Source: Anolis carolinensis (lineage: Eukaryota). From it: a stretch of 64,000 nucleotides of DNA. A model generated the notes under the pieces. The model saw only the letters and a list, made by a program, of their open reading frames with translations. It searched no databases and was not told the DNA's origin. Below, piece by piece: positions 1 to 64,000 of the stretch (the first letter of the stretch is position 1; the number at the start of each line of letters is the position of its first letter). The position numbers and the translations under genes were made by a program. Where the stretch lies: NCBI RefSeq assembly GCF_035594765.1, contig NC_085843.1, positions 21,219,955 through 21,283,954 of the forward strand. The letters run 5' to 3'.

Positions 1-725
1 TTAGGGTTATATCTTCACATGTGGTGGTTATGTAAAATTATACAAAAAATTTGGGAAATGATGTTTAAAGAAACAAGAGCAATAATAAAAATAAAGATAG
101 AGAATACACCTAAATCAGCATTATTACTTATGCATGACAATACAATCCCAACACAAGAGGAGAAAGAACTGGTTTCTAATTTGATAACTGCAGCAAAATT
201 GTTGATAGCAAAAAACTGGAAAGAAAAACAAGAAATCCAATTAGAAGAATGGTACAGGAAAATTTGGAACATAGCTATTAATTACAAGCTGACTTGCAAT
301 ATTAAAATTAAAAAGGGAATATCGAAACAAACAGATTTTTGGAAAATATGGGGAAAATTATTGAGCTTATTTTTAATGAGGGAAAGGGGTACAAGCCAGC
401 AACAGAGGCAATGAAATTTTGGACTTGTGAAACAAAATGAGTCGGTTAGTTTTAGTGAAGGGGGGCACAAAGTAAGGGGAAGGGGGGAGGTATAACAACA
501 ACAACAACAACAACAAAAGTAAAACATGTATAAGTAGATAAAAAGTGTGTAGTAGAGAGATATGTAGTAAAGTTGTAATGGAAAAGTTAAAAACTGATAA
601 GAAATACACTTAAAGATATCTTTGACTTTGTTTTTCTTTACTGTTGGATTGTATACAATATATGACATGTCTGAGATATTGTAAAAGGAGGAAAGATCGT
701 ATACTTACACATTTTGATTAATTAT
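1..725 (+). mobile_element. L1-clade LINE 3' end (ORF2 C-terminus plus 3' UTR), cut by the window edge
   Basis: ORF 19-414 with (YLH)MWWLC..IQKIW, LITAAKLLIAKNWK and W-rich tail typical of the non-mammalian L1 ORF2 C-terminus; followed by a G/A-rich UTR. The 3' boundary is approximate. Confidence 0.8.
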
Positions 726-1768
726 TTAAAAAGTTGAAGTTTATTCACTGTAATGTACCAAGTAAAAATTCACAGCTCTTCTTCCTTTTCTATTTGCATA
801 CATACAAAAGATAAAATGTTCTATACCCTTTTAAAACAATTGGTTAAAAACGAATAATTCAGTGATAAATTCCATTGAAAATAGATGCCAGTCCCACTAA
901 AGGTTTGTGACTTTCACACTACCAGCTTACTTTTAAAATTAGTTTACTTTGCCACACCAGTGCTTGGGAAAAAATCTTTAAAGAGCCAAGTGTTGCTCTG
1001 AGTGTAATAAATGAGCAGGTGGCTAAGCAAAGCATGTTGACTGAATGTAGTGGATTTATTCTGAGGCTAACAACGCCTTTTATTGATAATCTCCCACCAT
1101 CTGTTGCAATGATTTATTCATACCAAGAAAAAAAAAAGCAGGTGAGGAAAGGGGTTGCAGATATGGTGATGCATTTATCAGGAATCAAGTGATGATTGTG
1201 CAAGCAGAATTAAGACTATAGTTAATGTTAAAACAATTACCGTCCCTTAAATGCATCTGTAATATTCTGAAATTACAAAGACTTTGTCCCTTCATGGTTC
1301 TGTGTATGCCAGGCAATGTCTGAGGATGCCAGGATCCATGGGAACTACATTGCCCCATAGTTCCAAATAGTAATGGAATTTTTAGCAAAAGATATCACAT
1401 ATCATCCAACAGATTCAGATTGGCAGGCACAGTCCTCATTAATCATCTTTTGGTATAGCCAAGCAACATGAGAGTGTAGTCAAGATAACAAAGGTTATTG
1501 ATGAGAAAGAACATCAGGAGAGGTGGCATGAGCTTTCTATGATGGGCATGATTCTGCATCCTCATCTCCCTCCAGTTGAGTTAATTGAGAGAAAACTATT
1601 TTTGTACTTGAATTCAGTTTTCAGCATTTGAGATAAGCTTAAGATAAAGAGGGGAAGTGGGAGGGAAAGAGAGGACCTGGGTATTTTAGAAACAGCTGAA
1701 AAAGTGGTGCGACAGGGGATCAGAATTGTCTTGTCAAATCAAGATGGTATGATATAATTCTGTATGGG

Positions 1769-1769
<1 letters not shown>

Positions 1770-1811
<42 letters not shown>

Positions 1812-2325
1812 GTTTATGTTTATTTATAACCTGCTTTTTCTCTCCATAAGGAGACTCAAAAGTGGCTAACATTAAAAGCATTACAATACAGTTTAAAATA
1901 TGCAAACATTAAAACAGTATTAAACATCATTAGAATTAAAAACAATCCAGATTAAATTCATAAAAAACATAAAAAACAGCAGCCCCTGACATGATCTTAA
2001 AGATACTAAGCACCTTCATCTTTAAAAGCCTGTCTGTAAAAAGGTTTTATCCTGCTGCTGGAGGGACAGCAGGGAGGGGGCCAATCTAGCTTCTCTGGGC
2101 AAGGAGTTCCAGAGTCGAGGGGCAACCACCGAAAAAACCCGCTCTCTCTTTTCCAGCAAATGGGGTTGAAATGGAGGTGGGATTGAGAGAAGGCCCTCTC
2201 CTGAAGATCTCATGGCCTGGCCAGGTTTGTTCAAGGAGACACGGTCAGCCAAATAGCCTGGATCTGAACTGTCGCCAGCCCCAGTAAGCAACCCAGCTGC
2301 AGCTCTTTGGACCAGCTGAAGTTTC
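1770..2325 (-). mobile_element. L2 LINE 3' fragment with (TAA)n tail
   Basis: Minus ORF has RVFSVVAPRLWNSLPREARLAPSLLS (L2 ORF2 C-terminus); conserved 3' stem-loop region at 1826-1870; (TTA)n at 1770-1810. Confidence 0.85.
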
Positions 2326-3154
2326 TGTCATAATTAGCATAACTGACACAAGACCAGATAAACAACTTTGATCATAAACACTAGGGTAAAACCCAAACAG
2401 TTTACTGAAGAAATAACAAGGCAGGACACATTAATGGTTATGAAATTTTTTATTTAAATATAATTCCAAATAATTTTTCAGAATTGTGCAAAGAACAGCT
2501 AGCAATCTCAAGAAACAATTCACCTAAAACTCAGTGTCATAAATTCTCTATTCCCAGAGCTTGTTATATATAAACTAGTACAATTCTGAGAAAACAAGAA
2601 TTTAGCTCAGATTGAGCTAATGAAAACTAATCTAATTTTTAAAAAGCCCACCTACCTATAATATTCATATTTCTCCAACCTGAGAGTGCCAATTGATATG
2701 ACTCTGCCAAAATGTTTATTTCTAGCAGATACAGAATGTTTCAGACTGTGGAATATGCAACCTTGCTGGAAAGGGTTTACAAAGTGTGTGATACAGAATA
2801 AATATGAATGCATGGATAAAGGTCAAAACGACCCTTAGGATTTAGAGTATGTGACTAACTGCTTCACTGTTTTGTGTGTACTGCTGTTCAGGAAAATCCT
2901 CCTATAACTGCATGACACAAACTATATACACCAAGAGCATTGATATCCATGAGCTGTGAGAACCCCAGTTGGATGATCATTCTTCACTTCACTACCAGCT
3001 CCTTATCTAAATCAATAAAAGGCCAAAGGGTCTTGGCAGGCAATATTTTTTCTAATATTGATCTCAATGACCAAGCTGGTGCCCTCAAGTCTAAGCATTG
3101 ATTTTTCCCTTTCTTTTTTCTTTTCTATGAGTGAAAACTGCCAACTAACTGATA

Positions 3155-3390
3155 ATAGAATCATATAGTTGAAAGAGACCACAAGGGCCATCCAATCCAA
3201 CCTGTAGTAAGACACAATCAAAGAACTCCTAACAAATAGTCTTGAGAAGAGACCATATCACACTCTGAGGCATCATATTCCACCATCAACTAGCTCTTAC
3301 TGTCAGTTGTTTTTCCTGATGTTGAGGTGGAATATCTTTTCGTATAGTTGAATCCATTGCTCCATATCCTACTCTTTGAAGTAGCAGATA
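3155..3390 (-). mobile_element. CR1 LINE 3' fragment (degenerate)
   Basis: AGAATCATATAGTTGAAAGAGACCACAAGGGCCATCCAATCCAACC and TGTTGAGGTGGAAT match the reverse complement of the CR1 3' end. Confidence 0.75.
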
Positions 3391-3638
3391 GTTTGAATAA
3401 ATTTCTCCATTCCCTACTCCCTGGTACTGCCTACTACTACTTTCCCAGAGAAATAATCTTGGTATTTCAAGGGAGGTAGTTATGGAGGTAGTTATCCAGG
3501 ATATGGAATAAGATACTTATATTGACAGGGAATACAGTATCTGGTTGGGAGCTTCATGAGATAGTGAGTAAGGTTGGCACCAAAATTGCCCATAAATAAA
3601 ACACATGTCCTTGCATACATGCAAGCATACATCACATA

Positions 3639-3961
3639 GGTAAAGGTAAAGGTTTTCCCCTGACATTAGGTCTAGTTGTGTCCAACTCTGGGGGTTGGTG
3701 CTCATCTTCATATCTAAACCAAAAAGCCAGTAGACAACTCCAAGGTCATGTGGCCAGCATGACTGCATGGAGCGCTTGTTACCTTCCCGCCAGAGTGGTA
3801 CCTATTGATTTACTCACATTTGCATGTTTTTGAACTGCTAGATTGGCAGAAGCTGGGGCTAACAGCAGAAGCTCACCCCACTCCCTGGATTTGAACCACC
3901 AACCTTTTAGTCAGCAAGTTCAGCAGCTCAGTGGTTATCCCGCTGTGCCATTGGGCACTCC
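3639..3961 (-). mobile_element. Sauria SINE
   Basis: (AGGTAA)n tail = reverse complement of (ACCTTT)n; near-identical to copies at 16569, 21531 and 46693. Confidence 0.9.
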
Positions 3962-4991
3962 CATCCATTTCATACCAGCCAAAATTTTACACAGGTGGAC
4001 AAGCAACATCAATTGTAGTCAAAATGACAAAAGGTATATAGAAAGAAATATGCATCAACTATGGGAGGCTGCAGTAATTTAAATTTTTCTGGGTCTCTTG
4101 GGAAGAGCAACATTCAGCCTCTTTCTCTCCTCTCAACTGAGTTAATAGATGCAAACTATGTTTGTAATTTGAACTCAGTTTGCAGAAATAGAGGTAAAGT
4201 AAGGATAAAGGAGGAAAATGTGAGGAGGGAAAAAAATATTTAAAAGCTTCTGAAAGAATGGGATGACAGGATTATTTGGAGCCATCCCTGTCAAATCAGG
4301 CCAGGTAGAGGATATACCATTCTAGCTTATTCTCACTTTCTCTCACACATTAACCCTCCTCCCTAGCCAGTAATGGGGCATTCTTTAAAAGTAGTTTAGT
4401 TCTAACACATAGTTAAGACCACTTTGTGCTGACTTTAAACTATGAAGGGGAAAATATGTATTGCCCACCATATTCATCTCAGGTTCCCTTCCTAAAGGAA
4501 ATCATATTTATTAATATGCTTACTAACTGCAGCCCTTTTAATATTCATATTCAACACTTTATATGATAAACTGCACAGCTAAAATCATATGAAAGCATTT
4601 GTAAAGAGGATGGGGGAATGAGAAGGAGGGTTAGATAGATTAAGCTCCACTCCTGGGTGTTCGATCCACTTTAATTTATTGCTACCTGGGCATTGTATCC
4701 TCCCTTAAAGTCATTTATATATTCTTAAAAAGATATTATGTTCACAGGGCAAGATTTACTGGGTACAACTTTATGCACAAATTTTAATAAAAATCCATTA
4801 GCTAAATTTGACCCTCAGAACCTGTGGGTACAACAATTGATACATGCATTCTCAATGTGTACACATACATGCATACACATAATTTTTATCTGAGGAGGAA
4901 GGGAGATGAGGGACTTTAATTCAGTTTTCTTTAATTCAGTAAATAGTTCTTGAGGATATCTCTTGCTTACTTGCTGAACCCAGTGCAATTT

Positions 4992-4993
<2 letters not shown>

Positions 4994-5041
<48 letters not shown>

Positions 5042-5390
5042 TTATTTGTATCCCGCCACCATCTCCCCTAAGGAACTCGGAGCAGCTTGCACACATTAAC
5101 AGTGAAGACAATAAACAAAATCATTACATAACAACAGAAATAAATTAAATCAGCAAACAACACTCATCAATAAAAGCCACTAATCAATATAAGAACAGTA
5201 ACATATCGAATTAACAGAAAAAATCCTTCATAAGTGCAAATGAACAGTAATTATGATATGTAGACGAATTAAAACATCCTAGCCAGTGGTCTGGTTAAAG
5301 GCGAAAGTCCACTTAAAACTTAGTCCTATTTAAATCTTCCAACCATTAGGTAATGCATTAACCATTGTCAAAAGCCTGTGTGAACATTAA
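4994..5390 (-). mobile_element. L2 3' end with (TAA)n tail
   Basis: TTTATTTGTATCCCGCCACCATCTCCCC..GGAACTCGGAGCAGCTT L2-type terminal motif next to a (TAA)n tract; a shorter copy lies at 5803-5875. Confidence 0.7.
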
Positions 5391-6875
5391 CATCCTTGCA
5401 CAAATATAGCCTAAATCCCGTTGTCCACATGCTACGAGCTCAAATGTCATATTAGCACTTTGGAGTTTTTAATGTTTTGGATTTCTGATACGATCATTAC
5501 TGGGCTTGAGCAAAGGTCTCATTATGAATCTTGCTTTTGGGGCTAGGTAATTCATAGAACTGAAAAATATTGGTGAGGAAGGTTGGATGATGGGGTGAGA
5601 TTAACTACTAAGAACTCACTGTATTTATCATTTGTCTCTTTCCTGAGTCACTTTGTCTCTCTTTAAAGGTCTTCATCTTACTTTGAATATAAGGCTTTTC
5701 CAGATCTCACCTTTTGATCTCTCTCTCCAGTTATCAATCAAGTCTTTTTTGGTTTCCTTATTTTTATTCTGTCTTCAATTACCTGTTTTGGAATCTCCTG
5801 GAGTATAATAAATAAATAAACTTTATTTATATCCTGCCACCATCTCCCCAAAGGGACTCGGGGCGGCTTACAAATATCAGGGTATTTTTGAGTTAGAACA
5901 AGCTTTTTTCTTCATTTTCTCTCTGTTTCTCTCTCTCTTTCTTGGAGTTCATGTGCAATTATATATTCAATATCACACTGCCCTCTATAAATTCAGGAAT
6001 GCATATTGGGGCTCAGAATGCAGAGCTGGTTTGACCATTAGGTACAGTGAGAAGAAAACCTCAGGTGTTAGGGAACCTCCCCATATACATGCTGTCTTCT
6101 AAGTTCTGCAGATGTTCTGTGTTAGAAGACAGAACTGCCCTAGCCCTTCAAAATTAACTGCTTTTTCAGTTGTGGGTAAAGGATGCCAAGACCAAAGTAA
6201 GAGTGTTCTGCTAGATGCTAGATTTACATGCAACTAGTTGTGGGTACCATTTCAGCCAGCAAACTGTATTGAGCTTACCCTGTTGGGACCTGATGTTTTT
6301 CAAATTTTGAACCCCCCCCCTAATTTTTGGAATACCTGTATTTACATATACATAGTGAATAAAGAATAGGGGCTTAGTCCTCTGACCCCCCCCCCCCAAG
6401 AGCCCCCACTCTATCACTTCTAGAAACCTGACAGGAGAAAAAAAAAGAGGGGGTAATACACAAAGTCCTTGTAGAAAACAGATATCCCAGACTCTTCTCT
6501 GCCCGTTGGCACACTTTTCACCCTTATATTAAAATAGCTGGAAAGGGAAATCTCCCTCTTGCTATGGGTCTTTTTAAAATTCTCCCTGGGTTAGATATAG
6601 ATGTTGACAAATAGGGTCTATCATTGAGGCCCATTTCCAGGATGCCTGTTCTACCATATGCCATCATTGCCTGGGCTGAAGGCAAGTGGGAAGCATCTGA
6701 GATGTCTGCATTTTACAGGAGCCTTGTATAAGTGGAGTCCTCCATTTTCCTCTACTTCTTTCCCCTATCAGGGCTCCTTGAGGAAAACTGAGCAGGCTCT
6801 GGATATACAACTAGCCCCCTTTCCCCAAATGTGGAGATGGGCAGCTGGTTGCAAAAGGTTTCAGCTTTGGGAGTA

Positions 6876-7198
6876 CAGTAGAGTCTCACTTATCCAAGCT
6901 AAACGGGCTGGCAGAACCTTGGATAAGCGAATATCTTGGATAATAAGGAGGGATTAAGGAAAAGCCTATTAAACATCAAATTAGGTTATGATTTTACAAA
7001 TTAAGCACCAAAACATCATGTTATACAACAAATTTGACAGAAAAAGTAGTTCAATACGCAGTAATGTTATGTTGTAATTACTGTATTTACGAATTTAGCA
7101 CCAAAATATCATGATATATTGAAAACATTGACTATAAAAATGGCTTGGATAATCCAGAACCTTGGATAAGCGAGTCTTGGATTAGTGCGACTCTACTG
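6876..7198. mobile_element. Tc1/mariner-pogo (Tigger-like) MITE, 323 bp
   Basis: TIRs CAGTAGAGTCTCACTTATCCAA / TTGGATTAGTGCGACTCTACTG and a TA TSD on both sides; apparently nested in an older Tigger-like element (about 6265-7235). Confidence 0.9.
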
Positions 7199-8044
7199 TA
7201 TTTCAGATTTCTGGTTAAAAGAGACTCAGCTTGTAACAAAAGGAATAAGAATGCAAGTAATGATTTCTATTATTTTCTATTTGGCAGATTATTCTGAAAG
7301 GAATCTTTTCTTAAGTGAACCTATCATTTCCTCACTCGTTCACTATCATTAAGGACTATTTTGCTGCAACGGCACCCATCTCAAAAGGCACTTATTCCTG
7401 GATCAGACTCCAACAAATAGGTAAGATAGATTTTAATTTACATTTGAGAGGATTATATGATATGTGGTGGATTTGTTAATTCTTTTTACTATATATGATG
7501 CTTTTTATATGTCCAAGGAATACTTGTAGACTAGCCTTGCTCACCAGTGGAACCATGCACTTCTCCTCCTCTGTTAAGCAATGTAAACAGAATTTTTGAG
7601 TAAAGATTTCTTTGCATGTATTGCTTTATGCTTGGAAAGCAGGGATGTAAACCTTTCATTGTCTTGTCTTCACATGCAAGAGAAAATAAGTTCCATAGTT
7701 TTCTCCCTGTTGCAAGACAAAAAAAAAACCAAATATTTTTGTGGAGCTTGCATATCTTCAAGGGTACAATGATCACAAATTTAATAAGGAATGCAGGGAT
7801 TGCGTTTTACTGATTTCCTTTTATTTTATTCTATTTTGAGAATATAGTTCTTCAGGCTAAACCTGTTGATTGCTCATTTCAAGGAGGGCCATTTTGACTT
7901 TTTTCCAAAGTGGAATAATAGTGTTTTGCATAGTGTGTCTGGCTGCCTCCTTTCTCAGAGTCAGAAGGGGATGAAGGAGATAATTTCTCACATTATAATT
8001 ACACTACTGGTGGTGATGATTGCATTCTATATTGCTGTTATGAC

Positions 8045-8235
8045 CCAGCATCACGTAGTAATGTGAGTGTTGGACTATGATTCTGGAAACCAGAGTCTGA
8101 TTCCCTACTTGGACATGGAAACCCACTAGGTGAACATGGGCAAGTCATGTTGTCTCAGCCTCAGAAGAAGGCAAAAGCAATCCCGCTCTTAAAAAAAATG
8201 CCTAGAAACCCCCATGATATGCTTGTCTTAGGGCC
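8045..8235 (+). mobile_element. tRNA-derived CORE-type SINE (old)
   Basis: tRNA-like head followed by CATGGAAACCCACT.GGTGA.C.TGGGCAAGTCA; related copies at 12576-12701(-), 25210-25316(-), 26200-26378(+), 28715-28903(+) and 54648-55062(+). Confidence 0.75.
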
Positions 8236-9401
8236 TTAAGATCTCACCATCAAGCAGGGCTGTGGGAATCAGAATACCTGTTATGATTCCTCATACCATC
8301 AGAGATCACTGTTGAAAAAAGGTGGAAATGTTTTCCTGGTATACCATTATTGCCAGCAGAATCAGCCTCCATTGCTTTCAACAGCTGCTGGCTGTTAAAG
8401 TACATTTGAAGGTTGGGAAGCAAAATATTACTTATTTATACTTTTCAATTCAGTGGGCAGTGCAGGATTTTAGCCAGCAGCAACAACAATGATTGATGAT
8501 AATAATAATGATAATCATCACAACACTTCTGATAATTTCCTGGATCTTGAAATTTTAATTATCTGAAATAAATCTGAATTATTTCAACATATTCTAGTTT
8601 CTTCTTATCAAAAGCAAAAGTTCAAAACCTATCCTTTTTAAACTCATGATTCCCCCCATATTCATTTCCCTAATAGCCCCTCATTACATTTAATCCTTAT
8701 GCTGCTCATAACAAAGGGAGGGGGGAGGAGTTATGACCATATTTCATATATATCTGATTTATATTTCTTGTATAAAATAGGCCTTTGGTCAGATTCAGTG
8801 TGAATCATCTTATGTTCTTCTGCATATTTGATTTACCATTGCAAAAACATTTGTGTCTGATTCAGACTGATCTGCCACTCCATACAGGGAACCTCCATTA
8901 TCACCTTTCTCTGGACTCATCAGTACAAAGAAAAGGGAATGTCTTGTGCCCATGTCGATGCTGTCACCACTCCTAGCTGGTTGCAGAGCTCTGTATGAGC
9001 TCCTGACCACTGTGGGCATCCCATAGTGAAATCAACAGATGGGCTCTCATGAACAGCAAGAAAGTGGAGGAATCTACCCTCCTCCTTCCTGGTCATGCAG
9101 GCACTTTGGCTGATGTCAACATAGAGCACCTGCAATGGCCAGGAGCTCATCCAGAGCTCTGCAGCCTACTGAGACAGCAGTGTTGAAATGGAAAATGAGA
9201 TGACAGCTCAGTGGGATTGATGTTGTGTTACCTGGTCGATCTATAGAGACTCCAACATTCACCACCATCCCAAGTTTGGCATAGTATGTGTGGCCACATC
9301 TGGAGCTAGTCCAGAGTAGAAATTATCTATGAATCAAATAAAATCAAAACAATTATCTTCTGAGGTCAATTCAACCTCTTTCCTCCTTCTTCTGTCTAGC
9401 T

Positions 9402-9536
9402 CAGTGGTTCTCAACGTGGGGTCCCCAGATATTTTGGGCCTTCAACCCCCAGAAATCCTAACAGCTGGTAAACTAGCTGGAATTTCTTGGAGTTGTAAGC
9501 TAAAAACACACGGGGATCCTGGGTTGAGAACCACTG
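9402..9536. mobile_element. hAT-Charlie MITE (about 135 bp)
   Basis: TIR CAGTGGTTCTCAAC..GTTGAGAACCACTG; 8-bp TSD GTCTAGCT/ATCTAGCT. Confidence 0.9.
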
Positions 9537-10732
9537 ATCTAGCTCATGCAAGAATCTGCTCAATCAATTCCCCATGATATTTTTCCTCATTTGATGCAAA
9601 CAGACTCCAGAAAGTCTGGAATATGATCATTGGAATCAAGCATGGTAGCAGCTCTGCAGAAGAGTGGTTCCTTGTTTCCTATGAACAGAAAATTCTCATT
9701 TTTAAAGTCCGATGAAAATATCTGGTACTTAATTTTTTTTTACCCACCCATCTTTTTTCATGTGGTGTTAATTCATAAGAAGTGTGTATCTGTGATAAAT
9801 TGGAAGATGCACTAATTGCATTCCTGTCCACATGCAATACCTTCTCAGTGGGTTACTTAATTAATTGCCCACCTAGTTTCTGCTTTTAAAGTTATCAATG
9901 CTGCACTTTCTCCTCCTCATCTCTAAGCAGATTAATTAGATGGATTGTAAGGTATCTCTACACATATCCTCCCATTTTCTGTCATTGGTATTGGTATGCT
10001 GTGTGCAACCTTAATTACAAAAGGGACATGGATCTCAGCGTGCACCCTCATCATTGTAACTGCAGTCATGTCAATTTCGTTTAGACTTTGTTAATTTCAC
10101 CTTCACTGGCAATTTCTCTGTAGCTAACTGACAACTTGATGGTGCTTCTATTTACAGAGGGTGGCAAATGAAACTGATTTCCTCTGGAGGCAACACTGAT
10201 GGAGTAATAGGAAATAGGATATGTGGTTCTAGAAAACAAAGGCATTGCTGATTTTCCTTGGGAGGGTAAGGATGGCAGATCCAGCCCTTATAGTGATAAC
10301 AAATTCTTAGGAATTAGTTGCATGAACCTACTACCATTCCACTATCATTGATAACAGATAAATATTGTTTGAGCACCTTCAATATTGCACTCTCTTCACC
10401 TGTGCAATTGTAACCTTTCACCAGTTTGTGGTAGCATGATCCTACTTCTGCATATCTTGTAATCCCACCTTTCTTCATTACTGTGGTCCTATTTTTTTAA
10501 ATGTATATTTCTGGTCAATTTGAAAAACAAAGGAGCTTTGAAAAACAAAAAGTCAACCGTAACTATAAAAAATAAAATAAATGGAAAAGTCAGCTTGTGA
10601 ATAGCAAGTGGGAAGAAGAGTCTAGAATAATCCTGTCCTCAGATGTCACTTTACTGTTGGTATGCTGGCACAGAAGCATCAAGCATTACAGAATTAGGAG
10701 CTATTGATGAGTTTTGCCATCAATAGCATGGC

Positions 10733-11405
10733 TGCTGCTTAGTCGTTTAGTCGTCTCCGAATTTGTGACCTCATGGACCAGTCCACGCCAGAGCTCCCTG
10801 TCAGCCGTCACCACCCCCAGTTCTTTCAAGGTTAAGCCAGTCACTTCAAGGATACCGTCCATCCATCTTGTCCTTGGTCGGCCTCTCTTCCTTTTTCCTT
10901 CCATTTTCCCCAGCCTCATGATCTTTTCCAAGCTTTCCTGTCTTCTCATGATGTGGCCAAAATACTTCAACTTTGCTTCTAATATCCTTCCCTCCAGTGA
11001 GCAGCCGGGCATTATTTCCTGGAGGATGGACTGGTTGGATCTTCTTGCAGTCCAAGGCACTCTCAGGATTTTCCTCCAGCACCAGAGTTCAAAAGCATCT
11101 ATCTTCCTTTGCTCAGCCTTCCTTATGGTCCAGCTCTCGCAACCATAAGTTACTATGGGGAATACTATTGCTTTCACTATGCGGACTTTCGTTGCCAGTG
11201 TGATGTCTTTGCTCTTCACTATTTTGTCAAGGTTGGCCGTTGCTCTCCTCCCAAGAAGTAAATGTCCTCTGATTTCCTGGCTGCAGTCTGCATCTGCAGT
11301 GATCTTCGCGCCTAGAAATATAAAGTCTGTCACTGCCTCCACGTTTTCTCCTTCTATTTGCCAGTTATCAATAGGTATAGTTGCCATGATCTTGGTTTTC
11401 TTGAC
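10733..11405 (-). mobile_element. RTE-BovB LINE, 5'-truncated
   Basis: ORF with KTKIMAT, DFIFLGAKITADADCSQEI, VFPIVTYGCESWT, DAFELWCWR, KLKYFGH, GRPRTRW; (GCA)n tail; TSD CAATAGCATGGC/CAATAGCAAGAC. Confidence 0.95.
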
Positions 11406-12701
11406 CAATAGCAAGACCAAGCAATAATAGCAAGAATAAGAGCAATAGTAAGGGCCCAGTTAATAATGGAGAGGAGGCAGATGATGTGCCTGTTATCATG
11501 TAGCAGGAACTGTCACCAAAAGTGATGGTCCAGCTGCAATGCCAGTTAGCCAGCCTTATGAGATAATTATTATTATAAAGTTCCTTGAATTGTAGATCTG
11601 GAATAGGCATTTTGGTGATTAGTATAAGAAGCCAAAGCTAAACATCCCTAACAGTTTGCCATACAACATGAATGTTTGAAAACCTACACAGGATATGGCA
11701 TTTGAAATCGAACAGTACATCTATAGAAATGTTTTTGAAACATTCTGGTGACAATCCATTGTGAACTGACTGTGTGCACAAAAATACATATGGATTTGTC
11801 ATAGATCATCTTTCTGAAGTAGAAAATGCAAGGAATAATTATTGACCTGTTTATGGAAGCGATGCCTATTGGGTATCACTAATCCATACTTGAGATGAAA
11901 ATGGAAAACCTAATATTGACAATTGCATCTATAACAAAGGAATCTCCTTAGAGAAGGTTTTGACCCTTAAGCAAACTGGCATTTGGTAAGCAGACCAATA
12001 TCTTTCACACATCAATACTAACTGACCACTTTAAAGATCTGAAAAATCTCAATCACTGTGCACCATCCTTTGAAAATTTCTGGTGAGAGTCACATTTTTG
12101 CATCTTTCTATCATCTATCCAACTCTCACAGCTATATGCTTAATAATATGAGGCTTTACTATCACTTTGTCATTCCATCGGAATGTTAATATCCATGAAA
12201 CCCCATGACAAAATATATGGAAACTGGTCTTTAAAATGCTGCTAGATTCCTTTTCTTGTGCTTCTCCCCTTTTCCTTTTGCAGCTACAGTAAACTAACTG
12301 AATCAGTAATTTGATAACAAAATGAAAATGCATCACTTTTATTTGGAATTAAAGGTGAAAATTTTGGTTTGGTTCATTTTATGCACTAAACAATAAAATG
12401 TTAAATACATCCATATCTACATCTATCTATATCTTTGATGCTGTAAGCAATAAATAATAAGCAAATGAATGGTGAAAATGAAGACATTTTTACATGAATG
12501 ACAATAAAAAGGTTACGTTCCTACATCCCTCACTGGAATTGGGTACTTTGAAGCTTCCCCCATAAACCTGCCTCTTAAGTCAGTTTGAACCTACCCAAGG
12601 GTTTTCTGGGGCTTAGAGTGTGTTGTTCACCCAAGTGTACCCAGTGGGTTTCCATGGGCAAATGAGAACTCAAACCCTGGTCTCCAAAGCCATCGTCCAA
12701 C

Positions 12702-12744
<43 letters not shown>

Positions 12745-14229
12745 GAATAGGATGCTTGCTGACATTTTTAACAATGATCATAAATAGGATACAGAAACTG
12801 ATAGTGTGAGGAGAGGAATCTTGAGCAAATAAGTATAAAACATTCTTTTAGTAAAAATGAGCCTATTTTCTTTAAATGCTTACTGGAAATCAACTGCAAA
12901 CAGAGGCAGAACAACAGCTGTAGGTAGGAGACTTTTGGATCTTGGGCTCATTATCCAGATGGATGATGGCTATCCAATTAAATTTTATTGTGGAAGTGTG
13001 AAAAGGGATGAAAGAGCAAACATTCCATTAGCTGTCTTGCATCATCATTTACCTGAAGAGTGAATTATGTATATGTAGTTCAAAACACCACTAATTAATT
13101 TTAGAGATGTTTCTCACTTTTTTTCCTGTTGACCTGCTAATAAACTAGGGATCTCAATTTCAGAAAGGAAGAAGTCTTGTTTAAAAATGTATCTGCATGA
13201 GCAGTTTGGGAAGAGGGTAGTTCACTCATGCCGGTGTCAAACACTTTACCTGCCAACCCAACTAATGGAGAATTATATTGGAGAGCTAGAGGGCTATTGA
13301 AAGAAATGAGATAGACAGACCACTCCACAACAGACACAAGTGAATTAACGGTGATGAACCCGATTAGAGTGGATTTGCAGTGTCACTTTGAATATACTCC
13401 AGTCTCATTCATCTTGCTGCACCTGAGCTGTCATTGTGCCACCACTTAAAAAGCATTTAAGCTCTTTAAATTTGATGATGAATTTTGGTGTTTGGGAAGA
13501 GAGATTCGATGGAAGGGTAATCCACTCTGTAAGAAGACCTGACTTCAGTCTTGTGGCTGAAGCATTTTCACTCCAGCCTCTGCTGCTAGTCTTGACTCAG
13601 GGAAAGAGTTCAGATGGCTGGCCAAATGCCAGCCTCTCTAAATTTATCTGCATTATGCAAATGACAGGACTCCCATGACCTACTGAACAAAACCATAATC
13701 TGTTGCTTGGTGTTTGCTAGTTCTAAAATTAAAAATAGCCGATAGAGAAGAAGAAATTTTACAATTAAAAAAAAAACAGAGATAAAGACTAAAGAGCAAA
13801 ATCAGAGTTGGAGATATTTCAGATAAGTTAGCAGCATGAACTTGTCATTGTACCTAACTGCTCTAAGGTCAAAGAAATTTAACATGCCAGGAGGGCAGAA
13901 ATCTTGGAAGAGTTAGGATTCCCATGTATTGATTTCTCTGCATCTTTACCATTTCTTTTCCATTGCTGAAAACAGTAAGGCCATCACTTAACATAGCTCT
14001 GCAGTTGATCTAAACGTTTCTCCATACTTGGACAGAGCTAAGAAAGCAAAGAATACTCAAAAATATTCTCACTGTTGATAAGAAGGAAAGATCTTGATAT
14101 AACAGGATGCCAATTATCAATAATAAATATGCAGTGAACCTACAGATGGGATTTAGAATTTTTCTTAGAGTCATGGCCAAACATTAACAATTGTTTGTTG
14201 GTGTGAAAGAGTTAACTGTTAATTACATA

Positions 14230-14473
14230 CAATTTGATGATGGAATGGCCACGGGCTATAATTTTTGGATGATGTGATTCTAATACTGAATGTAACTGTT
14301 TTTAAATGCTTTAATTGGTTAATATGTGTTAATTTTAAAAATGTAACTGTTTTTCAGTCATTGTTTGTATGTTTTCAAGGCATCTAATGGTTGCCATATG
14401 TAAGCCACCTTGAGTCTCCTTCGGGGTGGAGAAAGGCAAGGTAGAAATAAAGTAAATAAATAAATAAATAAAT
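14230..14473 (+). mobile_element. L2 3' UTR/tail
   Basis: TGTAAGCCACCTTGAGTCTCCTTCGGGG..AAATAAA(TAAA)n; a similar tail lies at 27385-27472. Confidence 0.7.
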
Positions 14474-14477
14474 ATTT

Positions 14478-14680
14478 TGGGTGTTGTGTGGTTTCCAGGT
14501 TGTATGGCTGGGTTCTAGCAGTTTCACCTGCATCTGTGGCTAGCATCTTCAGAGGATCCTCTGGAGATGCCAGTCACAGATGCAGGCAAAACATCAGGAG
14601 GAAATTCTGCTAGAACATTTCCATACAGCCAGAAACCACATAACATCCCAGTGATTCTGGCTGTGGAAGCCTTCAACAAA
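14478..14680. mobile_element. Penelope (Poseidon-type) pLTR remnant with head-to-head inversion
   Basis: Inverted arms around GAGGATCCTC (14552-14561), then GTGATTCTGGCTGTGGAAGCCTTCAACAA; a similar remnant lies at 58612-58731. Confidence 0.8.
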
Positions 14681-15060
14681 ACCTGTTGATTGCTTTTTGC
14701 ATTCACTTTACAGTCTAGGGATGAGAAAATATATGGTGACTGAAAACCAGTTGAGGGGAGCAGAATGTTTTTGTTGCTACTTGCTTGCATGGTTTACATA
14801 GCTATTAGGGGAGAGATGGATCATATCTGGATACTTTGATTTTATTTGTTTGGTTTTGTATGACGTATAAAATCCTGGATGCCCATCTCCATTGGTTTTG
14901 CCTTGCAGAGCTGTGTACCCCAGACAAAGTATCCTCTATATATCCAGCAATGAGGAATTTTATTTTTATCAAGGGCATAAGACTGAATAGAATAAGTCTG
15001 CCATTGGCTCTGTTGGACCCCATCAATGAAAGGGCTAGAATTAATATCTGTTTTGAATTA

Positions 15061-15382
15061 CAGTAGAGTTTCACTTATCCAACACTCGCTTATCCAACGT
15101 TCTGGATTATCCAACGCATTTTTGTAGTCAATGTTTTCAATATATCATGATATTTTGGTGCTAAGTTCGTAAATACAGTAATTAGTACATAGCATTACTG
15201 CATATTGAACTACTTTTCTGTCAAATTTGTTGTCTAACATGATGTTTTGGTGTTTAATTTGTAAAATCATAACCTAATTTGATGTTTAATAGGCTTTTCC
15301 TTAATCTCTCCTTATTATCCAACATATTCGCTTATCCAACGTTCTTCCAGCCCATTTACGTTGGATAAGTGAGACTCTACTG
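15061..15382. mobile_element. Tc1/pogo-type MITE, same family as 6876, opposite orientation
   Basis: Same TIRs, TA TSD. Confidence 0.9.
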
Positions 15383-16568
15383 TATTTCAACAATAACATT
15401 GTCAGTGTCCATTTTTAAAGCATATACCACAGTTTTGGTATGAAACAGTGTGTCCTGGCACACTAAGACATCCCTTCAAAAAATGGTCAGCCATAATGAA
15501 ATTTTTCACATTGGAGGATATCTTTATGAAAAAACTGTGCAAAGATGCCTTTATTTTCCAATCTTCCCCCTCTTCCCTTGCATGTGTATACACATATTCC
15601 TCAATTTCTTAGTCAAAGTTCTTGAAGCACACTTGTGGGAATGGGGCTTGGTTTGGTTCACCAAAATCTTGAGGAGATGGCGTCTCTTTATGGTCCAAGA
15701 GATATCCATGCTATTTCCTATTCATGCAAAATGCCATCATCTTCTATACAGAGGGCAATATTACCGCAGCAAGGAAGCAAATAAGCCCCTCCCTCAATTT
15801 TATGGAGGATTCCTAAAGGGAGAAATAGGCTAGTATAAACTGAGCATGGTCAATTACCATGAAGTGCTGACTGAAAGGCAGAACACCTTATTTCTTTAGT
15901 GTTCATTCTCTTTTTATTTATTTCACCATAACGCATACAGAGAAAATTAAGACATTTGCACTAGGAAGGATACTGAGTGAATTAAATACTAGAGATCCTT
16001 AGCTAGCTTGATAGGAAATTGAAGAGGAGGAAAAAAAAATATGACCTTAGTATTTGTCACCTCAGCGAATCACATTGTTCCACTGGCCCAGTGATGCGTA
16101 GAGCTGGAAATAACGAAGATGAGTACAATAGACTTTCCCACAGACTGAGTTTTCCAGGCCATTTAATTCTCTCCAGTGCCTTGAGAGCCTTTCCAACACA
16201 GTTAATGATAATAAATTGTCACATTATCCTGTCCATGGTGACCTGTTTGGTGACATGCCAAAATATTCTTTCTACACAAAGCCAGATCCAGGTGGAATGA
16301 GGAAATACTTTTAAAGACAGGTAAAATGTACTCAGTCAGGGGAACGACAATAAATTGCCTGTCCTGGCAACAATACTGAAAACCTCTTTATTAATACCTA
16401 ACAATGGCCAACCTATTGTTGGGAAAATATTCTCAGAGCTCAAGGGCTTTCCTTGCCATTTTCTTCAGATTTTCCTGAGGAGGAACCGCAAATGCCAGAA
16501 CAAAATATTTTAACTAAGATTGGGGAACAATTTGAGCTACAAATTATTTAGCTTACTATTACCAGTAA

Positions 16569-16900
16569 GGAGCCCCTGGTGGTGCAGCAAGTTAAACCAC
16601 TGAGCTGCTGAACTTGCTGACTGAAAGGTCAGTGGTTCGAATCCAGGGAGCAGGGTGAGCTCCCAATGTTAGCCCCAGCTTCTGCCAACCTAGCAGTTCG
16701 AAATCATGCAAATGTGAGTACATCAATAGGTACTGCTCTGGTGGGAAGGTAACAGTGCTCCATACAGTCATGCCAGCCACATGACCTTGGAGGTGTCTAC
16801 AAACAATGTCGGCTCTTCGGCTTAGAAATGGAGATGAGCACCAACCCCCAGAGTCGGACAAAATGAGACTTAAAGTCAGGGGAAAACCTTTACCTTTACC
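16569..16900 (+). mobile_element. Sauria SINE, full length
   Basis: tRNA head with B box GGTTCGAATCC, (ACCTTT)n tail, TSD TATTACCAGTAA/TATTACAAGTAA. Confidence 0.95.
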
Positions 16901-17354
16901 TATTACAAGTAATCCAACAAAGATGGACAATAATACATGCTTGTGGTCTTTGTATTCCAAAACTTGGGACGAGGGACTTCATTGAGGAGGGTCTTCATCT
17001 CCAGTTTAACATTTATATGTAGAAACATTCTTGATGTGGAAACTTCTCTTTAAAAAGTCAAGGATCATGCATGAAATCTCCAACATGATGCAACATGTAT
17101 CATGGACACTCAAGAAAATAGGAAGCTACTTATGTTTAGTTCATTTAATCCAGTATTGTCATCTCTTCCCTGATGGTATTCTCAGCTTGGCCTAACTTCC
17201 TAAATCAGTCAAGCTCAGGCATTTACAAGCTCAGGTATGGTTTCTAATCATATTTCTGAATGCTTGAATAACTCTGATAGCAAATCTAAAGCTAAATCTC
17301 ATAGAGTAGTTCCTACTCCTGCCATCACTGTATATTATGTTTATTGCAGGTGAA

Positions 17355-17557
17355 GGAATCATAGAATCATGGAGCAGAAAGGGATTGCAGGAGCAGTCAA
17401 ATCCAGCCCCTTGCCATACAGGGATATACAGTTTAAACACTCCTGAAAGTTGGCTCTACAACTTCTGTTTAAAGACCTCTAAGGAAGAGAATCATAGAAT
17501 AGTAGAGTTGGAAGAGACCTCATGGGCCATCCAGTCCAACCCCCTGCCAAGAAGCAC
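17355..17557 (-). mobile_element. Two adjacent CR1 3' tips
   Basis: GAATCATAGAATC octamer tails at 17356 and 17489, each followed by CR1 3' UTR sequence. Confidence 0.75.
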
Positions 17558-18312
17558 TAGTCCACCTAACTAGTCCTAACTAGTCCACCGCCCTCCAGAG
17601 CAATCTGTTACCTCCAGTACAATTTTTGCCACTCTATATGAAGCTTCCTCCTTGTTGGGTGGGGGAAGAGGACAGGGACCAGCTAAAATGTATATTAGAA
17701 AGGAGAGAGCATACACCTACTCCCAGGCTATGACAAATAATATAAGTACACATGAAAAAATGTGAAGAGAAGAAAAATGGAGGGAAGTCTTGTTTCTGTA
17801 TTCCACTTGGATATCCTGTGATAAAAGGGTCAGGATAACTGGTGTGAGGTCAACTTGCACACCTCTACTTCATTTAGACTCCTAACCTACAGTGTATTAC
17901 TGTATAGTCTGGGGGCATAATTCATCTTGTCTCAGATTCTGTAAGTGTCCTATCATGTCTTTTTTTCTGCCCCTTGTTTCCACTTGAGTGAAATGCAGAG
18001 ATATGAAAGCCATTTCATATCTCTGCCTTTTGCTCAAGTGGAAATGAGGATGGATTTCGCTTACCCTATTAGGAGGAATGATTCCTATAATCTCTTACTC
18101 TTTCTAAAGTTTCTCAAGACAGCTATTATGTTACATGAGTTAGAAGACATTCTCAAAGTTGTACCATTCAATTTTTATGCTAGTTTTGAATTCTGAGATG
18201 TTACCCATAATAGCTAGGCTTGATACTGCCATTGAGAATCCTTGGGTGGCTGTCAAGGCCCAACAACAATGAACCTAATCCTCCCTTGTTGTAAGAGGGA
18301 TATTATCTAGAA

Positions 18313-18446
18313 CAGTGGTTCTCAACATGTGGGTCCCCAGGTGTTTTGTCTTACAACTCCCAGAAATCCAAGACAGATTACCAGCTGTTAGGATTTCTGG
18401 GAGTTGAAGGCAAAAACATCTGGGACTCACAGGTTTAGAACCACTG
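18313..18446. mobile_element. hAT-Charlie MITE
   Basis: CAGTGGTTCTCAAC TIRs; TSD ATCTAGAA/CTCTAGAT. Confidence 0.88.
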
Positions 18447-19187
18447 CTCTAGATTGTCTTCAGCATAGTTTTATGTTGGGCATTATTAGAAATTTGAATG
18501 ACAATTCCAAGCTGCTGTGGTGCTTATCATAGCACTGCTTTCCTTGCCAAGGAATGAAAATAATTCTTGCACATTTTCTTAACCTTGAAATTCGTATTTG
18601 CATGATGTGTGAGAGAGAGAGACGCAACAGCCAGAAAGCTATTGTCTTATGTATACAACATTTTTTCTGTAAGAGATGGCATTTTTATCCAATGCAGAAT
18701 ACCTGTGGACAATGTGCAGGATATGGCCAACATGCAACTATTTTGACTACCAAGTGTGGCCTATTGAATCATTCAGATGGCACCATCCCCAATTTAAAAT
18801 TTTGATGGCCAATTTTTCCTTAAAGAAAATTGGATACTGAGAGTTTGCATCTGCAACCTATCAGAACAGAGCCCAGCCAACACAATGGGATGTAGAATTT
18901 GTGTTCCATGGGTGGAAGGGCTCTGATCATAGAAGGTACCTCTGTCTGATTTTCAGGGATTCTCCCATTCTGATCTTACAGCAAACTTTATTTAGCAGCC
19001 TCACAACCCAGTAAAAGCAACATATGTCAAAGTAAAAGAGAATGTTGAGACTCTTCTTTTTTCCCCCTGCCTGCCTGTAAAGTTATTATCAGGATTATCA
19101 TTCTGTAGATATTATCTCATGGAAGCCATGCAAATGATCACTGAGTACTGTTTTCCTCTTATTGAATTACTGGACAGGATATACATT

Positions 19188-19277
19188 CTGCCATACTACC
19201 TTGAGAACATACAATCTTGCCTTATTTCAAAAGCTAAGCAAGGCTGGGCCTAGTTAGCAATCAGATGGGAGATTGCC
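19188..19277 (+). pseudogene. 5S rRNA-derived sequence (pseudogene or 5S-SINE head)
   Basis: GCCATACTACCTTGA...ATCTTG...AAGCTAAGCAAGGCTGGGCCTAGTTAG...GATGGGAGATTGCC is collinear with vertebrate 5S rRNA from about nt 8 to 95; CpG-decayed, 3' end missing. Confidence 0.8.
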
Positions 19278-20659
19278 AAAGGTAAGGACCAATTAGCTTA
19301 AATCAAGTAATTTTTCAATTAAATTGGCAAGTTTTATAATGAAAAGGGGCAACTTAATTAAATTTATTTTTGAACTTGATTGATCGACTTAAGTTGAAAT
19401 GTAAGCATTAATTTATTAGCTTAATTCCTGAATTAAGTTATTAATTAACTTACTAATTAATTAAATGAGAAACACTGCTAAAGAGCCAATACATTTAATA
19501 TTGTCCAGCTGTTTCTTTTATTAGTTAGTCAATTATTGTATTCTAGTTTATTCTTAGGTATGTTGGTCTATTTAAAAGGTTAAACCAAAAAGTGACAAAG
19601 GCAGTTTGGAAGAGGACAGCATTCTTTGGTTCAGATAGTTCTCCTATGGTCTTCATAAGACATGATACAGAAATTTCTGATTTTTCTAGGGAGCTAAATT
19701 CAGAAATTTAATCCTGGACTTCGTGTTGTAATTAAGGGTGGTACTTTTTGGTTCCCTTGAAACATGTTTGTTCCTAATGCACACTTGTTGAATGCACTGA
19801 TGTGAGTGATGCTTGCATGAAGTCCTTGGGTACTCCCTTTTTTCGACATATGCCATTTACAGACAAACTCCGTTTCAGAAAATAAAAAAACTCTCAAAAG
19901 TCTAGAAACTTTAAGAAAAAAAGTTGATCTTAATTGAAGGTTCCTGTTTGATCGAAGGATCTAATACATCTATAGAGAAAGCAATTCATTGTTAAGTGTG
20001 CTCTCACTCCATTCTTCAATCAACAAAAACACTGCCTCCTTATGGGTCTTTCATCAAACTGTCAATTATTAAAGGAGCTGTTCCTCTTTTTGCTTTGTAC
20101 TGAATAATATCTCGTGAGAATGACCTGCAGCTTTTGGCTGTTATATTCTTCCTCTGCTGCTGTGTTAAAAGTACTAATTCCAAATTAATGACAGAAAGTT
20201 ACATCCCCCATCAGCCCCAATATAAAAACAAATACAGGCATTGTTAAAGGCACAATAAGACCTATCCTCCAGTGCATACTTATACATAGCCAATACAAGC
20301 ATCTTAATATAAAAAATAAAAATGAAATGTGGCAGGATTCATACTCCTGACAGCATGGGATCCATCTGCTCTCCTATATCAAACTGTCTGCTAGACTAAG
20401 CAGTAAGCTGGTTGTCCATCTGTCATTTCTAGAAGTGTAGTTTCACTGGATTTTGCTGCCTGTTTTCAGGTCACTTGGGGATTTATGAAATGATTTGAAC
20501 AGAAACCTGAATCTGGTTGTTTCAGGTGTTGATTTGGGCCGTGGAATTGCAGTTCTTTGAATGGCATCATGCATTGCATATTGGTAGAGGAACATACTGG
20601 ACCTTGTAGTGCTATCATGGCTACCCTACAGATGCTGTATATTAATTAATATAATCCAA

Positions 20660-20890
20660 GTGATTGGCCATGCATTCTGGGAGAAAGCTGGAGCATGTGT
20701 AGTGATCAGTGGATTTTTGATAGAGCACAGTGCTTAGAAGTCCATTGTGGAGTTCCACAGTGTTTCAAGAAAATAAATGTGTTGTTTTGATTGTTTCAGG
20801 ATCACAATGATGATAAAGTGGAAGTCGTTGAAATCCTGGTGGAATGTCTTAAGTGATTGGTTTCCATGTGGCTTAATTACAACATAAATA
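20660..20890 (-). mobile_element. Ancient Penelope RT fragment
   Basis: Frameshifted minus translation ...TFHQDFNDFH...HIYFLET..VELHNGLLSTVLYQKSTDH resembles the PLE RT thumb (FLD/..LYRKPTD). Confidence 0.6.
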
Positions 20891-21487
20891 TTAAGAAATC
20901 ATAGGTAGAGGTGATAATTTTTGGGTGTATGTGCTGAAAATATTTGCTTACTAGGCTTGATCGATCCACGAAAAATTTGATTCTAAACTCGTTTCAAAAC
21001 TAGAGGGGGGCAGCTTTTCGTTTCTGATGGTATTTCCGAATTTGGCCCCCCAAAAAATTCGAAATTAACGAAAATTCGTTATTTTCTAAATTAATTCGTT
21101 AATGGCGGACGTGCATGCGCAATTCCCAAAAACAGCACAGAGGGAGAGGACTTTACAGGACTCTCCAACCCTCATTTTTTGAGTGATCTTCTTCCAACTT
21201 GGTACAGTGGTAGAACACATTTAACACTGATAGCTCACCAAAATTTGGAACGTTTCCCTTATCCTCTGATTTTTGGCGAATTTTCATAGCTTTTATAATA
21301 AACCATTTTTTAATTGCAGAAATCTGTTCCTGGTTTGAAAGTCTTATTTCCTGTTAAATTGGGTTGTCTTTACTGTGAAAGTCATTGTTCTACTTCAGAA
21401 ACTTTGTTTTTGTGGCTGAAACTTTGTTAAATTGGTGTGTGTGTGATATATACTGTGTATATATAATATATATATAGTCCCTGCATA

Positions 21488-21530
<43 letters not shown>

Positions 21531-21532
<2 letters not shown>

Positions 21533-21860
21533 GGTAAAGGTAAAGGTATCCCTTGACGTTAAGTTCAGTCATGTCTGACTCTGGGGGTTGGTGCTCATCT
21601 CCTTTTCTAAGCCCAAGAGCCAGTGTTGTCCATAGACACCTCCAAGGTCATGTGGCCGGCATGACTACATGGAGTGCCATTACCTTCCCGCCAGAGCGGT
21701 ACCTATTGATCTACTCACATTGGCATGTTTTCAAGCTGCTAGGTTGGCAGAAGCTGGAGCTAACAGCGGGCACTCACTCTGCTCCCGGGATTTGAACCTG
21801 GGACCTTTCGGTCTGCAAGTTCAGCAGCTCAGTGCTTTAACACACTTCGCCATCGGGGCT
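21531..21860 (-). mobile_element. Sauria SINE nested in the hAT element
   Basis: Full SINE body and (AGGTAA)n tail beside a (TG)n tract at 21489-21528. Confidence 0.92.
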
Positions 21861-21966
21861 CATGTATATATAATATACATACACATACACACAATGTGGA
21901 GAATATGTGGAAAGGTAGATAGATAAGTTGGGAGCCACAGCGAAGGCACCTTCCTGGGAGCAAGGT

Positions 21967-22017
<51 letters not shown>

Positions 22018-22159
22018 CCCTTACAATATCCAAGATGGCTCACTGCTACAGAATCTTGGGAGGTTTAGTTTGATATGGTACCATTATTGGCAGAGAAAGC
22101 TAAGCTGTAGGAGTTGAAATCCAATCATTTATCCTCCCTATAGAATCAATTTTATATGC

Positions 22160-22447
22160 ATTTTTAGCTACAGAAAAGCTAAAATCAGGACAGTAAAAGA
22201 ACAACACCCAGAAAATGGGAATTCCAGACAGGAAACAATCAGGGCCAGCTAATACCTCCCAACAAAGGATTCCCCCAGGTAGGAAGCAGCCAGGCTTTGA
22301 AGCTGCAAGGCTATTCAATGCTAATCAAGGTGACCAATTGCAACATTCACACTTGCCTCCCACAGACAAGAGTTCTTTCTCCCACCCTGGACCTTCCACA
22401 GATATATAAACCCCACTTGCCTAGCTTCGCACAGACGTCAAAACCTC
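22160..22447 (+). mobile_element. Penelope pLTR/3' region fragment nested in the hAT element
   Basis: AAAATCAGGACAG...AACAATCAGGGCCAGCTAA...GATATATAAACCCCACTTGCCTAG matches the squamate Penelope terminal repeat as I remember it. Confidence 0.7.
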
Positions 22448-22665
22448 ACCGCCGGGCCCCTCTCTGTCTCTCTCAGTCTCTCCATTCCTGGCTCCATCCG
22501 CCGCCTTCCCGCCTCACAGAGAGACACCAGGCCTGAGCTGAGGCGAGGCGGCGGCGGCGGCGGCCATTTCCCCCCTCCGTCTTCCTCCTCCTCCTCGGCC
22601 TCCTTCCCCCTCGCCCCCTCCCATTGGCTGAGCCCGTGACGCCCCTTTTGCTGAGGGGCAAAAGG
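22448..22665 (-). promoter_or_regulatory. CpG-island promoter/first-exon-like cassette inside the hAT element
   Basis: On the minus strand, in order: CGTCA, AGCCAATGGG (CCAAT box), GGGGGCGAGG (GC-box-like), AAATGGCCGCC (YY1-like, ATG), (GCC)n, then GCG|GTGAGG. Confidence 0.55.
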
Positions 22666-24466
22666 AAAGGGCCTGAATGGTGGGAGTTTGGGTGATTTGC
22701 AAAAGCTGTTTTTTCCTAACGAAAAAAACGACGACATAACGAAAAACGGCCTCTCGCGATTCGAAACCGCGATATCCAGACGTGTGGACAACCAATGCTT
22801 CAAAATTGCTTCAAAACAAACGAAAATAACGAATTAATAACGGTTAACGGGGAAAACGAATTATTTGAGCAAGCCTATTGCTTACTATAGTGCAATTCTA
22901 GTGCCTATTGGCTTGGAGTTAAATATTGTTCCCAAATGTAAAGTAGCTATGAATAGGTACAAAGTAGCCTTGTTCAAACATATAGCTCAATTTTGCTGGC
23001 TTATGTGATCCTCCCACATCACATTCTTAGTATGTATTGAGGGGAAATCTAGACACAACATATATATCAGTGTCTCCAAATTAGCCCTGTTGTTCAGCCT
23101 CTCTTAGAAACAGTTGCCAAACTCCAGCTCTAGTAATAGTTCATTGCTTACTCCTGGATAAATTTGTCCTTCAAATGTTTCTAGGTATATTATCTCATGA
23201 ATACCCTTCAGCATAAACAAGGACAGCAATGCCAGTATTTTGAATCTTTATCTTGTAATGACTTCCATCATTTTTTAAACTTCCAAGCAAAGTAATTTGA
23301 TCCACCCTAGTGATGTGCAGAATGAAGCTTCTCTGCATATCACTAGCATGGATCAAATTGCTTTGCATTGAAGTAAGAAAAGAAATCTCACAGTTTTCAG
23401 GATTTTGACCTGACCATTAGGAATTCTCCAACTCCCACCAAGAGATCTTGTTTTCAAGGTATGTCCAAGACTCCAAGAACTTCTTTCACTATCCTTTCTG
23501 TGGGTTTAATAAAATGTCTCTATGGAAAATAGTACCTTTCTTTTTGTCAAGATAAGCAAACACATAGAGAGAACAAACACTAGAAGGTATGGCAACTGAT
23601 CGTACAGATACAAACAATTCATCCGACATTCTCTAAATTTATTTTTTATTTTGATTAAGCCATAATTCAAATTCAATGACAACTAATTGATTTATGGAAC
23701 TCATTTTCATTCCCATTTCAACATGTCCCACAAGAGATTTTGTTATTCTGTGAAATCCTCTTTTCACTGATCTTGAAATTCATTGAGGATTTTTCTTGGG
23801 CAAAAACATGCATTCGATCTTGAACTTTGCTTGAGGTGAACTCTTGCCTTTTCACCTCTTGAATCTTAGTTCAACTGTGCAAAGGTGAGTGTACTATATA
23901 AAAAAGTCAGATATATTCTAAACTCATTGCTTCTGAGAGTTCAAAAGTTGTATTTAAAAAAAATGCCTTATGTAAATGAAAAACAAATCTTCCTAAAGCC
24001 TAAGCTTGTCAGTTTGGTTTAAGTATTTCCGGTAAGATTAATTGAAACAGCATTATTGGGGGAAATGCAACCCACACACATTTACCTCAGAAGACATAAC
24101 CACAGTTCTTATTTCATGCACAAACAGCTAACATAAAAAGGTCTGGCATGTTCCTTCCTAAAAGCAATACAGCAGCTAAAGGCTATGTTTTTCAGAACAG
24201 CATGCCTGGAGTTAGTTATGATACAACTCCAATTAACATTAATGAGATCTGTGATAATAATCGTTCTTGCATGGTTGTTAAAATGCACCTCCAAGGTCTA
24301 TAGAGGACATGATCAGCTTAGGCAAAATACACTTAAAATAAACATGAAACAGCTATACAATGGGAATGATATCCTCATTACCAAATTTTGTAGAACTGTG
24401 CATTACTTAGAATAATACAACTATGCCAAGAAATAATGTGTGTGTGTGTGTGAGTATGTGTATGGC

Positions 24467-25747
24467 TAGGCATGTGCAATCCATGAAAAAAATGGTTCAA
24501 TGCTTGCTTCAAAAGTAAGGGGTGCTGGTGCTTTGTTTTCTAAAGTCATTTCCGAATTTTGAAGCAAAAAATTCAAAACTTTCAAAAAATTTGGAATCTT
24601 CGTATGTACCTCGATAATGGCGGATGCGCATGCACATGAAGGAAAACATTATTGTCAATAGGGAAACTTGAGGGGCTTCTCTCTCCCTCATTTTTTGAGC
24701 TATCCTAATGAAATTTGCTACAGTGGTAGAACACATTTACCACTGTTAGCTCACCAAATCTAAGAATGTTTGACTTATCCTCAGATTTTTGGTGAATTTT
24801 CAAAGTTTTTATTAAAACATTTTTAATAATAACAAAAATCTGTTCCTGGTTTGGAAGTGTTATTTCCTGTTTCATTGGGTTGTTTCTACTTTGAAAGTCA
24901 TTGTTCTACTTCAGAAACTTTGTTTTTGTGGCTGAAACTTTGTTAAATTTATGGACAGAGACTCAACAAACCATAATGTGCTAATTTTTATAGGACCATG
25001 TCCCTTGTGAAAAGACAAAGTTTTGGCAGTGTAATAAAGTTTTGCCATACTTTTATGACAGAACCAATTAGGAAATGTCATTTATCAATAAGGAACAGAA
25101 ATCATAGCACACCATCAAATCACTCCTGACAGATAGCCATCAGCCTCTGAATAAGGAAATCTGTTCCTGGTTTGAAAGTGTTATTTCCTATTTCATTGGG
25201 TTTTCTGGGGCAGAAAGTGTGTGACTTGCCCAAGATCACCCAGTAGGTTTCCATGGCTGAGTGGGGAATCAAGCCACAATTGTAGTCCAACTCTCAAACC
25301 ACTACACTACACCATGCTTAAGAGCTCCATAAAAACCAACCAGGAAGGGAAGGGGGTTTTCTCTCCTGGATAGCAGCGGGTTTAAGAGTCCCATAGAAAC
25401 CAACCAGGAAGGGAAGGGGGTTTTCTCTCCTGAATAGCAGCGGGTTTAAGAGCCGCATAGAAACCAACCAAGAAAGAAAGGGGGTCTTCTCTCCTGGATA
25501 GCCAGGAGAGAAAACGCTCCAGGCTTGGTTTCTATGGGGCTCTTAAACCCCAATGCTAGCCAGGAGATTGGTTGAATTAAAACACTTTCTCATATAGCCG
25601 AAGGTATTCTGAGGCATGGGCGCCACAACGCTTCGAATTGGAAGGGTAATTTGAAGTGCCAAACTACCTCAGAACCCCGTTCGGAACCCAAAATATATAC
25701 AATTTTATTACGATTAACAACGATTCCGATTAATTCACCCATGCCTA
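24467..25747. mobile_element. Second composite non-autonomous hAT, related to 20952-22877
   Basis: TIRs TAGGCATGTG / CCCATGCCTA; 24500-24950 is collinear with 21000-21432; contains CR1 and SINE pieces and 64-bp repeats; TSD not clean. Confidence 0.8.
25319..25567. repeat. Three 64-bp tandem units plus one inverted unit
   Basis: TAAGAG at 25319, 25383 and 25447; reverse-complement unit at about 25500-25567. Confidence 0.9.
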
Positions 25748-26066
25748 ATGGTTACTAAAGAAGGAACAACATGCACAAATAAGGGAGAATATTAATGGAT
25801 TGCTAATCCAGCAATTTATGTCTAGCTCTGACCCACTAGTCTCCTCAGGGGTGAGCATATTGGGATCAATATCAGATGATTTTGTGACAAGCAAATAGAA
25901 TTAACTACTTTACTGCAGACTATTGTTGCAGCTAGACAAAGACTTTTATTGTTGTATGCTGCACACACAGTAAGGGAAATTCTGCCTAGCACAGAATATT
26001 AACAATTACCAGTTGTCATTATTTTGTCCATTCATTTATTACCTCCTGTTCAAGTGTATTGTAGTC

Positions 26067-26201
26067 CAATGGCTCCCAAACCGGGGTCCCCAGATGTTTT
26101 TGGCTTTCAACTCTCAGAAATCCTAACGGCTGGTAAATTGGCTGTGATTTCTGGGAGTTGTAAGCCAAAAACATCTGGGGACCCCAGGTTGAGATCCACT
26201 G
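26067..26201. mobile_element. hAT-Charlie MITE (diverged)
   Basis: Same body as 9402; TSD TTGTAGTC/ATGTAGTG. Confidence 0.8.
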
Positions 26202-26629
26202 ATGTAGTGATTTGAACATTGGGCTATGACTCTGCAAGTGAGAATTTAATATCTCGCTCAGCCACAGAAGCCACTGAGTGACCTTGGGTGAGACACACAT
26301 TCTCAGTGCCAGAAGAAAAACATGTTAAGTTTGCCATAGAATTGCTGTGAGTAGGAAATGACTTGAAGTCAGAGAATAACAAGATAAGTCTGCTTATGTC
26401 TTTCTTCAAGGAATGGGCTTTTCTCCTTCACCCTAAACTACATGAATAATTGTTTTCCTTTTATATGCCCCCCCTTTTTTCTGGAAGCTTCTAAGCTTGT
26501 AGTCAAAGAAACATAAAATCCACAGTCAGCTCATTTTATGTGGCTTTTCCTTGGGTGAAAAAGGGGTGACTTTGGATCTCTTGACAATGCTTTACAAGTT
26601 TATGAAAAGTTGGTTCACATCCTCTAGAG

Positions 26630-26764
26630 CAGTGGTTCTCAACCTTTGGATCCCTTGGTGTTTTGGCCTACAACTCCTAGAAATCGCAGAGAGTTTACCA
26701 GCGGTTGGGATTTCTGGGAATTGAAGGCCAAAACATCTGGGGAACCACAGGTTGAGAACCATTG
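26630..26764. mobile_element. hAT-Charlie MITE
   Basis: TIRs; TSD CTCTAGAG/CTTTAGAG. Confidence 0.88.
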
Positions 26765-27495
26765 CTTTAGAGCCTGGACCTGGATTGCAATACCACTACC
26801 AAGTCTCCCCACTGCTGCTATAACTCTATCTAGCGGTATCTCGGAGAATAAGTGGGAAGGCAAATATCCTTGATATGGTTGAGAAAATACCACTTGATTC
26901 AATAAACATCTGTGCCTTTTCCATTTCTGTTTTATACATAATTCCTGTTATTGTTTTTTTCTCAAACATCAGAAACCATTAAGAATATAATCTTCAGAAC
27001 TCCTGAAGTTCCTAGGACTACTTATTCTTCAATGTGTCTTCCTATTAAAAAGTATATAAAATCTGACTTCTTAAAAGGAGTGAAGAAAAAAAGAATGCTA
27101 TAGAGAAATTGTACATTTTCAAGAGTCTTTCTGGAGTCTCTCTGTATGATACAAACAATTTTAAAAGATAAAGAAGGCAACTATTTTCATGGGCAATCAG
27201 CATGCCAGCTTACTTTGTGTGTTTTAACTTATACACCAATAGTAATGAAAATATATAATACACCTCAGCATGGAACAGGTCAGAAAAATAGGCTGTGTCA
27301 CAGCTCAGAATAAGGTATTTGGGTCTTAACTGTGCAGGCAACTTAATGCTTCTGCACCCTCTTTTTGTGGCCGGTTGATAATTATTTAGAATTCATAACT
27401 TGTGTAAGCCGCCCTGAGTCCCCTCGGGGAGAAGGGCGGGGTAGAAATAGCGGAAATAAATAAATAAATAAACTTTACAGTACAATCCCCTTATA

Positions 27496-27818
27496 CAGTG
27501 GAGTCTCACTTATCCAACATTTGCTTATCCAACGTTCTGGATTATCCAACACATTTTTGTAGTCAATGTTTTCAATACATCTTGATATTTTGGTGCTAAA
27601 TTTGTAAATACAGTAATAACTATGTAGCATTACTGCATATTGAACTACTTTTTCTGTCAAAATTGTTGTATAACATGATGTTTTAGTGCTTAATTTGTAA
27701 AATCATAACCTAATTTGATGTTTAATAGGCTTTTCCTTAATCTCTCCTTATTATCCAACATATTTGCTTATCCAACACTCTGCCGGCCCGTTTATGTTGG
27801 ATAAGTGAGACTCTACTG
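27496..27818. mobile_element. Tc1/pogo-type MITE, third copy
   Basis: Same TIRs and TA TSD; a partial terminus also lies at 27876-27917. Confidence 0.9.
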
Positions 27819-27850
27819 TACATAGATTTCCCTTACTCATGCCTCCCCAT

Positions 27851-27882
<32 letters not shown>

Positions 27883-27917
27883 TCTTGCTTATCCAACATA
27901 AACGGGCTGGCAGAACA

Positions 27918-28026
27918 CTGTGCATAGGAATTTGTTAATTTTTTTTCAAAGTAATCTGCCCCCCCCCCCCCCACAACAGTCTAAGGGACCGTGAACTGTA
28001 CTCTGCTTTAGGTTTGAGGACTCATG
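27918..28026 (+). mobile_element. OC1/OposCharlie1-like hAT MITE right end
   Basis: GTGCATAGGAATTTGTT...AACAGTCTAAGGGACCGTGAACTG...GTTTGAGGAC resembles the OC1 non-autonomous 3' end (from memory). Confidence 0.6.
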
Positions 28027-29327
28027 CTCTTTGGTTTCAGGCATTCATGTTGAGGGACGGCCTTGGAGTGTATCTCATGCAGATGCGGGGTCATATAAAA
28101 CTCCAAAGATAGGAACGCAAAACTGCCATCTTGAAGAAAGTCATATGCAACTCCTACATTTAGCTTCTGTTTTTGATACCAGATGTGGCCATCCATAAAA
28201 TCCAGTTTTCATGAGAAAGAGGGAACAAATGTCTTGCTGCATGGCCAGTATTTGTTATGTATGATATGATGACAAGCATATAATTGGTTCTTGATGTATT
28301 TTTCTTGCATTGGTTGGAAATTCAATATTTTTCATTGTTACCTACTCAACCAAATGTCTAAGTTTCGTAAGATGTTTAATGGTATTAGTTCTATATTTAA
28401 ATTGAGCATATTACCTTGCTCTTTTAGTTTTGCAAAGGTCAGGTGAATGTAAAAATTAAAGGCTGTACTGAAGGCATTTGAGAAAAGTGTTCAAACTTCA
28501 AAGTCCTGTAATCACTATAATAGGTGATCTTATTAGTATCAAGTAAATTTCTAAAAAGTGATAAGGACTGGTGGAGACTGTATGTAGCATTGTAATGAGG
28601 TTAAATATTTAGGTATTTTAAATTGTTAGATTTGAGAGGGAGAAAAGCTCTAAGGCCAATGAAAATGAATTCAGTACTTGGAAATAATAAGGAAAGACCA
28701 TGAGGCTAGTTTGGGCATGGCCTATGACCCTGGAAACCAAGGTTTAAATCCTTTGCTTGGCTATGGAAACTCACTGGGTGACATTGGGGAGTCATTTGCT
28801 CCCAGCTTCTGATGATGGCAACTCTCTTCTGAACAAATGGAGCCCAGAAAACCTATCATAGGTTCATCTGAGTTAGAAATAACTTAAAAGACACTACAAC
28901 AACCATGAGGTTGAACTTTGGCCATGTTTTATTTTATGGATCTTTATTTCAGTGCCTATCATTTAGTTTACTTAGACAAATGTTCTTGGATGCTGGTTTT
29001 TTTTTTAACAAACTTTCCAGCCTTGGCAAGACACAGTCATTAACACCCCATGTCCTCCAAAACATGGATTGCAGTTTTGAATTATAGGGAGATTATTTCA
29101 TATGCAGCCCAGAAAAAAGCAATATCTCAACATTCTCTTCTCCCTAACTTACACTGCTTTAAGCAAAACTTCCTAAGTCACACACACCCATTTGATCAGA
29201 TGTAGAAAATTAATTAACCTATAGCAGATGTCCAGATAGGCAGGCTAAGATTATTTTGGACCTCAGCAATAGATATGCACAACTCTTATTCTTGCAGTCA
29301 CACTATCAATTTTCCCATGTTAGCTCA

Positions 29328-30418
29328 TTTATTTTTTATTTATTTTTTATTTAAACTTATATGCCGCCACTCCCCTAGGGCTCGGGGTGGCTTACAAGAA
29401 AGGCTAAAATCTAACAATTTAAAAACATCTTTAAAATATATATTTTTAAAAAATCTCAAAAACACTCCTCCAGGGCTCGGAGTGGCTTACAAAAACAGCT
29501 AAAATCTAAGCAATTTAAAAACAGCAATAGCGGAGATCAAAAGCCTGCTGAAACAGGTGTGTCTTAACTGCCCTGCGGAAGACTGATAAGTCCTGCAAGG
29601 CACGAACTTCAGGCGGCAGAATGTTCCAGAGTGATGGCGCCACTGATGTAAAAGCTCTACGTCTAGTTGCTGTTAGGCGCAAGGTCTTAAAACTGGGAAC
29701 TTCCAAAAGATCTTGCTCCTCCGAACGGAGAGATCTCTGGGGTTGGTAGGGGGTGAGGCGGTCCCTCAGGTACATTGGCCCTAGACCATGTAAGGCCTTA
29801 AAGGTAAGCACTATCACTTTGAAAGTGATCCGGTGCTCAATTGGTAACCAGTGCAGCTGTAGTGGGATTGGTGTTATATGACATCTCATCGGGACTCCCG
29901 CAAGAAGTCGAGCAGCTGCATTTTGTACCAACTTGAGCTTCCAGATCACCGACAAAGGAAGGCCAATGTAGAGGGCATTACAGTAGTCCAGTCTTGAGAT
30001 GACTGTGGCCTGGATCACTGTAGCTAAGTCATCCCTTGACAGATAGGGGGCCAGCCGTCTAGCCTGCCGCAGGTGAAAGAAGGCGGTTCTACTAATGGTG
30101 GAGACCTGGGCTTCCATCGTCAGCAGAGGGTCCAAAAGGACTCCTAAACTCTTTACCAATGATGACGGGCGTAGCGCCTTGCCATCCAAGGTAGGCAACT
30201 GGATATCCCCACTGCCCGGTTGACCCAGCCATAAGATCTCCGTCTTTGCTGGATTCACCCTCAACCTGCTGGCACGCAGCCATCCAGTAATAGCCTCGAG
30301 GCATTGATGAAAGTTATCAGGTAAAGAGTCCTGTCGGCCTTCCATCTTCAACATAAGCTGAGTGTCATCAGCGTACTGGTAGCACTCGAGTCCGAAACCT
30401 CGAACCAGCTGAGCAAGT
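29328..30418 (-). mobile_element. L2 LINE, 5'-truncated, young
   Basis: Open frame from YADDTQL through RVNPAKTE, KSLGVLLD, ISRLDYCNALY, LVQNAAARLL, LHWLP, APSLWN (ORF 29515-30354); duplicated 3' stem-loop. Confidence 0.95.
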
Positions 30419-30747
30419 CATGACTCTGATATTAACACGATGCTCTGATGTCAGTGAATCCCCACTTGGTTTTAGTCTGAATTATAAAGGAGATGTCCAA
30501 AGGGCTGAATCCTGTCCCATAAATAATTCAGGATCTCAGATAGCTCCTTTAATGTTTAAACTAAAACCCACAGTAAATACCCTAGAATTAGATCCACTAG
30601 CCATCACCTTGTGCTTCTCATCCACTCTGTCTTGCTGTTTGGAATATTCCCCTCATGTAAAGGTCCTGATCTGTGTCGGCAGAGCAAAGAGGAATGGGTT
30701 TCTTCTATCAAATGGATATCAGCTCAGATCCCAAGAGAGGTTCAAAT

Positions 30748-31116
30748 TGTTGAAGTGGGAATGATTGTATATAGAGTTGTTTAAATGTAATTGAGTTATA
30801 GTGATGCAATGTGAGCTGGGGATTGCATCATGCACTGTCTGCTGTCCGCTATGCAAGTGTGCAAGTGTGTAAAGAGTTAACTGAGTGTTGCATCATACAG
30901 CAGAGGTGTTTATATATATAGCCTTCTGCTTCCTGTATTCTCTCTCTGGTTATCTGCTCTCTGCACTCTGTCTGTATGTATATTGTCTTGTGAGAGTTTT
31001 CCGTTCACCATTAAACCTGTTTACAGATAGTTGAAGTCTCCAGCCTCGTTACTGGTACCAGTGCTTCTACGTGAGTCTTCTGCTGCGTGTGTGCTTATCC
31101 AAACCGCGCTCTGACA
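30748..31116 (+). mobile_element. Copia 5' LTR (369 bp)
   Basis: TGTTGA...TGACA termini, TATA tract at 30911-30920, ATTAAA at about 31010, PBS immediately downstream. Confidence 0.85.
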
Positions 31117-31118
31117 GT

Positions 31119-31132
31119 GGTTATGGGCCCAG
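31119..31132 (+). promoter_or_regulatory. Primer-binding site complementary to the tRNAi-Met anticodon arm (half-tRNA priming)
   Basis: GGTTATGGGCCCAG is the reverse complement of CTGGGCCCATAACC in tRNAiMet, as in Drosophila copia. Confidence 0.9.
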
Positions 31133-31632
31133 TCTGCCCAGTTTGCCCAGTTTGCCCAGAGTTCAGAAGTCCAGCGGAACCCAGAGGAACCCAGAAGGAC
31201 CAGTGACTCCAGCTGAACCAGCACCAGAGCCTGCTACTCCAGAACCTGTGACTGTGCCAGAACCAGACCAGTTTCCAGTGTACCCAGTATACTGTCCAGT
31301 CTGTGTGGAGCCAGAAGTCCGGGAGCTGAGTGGTGAGCTGAGCCGTGTGCTGTGTGAAGGAAGCCATTCTGGTGAGCCGTGCTTAAGCTGCTTGAGGGGG
31401 AGAGTTTTGTCTTCGGAGGAAGCAAACTTTGTCCGTAGCAGCAGAAAAACCGTGGTTTGCAGCGGAGCGTGCTGAGCTTCAGAGAAATTTACGAAGCGAA
31501 CGTGCAAAGGAAAAGCCATAAAAAGCCATAAATTCCTGTGAAGGTGAGGACTGCCGGGCTGTGCTGAGCGTGTGTGTCGTCAGCTGCTAAAGGCTTTATC
31601 TCGGGGAATCGAGGGTCCTCCAGGAAGGCAGA

Positions 31633-33641
31633 ATGGCAAGTTCAAATCCTTTGACTGTTTTTGGTAAATTAAATGACAGAAATTATAAGGAGTGGAGTAT
31701 TTATGTGAAGCATCTGTTAGTCAGAGAAGGACTACAAAACACTATATTAGGAACGGAACAAGACGCAGTGAAAAATGGGAGAGGACTGGCAACATTGGTT
31801 TTGAGTTTAATGCCAAGTCAGTTGGTTCATGTGCAGAATTTGCAAACTGCACAGGAGGTATGGAATGTGTTGAAGCAAGAGCATCAGAGACAGAGTACTC
31901 TTGGAAAAATGATTTGGACTAAACGCCTTTATAGAACTACATTGGAAGGAGCAGATGTGAGGCAACATGTGAAGAGGATGAAAGATTTGTTTATTGAATG
32001 CCAAAACAGAGGTGTTCAGATTGCTAAAGAGCAACAGGCTTATATTATGATGTCCAGCTTAACTGCTGATTGGGATCATCTGTTGCATTCCTTGCAAAAT
32101 GTGCCAGAAGGAGATCTGAGTCTGGATTTAGTGTGTTCCAGGATTTTGGAAGAAGCTGAACGTCTGGAGTTTGAGAGAGGAGCCTCGTGTGGGAGAAGTT
32201 ACCAGAGCGAGGGGGAGTCAACTCCAGAGATGCCAAGCCAGACAGCTGCTTGTGCGAGTGTGAGAGCTGTAAGGAGATGTTTTATTTGCAACAGGCCAGA
32301 CCATTTAGCAAGAAATTGCCAGAGCTGAGGAAGACATCAAGAGGACACCAATCCAGAGGTGGACACAAGAGGAGTGGACTGAACAATAATCCTGAGCCGA
32401 GAGATTTGATGGCTGCAAATGAAGATGGAAACAGCGAAAGAAGTAACAAATGGGTTTTGGACTCAGGTGCCACTCACCATATAACAAATGATATTTCTCT
32501 GTTGAGAGATGTACAAGATTTGGAAACAACAAATGTAACATTGGCTGATGGGTCATTTAAATGGTTTTCTAAATTTGGAACCTGTTATATTCCATGTTTG
32601 AAATTGCATTGGGAGAAAGTTTTGTATGTGCCAGAAATGAAGACAAATTTGTTAAGTGTAGCCACATTGACTGATCAACAGTTTAAAGTGTTCTTTAAAG
32701 GAATTTATTATGTTCGTGATAGGGAAGGAAAATTGATTGGCAAAGGAGTAAAAAGAAACAGAATGTATTAAATGTTTGAAAAAGTGAACAACATTGATGG
32801 AGAAAATGTAGAAGTTATGTGCGTAGGAGGTCAAATTCAACATGATCGTTCTCTGCATTTATTCCACCGAGTGATGGGTCATGCTAGTATGGAGACATTA
32901 AAGAAGACACTCAATTTGTGCCCTAATCATAAAATGGAGTCATGTAACTATGATTTAGATTGTGCCATATGTAATGAAGTGAAGGAAGATCCTGTAAAAT
33001 TTTACGAGAGATCTAAAATAAGTGTTGATGGCATGTTTGAAAAGGCACATGTACATATTGAGGGACCTTTTGACAAAAGTACTGGTGGATCTAAATATAT
33101 GATGCTTGTTGTAGAAAGAATGAGCAGATTTGGTTATGCATATTTCTTTGCAAACTTATCAGAAGCAACTAAAAAATTGAATGATTGGCTAAATTTGGTA
33201 GAAAATGTGTATGAAAAGAAATTGGACACTTTAATAATTGACAAAGGTGCAGGAGTCTGTGGCAGTGAATTTAAAGCATTGTTAAGGTCAAAGAATATTA
33301 ATTGGATTGAAATTGAACAAATGAAAGGTGAAGAAGGTGTTGCTGAAAAAAGAGCACAACTTTTAAATGTGATGAAATTGTGTATGTTTAAAGACAGCCA
33401 TATAGCTAACAATTATTGGCCAGAAGTGTTACACACGTGTAATTATTTGACAAACAGGCTATGGGATGAGTGTGTGCAAGACATTCCTTTTCGTAAAATG
33501 TATGGTCATGTACCAAATTACAAGTTTTTGAGAATATTTGGCCAGAGAGCAAATATAGTCATCCCAGCCAGTGAGAGAGCAAATAAGAAAGAAAAATACA
33601 AAGAGATGACGTTTATTGGGTACAGTAAAAAATCTTCTTGA
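31633..33641 (+). pseudogene. Copia gag-protease-integrase, disrupted; RT/RNaseH absent
   Basis: Gag LNDRNYKEW, zinc knuckle CFICNRPDHLARNC, protease WVLDSGATHH, pre-integrase FHRVMGH..CAIC, core ..GVAE..YWPE..YLTNR..LRIFG..FIGY; frame change near 32325 and in-frame TAA at 32769-32771. Confidence 0.92.
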
Positions 33642-35689
33642 TCATTCTAAGTTTTGGCATATATATACACGTTTTGGACTATCTGTGGGATATACACATT
33701 TTTACACTTTGGAATCTTCGCTTTGACTGATGACTTCAGTCAGGTCCAGGAAAAAAACTGCACATAGAAAAATGTGCAAACTCCAAATATATGTAAACAC
33801 TGCAAGAATCTAATTCAATCAATATGTGAAGGGAGGCAGGGAAATTAAAAATGTGCACATAATGATCACATTGAAAGAATCACCAAAAATGGTATCCACA
33901 CTGCTAAGAAGGAAGAAGGCATGCTTGAATGTAGGAAAGGGGGCATATTATAAATCAGCTGATCTTAAGTACTAGATTTCAATGGAGGACATTTCTGATT
34001 TCTTATTTAGACAGCCACAGATGTGGCATCATCATTCTGAATTTTGTTAAGATTAAAATCCTAGCAATAATTGGAGGAGAGTTCTGCGATTTATCAATAG
34101 AACCAGTTACAAATCTTAACTTGGCCATAATATGCTTTGGAGGTTTGCCTCTCTGCAAATCATAATATGCTTTGCCTCTCAGTCTAGCCTAGGTCACATG
34201 GCTAATATGTGGAAATATTATGCACATGTATATACACATACACACATATGTCAAGAAGGTTGATTGTTGAAAATTATGGCACCGTTAAATCTTTGCAGCC
34301 ATTGTGGATTATAAATATACATACATCCCAGGAGAAAACCTGAGATTGTTTGGTCTAACTGTCTCTCTAAGTACCTGGGGGAAAAATGACTCTGGCCTTT
34401 TGCAGGTAAAGCAATTTCTTTCTATCTCAAATAATCAGTGTTTGTGTCTTGAGTCAATTTCCATCCACTTTAGTAGGTGACGCAAGTCATAACAATGACC
34501 ACAGTTACTCTGTCTGGTAATATGCAGTGAAGTGCTGTTTTATTTTGTCACTTGGAAAATGGCAAATTGTTTGAAATTTGCACAAACATGGCTAATGCCC
34601 TCAGTGTGATGGGCAAGAGATTGCATTCTGCATTCTGAGCTATTTAAATGCCATTCCACACACTGTGTGAAACATCTTATTAGGTTTACCATTAACCACC
34701 TGACATAAGTCATCTTACAAGTCAACAGAGTTGCTAGTTAATGTTAACAAATGTGACAGTCACACACCATTGCCCCTTCTTGCCTTTCATCTTTTATTAT
34801 GTCAATGTTATGTAAGCACGGTCTTCAGGAGGACAAATCGATAGTACTGTAGCAAGTATTTATCATAATCCAACAAGCACATTGACTTGCATGCTTTTCC
34901 CTCTCCGTAGTATCCGGGAACACACAGACACACTGATTTCCTCTATAGTGGATTTCTCTGGAAGGATTTCTCTGAAAGTACTGTTGAGTTGGAAGCCCTT
35001 TTCAGATGCATACTTTCTCAGTTTTTCCCAAAACTGCCCACTTTGTGGGGCTGATATAAAGAACAACAGTTTGCAGATTGAATCAGACTAAAGAGATTTT
35101 CAGACTGAATTGAACCATCTAGTCCAGTGCTTTTAGCTAGTGAACCAGTAGTGGCAGCCCTAATATTTTGTCAGACTTGTCTGTCATCTTGATACCTAAA
35201 GAACTCCAAGGATGCTCTGTAGCACAGCACTCCAGTATTTCAGTTAGTGGAGATGCAGCCTGGAACTCACTGTATGTAAACCAAATATTCTACCATTAAT
35301 CTGCTGCCCATATCTTGAACAAAGCAGTGTAGATGTCCTTGTCAATTGAAACCATGTGAATTTGTGTTTTCATATCATAAGGTTTGCATATAATAAAGTT
35401 TGCATATGGATGTTTCTAGATTTTCCATCTTCAAACTTGTCTGCAAGGCAAGACAGCATTAGACAAAGAACAGCAGGTGAAGTTACCTATCTCAAGGCAG
35501 TGGAGGTCTAAGACTGCAGATTCCAATTGTCTGAATAGTTGAGAAGTTGTAAGATGAAAAATGTCATATGGCACGTATTTAGGAAGGCATTTGAATGTAA
35601 AAGCTACAAACATATAAATTTATTTTCATTTTCTGTATGTGCATATGTACCTTCAAGTTGCCTGTTGACTTCAGAATGACCTTAACAAA

Positions 35690-36362
35690 TTAGAGAGCTG
35701 GGCCAAACCTAACAAAATTAATTTAACAAGGACAAATCGATACTACACTTAGGCAGAAAAAATGAAATGCAAAGATACAGAATGGGTGATATCAGTACAG
35801 TGTTTGCTCACTTATTTTGGGGGTTACGTTCCAGGACCACTCGCAATAAGTGAAAATCTGTGAAGTAGGGGCCCTATACTTATTTTAATATTTGCACATT
35901 ATATTAGTAGTTAGATGGCCTTTCTCCCCTTTAAAAGCCTTCTTCCTGTGCTGCTTCTTGGCACCCTCCACTCTGGTGCCTGCCAGTTTCCCTTTTGCAC
36001 ATGCACCTCCCTCTCGTCAGCATCCAGAGTGGTCTGGCTGAATGCCAACGAGAGGGAGGATGCATGCGCAAATGGGGAAACTGGCAGGCACAGCTGTTCA
36101 GAAAAAACCACGAAGCAGTGAGGGATCAAAAAGCGAACCACAAAGTAGAGAGGGAACACTGTACATGTGAAAAAGATCTTAGGAATTTTCATGGACAACA
36201 AGCTGAACATGAGCCAACAATGTGATGTAGCAGTTACAAAACTTAATGGGATTTTGGGCTGCATCAAAAGGAGGCTGGATGGCCATCTGTTGGAGGTACT
36301 TTGTGTTTTTTCTGCATGGCAGGGGGTTGGACTAGATGGCCCATGTATTCTATGATTCTATA
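35690..36362 (+). mobile_element. CR1 3' fragment split by a MITE
   Basis: TTAACAAGGACAAAT..CACTTAGGCAGAAAAAATGAAATGC; EKDLGI..DNKLNMSQQC; ATTCTATGATTCTA tail. Confidence 0.85.
35798..36161. mobile_element. Tigger/pogo-like MITE inserted at a TA in CR1
   Basis: CAGTGTTTGCTCACTT...AGAGGGAACACTG; TA duplicated within CR1 CAGTA|CATGTG. Confidence 0.8.
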
Positions 36363-37999
36363 AACTTATGGTGAACCCATGAATTTCAAAGTTTTTTTTC
36401 CTAAGCAAGGGATATTCTAAGTTGTTTTTGTCACTTCCTTCTTTGGCCTGTAGCCTACATTACCTAGAATTTGTTCCTTAAAAGATGTGGTTTTTACTAA
36501 TTTATGAAGATTTCAAGATTTTGTTCAAATAAGTGAATTACATATTTGGAGCAGAACCTGAGAATTTAAAAAATGCAGTTAAAATTTTCCTTGCCATTGT
36601 CCTGGTCCTTCTGAAATTCGTACCCGATAAAATGGTGCTATTGACAATGACACTTGGGTAGCATAGTACTAGATTTGCAAGCCAATGTAATAATAATAAA
36701 AAAAGATACCAGGAAGAATTTCCAGCTGGATTTCCTTAGCAGAGTAATATGATTGCAGAGGACATGTGTTAACATTCTAAAGATTATAAATCCTTTTTAC
36801 CAAAGCTGGAACGGGGGGAAATGTAGTTTCTCCTTGTAGAGCAACACCACTTTCAGCGAGCTGGAGCATTTCTGCATGCATTATATAACCTTTCATGACA
36901 CAGAAAGAACACTGTCTCCATTCACAAAGCTTCCATTAACTTCAGGAGGTCAGCACATGGCTAATGTCACTCCCCTTTGGTCTTAGATTACCTTTTAAAA
37001 ACTAATAAAGCCTAATTAAAATTCAGCTAATGTAAATCTGTATTTGGTATTCCAGCACAATTGGGTTAATGTGAGCAAGTGCAGAGGGGAGCAAAGAGCA
37101 TTGTTCAGGAGCTGCTCAGATTAGCTGAAATACTATTTCACTAAAAGCCTTTTTTAATGCAGCAGGATTTGACAAAAGCAAATAATTAGGTTTTCTTCAT
37201 TTTTAAATTGAACTTTTCTTTCTAATGGCTGCTCAGAGCTTGGGAGAGACATTGGCAGTGCAGTTTTATGAATCCACTGCAGACGGAGAGTTTGGGTTTT
37301 ACATGCTCCAAAGAAGACGATGTACAAAAGCCCATCTGCCAGAGTAGCCACTGTATTTCTAAAAGATGTCCCGCTCATTGAACAACTGAGCAAAAATTCA
37401 ACCTGTTTTCAAGGAACTTTCTCCATCAAGATTTATGGAAAACACCCCCTCCAGAATATGATATAGGTTTGAACAGTGGGATGAGATATTTATTTAATTA
37501 ATTAATCCATTTCTATCCCAATCTATAACTGCACATCAAGTAAAAAACTGAGAAAAAAACATTGTTTCTGCCTTAGACTTCACATTGCATGTTCACTTAT
37601 GGTGACCCCATAAATTTCGTAGAGCTTTCATAGTGAGCCAAGATGGTGGTTTGTCGCTGGAAAATTGCAAATTGTTGTTGAAAAGAATTATTCGTTCATA
37701 GAGGATTTCATTGTAAGGAGGAAAAACAGATATGGTTTGGGGAGTTCATGTGTTTTCCCCCCCTGTGTTCAGAAATTTCTTTTCTGTACAGAATGTATTT
37801 TCTGAGCAAAAGAAAATCATGGCAAATTTTGTGTCTCCAGCTATGGCATTTACATTGGGAAAAAGAAATCTTATTTTCTGTGCAGAAAAATACTGCTAAC
37901 TGCCCAGAAAATACAAAAGAAACCATGTGAACATTTTGTGTAGAATATCTCCTGAAGAGTGATTTGATTAGTCTTTAAAAGCTGTGCAGTTTCTTATCT

Positions 38000-38435
38000 T
38001 TATTTATTTATTTACAACATTTATATCCCGTCCTTCTCACCCTGAAGGGGACTCAGGGCAGCTTACATAGGTGGCGTTATTTAATGCCCAAACAATAACA
38101 ACAATTAAAAGCAATTAAGCAACAATTTAGAACAATTTTAAAACAACATATGAAAACATTAAAAACATAGATCCAAAGCCAGATAATCAGATAATCATAT
38201 TCATCCATCCAAAGCCAATTCCAACTATATTGCACAGGTAATTATGCTGGGCCAAATGCCTGCTCCCAAAGCCAATTGTTCACTTGTTTGCAAAATGACA
38301 GGAGGAAAGTGGCCAATCTAATCCCACTAGGGAGGGAGTTCCACAGCTGAGGGGCAACCACTGAGAAGGCTCTGTTTCTCATCCCCACTAGTCGTGCCTG
38401 TGAAGGTGGTGGGACCGAGAGCAGGGCATCTCCAT
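38000..38435 (-). mobile_element. L2 3' fragment
   Basis: RAFSVVAPQLWNSLP..FCKQVNNWLWEQAF and L2 tail. Confidence 0.85.
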
Positions 38436-38682
38436 ATAGTGAGTAATGCATTGCTTATGTTTGTCACTGATTTCATTATTCATAGACAAAATTGGGAATT
38501 TCATCCTTACAATGGGTGCAGAGGTTTGCATGACTTGTCCAGTCTCTGTTCCTGGAAACAACAAAGGGCAATGTCATGGAAAGTCTACATTAGAATAAAG
38601 TAATCTATTAATAGAACATCTGGAATCCCCAGAGTGTTCTAGAAATGGATTTCTTTCTGAAATTGGTTGTTTTCAGTACTGT

Positions 38683-39003
38683 CAGAGAGTAGGATCTTCT
38701 GGGGAGGCCCTGCTTTCAGTCCCACCTCCTTCGCAAGCACCGTTGGTGGGGATAAGTGACAGGGCCTTCTCAATGGTGGCCCCTTGGCTGTGGAACTCCC
38801 TCTCCAGTGATATTTGATCAGATTCTTCCTTTCCAGCCTTCAGAAAGAAAGTAAAAACCTGGCTATGGCTGGTGAGTGCCTTCGAATAGTGAGTGTAGTA
38901 CAATGAACGAATGTAGAATTGTGCAATGACAACTGGAATGGCTCTGGATTACGATGTTGGACTCCATGGTGTCAATATTTGATGTAATGCTTAGATGTTT
39001 AAT
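38683..39003 (+). mobile_element. L2 3' fragment interrupted by Penelope
   Basis: AGGGCCTTCTCAATGGTGGCCCCTTGGCTGTGGAACTCCCTC (RAFS.VAP.LWNSL). Confidence 0.8.
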
Positions 39004-39004
39004 T

Positions 39005-41450
39005 GGGGAGGGGCAGTGGTGCTACTAAATAGAATTGACTATGTTAAGGAAGTAGAGAGGCATCTTTCTAATACTCTGTTCTATAAATGTATTCCTCAAG
39101 ATCCCATTAATAAAATTAAATCCCTCATTCGCATAGTTTGTACTGAAGGTCTCTCATTGGGATATATCTCATTGCAGACATATGAGTTCCTTCAGAATCA
39201 ATTCCCAAGAACACCAGTATTTTATGTTCTGCCTAAAATCCACAAGGGAACCATTCCTCCTCCAGGGAGACCTATTGTTTCAGGTACTGCATCTATTTTG
39301 GAACCTATAGCTCAATTTATTGACCATTTCTTACAACCCTTTGTACCATTAAATACATCATTCATCAAAGATACTAAACACTTTATCAATATAGTAGAAG
39401 CTCTTACTATACCTGAGCGAGCCATACTTATGACCTTAGATATTGAAGCTCTTTATACCAATATTCCATTAGATGAAGCTAGGTCAGTGGTTAAAGACAT
39501 ACTTGATACATGCAAATCCTTGGTTCCTCCTACCCACTTCCTAATGGACCTCCTAGACATTGTGTTAGAATATAACTATTTTAGTTTTGATAAACAATTT
39601 TATTTGCAAACTTTTGGGATAGCCATGGGCAGTCCTCTTGCGCCCTCTATTGCCAATTTATTTGTTTCACATTTAGAAAGTAAATTTATTTTCAATACTA
39701 CTAACAATCCATTTTTTTCGGATATTTTTTATTTCGGAAGATTTTTGGATGATATATTTATTGTTATGAGTTCACATGCCGTAGCAGACCAATTCTATAG
39801 GTGGATTAATACACTTCATAAACATATGACATTTACAAAACACTATAGCCATACCCATATTAACTTCTTGGAGGTCATGGTCTTTAAAAATGGTCAAAAA
39901 CTATTAGTAAAAAATTATAGTAAACCAACAGTAAGAATTTTATCCTACATTTTTCCAGTTTTCATCATCATTTTCTTAAATCCAATTTACCATTCTCACA
40001 GTTTCTAAGATTAAAACGGAATTCTAGCACTCAAGAGGACTTCGAATCTACGGCAGGAATCCTGAAAAAACAACTCAGAGAAAGAGGATACCCTAATAGG
40101 ATACTCAACACAGCCATGAGTAAAGCCAACTCCATCAATAGAAGTGAGCTACTACAGGAACAACCAAAGAAATGTAATAACCGTATAATTTGGCCTCTGA
40201 CCTTGACACAATATTCATCTAAAATTTCTAGGATTATTTCAAAACACTGGCATTTATTAGAAGACATTCCTGGTTGCCAAAACAAACCTATAATTGCACA
40301 TAAAAGATCTAGAAATTTAAGAGATCTTATGATCCATTCAGAATACAACTCTCCTACTACATTCCATAAACCTACCACTAAGGGTCACACTAGCTGTGGC
40401 CACTGCAACTGTTGTCAACAATCACTTAAGGGCAAAATATACTCTCATCCAACACTTAAAATTAATATCACATTGCAACATTTGACAACATGTTCTACTG
40501 ATAATGTAGTGTACGTACTACAATGCCCATGTAAACTACTTTATATCGGAATAACTACCAGACCCCTTAAAACTAGGATAAGCGAACATCGTTCACGCAT
40601 AAGAAATGGGTCCACTGACTCTTCACTGTATGTACACTTTAACGAAAAAGCCCATCTGTACTATAGCTTTAAATTTTGCGCTTTGGAAAAAGTATTGCCC
40701 ATACCAAATACAGATGTAAAAAAACTTCTTCTACAAAGAGAATCCTTTTGGATTTTTAAACTACAAACACTATTTCCTCAGGGGCTAAATGATAGAATCG
40801 AATACACCTGTTTTCTGTAATATGTTCTTTACTTAAGAGGCATCCTGGAAATCTTTCATTTGCTCGTTATAGAGCTCCACTTCAAACAGAGCCGGTATCA
40901 TTGATAAGAATGTGAGTAGAGAGGTGTGTTTTTATTATATTGTTTATCATAACCTTTCCTTAGTAACGTTAATATGGGAGTTTCATATATCTATTGTGTA
41001 TGTTATTTTTACTCCTTTATTTAGCATACTGAGTACAATTTGATTAAAACACAACACCCGAGGAAGTGAAAACGAAACAAGGGGAACATTGTTGTGTGTA
41101 TATCATTTCCTGGCATTGCTATCTACACGAAGAATTCCTTTGAACGTGTATCATTTCTTGGCATTGCAAACCAAAAGAAGAATTCCTTTGAACATAAAAA
41201 CTATTATTTTGGAGACTGAAAAACTTTACTTCAAGTGATAAGGACCAAAGACTCCACGCAACTCCAGGAAACATATTGACTGGTTGTCTCTTTATGTCCT
41301 TCAATAATATATGGTGTTAAGATTATAACATGAAATTGTACCATTGTGGATGATATTTTGAAAGCTATTATTTTGATGAGAAATATTCTAATATAGAGCT
41401 GTTAGAATATTGAGTTGTATTATAATTTGTGGGAATTTGTAAGTGTATAT
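39005..41450 (+). mobile_element. Penelope-like element, Neptune-type (RT + Cys linker + GIY-YIG), 5'-truncated
   Basis: GGAVV, FYVLPKIHK, PGRPIVS, LDIEALYTNIP, GIAMGS, RFLDDIF; 1-nt deletion at about 39930 (KPT[D]KN); CGHCNC linker; VVYVLQCPCKLLYIGIT..RISEH..HF..RESFWI..GLN; stop at 40820. The 3' boundary is approximate. Confidence 0.95.
41054..41097 (+). ncRNA. Minimal type-I hammerhead ribozyme-like motif (variant core)
   Basis: Stem I ACAC/GUGU, core CCGAGGA (for CUGANGA), stem II GU-GAAA-AC, GAAA, stem III ACAA/UUGU, GUU triplet; located in the PLE pLTR. Confidence 0.7.
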
Positions 41451-43689
41451 ACACATACACTTTGCTCTACATTATTATAGATATTGTGCATCATTCGCAT
41501 AGGAACTTCTTTCCACAGGAAGGCTTTATCTTTTGTTGCAGCTATTTGCAGCATTCACAGCTCTCTCCAGAATCTTCCAATTCACCATACATCATCACAT
41601 CACCCAACTCCAACTTATTCTGTGGGAGTTCTTATATACACTTGCATTATACAATATTCCATTTATGCATTCATTATCTTATACACCTGATGCAAATCTA
41701 ACTTCAGGATTTTATTATCCTCATGCATAATCACTGTAACTGTGACGCAGCACTTACAATACTTAAAGTAACCCAGCATTTTTAAAACTCCAACATTTGC
41801 TATGGCATGACAGGAGGTTTTCTAATGCAATATGGGATGCATACCATTAACAATACACTGAATTGATTAAAAATGATTTCTTCTGAATAGACATATACAG
41901 AATCGCGGCATTCAAAGCTTCACATCCAGTACTAACAACTAATAGTTCAGCTCAGAATAAGACTAAATGAGTCACTTCTGTACAGCAATATTGTGAATAA
42001 TAAATCAAAAATTTAATTAACAGTAGTTTTTTAAAACTTAGGCGGTGTTTAACTCAGCTTCAATTATTTATCTTTGTAGCTAATGTGGGGGAGGGGAGTT
42101 TAATACATTTTATTTATACTCCTTCCTTAAATCCTTGTTAGAAGATAATGAATTCTCATTTTTCTCAAAGTGGTATTGTCAACACAATGACCTCAATTCT
42201 GTTGAGCTCACAATGCTTTTGTTACACATATTATGAAAAGGGGTGAAATTCATTAATTAGTGCCTTCTAAATTTCATAGTTATCTGCACTTTCACTTATA
42301 TTATTGTAGTTGAATTTACATCCATCTGGGCCTGTGAGAAACATGCTAGATTGCCTAGAAATCCACAGAATATTCATAAAAATTTTGTAGCTGAGTGAAC
42401 TCGATAGCACTGAGAGCCCCATAGAAAAAGAGTACATCAATCCAAATCCCCAAGAATGATTGTATTGTTTATGGATGTAGATGTTTCTAGCTCCATTAAA
42501 TAAGCATGTTTCTATTAACTAGAGGAGGAACAAAGTTTCATTCTAGAAGGTAATATAGGAGAAGGATTTAAAATTGCTTGCAGTCCAGCTACTATATGGC
42601 AGACAAACTGAGCTCAGTATACTAAAGGCATTGCATACACAGAAAGGAGATGTTTTTTAAAAAAATCATCTCCAAAGAAAAAATAAATAATAAAAATTGT
42701 AGTACATATTTTAGCAATTTCCTTCTCATTGTAAGAAAGTTTTCAAAAACTTCAGTTTTCAAAGATTATTTACAGTGTGAGGTGTATTCAGCAGAGAAAA
42801 ATCATGTATGCTTCTTTATACAGAAAGTAAAATTTTAAGGACAGAAAAATGTATTTTTCTGCCCAGAACAATTCACATGAAATATTGTTTTCTGCAAAGA
42901 TTCTTTTTCAGTGCAAAACAGCAATGTGCAAATTTTGTTTATAAGATGTCTCTGACTTCTCACCAGGGTTTCTAGACACTCAATGGGGTATTTCTTTGAT
43001 AATTTTAAACATTTTTGAATTGTTGCCATGCCTAATGTGTAAGACATAATGCATTCAGACAGTTGATAAAGGAAGCAAATTCTATTTTGCCCAGAAAGGG
43101 AGACAAGGGAGACAAAGCACACACCACCAAATGCAAATTTGGAAATCATTATTAACTTATCGCTAAGAAACCTAACTCTATGTCAGGAGTCAAAAATATA
43201 ACTAGTTGCTTGCAAATTGTTAAGCTATTGTGAAAGGAAAACAGATAGAAACTGATTCTGCAAAATGTGAGAAAATAAAGGGCCTCAAGGCTAGAAGAGG
43301 ATTGAACTTTATGTTTCAGAAGTCTTTTTCATGGTTATATGTTGCCTATCTGGATTCATTATCAAGAACAATGCTTCACCAACACACATGATCATCATCA
43401 GTAACTATATTTATTTATTTATTTATTTACTTCATTTCTACCTGGTCCTTTTCACCCAAAGGGACTCAAGGCAGCTGTGGTTTATATCCCAAACATTCCT
43501 ATTCCCCGCCTCTACCCCCCTAAATCAAACAATAAATAAGAAACCAGAACCTGCAGAAATAATAGAGTCCATCAAAAGTATAGTAAAAACAGAAGGGGAG
43601 AAAAATGTCAATATTAATCTCAATACAAGACAAAATCAAAGTATATGACACATTTTCCCTCATGTAGCATCTTTGTTGCTTGGAATATT

Positions 43690-44300
43690 TTTGAGGCATT
43701 CAGTCTGTGTAAATGTGTCAGGAAAAATAAAATACAAATATAAGAAGAGTGACACCTGACTTGAAAGCGGAACAAATTGAAATATTTGGTGATCTTAGGA
43801 GACCACAAATTAAACGTGAGTCAATAGTTTGATGCAACAGCCTCCCCCCCCCCCCCCAAAAAAAAACACACACACACACTAAAGCACTCATCTAGGTTGC
43901 ACCAATATTGTCCATATTAAGGGAAATAGTGATGCTCTTATATTCCACTCAGTATCCATATCAATACCATATCCCACAATTCAAGAATATTAATAAGTTG
44001 GAATATGTTCAGAGAAGGACAACAAATATGACCAAAGATGTGGAAATCATGCCTTATAATGAACTATTTAGGGAGTTAGCTAGTAGAAGAAAAGATTTAG
44101 AAGTGATATGATAGCTGTCAGTGTCTTTAAATATTTAAAGGGATGACATGTAGAAGTCGGTGTGGGCGTTTATGCTGCTAATACAAGAACCAATGAATAA
44201 AAATTGCAAAGAAACAGGTTTCATCTAAACATTAGGAAAAACATCTTTTCTGTAAGAGCTCCTCAGCAGAGGAACACGTTTCCCTTGAAAAGTTTGTGCT
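43690..44300 (+). mobile_element. Old CR1 3' fragment
   Basis: PQFKNINKLEYVQRRTTNM and AGGTTTCATCTAAACATTAGGAAAAAC. Confidence 0.75.
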
Positions 44301-44491
44301 GTTCTTCTTTGAACATTCTGAATAGTCTAATTTTGTTTTAACAACATTATTTGTTATTTATATGTTATAAATTATATTGCACTTGCAAACTGCATTGTGT
44401 CTGATTTTGGGGGGAAAGATGGGTTATAAATAAGGACACACCAACATACCAAAGATATTCTTTCATGAATGTAGGCGTCATTAATTCATCA

Positions 44492-44757
44492 TGGAGACCT
44501 TGGTGGTGCAATAGTTTAAACCCTTGTGCCAGCAGGACTGCTGACTGATAGGTCGGTGGTTTGACTCTGGGAAGAGTGGATGAGCTTTCTCTGTCAGCTC
44601 CAGCTCCCCATGCAGGGACACGAGAGAAGCCTCCCACAAGGATGATAAAATATCAAGCATCCGGGCGTCCCCTGAGCAACGTCCTTGCATACGGCCAATT
44701 CTCTCACACCAGAAGTGACTTGCAGTTTTTCAAGTCACTCCTGACATGAAAAAAAAA
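44492..44757 (+). mobile_element. Anolis SINE2-type SINE (tRNA head, Vingi-like tail)
   Basis: Head similar to Sauria SINE; tail hairpin AGAAGTGACTTGCAGTTTTTCAAGTCACTCCTGACA plus poly(A). Confidence 0.8.
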
Positions 44758-45519
44758 TCATGACAGTAAACAGAATGAACTAGGGGATCTAGGTGGCTCA
44801 CAAAGCTTTCATAGTAATTACCAAGCTTTCATTCTCCTTTACTATTCATGTCCTCCCAAAAGGGTATCTACATTATCTGCCCCCTTTTATCTATTTATGA
44901 AATTTTGGCAGGAGTAACTCTGAACATTTAGAGTTTCACCCATTCTCCCAACCAGCTATACATGACCCATACAACAACAGCAGGGTACATTGTTCCTGAT
45001 ATTTTGGGACCAAATTATAAAACTGTGAGGCCTTGGCAATGTCATTAAGCATATGCATGTACTACTTGCCACAATTGCTCACAGCTTGTTGTTCGAATAT
45101 ACACACACAATACTCTGTTTTGAAAAAGATCAGAAATAATCATTTCAGGATCTGTGGTTAAATGTGAGGACTATTCATTTTTATTTAAGAAGATTGGATA
45201 AGGAACACTTCATCTAACCTACTGCTTCTAGCCAGAGGGTGGATACAGAGCAGAGCCAAGGGTGATGCCTGGTGCCACAAAGACTGAGAGAGGAGGAGGA
45301 ATCAAAATAAATCCACATATTTTCAGAGATAATAACAAGTTGACGTTCTACCTACTAGGTAAGAGGTTTGCACACAGCTCTTTCCCAGAGCTGAGATCAC
45401 CCAAACTGCAGAATTTGTACCCTTGCCTCCTGTCTGGAGATGACCCACAAAAACTGTTTATTCAAACATGAATCCTGATGCTTGGTAACACTAAGCAAAA
45501 GAAAACATTTCCAAACATG

Positions 45520-45620
45520 CAAATCATATAATTGGAAGAGACCACAAGGGCCATGCAGTCCAGCTCTCTGCCATGTGGGGAAATACAATCAAAGCACCCC
45601 TGACAGATGGCCATCCCAAA
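45520..45620 (-). mobile_element. CR1 3' tip
   Basis: TTGGAAGAGACCACAAGGGCCAT..CCCTGACAGATGGCCATCC. Confidence 0.7.
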
Positions 45621-46692
45621 TTCTGAGGCAGCATAAGAATGTCATTCTTAACAGTTATTAAAAACTTCTATGATGTAGTGGAGCAGGAATTCCAATTCTT
45701 TGATTGAGGGATTGGTGAAACATCATCCACAAAAGATGAATAGTCAGTAGAATCAATGTGATTTATTTTAACTTTTGCTCCAGGTTTTTGTTTTAGTTAA
45801 AGCACAAGATGGCTTTTTTTAAAAAAAATAAAAATAAAAATGCACCAGTATATTTAGATACAGCTCAGCCAAATATTAACATGAAAAGATCATTGCACAT
45901 TTTTCTTCAAGTTTAAAGAGAATAATCATGCTTTAAATCAGTGTAGCCAGCATGTGTGAGCACAGCTGACACTGACTAGTGTTGGCAAATATGGAGACTT
46001 GGCCAAGACCAACGTCATTTTGTAAATGTCATTGTATGATATCACCAGAGGGAATTGTCATCTCTTTTCATCGACAGATACAAGATTGTAATTAGAACTG
46101 AGTGACAGGGTGTGGTTCCTCTTTGATGAAGGAAGTTTTTCACCCACTGTCAAAATAACTCTCTGTAAGAATAATTTTCCCCCTTCAAAGTCTTTCTTGT
46201 CCTGGAACCATTTTGCATCAAGAAGAATGAGGGGAATGAAAAATATGGTTGCCTAGTGATAAAAGAGAAAGGGAAAAGGAGATACTCTGAATTTTGGAGA
46301 TAATAAATATTAGAGTACTATAAAATTGTCAAGTTGACAGACAGACATCCATTTCAGGGAAATGTTAATAGGTTTCCTGCTGTGTAAGTGAGTGTGGTAT
46401 AAAGTAGGAATTCCAAGGACAAAAATCAATACTCCTAAAAAAGAGAGAAAAATTACTTTATCTATGTTTAATTGTTAGCGTGGGAAAGGATAAATAGATA
46501 AAATTAAACTAAATCCAAGTGAGGGAAGAGTAAAAATGATGAATTTAATGAATAAAAATTCTCTAGATTAAACAGGATTTCAGAGAGTATATTTAAACAA
46601 GAGAATTGTGATCATTTTTTAACTGAACCAGAAAAGAATTTGGGTCCTTGAGTAAAGAGTAAATCCATGTATGTCAATTATCATGCAATTAA

Positions 46693-47003
46693 CCCTGGTG
46701 TGTTAAAGCGCTGAGCTGCTGAACTTGCGGACCAAAAGGTCCCAGGTTCAAATCCCGGGAGCGGAATGAGCGCCCGCTGTTAGCCCCAGCTCCTGCCAAC
46801 CTAGCAGTTCGAAAACATGCCAGTGTGAGTAGATCAATAGGTTCCGGCGGGAAGGTAACGGTGCTCCATGCAGTCATGCTGGCCACATGGCATTGGAGGT
46901 GTCTATGGACAACACCAGCTCTTCGGCTTAGAAATGGAGATGAGCACCAACCCCCAGAGTTAGTCATGACTGGACTTAACGTCAGGGGAAAACCTTTACC
47001 TTT
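46693..47003 (+). mobile_element. Sauria SINE
   Basis: B box GGTTCAAATCC, SINE body, (ACCTTT)n tail. Confidence 0.92.
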
Positions 47004-47244
47004 ATAGTTTTTTAAAAAACCTGTAACAAAATTATCAAATCACAAAACAGATAATTATTTTTTTTTTTACAAAAATACATCTAGAACATGCATATGATTG
47101 TTAAAATAATGACAACATCAAAATTAATTGCAATCACCTTAATAGCACCCAATAAAGTCTTAACATGAGCAAGGTTCATATGTTTCCCTGTATGAATGTT
47201 CACAATGTGAGTGGCGTCCACTTATGGACACATCACACTACACA

Positions 47245-47645
47245 TTATTTACGGTATTTACAGCATTTATATTCTGCCCTTCTCATCCCTTAGGGGACTT
47301 AGGGCGGATCACAACACACACATACACAGCAAACATTCAATGCCATTGGACATACATGACAGACAAGCAGATAGAGGTATATCCGCATTTTTTCCAACTT
47401 TGGCATCTGGAAGTTATGCTGACTCCGGCCACAGGAGATGCTGTTCTTTTATTGCCAGCATTTTTATGGTGTCATAAAATACCTCCACACTAAGTGGTGC
47501 CTAATGTTTCTACTCACAGCTCAGCTGTTTTCTAATTGCTTAGGTGGGCCAACAGTCGGGTGCTCACTCCGACTCAGGCTTTGAACTACCAGCCTTCTGG
47601 TTGGCAATGATCTATTGCTGCTGGTGATTAATCAGCTGTGCCCAG
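47245..47645 (-). mobile_element. SINE with Sauria-like head and L2-like tail
   Basis: L2 stem-loop (CTGCCCTTCTCATCCC..GGGGACTTAGGGCGG) joined to CTACTCACAGC..GTTTTCTAATTGCT..GCTCACTCCGAC..TTGAAC. Confidence 0.6.
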
Positions 47646-48879
47646 CCCACTTACAATTCTACAGATAGCAATGGAAGGGGAATTGCTCAGGCACCAATGT
47701 GCTTGTATTAACACATTGCAAAGGTGCATTGCATACTGTCGGTTGCACATTGTATTGCAGTTTCACATCACATTTTGTGCATTGAGGCCATGCATCACAT
47801 TAGGCAATGGCACATAGACACTGGAATATGTTGTGCAGTATTGCTATTGCATAGGGGCTATAGTCATGCTCACATAATATCTCTGTGTGCAAAAGTAGGT
47901 TTACAGCTGAACATTAAAGGAGAAAGAATAACAGCCACAGATTGTTTACATAACAGATTAAAAACATACAGTGCCATAGCAAGGTATGCCAAAAAAAGTG
48001 GGAACCAGGTCAGGTGCTAGTAGTGGATTTTCTTGACAAGATGGTAGCTGATCAAGGCATGGGATCTGATTTTTTATTGTGTATGTTCAAATGAAATGAG
48101 CCAAAACTCCCAGTGTGTCACAAATATAGTAGACTCTTAGTCTACCCTCAGTCTACTGAGTCTACTACTCAGTCATCTTAATTTGCTTTTAATTACTGTT
48201 TATCAATATTAATATCAAGGCAATGCAGAATTTATGGTATGGTACAGTATTAGGTGTATTTTAATAATAACTCTCAAGAAACCCAAAATTACATTTATCC
48301 AGTATCTACCAATCCCATGGGTGGCAGTTAACTGAGAATTTACTGCATATATATGTTACATTACATCCAAATTTTATCATTCTTTGAGAAGACCCATTGA
48401 AATCAGTAGGACTTAAGAAATAACTGAGGATGAATAATTATAACAACCAGTTTACAACTTATTCTAACCTGTGTGTGTATATATATATCTGATTCCCCAC
48501 CTTTCCGGTACTTATTTCTAACTCTCTCAGTTTGACATTCCATTCAGCAATCTGCCCTGTAGGGTGTATTTCCCAGCTGTCATGATAAATCATTTCAAAT
48601 AAAATAAAAGCTATCAAAATCATTATTCTTATGAACAGTACAGAGCTGTCCTTGCTTATCCATGCAGTACTGCAGGAATTTCCAGTTGTCTTACTGCTTA
48701 CCTGTGGCTTTAGCAAGCTTGCTGATATCATGGTACATTGAACATCTTGCTGAGAACCATGCTTGCTATGAAGTCTAAATTCGGGATTGCTACCTTTCAT
48801 TATTTCAGATGTGCTGCTTTATTCCAGTCAAATTGCTGTGCCAGATAAGGCTGTTCTATAGTAAGGAAGGGTTTTTTTA

Positions 48880-48921
<42 letters not shown>

Positions 48922-49898
48922 TCAAAAATGGTTTATTGATATGCTGCTTGAATAACTTGCTCCAGCAAGATGTCGAACTTTATTTATTTTGTGATATGTC
49001 AGCTCAAGATTAGTAGAATTAATCAATATAACAAGAAGTTAGTAAGGGATGAGCTTTGTACACTGTTATTTTATTTTATTTTTTAAAAAGGATTAATTTT
49101 ATAGGCAGTGGATGAAATACCTTAAAGGAGCCTCAATCTTTTGATCTTTTTAGAAATTACAACCCATTTAGAGCAAGATAAATGTAAAATGCCATTTTTA
49201 TCTAATTATTGCTAGGCTACAAAATTCAAGGCCATTTTGAAAAGATAAACTAATCTGGTGAATGTGTTTCCTGCAATTTGGGAGAACATATTCCCTGTCG
49301 TATCTCTTCTAACCAGGATAACTGAGTGCATACAACATTCCTTGATGTCTAATAATGTGCATATTGAGAGTAACTCCCCAAGACCTTTTGTGGATGCTAA
49401 TCGCTCAGTCAGTAAGAGCTATGTGTGGAGGGCGTAGGGCGGGGGGGGGGGGGGGGTAAATGCATTCTGAATTTTAATCTAAATTTTAATGGCACTGACT
49501 CCTGTAGTACTTTGGATACCCATTTATTAGATGGACTCAATCTCAAAAGTGTTCACAATTCCAGTAGCATTTGAGCTGCTTCCACTACACTTATTAATAG
49601 CTCCCTTATCATTGGAGAAAAAAATGAAATACAGTCACTTCCACACATTCACTGGGGTTAGGGGAACAGAATGTCCATAAAAATGAACTTCTGCAAAAAA
49701 AAATAATAATTACCTGATAGAATACTTCATTAGGAATCTCCAGGTTGTCCAGCACAAGTCTATGATTAACATCCACTGGAATTCTACTCTAAACAATCTA
49801 GAGATTTCTAGAGAGACATTTTCTGTAAATTCAGTGTAATTCTACACAGGACAATATGGAGAATTCTAGCGAGGCATTCTCTGAAATAATGTCTAGGT

Positions 49899-50033
49899 CA
49901 GTGGTTCTCAACCTTTGGGTTCCCAGATGTTTTAGTCTTCAACTCCCAGAAATCTTAACAGCTGGTAAACTGGCTAGGGTTTCTGGGAGTTGTAGGCCAA
50001 AACACCTGGGGACTCACAGGTTGAGAACCACTG
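49899..50033. mobile_element. hAT-Charlie MITE nested in an older Tigger-like element (about 49632-50190)
   Basis: Perfect 8-bp TSD GTCTAGGT. Confidence 0.92.
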
Positions 50034-51733
50034 GTCTAGGTCCTCCAGTACAGTTCTGTGGTCATCTCCTTCCAGATGTTGATCATAGTGTTGTACTATA
50101 GTGCCTAGGGATTCCTAGAGAGATCATTTAAATCAAATCCATTATCAAATCTGCAAAAAAGAAACCCGCAAATATGGAGTGCTCACTATACTTATGCTGG
50201 AGACATATATAGTAAAGCGAATTGGTGGTAGGCTGGCCTGATGCAACTCCCTTTTCTTCAAGAACCCAGCAATGTGTGTTGTGCAACTTATTCTTCCCAA
50301 GCAAGCATGCCATGCTTAGGTGCAGGGAAGGGCTAAATGTTATTATGAGTGTTGTAATAATATCCACCCCGGTTAGAATTGGTATGGGAAGTGAAGAGTG
50401 ATGTCATATTGTCTGTTCTACAATGCAACAAGATAAATGGAGAAAAGAATAAAAGCAACATTGTGGTAAGAATCTATTAAAAGCCACCAAGCTAAAAAAA
50501 TACATTGTGCATTATACTTTTCAGAAACAAGCTGAGAAATCTCAAAGGCACAAGAATTATTAGTTATGAGCACTTCAACTCCCCTTAAAATCTTCCTGGA
50601 GACTAATTCTGCTAAGCATAGATAGTCCAACAATTTAATGATGTAACTTGGGCTTGCTTAAATCAGTGGGAAGGAGTGAAGGGAGCAGAATCCCATCATT
50701 CCTGGCAGGTTTATTAGGATTTGCTCTCATTTTTCTGGCTTTACTAAAGTCCGTACATAAATTCCAGGATTTCTCGGCCAAAAATGCTAGTTTTCCGTGT
50801 TCTTTTCCATTGCTAACTTTGACTTTCTTGTTGTATGGTTATACCCTTTTGACCATTTGGTGTTGCTTGATCAGACATCTCTCAGTCAACCACTTATAAA
50901 AGAATAAATAACCCCTTTTCCTCCTCTGACTTCAAGAATTTTATTCTGCCATCCTCCATAGGTTAAGTGTGTGTGTTGAGTCTCTTTAAGAGTTCCTATT
51001 GAATTATTCACTCTTTTCAATCAGAAATGTATGTTACCTGAGTGTTAGTTATCCCAGATGACATTTTGAGACAACAATTTATTTACAGCACTTGTAAATA
51101 TTTATTTATTTATTTATACTTGTTCCAACTTACATATAAATTAAGTTTAAGACTAAATCTAGAGCCTATCTTGTTTGTAACTTGGAAACTGCCTGTAATA
51201 CAAAATAATGAATAACATGCTGCTAGTCTCCAGGGTCTTTTGTTAAATGAGACTTCCATAGTTTAAGGTTATGTTTATAGAAAGACGATGTATCAGCATT
51301 CTCCCCTTGGTTGTACATAATCATCTATCCATTGCTTATGGCTTCAAACACTAATTGGTTAAATCATTCCCAGACTCTAGTCCTCCAGATGTTCTAGACT
51401 TCAGCTCTCAGAAGCCTCAGCTGCCTTTGCAAATCCTTAATCAGGATGTAAGGAACTGAAGTTCAAAACACCTGGAAGACCAGAGTTCAATAACATACAA
51501 TTATATTGCATATATTTCATCTGCAGCTATGCAGGGAAAGATCAATTGATTAAGCAACCAAATGATTTATGTTTCTTACATCCCTAAACTTATTTATTTA
51601 AGATCTAAAACCAGCATAGTATCTATTCACCTAACTTATAGGCTTGCATGTTTATTAGGTGCTGCAAAGTGCTTTGAACACTGAAATCACTATAAAAGTG
51701 CTAAATATATGAAGATTGAAGGAAATGCTGTTG

Positions 51734-51766
<33 letters not shown>

Positions 51767-52872
51767 CCTGAGATTTCTCCTTTTTCACCTGAAGACCAGA
51801 GAAGAGATAGAAGAGAGATCTGGGATCCTGATCCATGCCCCTTATTTTCCACACTTGCGACAACCTTGAAGCTGTAATAAATTACAACAGGTTGAAGTGG
51901 GGTCTGTGCAACAAACCCAAGCAGGAAATCTCAGACACCACACAAAGAGTGTAAAAGAGTTTAAAACATTCCCTATCTTTAAACGTCCCTAGTTCAAGTT
52001 TTGATAAAAAAGTGTTACATAATAAATACATAACACCTGCAGTATTGAGGACAATAGGAATTGGAGTCTATCCTGATTTGAATGGCAGTGCAACCCATTT
52101 ATTATTGGACAATTACAATTAAAATTTATTACTATTATCAACTGAAATTTTAATATAAATAGGGCTGTTTCAGGTATGCTTTCTGAAATGGGAAGTTGTG
52201 CCTCTACAGAATCCTATCATGGTTAGTATTACACAAAAAGAAGTCTTTCTTTTGTCCTTAATTGGTTCTCTTCAGAGGGGTGCCTGAATATAACAGCCTG
52301 AAGGGCTGAAGCTTAAAGGACCTGCAAATAATTATATGTATTTCTCTCCTAGGTCTTTTCTGCTTTATAGCCTTTGGAAACTGGCTAGTTTATTTTGTTG
52401 AATAGTCAGTGGAATCAGAGCTCATGTAAGATCAAAAATACCTTTTTATGTTTTTTTTTTTTATGGGGAGGAGAAGGACATCCAAAGTTTCCCAGTGGTG
52501 AGAAAGTCAGGTCAGGAGAGTTATTTGTAGAGGGTTTTTAGGATACAGAAATAGGGAATGCAGGCTGAATCACAGTACTAGTGAAGGTCTTTAACACAGT
52601 TTTGTGACCAGTGCTGAACCTAGTTGTATTGCTGATTGTATCCTATGGATGTAGTTCTTTACCATATCTCTTCTCAAAGGTAACAATGAATAATTTCAGC
52701 AATTTTCATCCTGCTGCAAGGAAGTCTTTGTAAACCATCCCATTTCTGATGGCTGTTTTCTATTCTGGACTAATTCTATACAAATATAGGCAGTCCCAAA
52801 GTTATGAACAAGACAGGTTCTGTAGGTTTGTTCTCAAGTTGAATTTGTATGTAAGTCAGAAGAGGTACATTT

Positions 52873-53015
52873 NNNNNNNNNNNNNNNNNNNNNNNNNNNN
52901 NNNNNNNNNNNNNNNNNNNNNNNNNNNNNNNNNNNNNNNNNNNNNNNNNNNNNNNNNNNNNNNNNNNNNNNNNNNNNNNNNNNNNNNNNNNNNNNNNNNN
53001 NNNNNNNNNNNNNNN
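52873..53015. other. Assembly gap (143 N)
   Basis: N run flanked by a Tigger-like terminus (52787-52872) and CR1. Confidence 1.
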
Positions 53016-53400
53016 GTCTCTTCTCAACCTTTTCTTCTTCAGGCGAAACATACCAAGCTCTTTGAGCTGTTCCTCATAGGAAACCTTTGCTCATTTTAGT
53101 TGCCTTCCTCTGGACACATTACAACTTGTCAATATCTTTCTTGAACTGTGGTGCCCAGAATTGGACACAGTATTCCAGGTGATGTCTGACCAAAGCCAAA
53201 TAGAGAGACACCATGACTTCACTTGATCTAGACCAGTGGTTCTCAACCTGTGGGTTTCCAGGTGTTTTGGCCTACAACTCCCAGAAATCCCAGCCAGTTT
53301 ACCATTTCTGGGAGCTGAAGACCAAAACATCTGGGGACCCAGAGGTTGAGAACCACTGATCTAGACACTATGCTCTTTTTGATGCTGCCCAAAATTCCAA
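53016..53400 (-). mobile_element. CR1 ORF2 fragment split by a hAT MITE
   Basis: Reverse complement of [19 protein letters not shown]-type sequence. Confidence 0.85.
53234..53358. mobile_element. hAT-Charlie MITE
   Basis: Perfect TSD ATCTAGAC. Confidence 0.92.
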
Positions 53401-53483
53401 GCTCTGGTTCTGACAGAGTGAGAAAAACTAGCAAGATTCAAATAGCTGTCAGGGATTCTCTAGCATTTAGCAGAAAAGTAATG

Positions 53484-53812
53484 CAGTCATCCCTCCACAT
53501 TTGCTGGGGTTAGGGGCACAAGAACCCAGTGAAAATGAAAGATACAATTAAAAATGCAATTTCTTTGACTTGCTTTTGAGTAAACATGCATAAGAACACA
53601 TCTCTAGCAATTTCTAGGTCATCTGGTATTACTTTTATGTAAGAAATGATCATAGAATTACATTATAAAACCTAAAGATTTCTAGAGACTGGAGAAAGTT
53701 GAGCATAGAAACACCCTGTAGGATATAAATATTCCTAGAGAAAACATTTTAAATCAAATATGTAAACAATCAAATCTGTAAAAGTGAAAACTGCAAATGT
53801 GGAGGGACAACT
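53484..53812. mobile_element. Tigger-like MITE (old)
   Basis: TIRs CAGTCATCCCTCCACATTTGC / GCAAATGTGGAGGGACAACT. Confidence 0.7.
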
Positions 53813-54672
53813 ACACATGTGATTTCCAGAATTTGTGGGGAAAGGCCAAATTTGAGAATTAGTGCCAACTGTAGTAGAGCTATTAAACTCACTAGATTTA
53901 CCTTTGTGTTGACTCACTATAATTATTTCCCTATGAGAAATTCAGTACACAACCCCTACACATGTATATAACAAGCAAAGGTGGGGGGGGGGGCACAATA
54001 ATTTTTCACAGACACACAGACAACAAATACACTTCACAGAAAGGCACAAAAACTACTACAAAACAGACAAACACCTCACTGTTTTGTGGTAAGCAGGACT
54101 GTTTGTGTGTTTTCTCATTTGGAACACAAATGGTCACAGTTTATATCCTGGTAATCAAGATAGAGCTACTGTGAAGCAAATGTAATGAATTCTGGAGGGC
54201 GAATGATTTAGCTGCTGCAAACATTTTACTTGTGGATATAAATTGTTGTTATTATTTTAATCACTCCTTATACCTTTTTGGTTTTCTGTTGAAATTGTAA
54301 ACATATTATAATAACTCCTGGTAAGCCTAATGGAGCATGACTTGCTTTTGAGTAAACATGCATAAGATTGCATTTTTAAATATCTACAGAATGGGACAAT
54401 GAAACTATGGGTTGTTGTAATGAAACTGTGCTCTGCCCAACACTGATAAACAGCTCCTTCCACAATTCCTCACTATGTCTGGAGCTGATGGGAGGTGAGG
54501 TTTGGTACATTTGTTGGGATACTAGTTCTAAATCCCAGTCTGTGGACAAACCAATTGAAATAATCTCCTTTGGTAATTTTAAAATCACACAAAAGGTTAC
54601 AGATTCAAATGCTGTATTATATGGTTGTATTGTGATCTCCCACATGTTGTAGTGGTTTATGCATTGGTCTAT

Positions 54673-54893
54673 GGGTGCATCTGCACTGTAGAACGAATGC
54701 AATGTAACACCTCTTTAATTGCCATTACTCAATCTATGGAATCCTGGGAACAGGAGTTTGGTGAGGCACCAGCTCTCTGTGGCAGAGAAGACTGAAGGCC
54801 TTGTGAAACTACAGCCCACATGATTCCATAGTATTGAGACCTAGTAGTTAAAGTCATATCAAACTGCATTAATTTAACAGTGTAGATGCACCC
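54673..54893. mobile_element. PIF/Harbinger-like palindromic MITE nested in a CORE SINE
   Basis: TIRs GGGTGCATCT.CACTGT / CAGTGTAGATGCACCC; 3-bp TSD TAT; relatives at 56308-56456, 58806-59005 and 59878-60185. Confidence 0.8.
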
Positions 54894-55300
54894 TATGACT
54901 CTGGAAACCAGGATTCCATGCTCAGCCATGGAAACCCACTGGGAGATCTTGGGCAAGTGACACTCTCTCAGCCAAAGAGGAAGGCCCCTGAAGAAATCTT
55001 GCCTTGAAAACCCTTAGGGTCACCATAATTTGGAAGTGACGTTAAGGTACACTACAAAAACACATTGCTGTATTGTTTTAGACAGGATTACTTTAAAGAT
55101 GTCACATTTCAAAGGCCAATTTTCACATTATGCTTTTCTACATATTTGATGTCTGAAAAGCAAATTATCTATACACAAACCTAAAGATACTCAGTTTTGT
55201 CTGATTTCAGAAGTGTGCAAGTTTGTGCTTAGTTGTAGTACTTGGGTGACAGAATAACAGCTGGACAGCTACCTGTTCTAGCAGACGTTCCTGCACTTAA

Positions 55301-56253
55301 TAGGGTTGTGCACAGGTCCGTTTTTCAAAATGGGCTTAGGTTGTTTTGGCTCTTTTAGTCAGCCATAATGGCATGGGCTCTGCCACCCTTTTTTCCAGCC
55401 GCAACAGACCAAATGGCTGCCATAAGCGGTTGCTTTTGGATTCTTTTGATTACGTGTGGAGTGTGGGGTGGGAGGCAGCCCCATGCGCACGGGTTTCCCT
55501 TTGAGCCCTGCTGCCTGCCCGAGCCAATCAGAAGAAGAAAGCCACTCACATCTAGCTAGCTCCAATTCCAATCTTTTCTTTGGCAATTTTTGTTTATGGA
55601 CTGTAAAAGGGCATTTGGGGAGGGTGTTTTGTTTAAATATTGGAATGGTTTACCAAAGGGAAGGGAGCCTGACTCACTTGAGTCCCCGTGAGGAGAATTC
55701 AGTTCCTTCCCAGCTCTCATTGGAGGATATAAATCTTTTAATACCGAGTCTTGGGAAGGAAAGCAGCCCATAGAAGTGTCTTAACACTGGGACTTCAGAA
55801 GGAAAGCATCCCATAGAAGTGTTTCAACACTGGGGCTCAGAAGAAAAGCAGCCCATGGAAGTGTCTTAACACCAAGTCTTGGGAAGGAAAGCAGCCCATA
55901 CAAAGTTTTAACATGGGCCTTGGAAGGAAATTTAGCCCCATATGAAGAGGTAGGACTCATTGAAGGATATAAGAGGTAAAGATCGCAGAAAAGATGGTTT
56001 CTTAAGCCTGTTGGTTAAGGATTCATTGAAGGATATAAGGGAAAAAGATCCCAGAAAATGGTTTTTTTAACAAAGTCCTAAGTTCCCCATTGTCACCAAT
56101 AGGCTGGATATCCCTGGATCTTTCAGCTGCCGAACTGAAAACGGCTTTTTTTCCATTAGCCGATTTTGGGAGGTTCCTGAAAATGGATCTGGGTGCCCAC
56201 TGAAATGTGTATACCAAAAACAGATCACGGTCCAGTCCAATAGCACAACCCTA
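55301..56253. mobile_element. Non-autonomous hAT (TAGGG termini) with internal minisatellites
   Basis: 11-bp perfect TIR TAGGGTTGTGC/GCACAACCCTA; five units of about 43 bp at 55746-55940; two units of about 65 bp at 55958-56070; TSD not preserved. Confidence 0.75.
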
Positions 56254-59200
56254 CTGAGTAGGTTAGATTTGATAGCCTATGGATCCCCTTACAAATCTAT
56301 GATTGAAAGGGTGCATCTACGCTGTAGAATTAATGTAATTTGGTGAATTGCTCACACTCTTTGGCAGAGAAGGCTTAAAGACATTGTGAAACTACAACTC
56401 CCATGATTCAATAACATTGAGCCATGGCAATTAAAAGGCATCTACAATGTAGATGTAAATCAGGACTTTCTAGATGGATTTAGGAAGAAATCCAGCCTGA
56501 AACACTTGGAGGCTGCTTCCAGCTAGAGTCGGCAATTGGGCTAAATGGACTAAGGATCTGGATCCGTATAAAGTCATTTCCTATGTACTTTGAACTCAAA
56601 AGCGAGATCAATGCTAAATGGGAAGAAAAATGACAATTCTATCAGAATTTTAGTCTTCATCAGTCTTCTTTCCCAATATTATTTCATATCGTAGTAGTCA
56701 TCACAGTTCTCCACAGCAGTATTCTTTTGTAATATTTAAGCCAGGCTACACTTGAACCCAGCGGTGTAAGGGTGACTGGAGCTGAATATTTTAACAAAAC
56801 CTTAGGGCTTTCCTATTTTAAATACAAAAAGACAAAAGCTGAAAAATATTTTTTATTCTCTTCAGTTGTTTTTTAAAATTCTTTGTCCCTGTAATGTAAC
56901 CTTTTGACTTGAGATTTTTCATGAGGGAGTAAAAGAAAAAAAAATCCCTTTGAATCTGGATATAGTCCTGCAACAATAGTCAAACATTACCAAATGATGG
57001 CTTTAAGAAAGGAATCTCTCTTTCAAAGATGGTAGGACTGATGAAAGAGGAGTTTTTGAAAGAAAAAGAGAGAGGAATTGATCTACTGTCCCATCTTCAC
57101 AATTGCAAGATGCTTGGTTTTTGTTTTGTTTTGCTTTGCTTTGTTATGTTTTATTATTTTTTAAAAGACCTCATTATTTTAAAAGTATATATACTGTTTC
57201 ACAATATATGGGACAAGAGCCACTTTTAATCCTTTGTAATCATAGCAGTTATGACACAGTTATATTTTATACCAAATAATGAGGGAGCATTCTCCCAATG
57301 AGTTTGCTAGCCAATTTCTCTGCCTTTTGTATCAAGAAGAGATCTATAATTTTCCGTTCAGTGGGCTCAAGAGCAATTAGGGTAAGCGGATTGGCAAAAA
57401 AATACACATGGGTTTCAAATTCATATTTGGGAATAATTAATGTTTAGCTGTCATAACTATCCTATAAACGATCCTTCTTCTGAAAACCCAGTATGCAGAG
57501 CAGCAACAATAAACTGTCAGGGAGGATGAGAATTTTGTCGTCAAGTGAAAGGACAGTTCTCTCTGAAAAGGCAGTCAAAGAACAGTCCAATACTGTAAAG
57601 GGTGATTCTACACATGGCAGTTCTGCACAGACACAAGACCCCAGTGCTAATCTAGAGTGCCAAAATCTGACTCAGCCCTGAATGGTTCTTGCTGCCAACC
57701 CCTAGGCCTCCGAAGAGGTGGGAAGGAGTCCTGACCAAGCCTTTACTACCCCCTCATGTTCTTATCACAACAACAACCATTGGGTTCAAAATGGCTGGTG
57801 GCTGTTGCTCCTCACCTGGAGTCATGTTAGCTGGGCCATCTGATGACGTGAGAATTTCCCTCTCCTGTCCCCATCCCTCTTTTGATTGCCCTTGCACCCT
57901 GGCCAATGTCACTCCAAGTGATAAGTGATGGCCAGCAGACATTTCACGCCTAGCATAGCATGCCCTGTTTTGCTGCTTTTAATCACGGCAAGTATGGGGC
58001 CTGCCGTGCGCCATCACACAATGCATGGCAGGCCCTGCCAATATTTCTACCAAAGTGGAGGAGAAGCGCCAAAATGTGCTTTCTCCACTACAGGGAGGAA
58101 AGTGTCATTTGGGTAGCTTCAACTGAGCTACCCACACTTTCCTCCCTTTTTTGCCATGTGATGGCAGAAAGGGAGTCCGGGCAATGCGTGTTGGCACTAT
58201 TTCTGTCATCTGATAAGGGGAGGGAAAGGGCATCAAAGCACCCTTTCCTGTCCCCTTCCTGTGATGAGGGGAGGGAGGAGGGTCCATGGGGCACTACAAG
58301 CTACCCTATGCACCTTACCTTTCATTGGCGATTGCCAGCACAATGGCACTGCCCAAATGGGCCTTGTGAAGAAGTTGTAAGTGCTACACTATGTCCCCAG
58401 GCTGCCCAAGCCCAGGAACATGGGATGGTCATATAAAGAGTTGTGCCAAGTTCTGTCTTGGAACCAGCCCATATGTTTATGTGGGCCTAAAATCACAATT
58501 TGCTCTAGATTATCAGTGAAATTCTGGAGCAGTCCTCAACTTTTGTTAACACGGTTCAAGGCCACTTTAAGTGGCTTTGGCCCATGTTAACCTGTGTAAA
58601 CATGCCCAAAATTGGGGTGGTTGTGTGTTTTTCAGGCTATATGGCCATGTTCCAGAAGTATTATCTCCTGAGGTTTTGCCCACATCTATGGCAGGCCTGT
58701 GATTCTGGCCATGAAAGCTTTCAACAACACAATGCTCAAAGTTGATGAGCCAAAGGTTAGCAGTCATTTCTTTATTACAAATAGAGCCATTCTGCATTTT
58801 TTCTTGGGTTGCATCTACAATGTAGTATAAATTGAAATTGGACACCACTTTAACTGCTATAGCTCAATGTGATGGCAGTTTGGGATTTACAGTTTGATGA
58901 AGCACCAAAACTCTTTGACAGGGAAGACTAGAGACCTTATAAAACCAAAATTCACATGTCAATTCCCTCGAGTCATGGTAGTCAGATTACATTAATTCTA
59001 CATCAGTGGCCATGTGGATCTATGTTCCCACAGGTTGTTGGTGGTTGCAGAGCAAATGTAACTTACTTTAACTATCTTTTTTTATTTCTATTAAAAGTTT
59101 GGTATTATCAGTTCATGTTAATGCCATTCTGATCATATTTCATTATGAAAGGTTTGAAACATCACTTTTATATGGCTATTTTCACTTTGGAAGTGTTCAA

Positions 59201-59891
59201 ACGTGCTGTCTGACCTTTTTTCTTTTATGGACAGAAACCCACCTGTGCTGGCAATACCCTCAGGCTAGATTAATACAATGTCTTCTCTCCAGCTGTCCTT
59301 GAAATCTGTTCAAAGATTTTATCCACTAGGCAAGAAAGTTGAAACATGACTGTCCTATTGAGGGTTGAAAAATCTGATGAGATCTTCCATCATCAAAAAC
59401 CATCCTGGGAGAAGTTCAATTAAAAATAATTGACATAGACGACAAGATCAGAATGGGTTTTCAGATATGGGATTGCTTCCCAGTTCTTTGAATTTATGCC
59501 TGTAGAATGTACTAACATAAGTTGCAAACTTCTATGTGCACTATGAAGAGCTGGGGTTTGGGTTCTGAAATGTGCAAAATCATTCTCTATAATTGATATG
59601 GTTCTTTTTATTTCACTCTGTTGGTGTGATAGAGGTGTCCATTAGATTTTAGCTCAACACTCAACAATTGTTTGAATGGATCTATTGTAGTTGGGACAAA
59701 CCAACAGAAAGACAGCTAGTCTGCTTATAACCAACCAGCTGCTGAACAAGGATCATGAGGGCACAAGCCAAGTAGCACACAAAATAAATTCTGCAGCTCT
59801 CTCCAACAAAGACTCAACCTGAACATAGGGCTTACAACCTAATTGGAATGAAGATTAGAAGTAAGCTTCTACACTTAAGATGCATCTAAAC

Positions 59892-59989
59892 CAGGCATGG
59901 GCAAACTTCGGCCCTCTAGGTTCTTTGGACTTCAACTTCCACAATTCCTAACAGCCTACTGGCTGGAGGGCTGCAATTTGCCCATACCT
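59892..59989. mobile_element. Short hAT MITE nested in a Harbinger-like MITE
   Basis: CAGGCATGGGCAAAC...TTTGCCCATACCT, inserted in the ATCTA of the host TIR. Confidence 0.7.
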
Positions 59990-60126
59990 TATCTACACTA
60001 TAGAATGAATGCAGCTTAATTTAATGCTCAATGCTATGGAGTCATGGGAGTTGTAGTTTGGTGAGGCACCAGAACTATTTGGCAGAGAAGGCTAAAGATC
60101 TTGTAAATTCCCAGTGATTCCATACC

Positions 60127-60539
60127 ATTGAACCATGGCAGTTAAAGTGATATCAAACTGAATCAATTCTATGGTTTAGATACACTGGCAGTCCCTGAAA
60201 ACTCCATTATACAGGAAAACCTGGGAAGCATAAGATGTCCACTGAAAAGGTAAAAGACACTTGAACACATTCTATTTTCCCTGATAAAACAAAAAAGGTA
60301 TCATGATATGGAAACACTACACTGAGAAAATATTGAACCATGGCAGTTAAAGTGGTGCCAAACTGAATCAATTGTATGGTGTAGATACACCAGCAGTCCC
60401 GGAAAGCTTCATTATGCAGGAAAACCTGGGAAGCATATAATGCCCACTCAAAAGATAAAAGACACTTGTACATACATTATATTTTCCTTGATACAACAAA
60501 AAGGGTATCATGATATGGAAACTCTACACTGAGAAAATA
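60127..60539. repeat. Tandem duplication, about 205 bp x2
   Basis: Units 60127-60331 and 60332-60539 are collinear with scattered substitutions. Confidence 0.9.
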
Positions 60540-61027
60540 CTTGCCTGCTGCAATATTTGTTGTATTACTGGACTTTTGTCTATGTGTATGCAAAGGGATC
60601 TTGTAAAACACAGGTGTCAAACACAAGGCCTGTGGGCCAAATCCAATCCTCTATGTCGTTTTTGTGGCCCTTCAGATGCTGGGCTACACCTCCTGTATTC
60701 CTCATCATTAGACATCATGACGAGATCTGATGGGAGGTGCGATACGTAAGGCTGCAGTTTGTTCTGTTTAATGAAGATAATGGGGTTTGAATTGACTTGT
60801 AGATGTGATATCTGATTTCAAAATGTTCTATAACTTTTCCCCAACCTCAGAGCCACAAGTGCTATTTGGTTGCAGCTTCCATTATCCTCTATCTACATGG
60901 TGGGAGATCAAAAGAGATGGGAGTTATCATTTAATAACACCTGGACACCCAAACTGGCAAAAAAAACAAAACAAAAACTAAAGCTCTTTTACCACTATGT
61001 AAAAAAAATATTGTTGGCCCTCTGTTT

Positions 61028-61470
61028 TCATAGAATCATAGAATAATAGAGTTGGAAGAGACTTCATGGGCCATCCAGTCCAACTCCCTGCCAAGAAGCA
61101 GGAAATCGCATTCAAAGCACCCCCGACAGATGGCCATCCAGCCTATGCTTAAAAGCCTCCAAAGAAGGAGCCTCCATTACAGTCTGGGGGAGAGAGTTCC
61201 ACTGCCAAACAGCCCTCACAGTGAGGAAGTTCTTCCTAATGTTCAGGTGGAATCTCCTTTCCTGTAGTTTAAAGCCATTGTTCCGCGTCCTAGTCTGCAG
61301 GACAGCAGAAAACAAGCTTGCTCCTCCTCCCTATGACTTTCCCGAAGGCAACACCTCGAGAATGGGGCTATAAAACCATTATCCAATAGATGGGTAGCAT
61401 GACTTCCCTGGATTTAGACGCTATACTTCTATTGATGCAGGCTAAAGTCCCGTTGGCTTTTTTAACTGTA
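61028..61470 (-). mobile_element. CR1 3' end (young) plus a second ORF2 piece
   Basis: TRTRNNGFKLQERRFHLNIRKNFLTVRAVWQWNSLP; (CATAGAAT)n tail; KKANGTLACINRSIASKSREVMLP at 61380-61470. Confidence 0.92.
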
Positions 61471-61618
61471 TTCATGGATTCTCCATCCAATGGCCCTTTG
61501 AAGACAACCACAGGGCAAATGTGTTTCTCGATGAAAATTAATTCAATGTAGGTATGTGTGTCATAAAAAATGAAATACTCAGTGGTTTGTAGAACTTGTG
61601 GCATTAAGGTATGCATAA

Positions 61619-61619
<1 letters not shown>

Positions 61620-61681
<62 letters not shown>
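61620..61681. repeat. (TAA)n microsatellite
   Basis: About 20 units; other microsatellites at 494-515 (ACA), 12702-12744 (CT/AT), 21968-22015 (TAA), 27851-27876 (GA), 48880-48920 (AAT) and 51737-51764 (CA). Confidence 0.95.
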
Positions 61682-61683
<2 letters not shown>

Positions 61684-62583
61684 AAAAAAGGGATTAAAAT
61701 ACAAGATATGAGTATAAAATTCATAATAAAAAACAGATGGTGTGTAGGCCAGGGTAGAAAATAGATTATTCTTCCTCTTCTTTAGATGTGTTTACTTCTA
61801 AGGTATTTCACTTTTGTTAGACTTCAGTGTGAATTATTCATGGATCTTGTGATACATTTATTTATCTGAAATGTTTAGTCTGTTGTTCAGTTATTTAAAT
61901 GCTGAATTTCGATTGTTAGTGATCACAATTTATTTTCTATTATGTAAGTTGTTTTCTCATGTTACTGTAAACCATGTAGATGGTGGCCATGATGGTGATG
62001 ATAGGGCTACAGCATATCCAAGGGTGTAACTTGCGGTTGTTGAGCTTCATTTGACTTGTTGTGGAAACAAAGATTAGTGGTAAAGCTTCAGTGGAGACAC
62101 CTTTTCCCATGTTAACTCTTTCAGGAGTGAATTTCCCTTCCAAGGGGTAGGTTTCTCTCACTTTCTGTTGCATATCTCCCATTCTTAACTATGAATCATT
62201 TGTAAGTTGGATGTTTGTAATTTGTTCCTCTGTGATATCTTTATATCATAATGCCATAGGATGATAAATACTTCAATCTCAGCATGTCAAAATCAGGAAT
62301 GTTTAGGAAAGCATTTAAGTGATAAATTACCTGCTGATGATACAAAAGTCTGCTGGAGAAGCCAGCTGATCACCATATTAATACCATCTCTTTATAGTAA
62401 GTGCAGAGGACTCTGACAGAGACATTTGTTTTACTCTCATGATACTGCCTCTCTTAGTTTCCCAAAGAGGTGAAATTTGTGCTTGGTTTTTACTCTCCTT
62501 CTTGCTAATCTGTCATTCATTTTTTTTCTCCCAGAATGACTATATTTCAGTGATTTGGATTACTGTAAAAAGCTCAATGCATC

Positions 62584-63988
62584 TGTCAAAGGTCAGATGC
62601 CAACTGAGAGCAAAATATAGTTTATTTAAGTAATAACTCAAAAACAGCTCAGTAAATTGTCAGAGGCTTAAAACACTGAATCTTCAGTGTTATTAAGCAG
62701 TTAAAACAGAAAAAACGCCAAAAACATGAACTGGCATATAATCCGGATTAACCAGAGATATAATCCGGATTGAACATAAAATACTTGAACTCAGCCCAAA
62801 GGCATAAAACGGGCTTTAAATGGCAAAACAAACAAAGGTAAATCGCTACAAAGCCTCAAAAACTTCCCAAAAACCCAGGAGTACAGCAGCAATTCCAAAC
62901 AGAAGCAAAAACCCAAACTGGGCTAAAAGCTCTTCGCCGTAAACGGCACAAACAAACGAAGCTGGAAAATGCTGAAGAATTAGTGGCAAGCCACTGCAGA
63001 GTCGCAAACCAAGCTAGGAGCCAAAGGAGCGTAGCGCTGAAGCGGAGTCAAGCTGGTCCGAAGTCGGGATAAGAAAACAGCGTCAGGGTCGGGAACAAAG
63101 CCAGCAGTCAGCAACAGAAGACAGCCACGGAGATGAGAATGATGCCAAGCCGAGTTTGGGAGTGAAGAGATAAGCCAAGTCAAGAATCAGTCCAAGGTCC
63201 AAAGGGTGAAGTCGTCACAAGAAGGTCCACGTCATGGGATGGCACAAAAAGCCAAGACAACGAAGGCGAACAGCAGCTAATGCAAAATAGTAATAACAGT
63301 ACAGTCCAGGAAAACCCACACAATTCCAGCCCTCCGTTGAAGAATAACCCGGATCAAACTTACATCTGTTGCAAAGTCCCAAGCCAGTCTTCAGAATCAC
63401 GTACAGGAAACCCAATGGCGCCCAGCAACACCTTGTCACACGCAAAGAATAGTGGCCAAAAATCCCCAATTTATTTAGGTTTCCTTGGGCGTCCAAACTT
63501 CCTACGCCCTAGGGTCAGGTGTCCCAAGTTCCTCATCAGAATCTGAGCTCCAAACAGCCAACACCCTAGGATCAGGCGTCCCAAACTCCTAATCAGAATC
63601 AACATCATCTTGCCCACACCCAACTCTGTCCACACCTGTGGAACTACCCTCATTTCTCCAGGCAGACAATGTGGGATCTGCTTCTGAAGATACCCAAGCC
63701 TCTCCAGCATCCACAGCATCCATGAACCCAGATTCCTCCCCAAGATCCTCTGGAGCCCATGCCCAATCTATGCCAACTTCCTCTGTCACCACCGGTCCCT
63801 CAGCATCCATTTCCACCTCAAGATCCCCTCCCAAGTCCCCACAAGAATCCTCCTCGGAAGACTCCCCATCAATCTCCCTGATTCTCTTCCTGTGTAAATC
63901 TTCCAGCGAGCCCTCCTCGCGAGGGTTCTTCCTTCCTCTTCTGATCCCTCCATTATCACTCACAGCCTCAGAAGACTCATTCACAACA
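62584..63988 (-). mobile_element. Solo LTR, 1405 bp
   Basis: Minus-strand TGTTGTGA...TGACA termini, AATAAA about 40 bp from the 3' end, perfect 5-bp TSD GCATC (62579-62583 and 63989-63993). Confidence 0.9.
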
Positions 63989-64000
63989 GCATCTCTTCTT

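What the first reader, a model, noticed from the sequence alone, without database searches (positions are those of the whole stretch)
22448..22665. Captured housekeeping-type promoter and first exon inside a DNA transposon (Pack-TE-like)
This is the only clear CpG island in 64 kb. On the minus strand it reads CRE half-site (CGTCA), CCAAT box, GC box, purine-rich spacer, YY1-type AAATGGCCGCC with (GCC)n (MAAAAAASPQL..), and ends at a donor-like GCG|GTGAGG exactly at the Penelope junction (GAGG may be Penelope-derived microhomology). That order mimics a vertebrate TATA-less promoter plus exon 1. Inference: host-gene transduplication by a hAT element, which would disperse portable promoters. This is well known for plant Pack-MULEs and rarely shown in vertebrates.
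Basis: partly seen in the sequence, partly recalled or inferred. Interest (0 to 1): 0.72.

Follow-up and report, generated by a model that had tools for sequence, protein, structure and literature searches.

The report
Transposon spreading a zinc-finger gene promoter
A lizard cut-and-paste transposon carries the promoter region and first exon of the host's clustered zinc-finger genes and has copied them to about 1,200 places in the genome, though most copies are likely methylated passengers rather than working promoters.

Summary
Capture is real, and the source is found. Window 20952-22877 is a non-autonomous hAT (8-bp TSD) matching the published hobo-N group A of the green anole. Its 22444-22645 cargo is 80% identical to the 5' module of tandem C2H2 zinc-finger genes: 123 such sites, 90 of the 100 listed on three small contigs; 8 of 10 tested have a finger-array exon downstream. 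So the source is a gene family, not one housekeeping gene. The terminus-side junction occurs 1,233 times. Six of six autonomous elements lack the cargo. A second, older hAT family holds an overlapping piece of the same module. Corrections: the proposed donor is in 0 of 75 host promoters; the host donor is lost in 59 of 59 copies; the Penelope junction is a later 294-bp deletion. CpG decay (22/36 against 5/108 columns) points to methylation. No exact parent and no promoter activity shown. Closest precedents: Pack-TIRs and bat HelibatN3. The scan had no look-alike on other DNA.

The parts
20944..20951 (.). 8-bp target-site duplication TTGCTTAC (left)
20952..21438 (-). hobo 3' terminus with TIR; shared with autonomous elements
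   Evidence: 92% to autonomous copy L236; 76% to the neighbouring related element
21540..21860 (.). nested SINE (label from Novick 2011 and recall; no library test); also in the autonomous elements
21861..22215 (.). AT-rich filler with (TAA)n at 21968-22015; source not found
   Evidence: no source among the non-family loci fetched
22216..22447 (.). Penelope fragment (label from Novick 2011 and recall), cut by the 294-bp deletion
22444..22447 (-). GAGG microhomology of the secondary deletion; this junction occurs 506 times
22444..22645 (-). captured proximal promoter and exon 1 of a tandem C2H2 zinc-finger gene (GC/CRE-like box, proximal CCAAT, purine run, AAATGGCCGCC); the host donor position maps to about 22457 and has no GT here
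   Evidence: 80% over 22457-22645 to L193
22448..22449 (-).
22646..22688 (-). arm of an unrelated common hairpin repeat between terminus and cargo
22685..22877 (-). hobo 5' terminus with TIR and CpG-rich subterminal repeats
   Evidence: 87% to autonomous copy L234
22878..22885 (.). 8-bp target-site duplication TTGCTTAC (right)

Best explanation
The element is a non-autonomous hobo-type hAT transposon whose 5' filler is the proximal promoter, first exon and intron start of a host C2H2 zinc-finger gene, amplified to about 1,200 copies and likely carried as a mostly methylated passenger. Inferred history: a break inside a hobo element was repaired by copying several templates (a hairpin repeat arm, the zinc-finger gene 5' end, a Penelope piece), which put host DNA where the autonomous element has its own upstream region. 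The progenitor then drifted (about 0.2 changes per column on its stem), lost the upstream CCAAT half of the promoter and the exon-1 donor, and was later mobilised in trans by the intact hobo transposase in a recent burst (copies differ by 0.5% in the cargo). Deletion derivatives, such as the window's 294-bp deletion, kept amplifying.
For: Shown: TIRs and perfect 8-bp TSDs in 41 of 43 copies with both ends, 42 distinct sites; 1,233 terminus-side junctions, control 0; 506 with the window's deletion; collinear homology with host modules, 74% over 333 bases, 80% for the window's part, shuffle control; finger-array exon downstream of 8 of 10 host modules tested (Pfam); a contig joins the nearest module's AG|GT to a canonical acceptor of a finger exon; no transposon termini in 73 host loci; cargo nested among host promoters, sister to four C18/C26 loci at 98/93 support; 0 of 6 autonomous elements carry it; CpG transitions in 22 of 36 CpG columns against 5 of 108 other C/G columns, P=3e-12, 55 copies; the window's own copy has two CpG transitions. 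Novick 2011 describes the family's Penelope-plus-SINE structure and 'extraneous DNA'.
Against: No near-identical parent found: 73 host loci compared out of 123 sites (23 were never listed), and two aimed patterns found none. The repair mechanism is inferred, not shown. Methylation is inferred from mutation pattern and is an average over germline history; it does not exclude active copies. CCAAT is intact in 58 of 59 copies and AAATGGC in 58 of 59, as expected of young copies, so the motifs are still available. Two host-like modules had no finger exon in the 9 and 19 kb read. The splice evidence is one contig from a run only guessed to be RNA.
Confidence: 0.72

Rival explanations
1. Same origin, but the cargo works: many copies are unmethylated, bind the factors of zinc-finger gene promoters and start transcripts into flanking DNA, using the new GCG|GTGAGG donor; this may also have helped the family spread.
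For: Core motifs and the donor-like site are intact in 58 of 59 copies; two hAT families hold the same module; bat Helitrons with promoters reached higher copy numbers (PMC4224331, passages); contigs from four runs guessed to be RNA hold the cargo.
Against: CpG decay; upstream half of the promoter and host donor lost; two contigs bridge the proposed donor unspliced and none of 15 listed joints (of 16) starts there; contigs also run from the hobo terminus into the cargo, upstream of any start; published group B hobo-N families reach similar copy numbers (their cargo not checked).
Confidence: 0.18
2. The segment is the native promoter of the autonomous hobo element or another transposon, and the zinc-finger genes took it from the transposon.
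For: The cargo sits in the sense direction just inside the 5' end, where the autonomous element has its own CCAAT-containing region.
Against: 0 of 6 autonomous elements match it; 0 of 73 host loci show hAT termini; host modules extend further upstream and are far more diverse than the cargo, which nests among them.
Confidence: 0.04
3. hobo took the cargo second-hand from another transposon that had already captured it, so there was one capture, not two.
For: An older hAT family carries an overlapping piece; the long stem and the missing parent fit an intermediate carrier.
Against: The hobo cargo includes intron sequence that the 8 second-family copies seen lack, and these hold about 300 upstream bases that hobo lacks; the one second-family copy in the tree does not join the hobo copies, though its long branch is unresolved.
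Confidence: 0.06

Closest known systems
hobo-N group A families (hobo-N1 to N6, N14) of Anolis carolinensis; Novick et al. 2011, PMC3014272 (section 8 part 1 read, plus passages)
   Same: TIR TAGGCTTG, 8-bp TSD, 1.9-2.4 kb, nested Penelope and SINE, a subfamily with a partial Penelope deletion, very low divergence, 15-kb autonomous partner.
   Different: The paper's main text has no 'promoter', 'zinc', 'exon', 'CpG' or 'UTR': the filler's source is not named. I measure the deletion as 294 bases, about 170 of them host-derived, against their 250 of Penelope; exact N number not assigned.
Pack-TIRs, e.g. Pack-hAT-N8_XT with the CAPSL 5' UTR; Tan et al. 2021, PMC8277862 (passages and one supplement row)
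   Same: TIR element with host 5' sequence, distinct TSDs, parent not linked to the element, GC-rich cargo, microhomology at junctions.
   Different: They found 4 multicopy cases among 370, the frog example with 3 copies, and 0 in lizard, whose library row lists 0 hAT families. Here 1,233 copies, a gene-family source, and no unambiguous parent.
HelibatN3 with the NUBPL promoter, 5' UTR, exon 1 and part of intron 1; as described in Thomas et al. 2014, PMC4224331 (passages)
   Same: Same kind of cargo, about a thousand copies, in a vertebrate.
   Different: Rolling-circle Helitron and a single-gene parent; here a cut-and-paste hAT and a clustered zinc-finger family, with the donor lost.
Plant Pack-MULEs (search listing, passages in PMC8277862, and recall)
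   Same: Non-autonomous TIR elements with GC-rich gene 5' fragments.
   Different: Mutator superfamily, plants; copy number per captured fragment usually low (recalled).

Membership tests
hAT non-autonomous element (hobo-N_AC) | 8-bp TSD | tested here: met
   41 of 43 copies
hAT non-autonomous element (hobo-N_AC) | TIR TAGGCTTG(M)TC and ends shared with an autonomous hAT transposase element | tested here: met
hAT non-autonomous element (hobo-N_AC) | group A structure: nested Penelope and SINE | tested here: met
   structure matches; the repeat labels were not checked against a library
hAT non-autonomous element (hobo-N_AC) | identity to a named Repbase consensus (which N number) | not testable with these tools
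   no repeat library
Pack-TIR | internal sequence homologous to host, non-transposon DNA | tested here: met
Pack-TIR | source loci not flanked by the element's termini | tested here: met
   0 of 73 host loci
Pack-TIR | absent from the autonomous element | tested here: met
   0 of 6
Pack-TIR | one unambiguous, highly similar parental copy | tested here: inconclusive
   best 74-80%; 73 of 123 sites compared
Pack-TIR | transposition after capture (multiple TSDs) | tested here: met
Functional CpG-island promoter | transcription start in the cargo | not testable with these tools
   only contigs were served; they cannot show starts
Functional CpG-island promoter | protection from germline methylation (no excess CpG decay) | tested here: not met
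   22 of 36 against 5 of 108 columns
Functional CpG-island promoter | host exon-1 splice donor kept | tested here: not met
   63 of 75 host promoters, 0 of 59 copies
KRAB zinc-finger genes (as the source) | tandem C2H2 array in clustered genes | tested here: met
KRAB zinc-finger genes (as the source) | KRAB or SCAN domain | tested here: inconclusive
   0 Pfam hits in 76 open frames of 62+ residues from 4 genes; a crude recalled motif found none; shorter frames not scanned

The most novel reading that the evidence does not exclude
hAT transposons in this lizard have twice captured the shared promoter of the tandem zinc-finger gene family, the gene class that in other vertebrates polices transposons; the young family spread it to ten times more sites than the host has, and a share of these act as live promoters or factor sinks that co-regulate new loci with the zinc-finger clusters or feed back on them.
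Probability: 0.17. Interest if true: 0.78.

Novelty: new member of a known kind. Interest (0 to 1): 0.5.

Why it matters
Multicopy gene capture by cut-and-paste transposons was found only four times among 370 animal cases, at a few copies, and not in lizard (PMC8277862). This is a case with about 1,200 near-identical copies, hidden in a family described in 2011, and its source is a zinc-finger gene family promoter that a second hAT family also holds. It gives a natural experiment: one promoter fragment at 1,200 young sites, with and without defined deletions, to ask when a moved CpG island stays unmethylated and whether promoter cargo helps an element spread. It is also a warning for annotation: masking this family may mask real zinc-finger promoters. 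If the copies are silent it is a neat but ordinary Pack-TIR.

Tried and rejected
DNA searches for a parent were swamped by copies (40 scored of 952 and of 1,000 candidates). A pattern for the cargo's 3' end without Penelope gave 28 sites: of 11 examined, 4 were family variants and 7 unrelated copies of a retrotransposon-like tail; 17 shared one small insertion and only 2 of these were examined. A pattern for a parent with an intact donor gave 0. The hairpin-repeat arm also occurs in the intron of the best-matching host gene; rejected as a clue because the repeat is common (711 exact matches). Expression: no RNA holder listed on record; 14 holders were only guessed to be RNA, all as contigs; depth was not used. 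In one search Penelope contigs swamped the tables (24 loose ends shown, 402 not), so the lack of a joint at the proposed donor is weak. KRAB search inconclusive. Literature: 8 searches listed no paper on zinc-finger promoter capture by anole hobo elements; subscription journals and Repbase notes were not searchable, and supplements of PMC3014272 and PMC4224331 were not read and may bear on this. Earlier scan notes: none by sequence; two unrelated hAT notes by words, not used.

Full report
Observation. The segment 22448-22665 is 69% G+C with CpG obs/exp 0.68 and is the strongest CpG island of the window; six weaker stretches had windows passing the usual thresholds. The segment lies in a 1,926-base element, 20952-22877, with TAGGCTTG ends and the 8-bp duplication TTGCTTAC.

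The element. A DNA search gave 40 scored copies at 99%. All 30 loci fetched are copies of the same composite; 3 of 30 are a longer form in which the GC-rich sequence continues past the proposed donor for about 170 bases before the Penelope piece. The window's form lacks 294 bases between two GAGG. Whole-genome pattern counts: 1,233 for the junction on the terminus side of the cargo and 506 for the window's deletion, controls 0. Of 43 copies with both ends in view, 41 have perfect 8-bp duplications, at 42 distinct sites. Ends, size, nested Penelope and SINE match the hobo-N group A families of Anolis carolinensis in Novick et al. (PMC3014272); that paper speaks of extraneous DNA and never mentions promoters, exons or zinc fingers in its main text. 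The species is inferred from that match.

The source. A pattern that demanded non-transposon letters upstream of the GC box found 8 sites; the relaxed host pattern found 123, and 90 of the 100 listed lie on contigs C18, C19 and C26. These modules have a second, upstream CCAAT box that the cargo lacks, and align with the cargo along its length. The best match is 74% over 333 bases of the long form (L087; 79 loci compared) and 80% over window 22457-22645; score 200 against a shuffled best of 37. Downstream on the same strand lies a tandem C2H2 exon in 8 of 10 modules tested, two of the eight being duplicates (Pfam); none was seen in 9 kb for one and 19 kb for another. No KRAB or SCAN hit was found in 76 frames from four genes, which does not exclude short exons.

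Direction. None of 73 host loci carries the hobo ends or those of the second family. In a tree of 79 rows the five hobo copies form one group on a stem of 0.2 changes per column, sister to four C18/C26 promoters (98/93), within the host diversity; the root is arbitrary and the backbone is open. Six autonomous elements (15-21 kb, transposase with BED and hAT dimerisation domains) share only the first 192 and the last 870 bases with the non-autonomous form and have a different CCAAT-containing region at that place. So the cargo is not hobo's native promoter. No near-identical parent was found: it may be among the 50 sites not in the host set, lost, or the progenitor drifted before the burst.

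The donor. One 333-base contig of run X11 matches the nearest host module exactly up to GAGAG|GT and continues with a sequence that occurs only at a finger exon behind a canonical acceptor, 52 kb downstream on C18 and on its C26 duplicate. This marks AG|GTCTG as the host exon-1 donor; it is in 63 of 75 host promoters and 0 of 59 copies, while GCG|GTGAGG is in 0 of 75 and 58 of 59. Two contigs bridge the proposed donor unspliced (records 6 and 23). The run type is a guess and the tables were cut, so use of the new site is neither shown nor excluded.

Activity. In 55 aligned copies the cargo differs from the majority by 0.5% on average; 22 of 36 CpG columns show transitions against 5 of 108 other C/G columns (P=3e-12; rare changes only, 20 against 4). 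Most of these copies were picked as best matches, which lowers divergence but should not create the CpG bias. This is the pattern of methylated DNA (established knowledge). The window's copy has two such changes. No run on record as RNA was listed.

Second family. Eight of the ten dispersed host-pattern sites are copies of another element of about 800-900 bases, mostly 76-86% alike, with ends of the hAT-N6/7/8 type; four have perfect 8-bp duplications, one has 7 of 8, and for three both ends were not found. It holds about 300 bases upstream of the CCAAT pair, and one copy holds exon 1 too. A pattern found 14 sites, a lower bound. The two cargos each have parts that the other lacks, which favours two captures.

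Mechanism, marked. Shown: composite structure, transposition, homology to zinc-finger gene 5' ends, loss of donor, CpG decay. Inferred: capture by template-switch repair inside a hobo element (as proposed for multicopy Pack-TIRs, PMC8277862), mobilisation in trans, methylation. Untested: promoter activity, any advantage to the element.

Comparison and verdict. It works like a Pack-TIR and meets every test but a single clear parent. Tan et al. found four multicopy cases among 370 and none in lizard; the nearest match in cargo and scale is the bat Helitron HelibatN3 (PMC4224331). Eight literature searches listed nothing on this cargo. New member of a known kind, unusual for its copy number and its zinc-finger source; interest 0.5.

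Noticed in passing
L075, L076, L083, L085, L112-L115 (C1, C3, C4, C5): A second, older non-autonomous hAT family (hAT-N6/7/8-type ends, 8-bp TSDs, at least 14 sites) carries the upstream part of the same zinc-finger promoter module.
   Followed up: partly
L193:772 to L201:7767 (C18:652272 to 704266): One contig joins exon 1 of one zinc-finger gene to a finger exon 52 kb downstream, passing a nearer 19-finger exon and another promoter: possible promoter sharing inside the cluster, or a haplotype difference.
   Followed up: partly
window 24467-25747: An older related hobo-like element without the cargo and without a matching TSD; shares about 480 bases of one end (76-78%) and holds a 64-base tandem repeat.
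   Followed up: partly
contigs C18 and C26 (L070/L074, L194/L196, L199/L200): C26 looks like a duplicate or alternative haplotype of part of C18 (96% over 2.9 kb; same finger frame start; same spacing), so the count of host promoters may be inflated.
   Followed up: no
L234-L251: Autonomous hobo elements of 15-21 kb with intact 830-842 residue frames are abundant (150 scored of 1,206 candidates) and have long minisatellite arrays beside the transposase.
   Followed up: partly
L193:955-1110 and many host loci: A retrotransposon-like 3' tail (L2-like, recalled) sits at the start of intron 1 in many of the zinc-finger paralogues, and its first bases were captured with the cargo.
   Followed up: partly
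L120, L123, L191, L201: The cluster genes may be two-exon C2H2 genes without KRAB or SCAN; none found in 76 frames.
   Followed up: partly
window 31591-33641 and 38995-40820: Frames that look like an LTR retrotransposon gag/pol and a Penelope-type reverse transcriptase with endonuclease (labels recalled, not tested).
   Followed up: no
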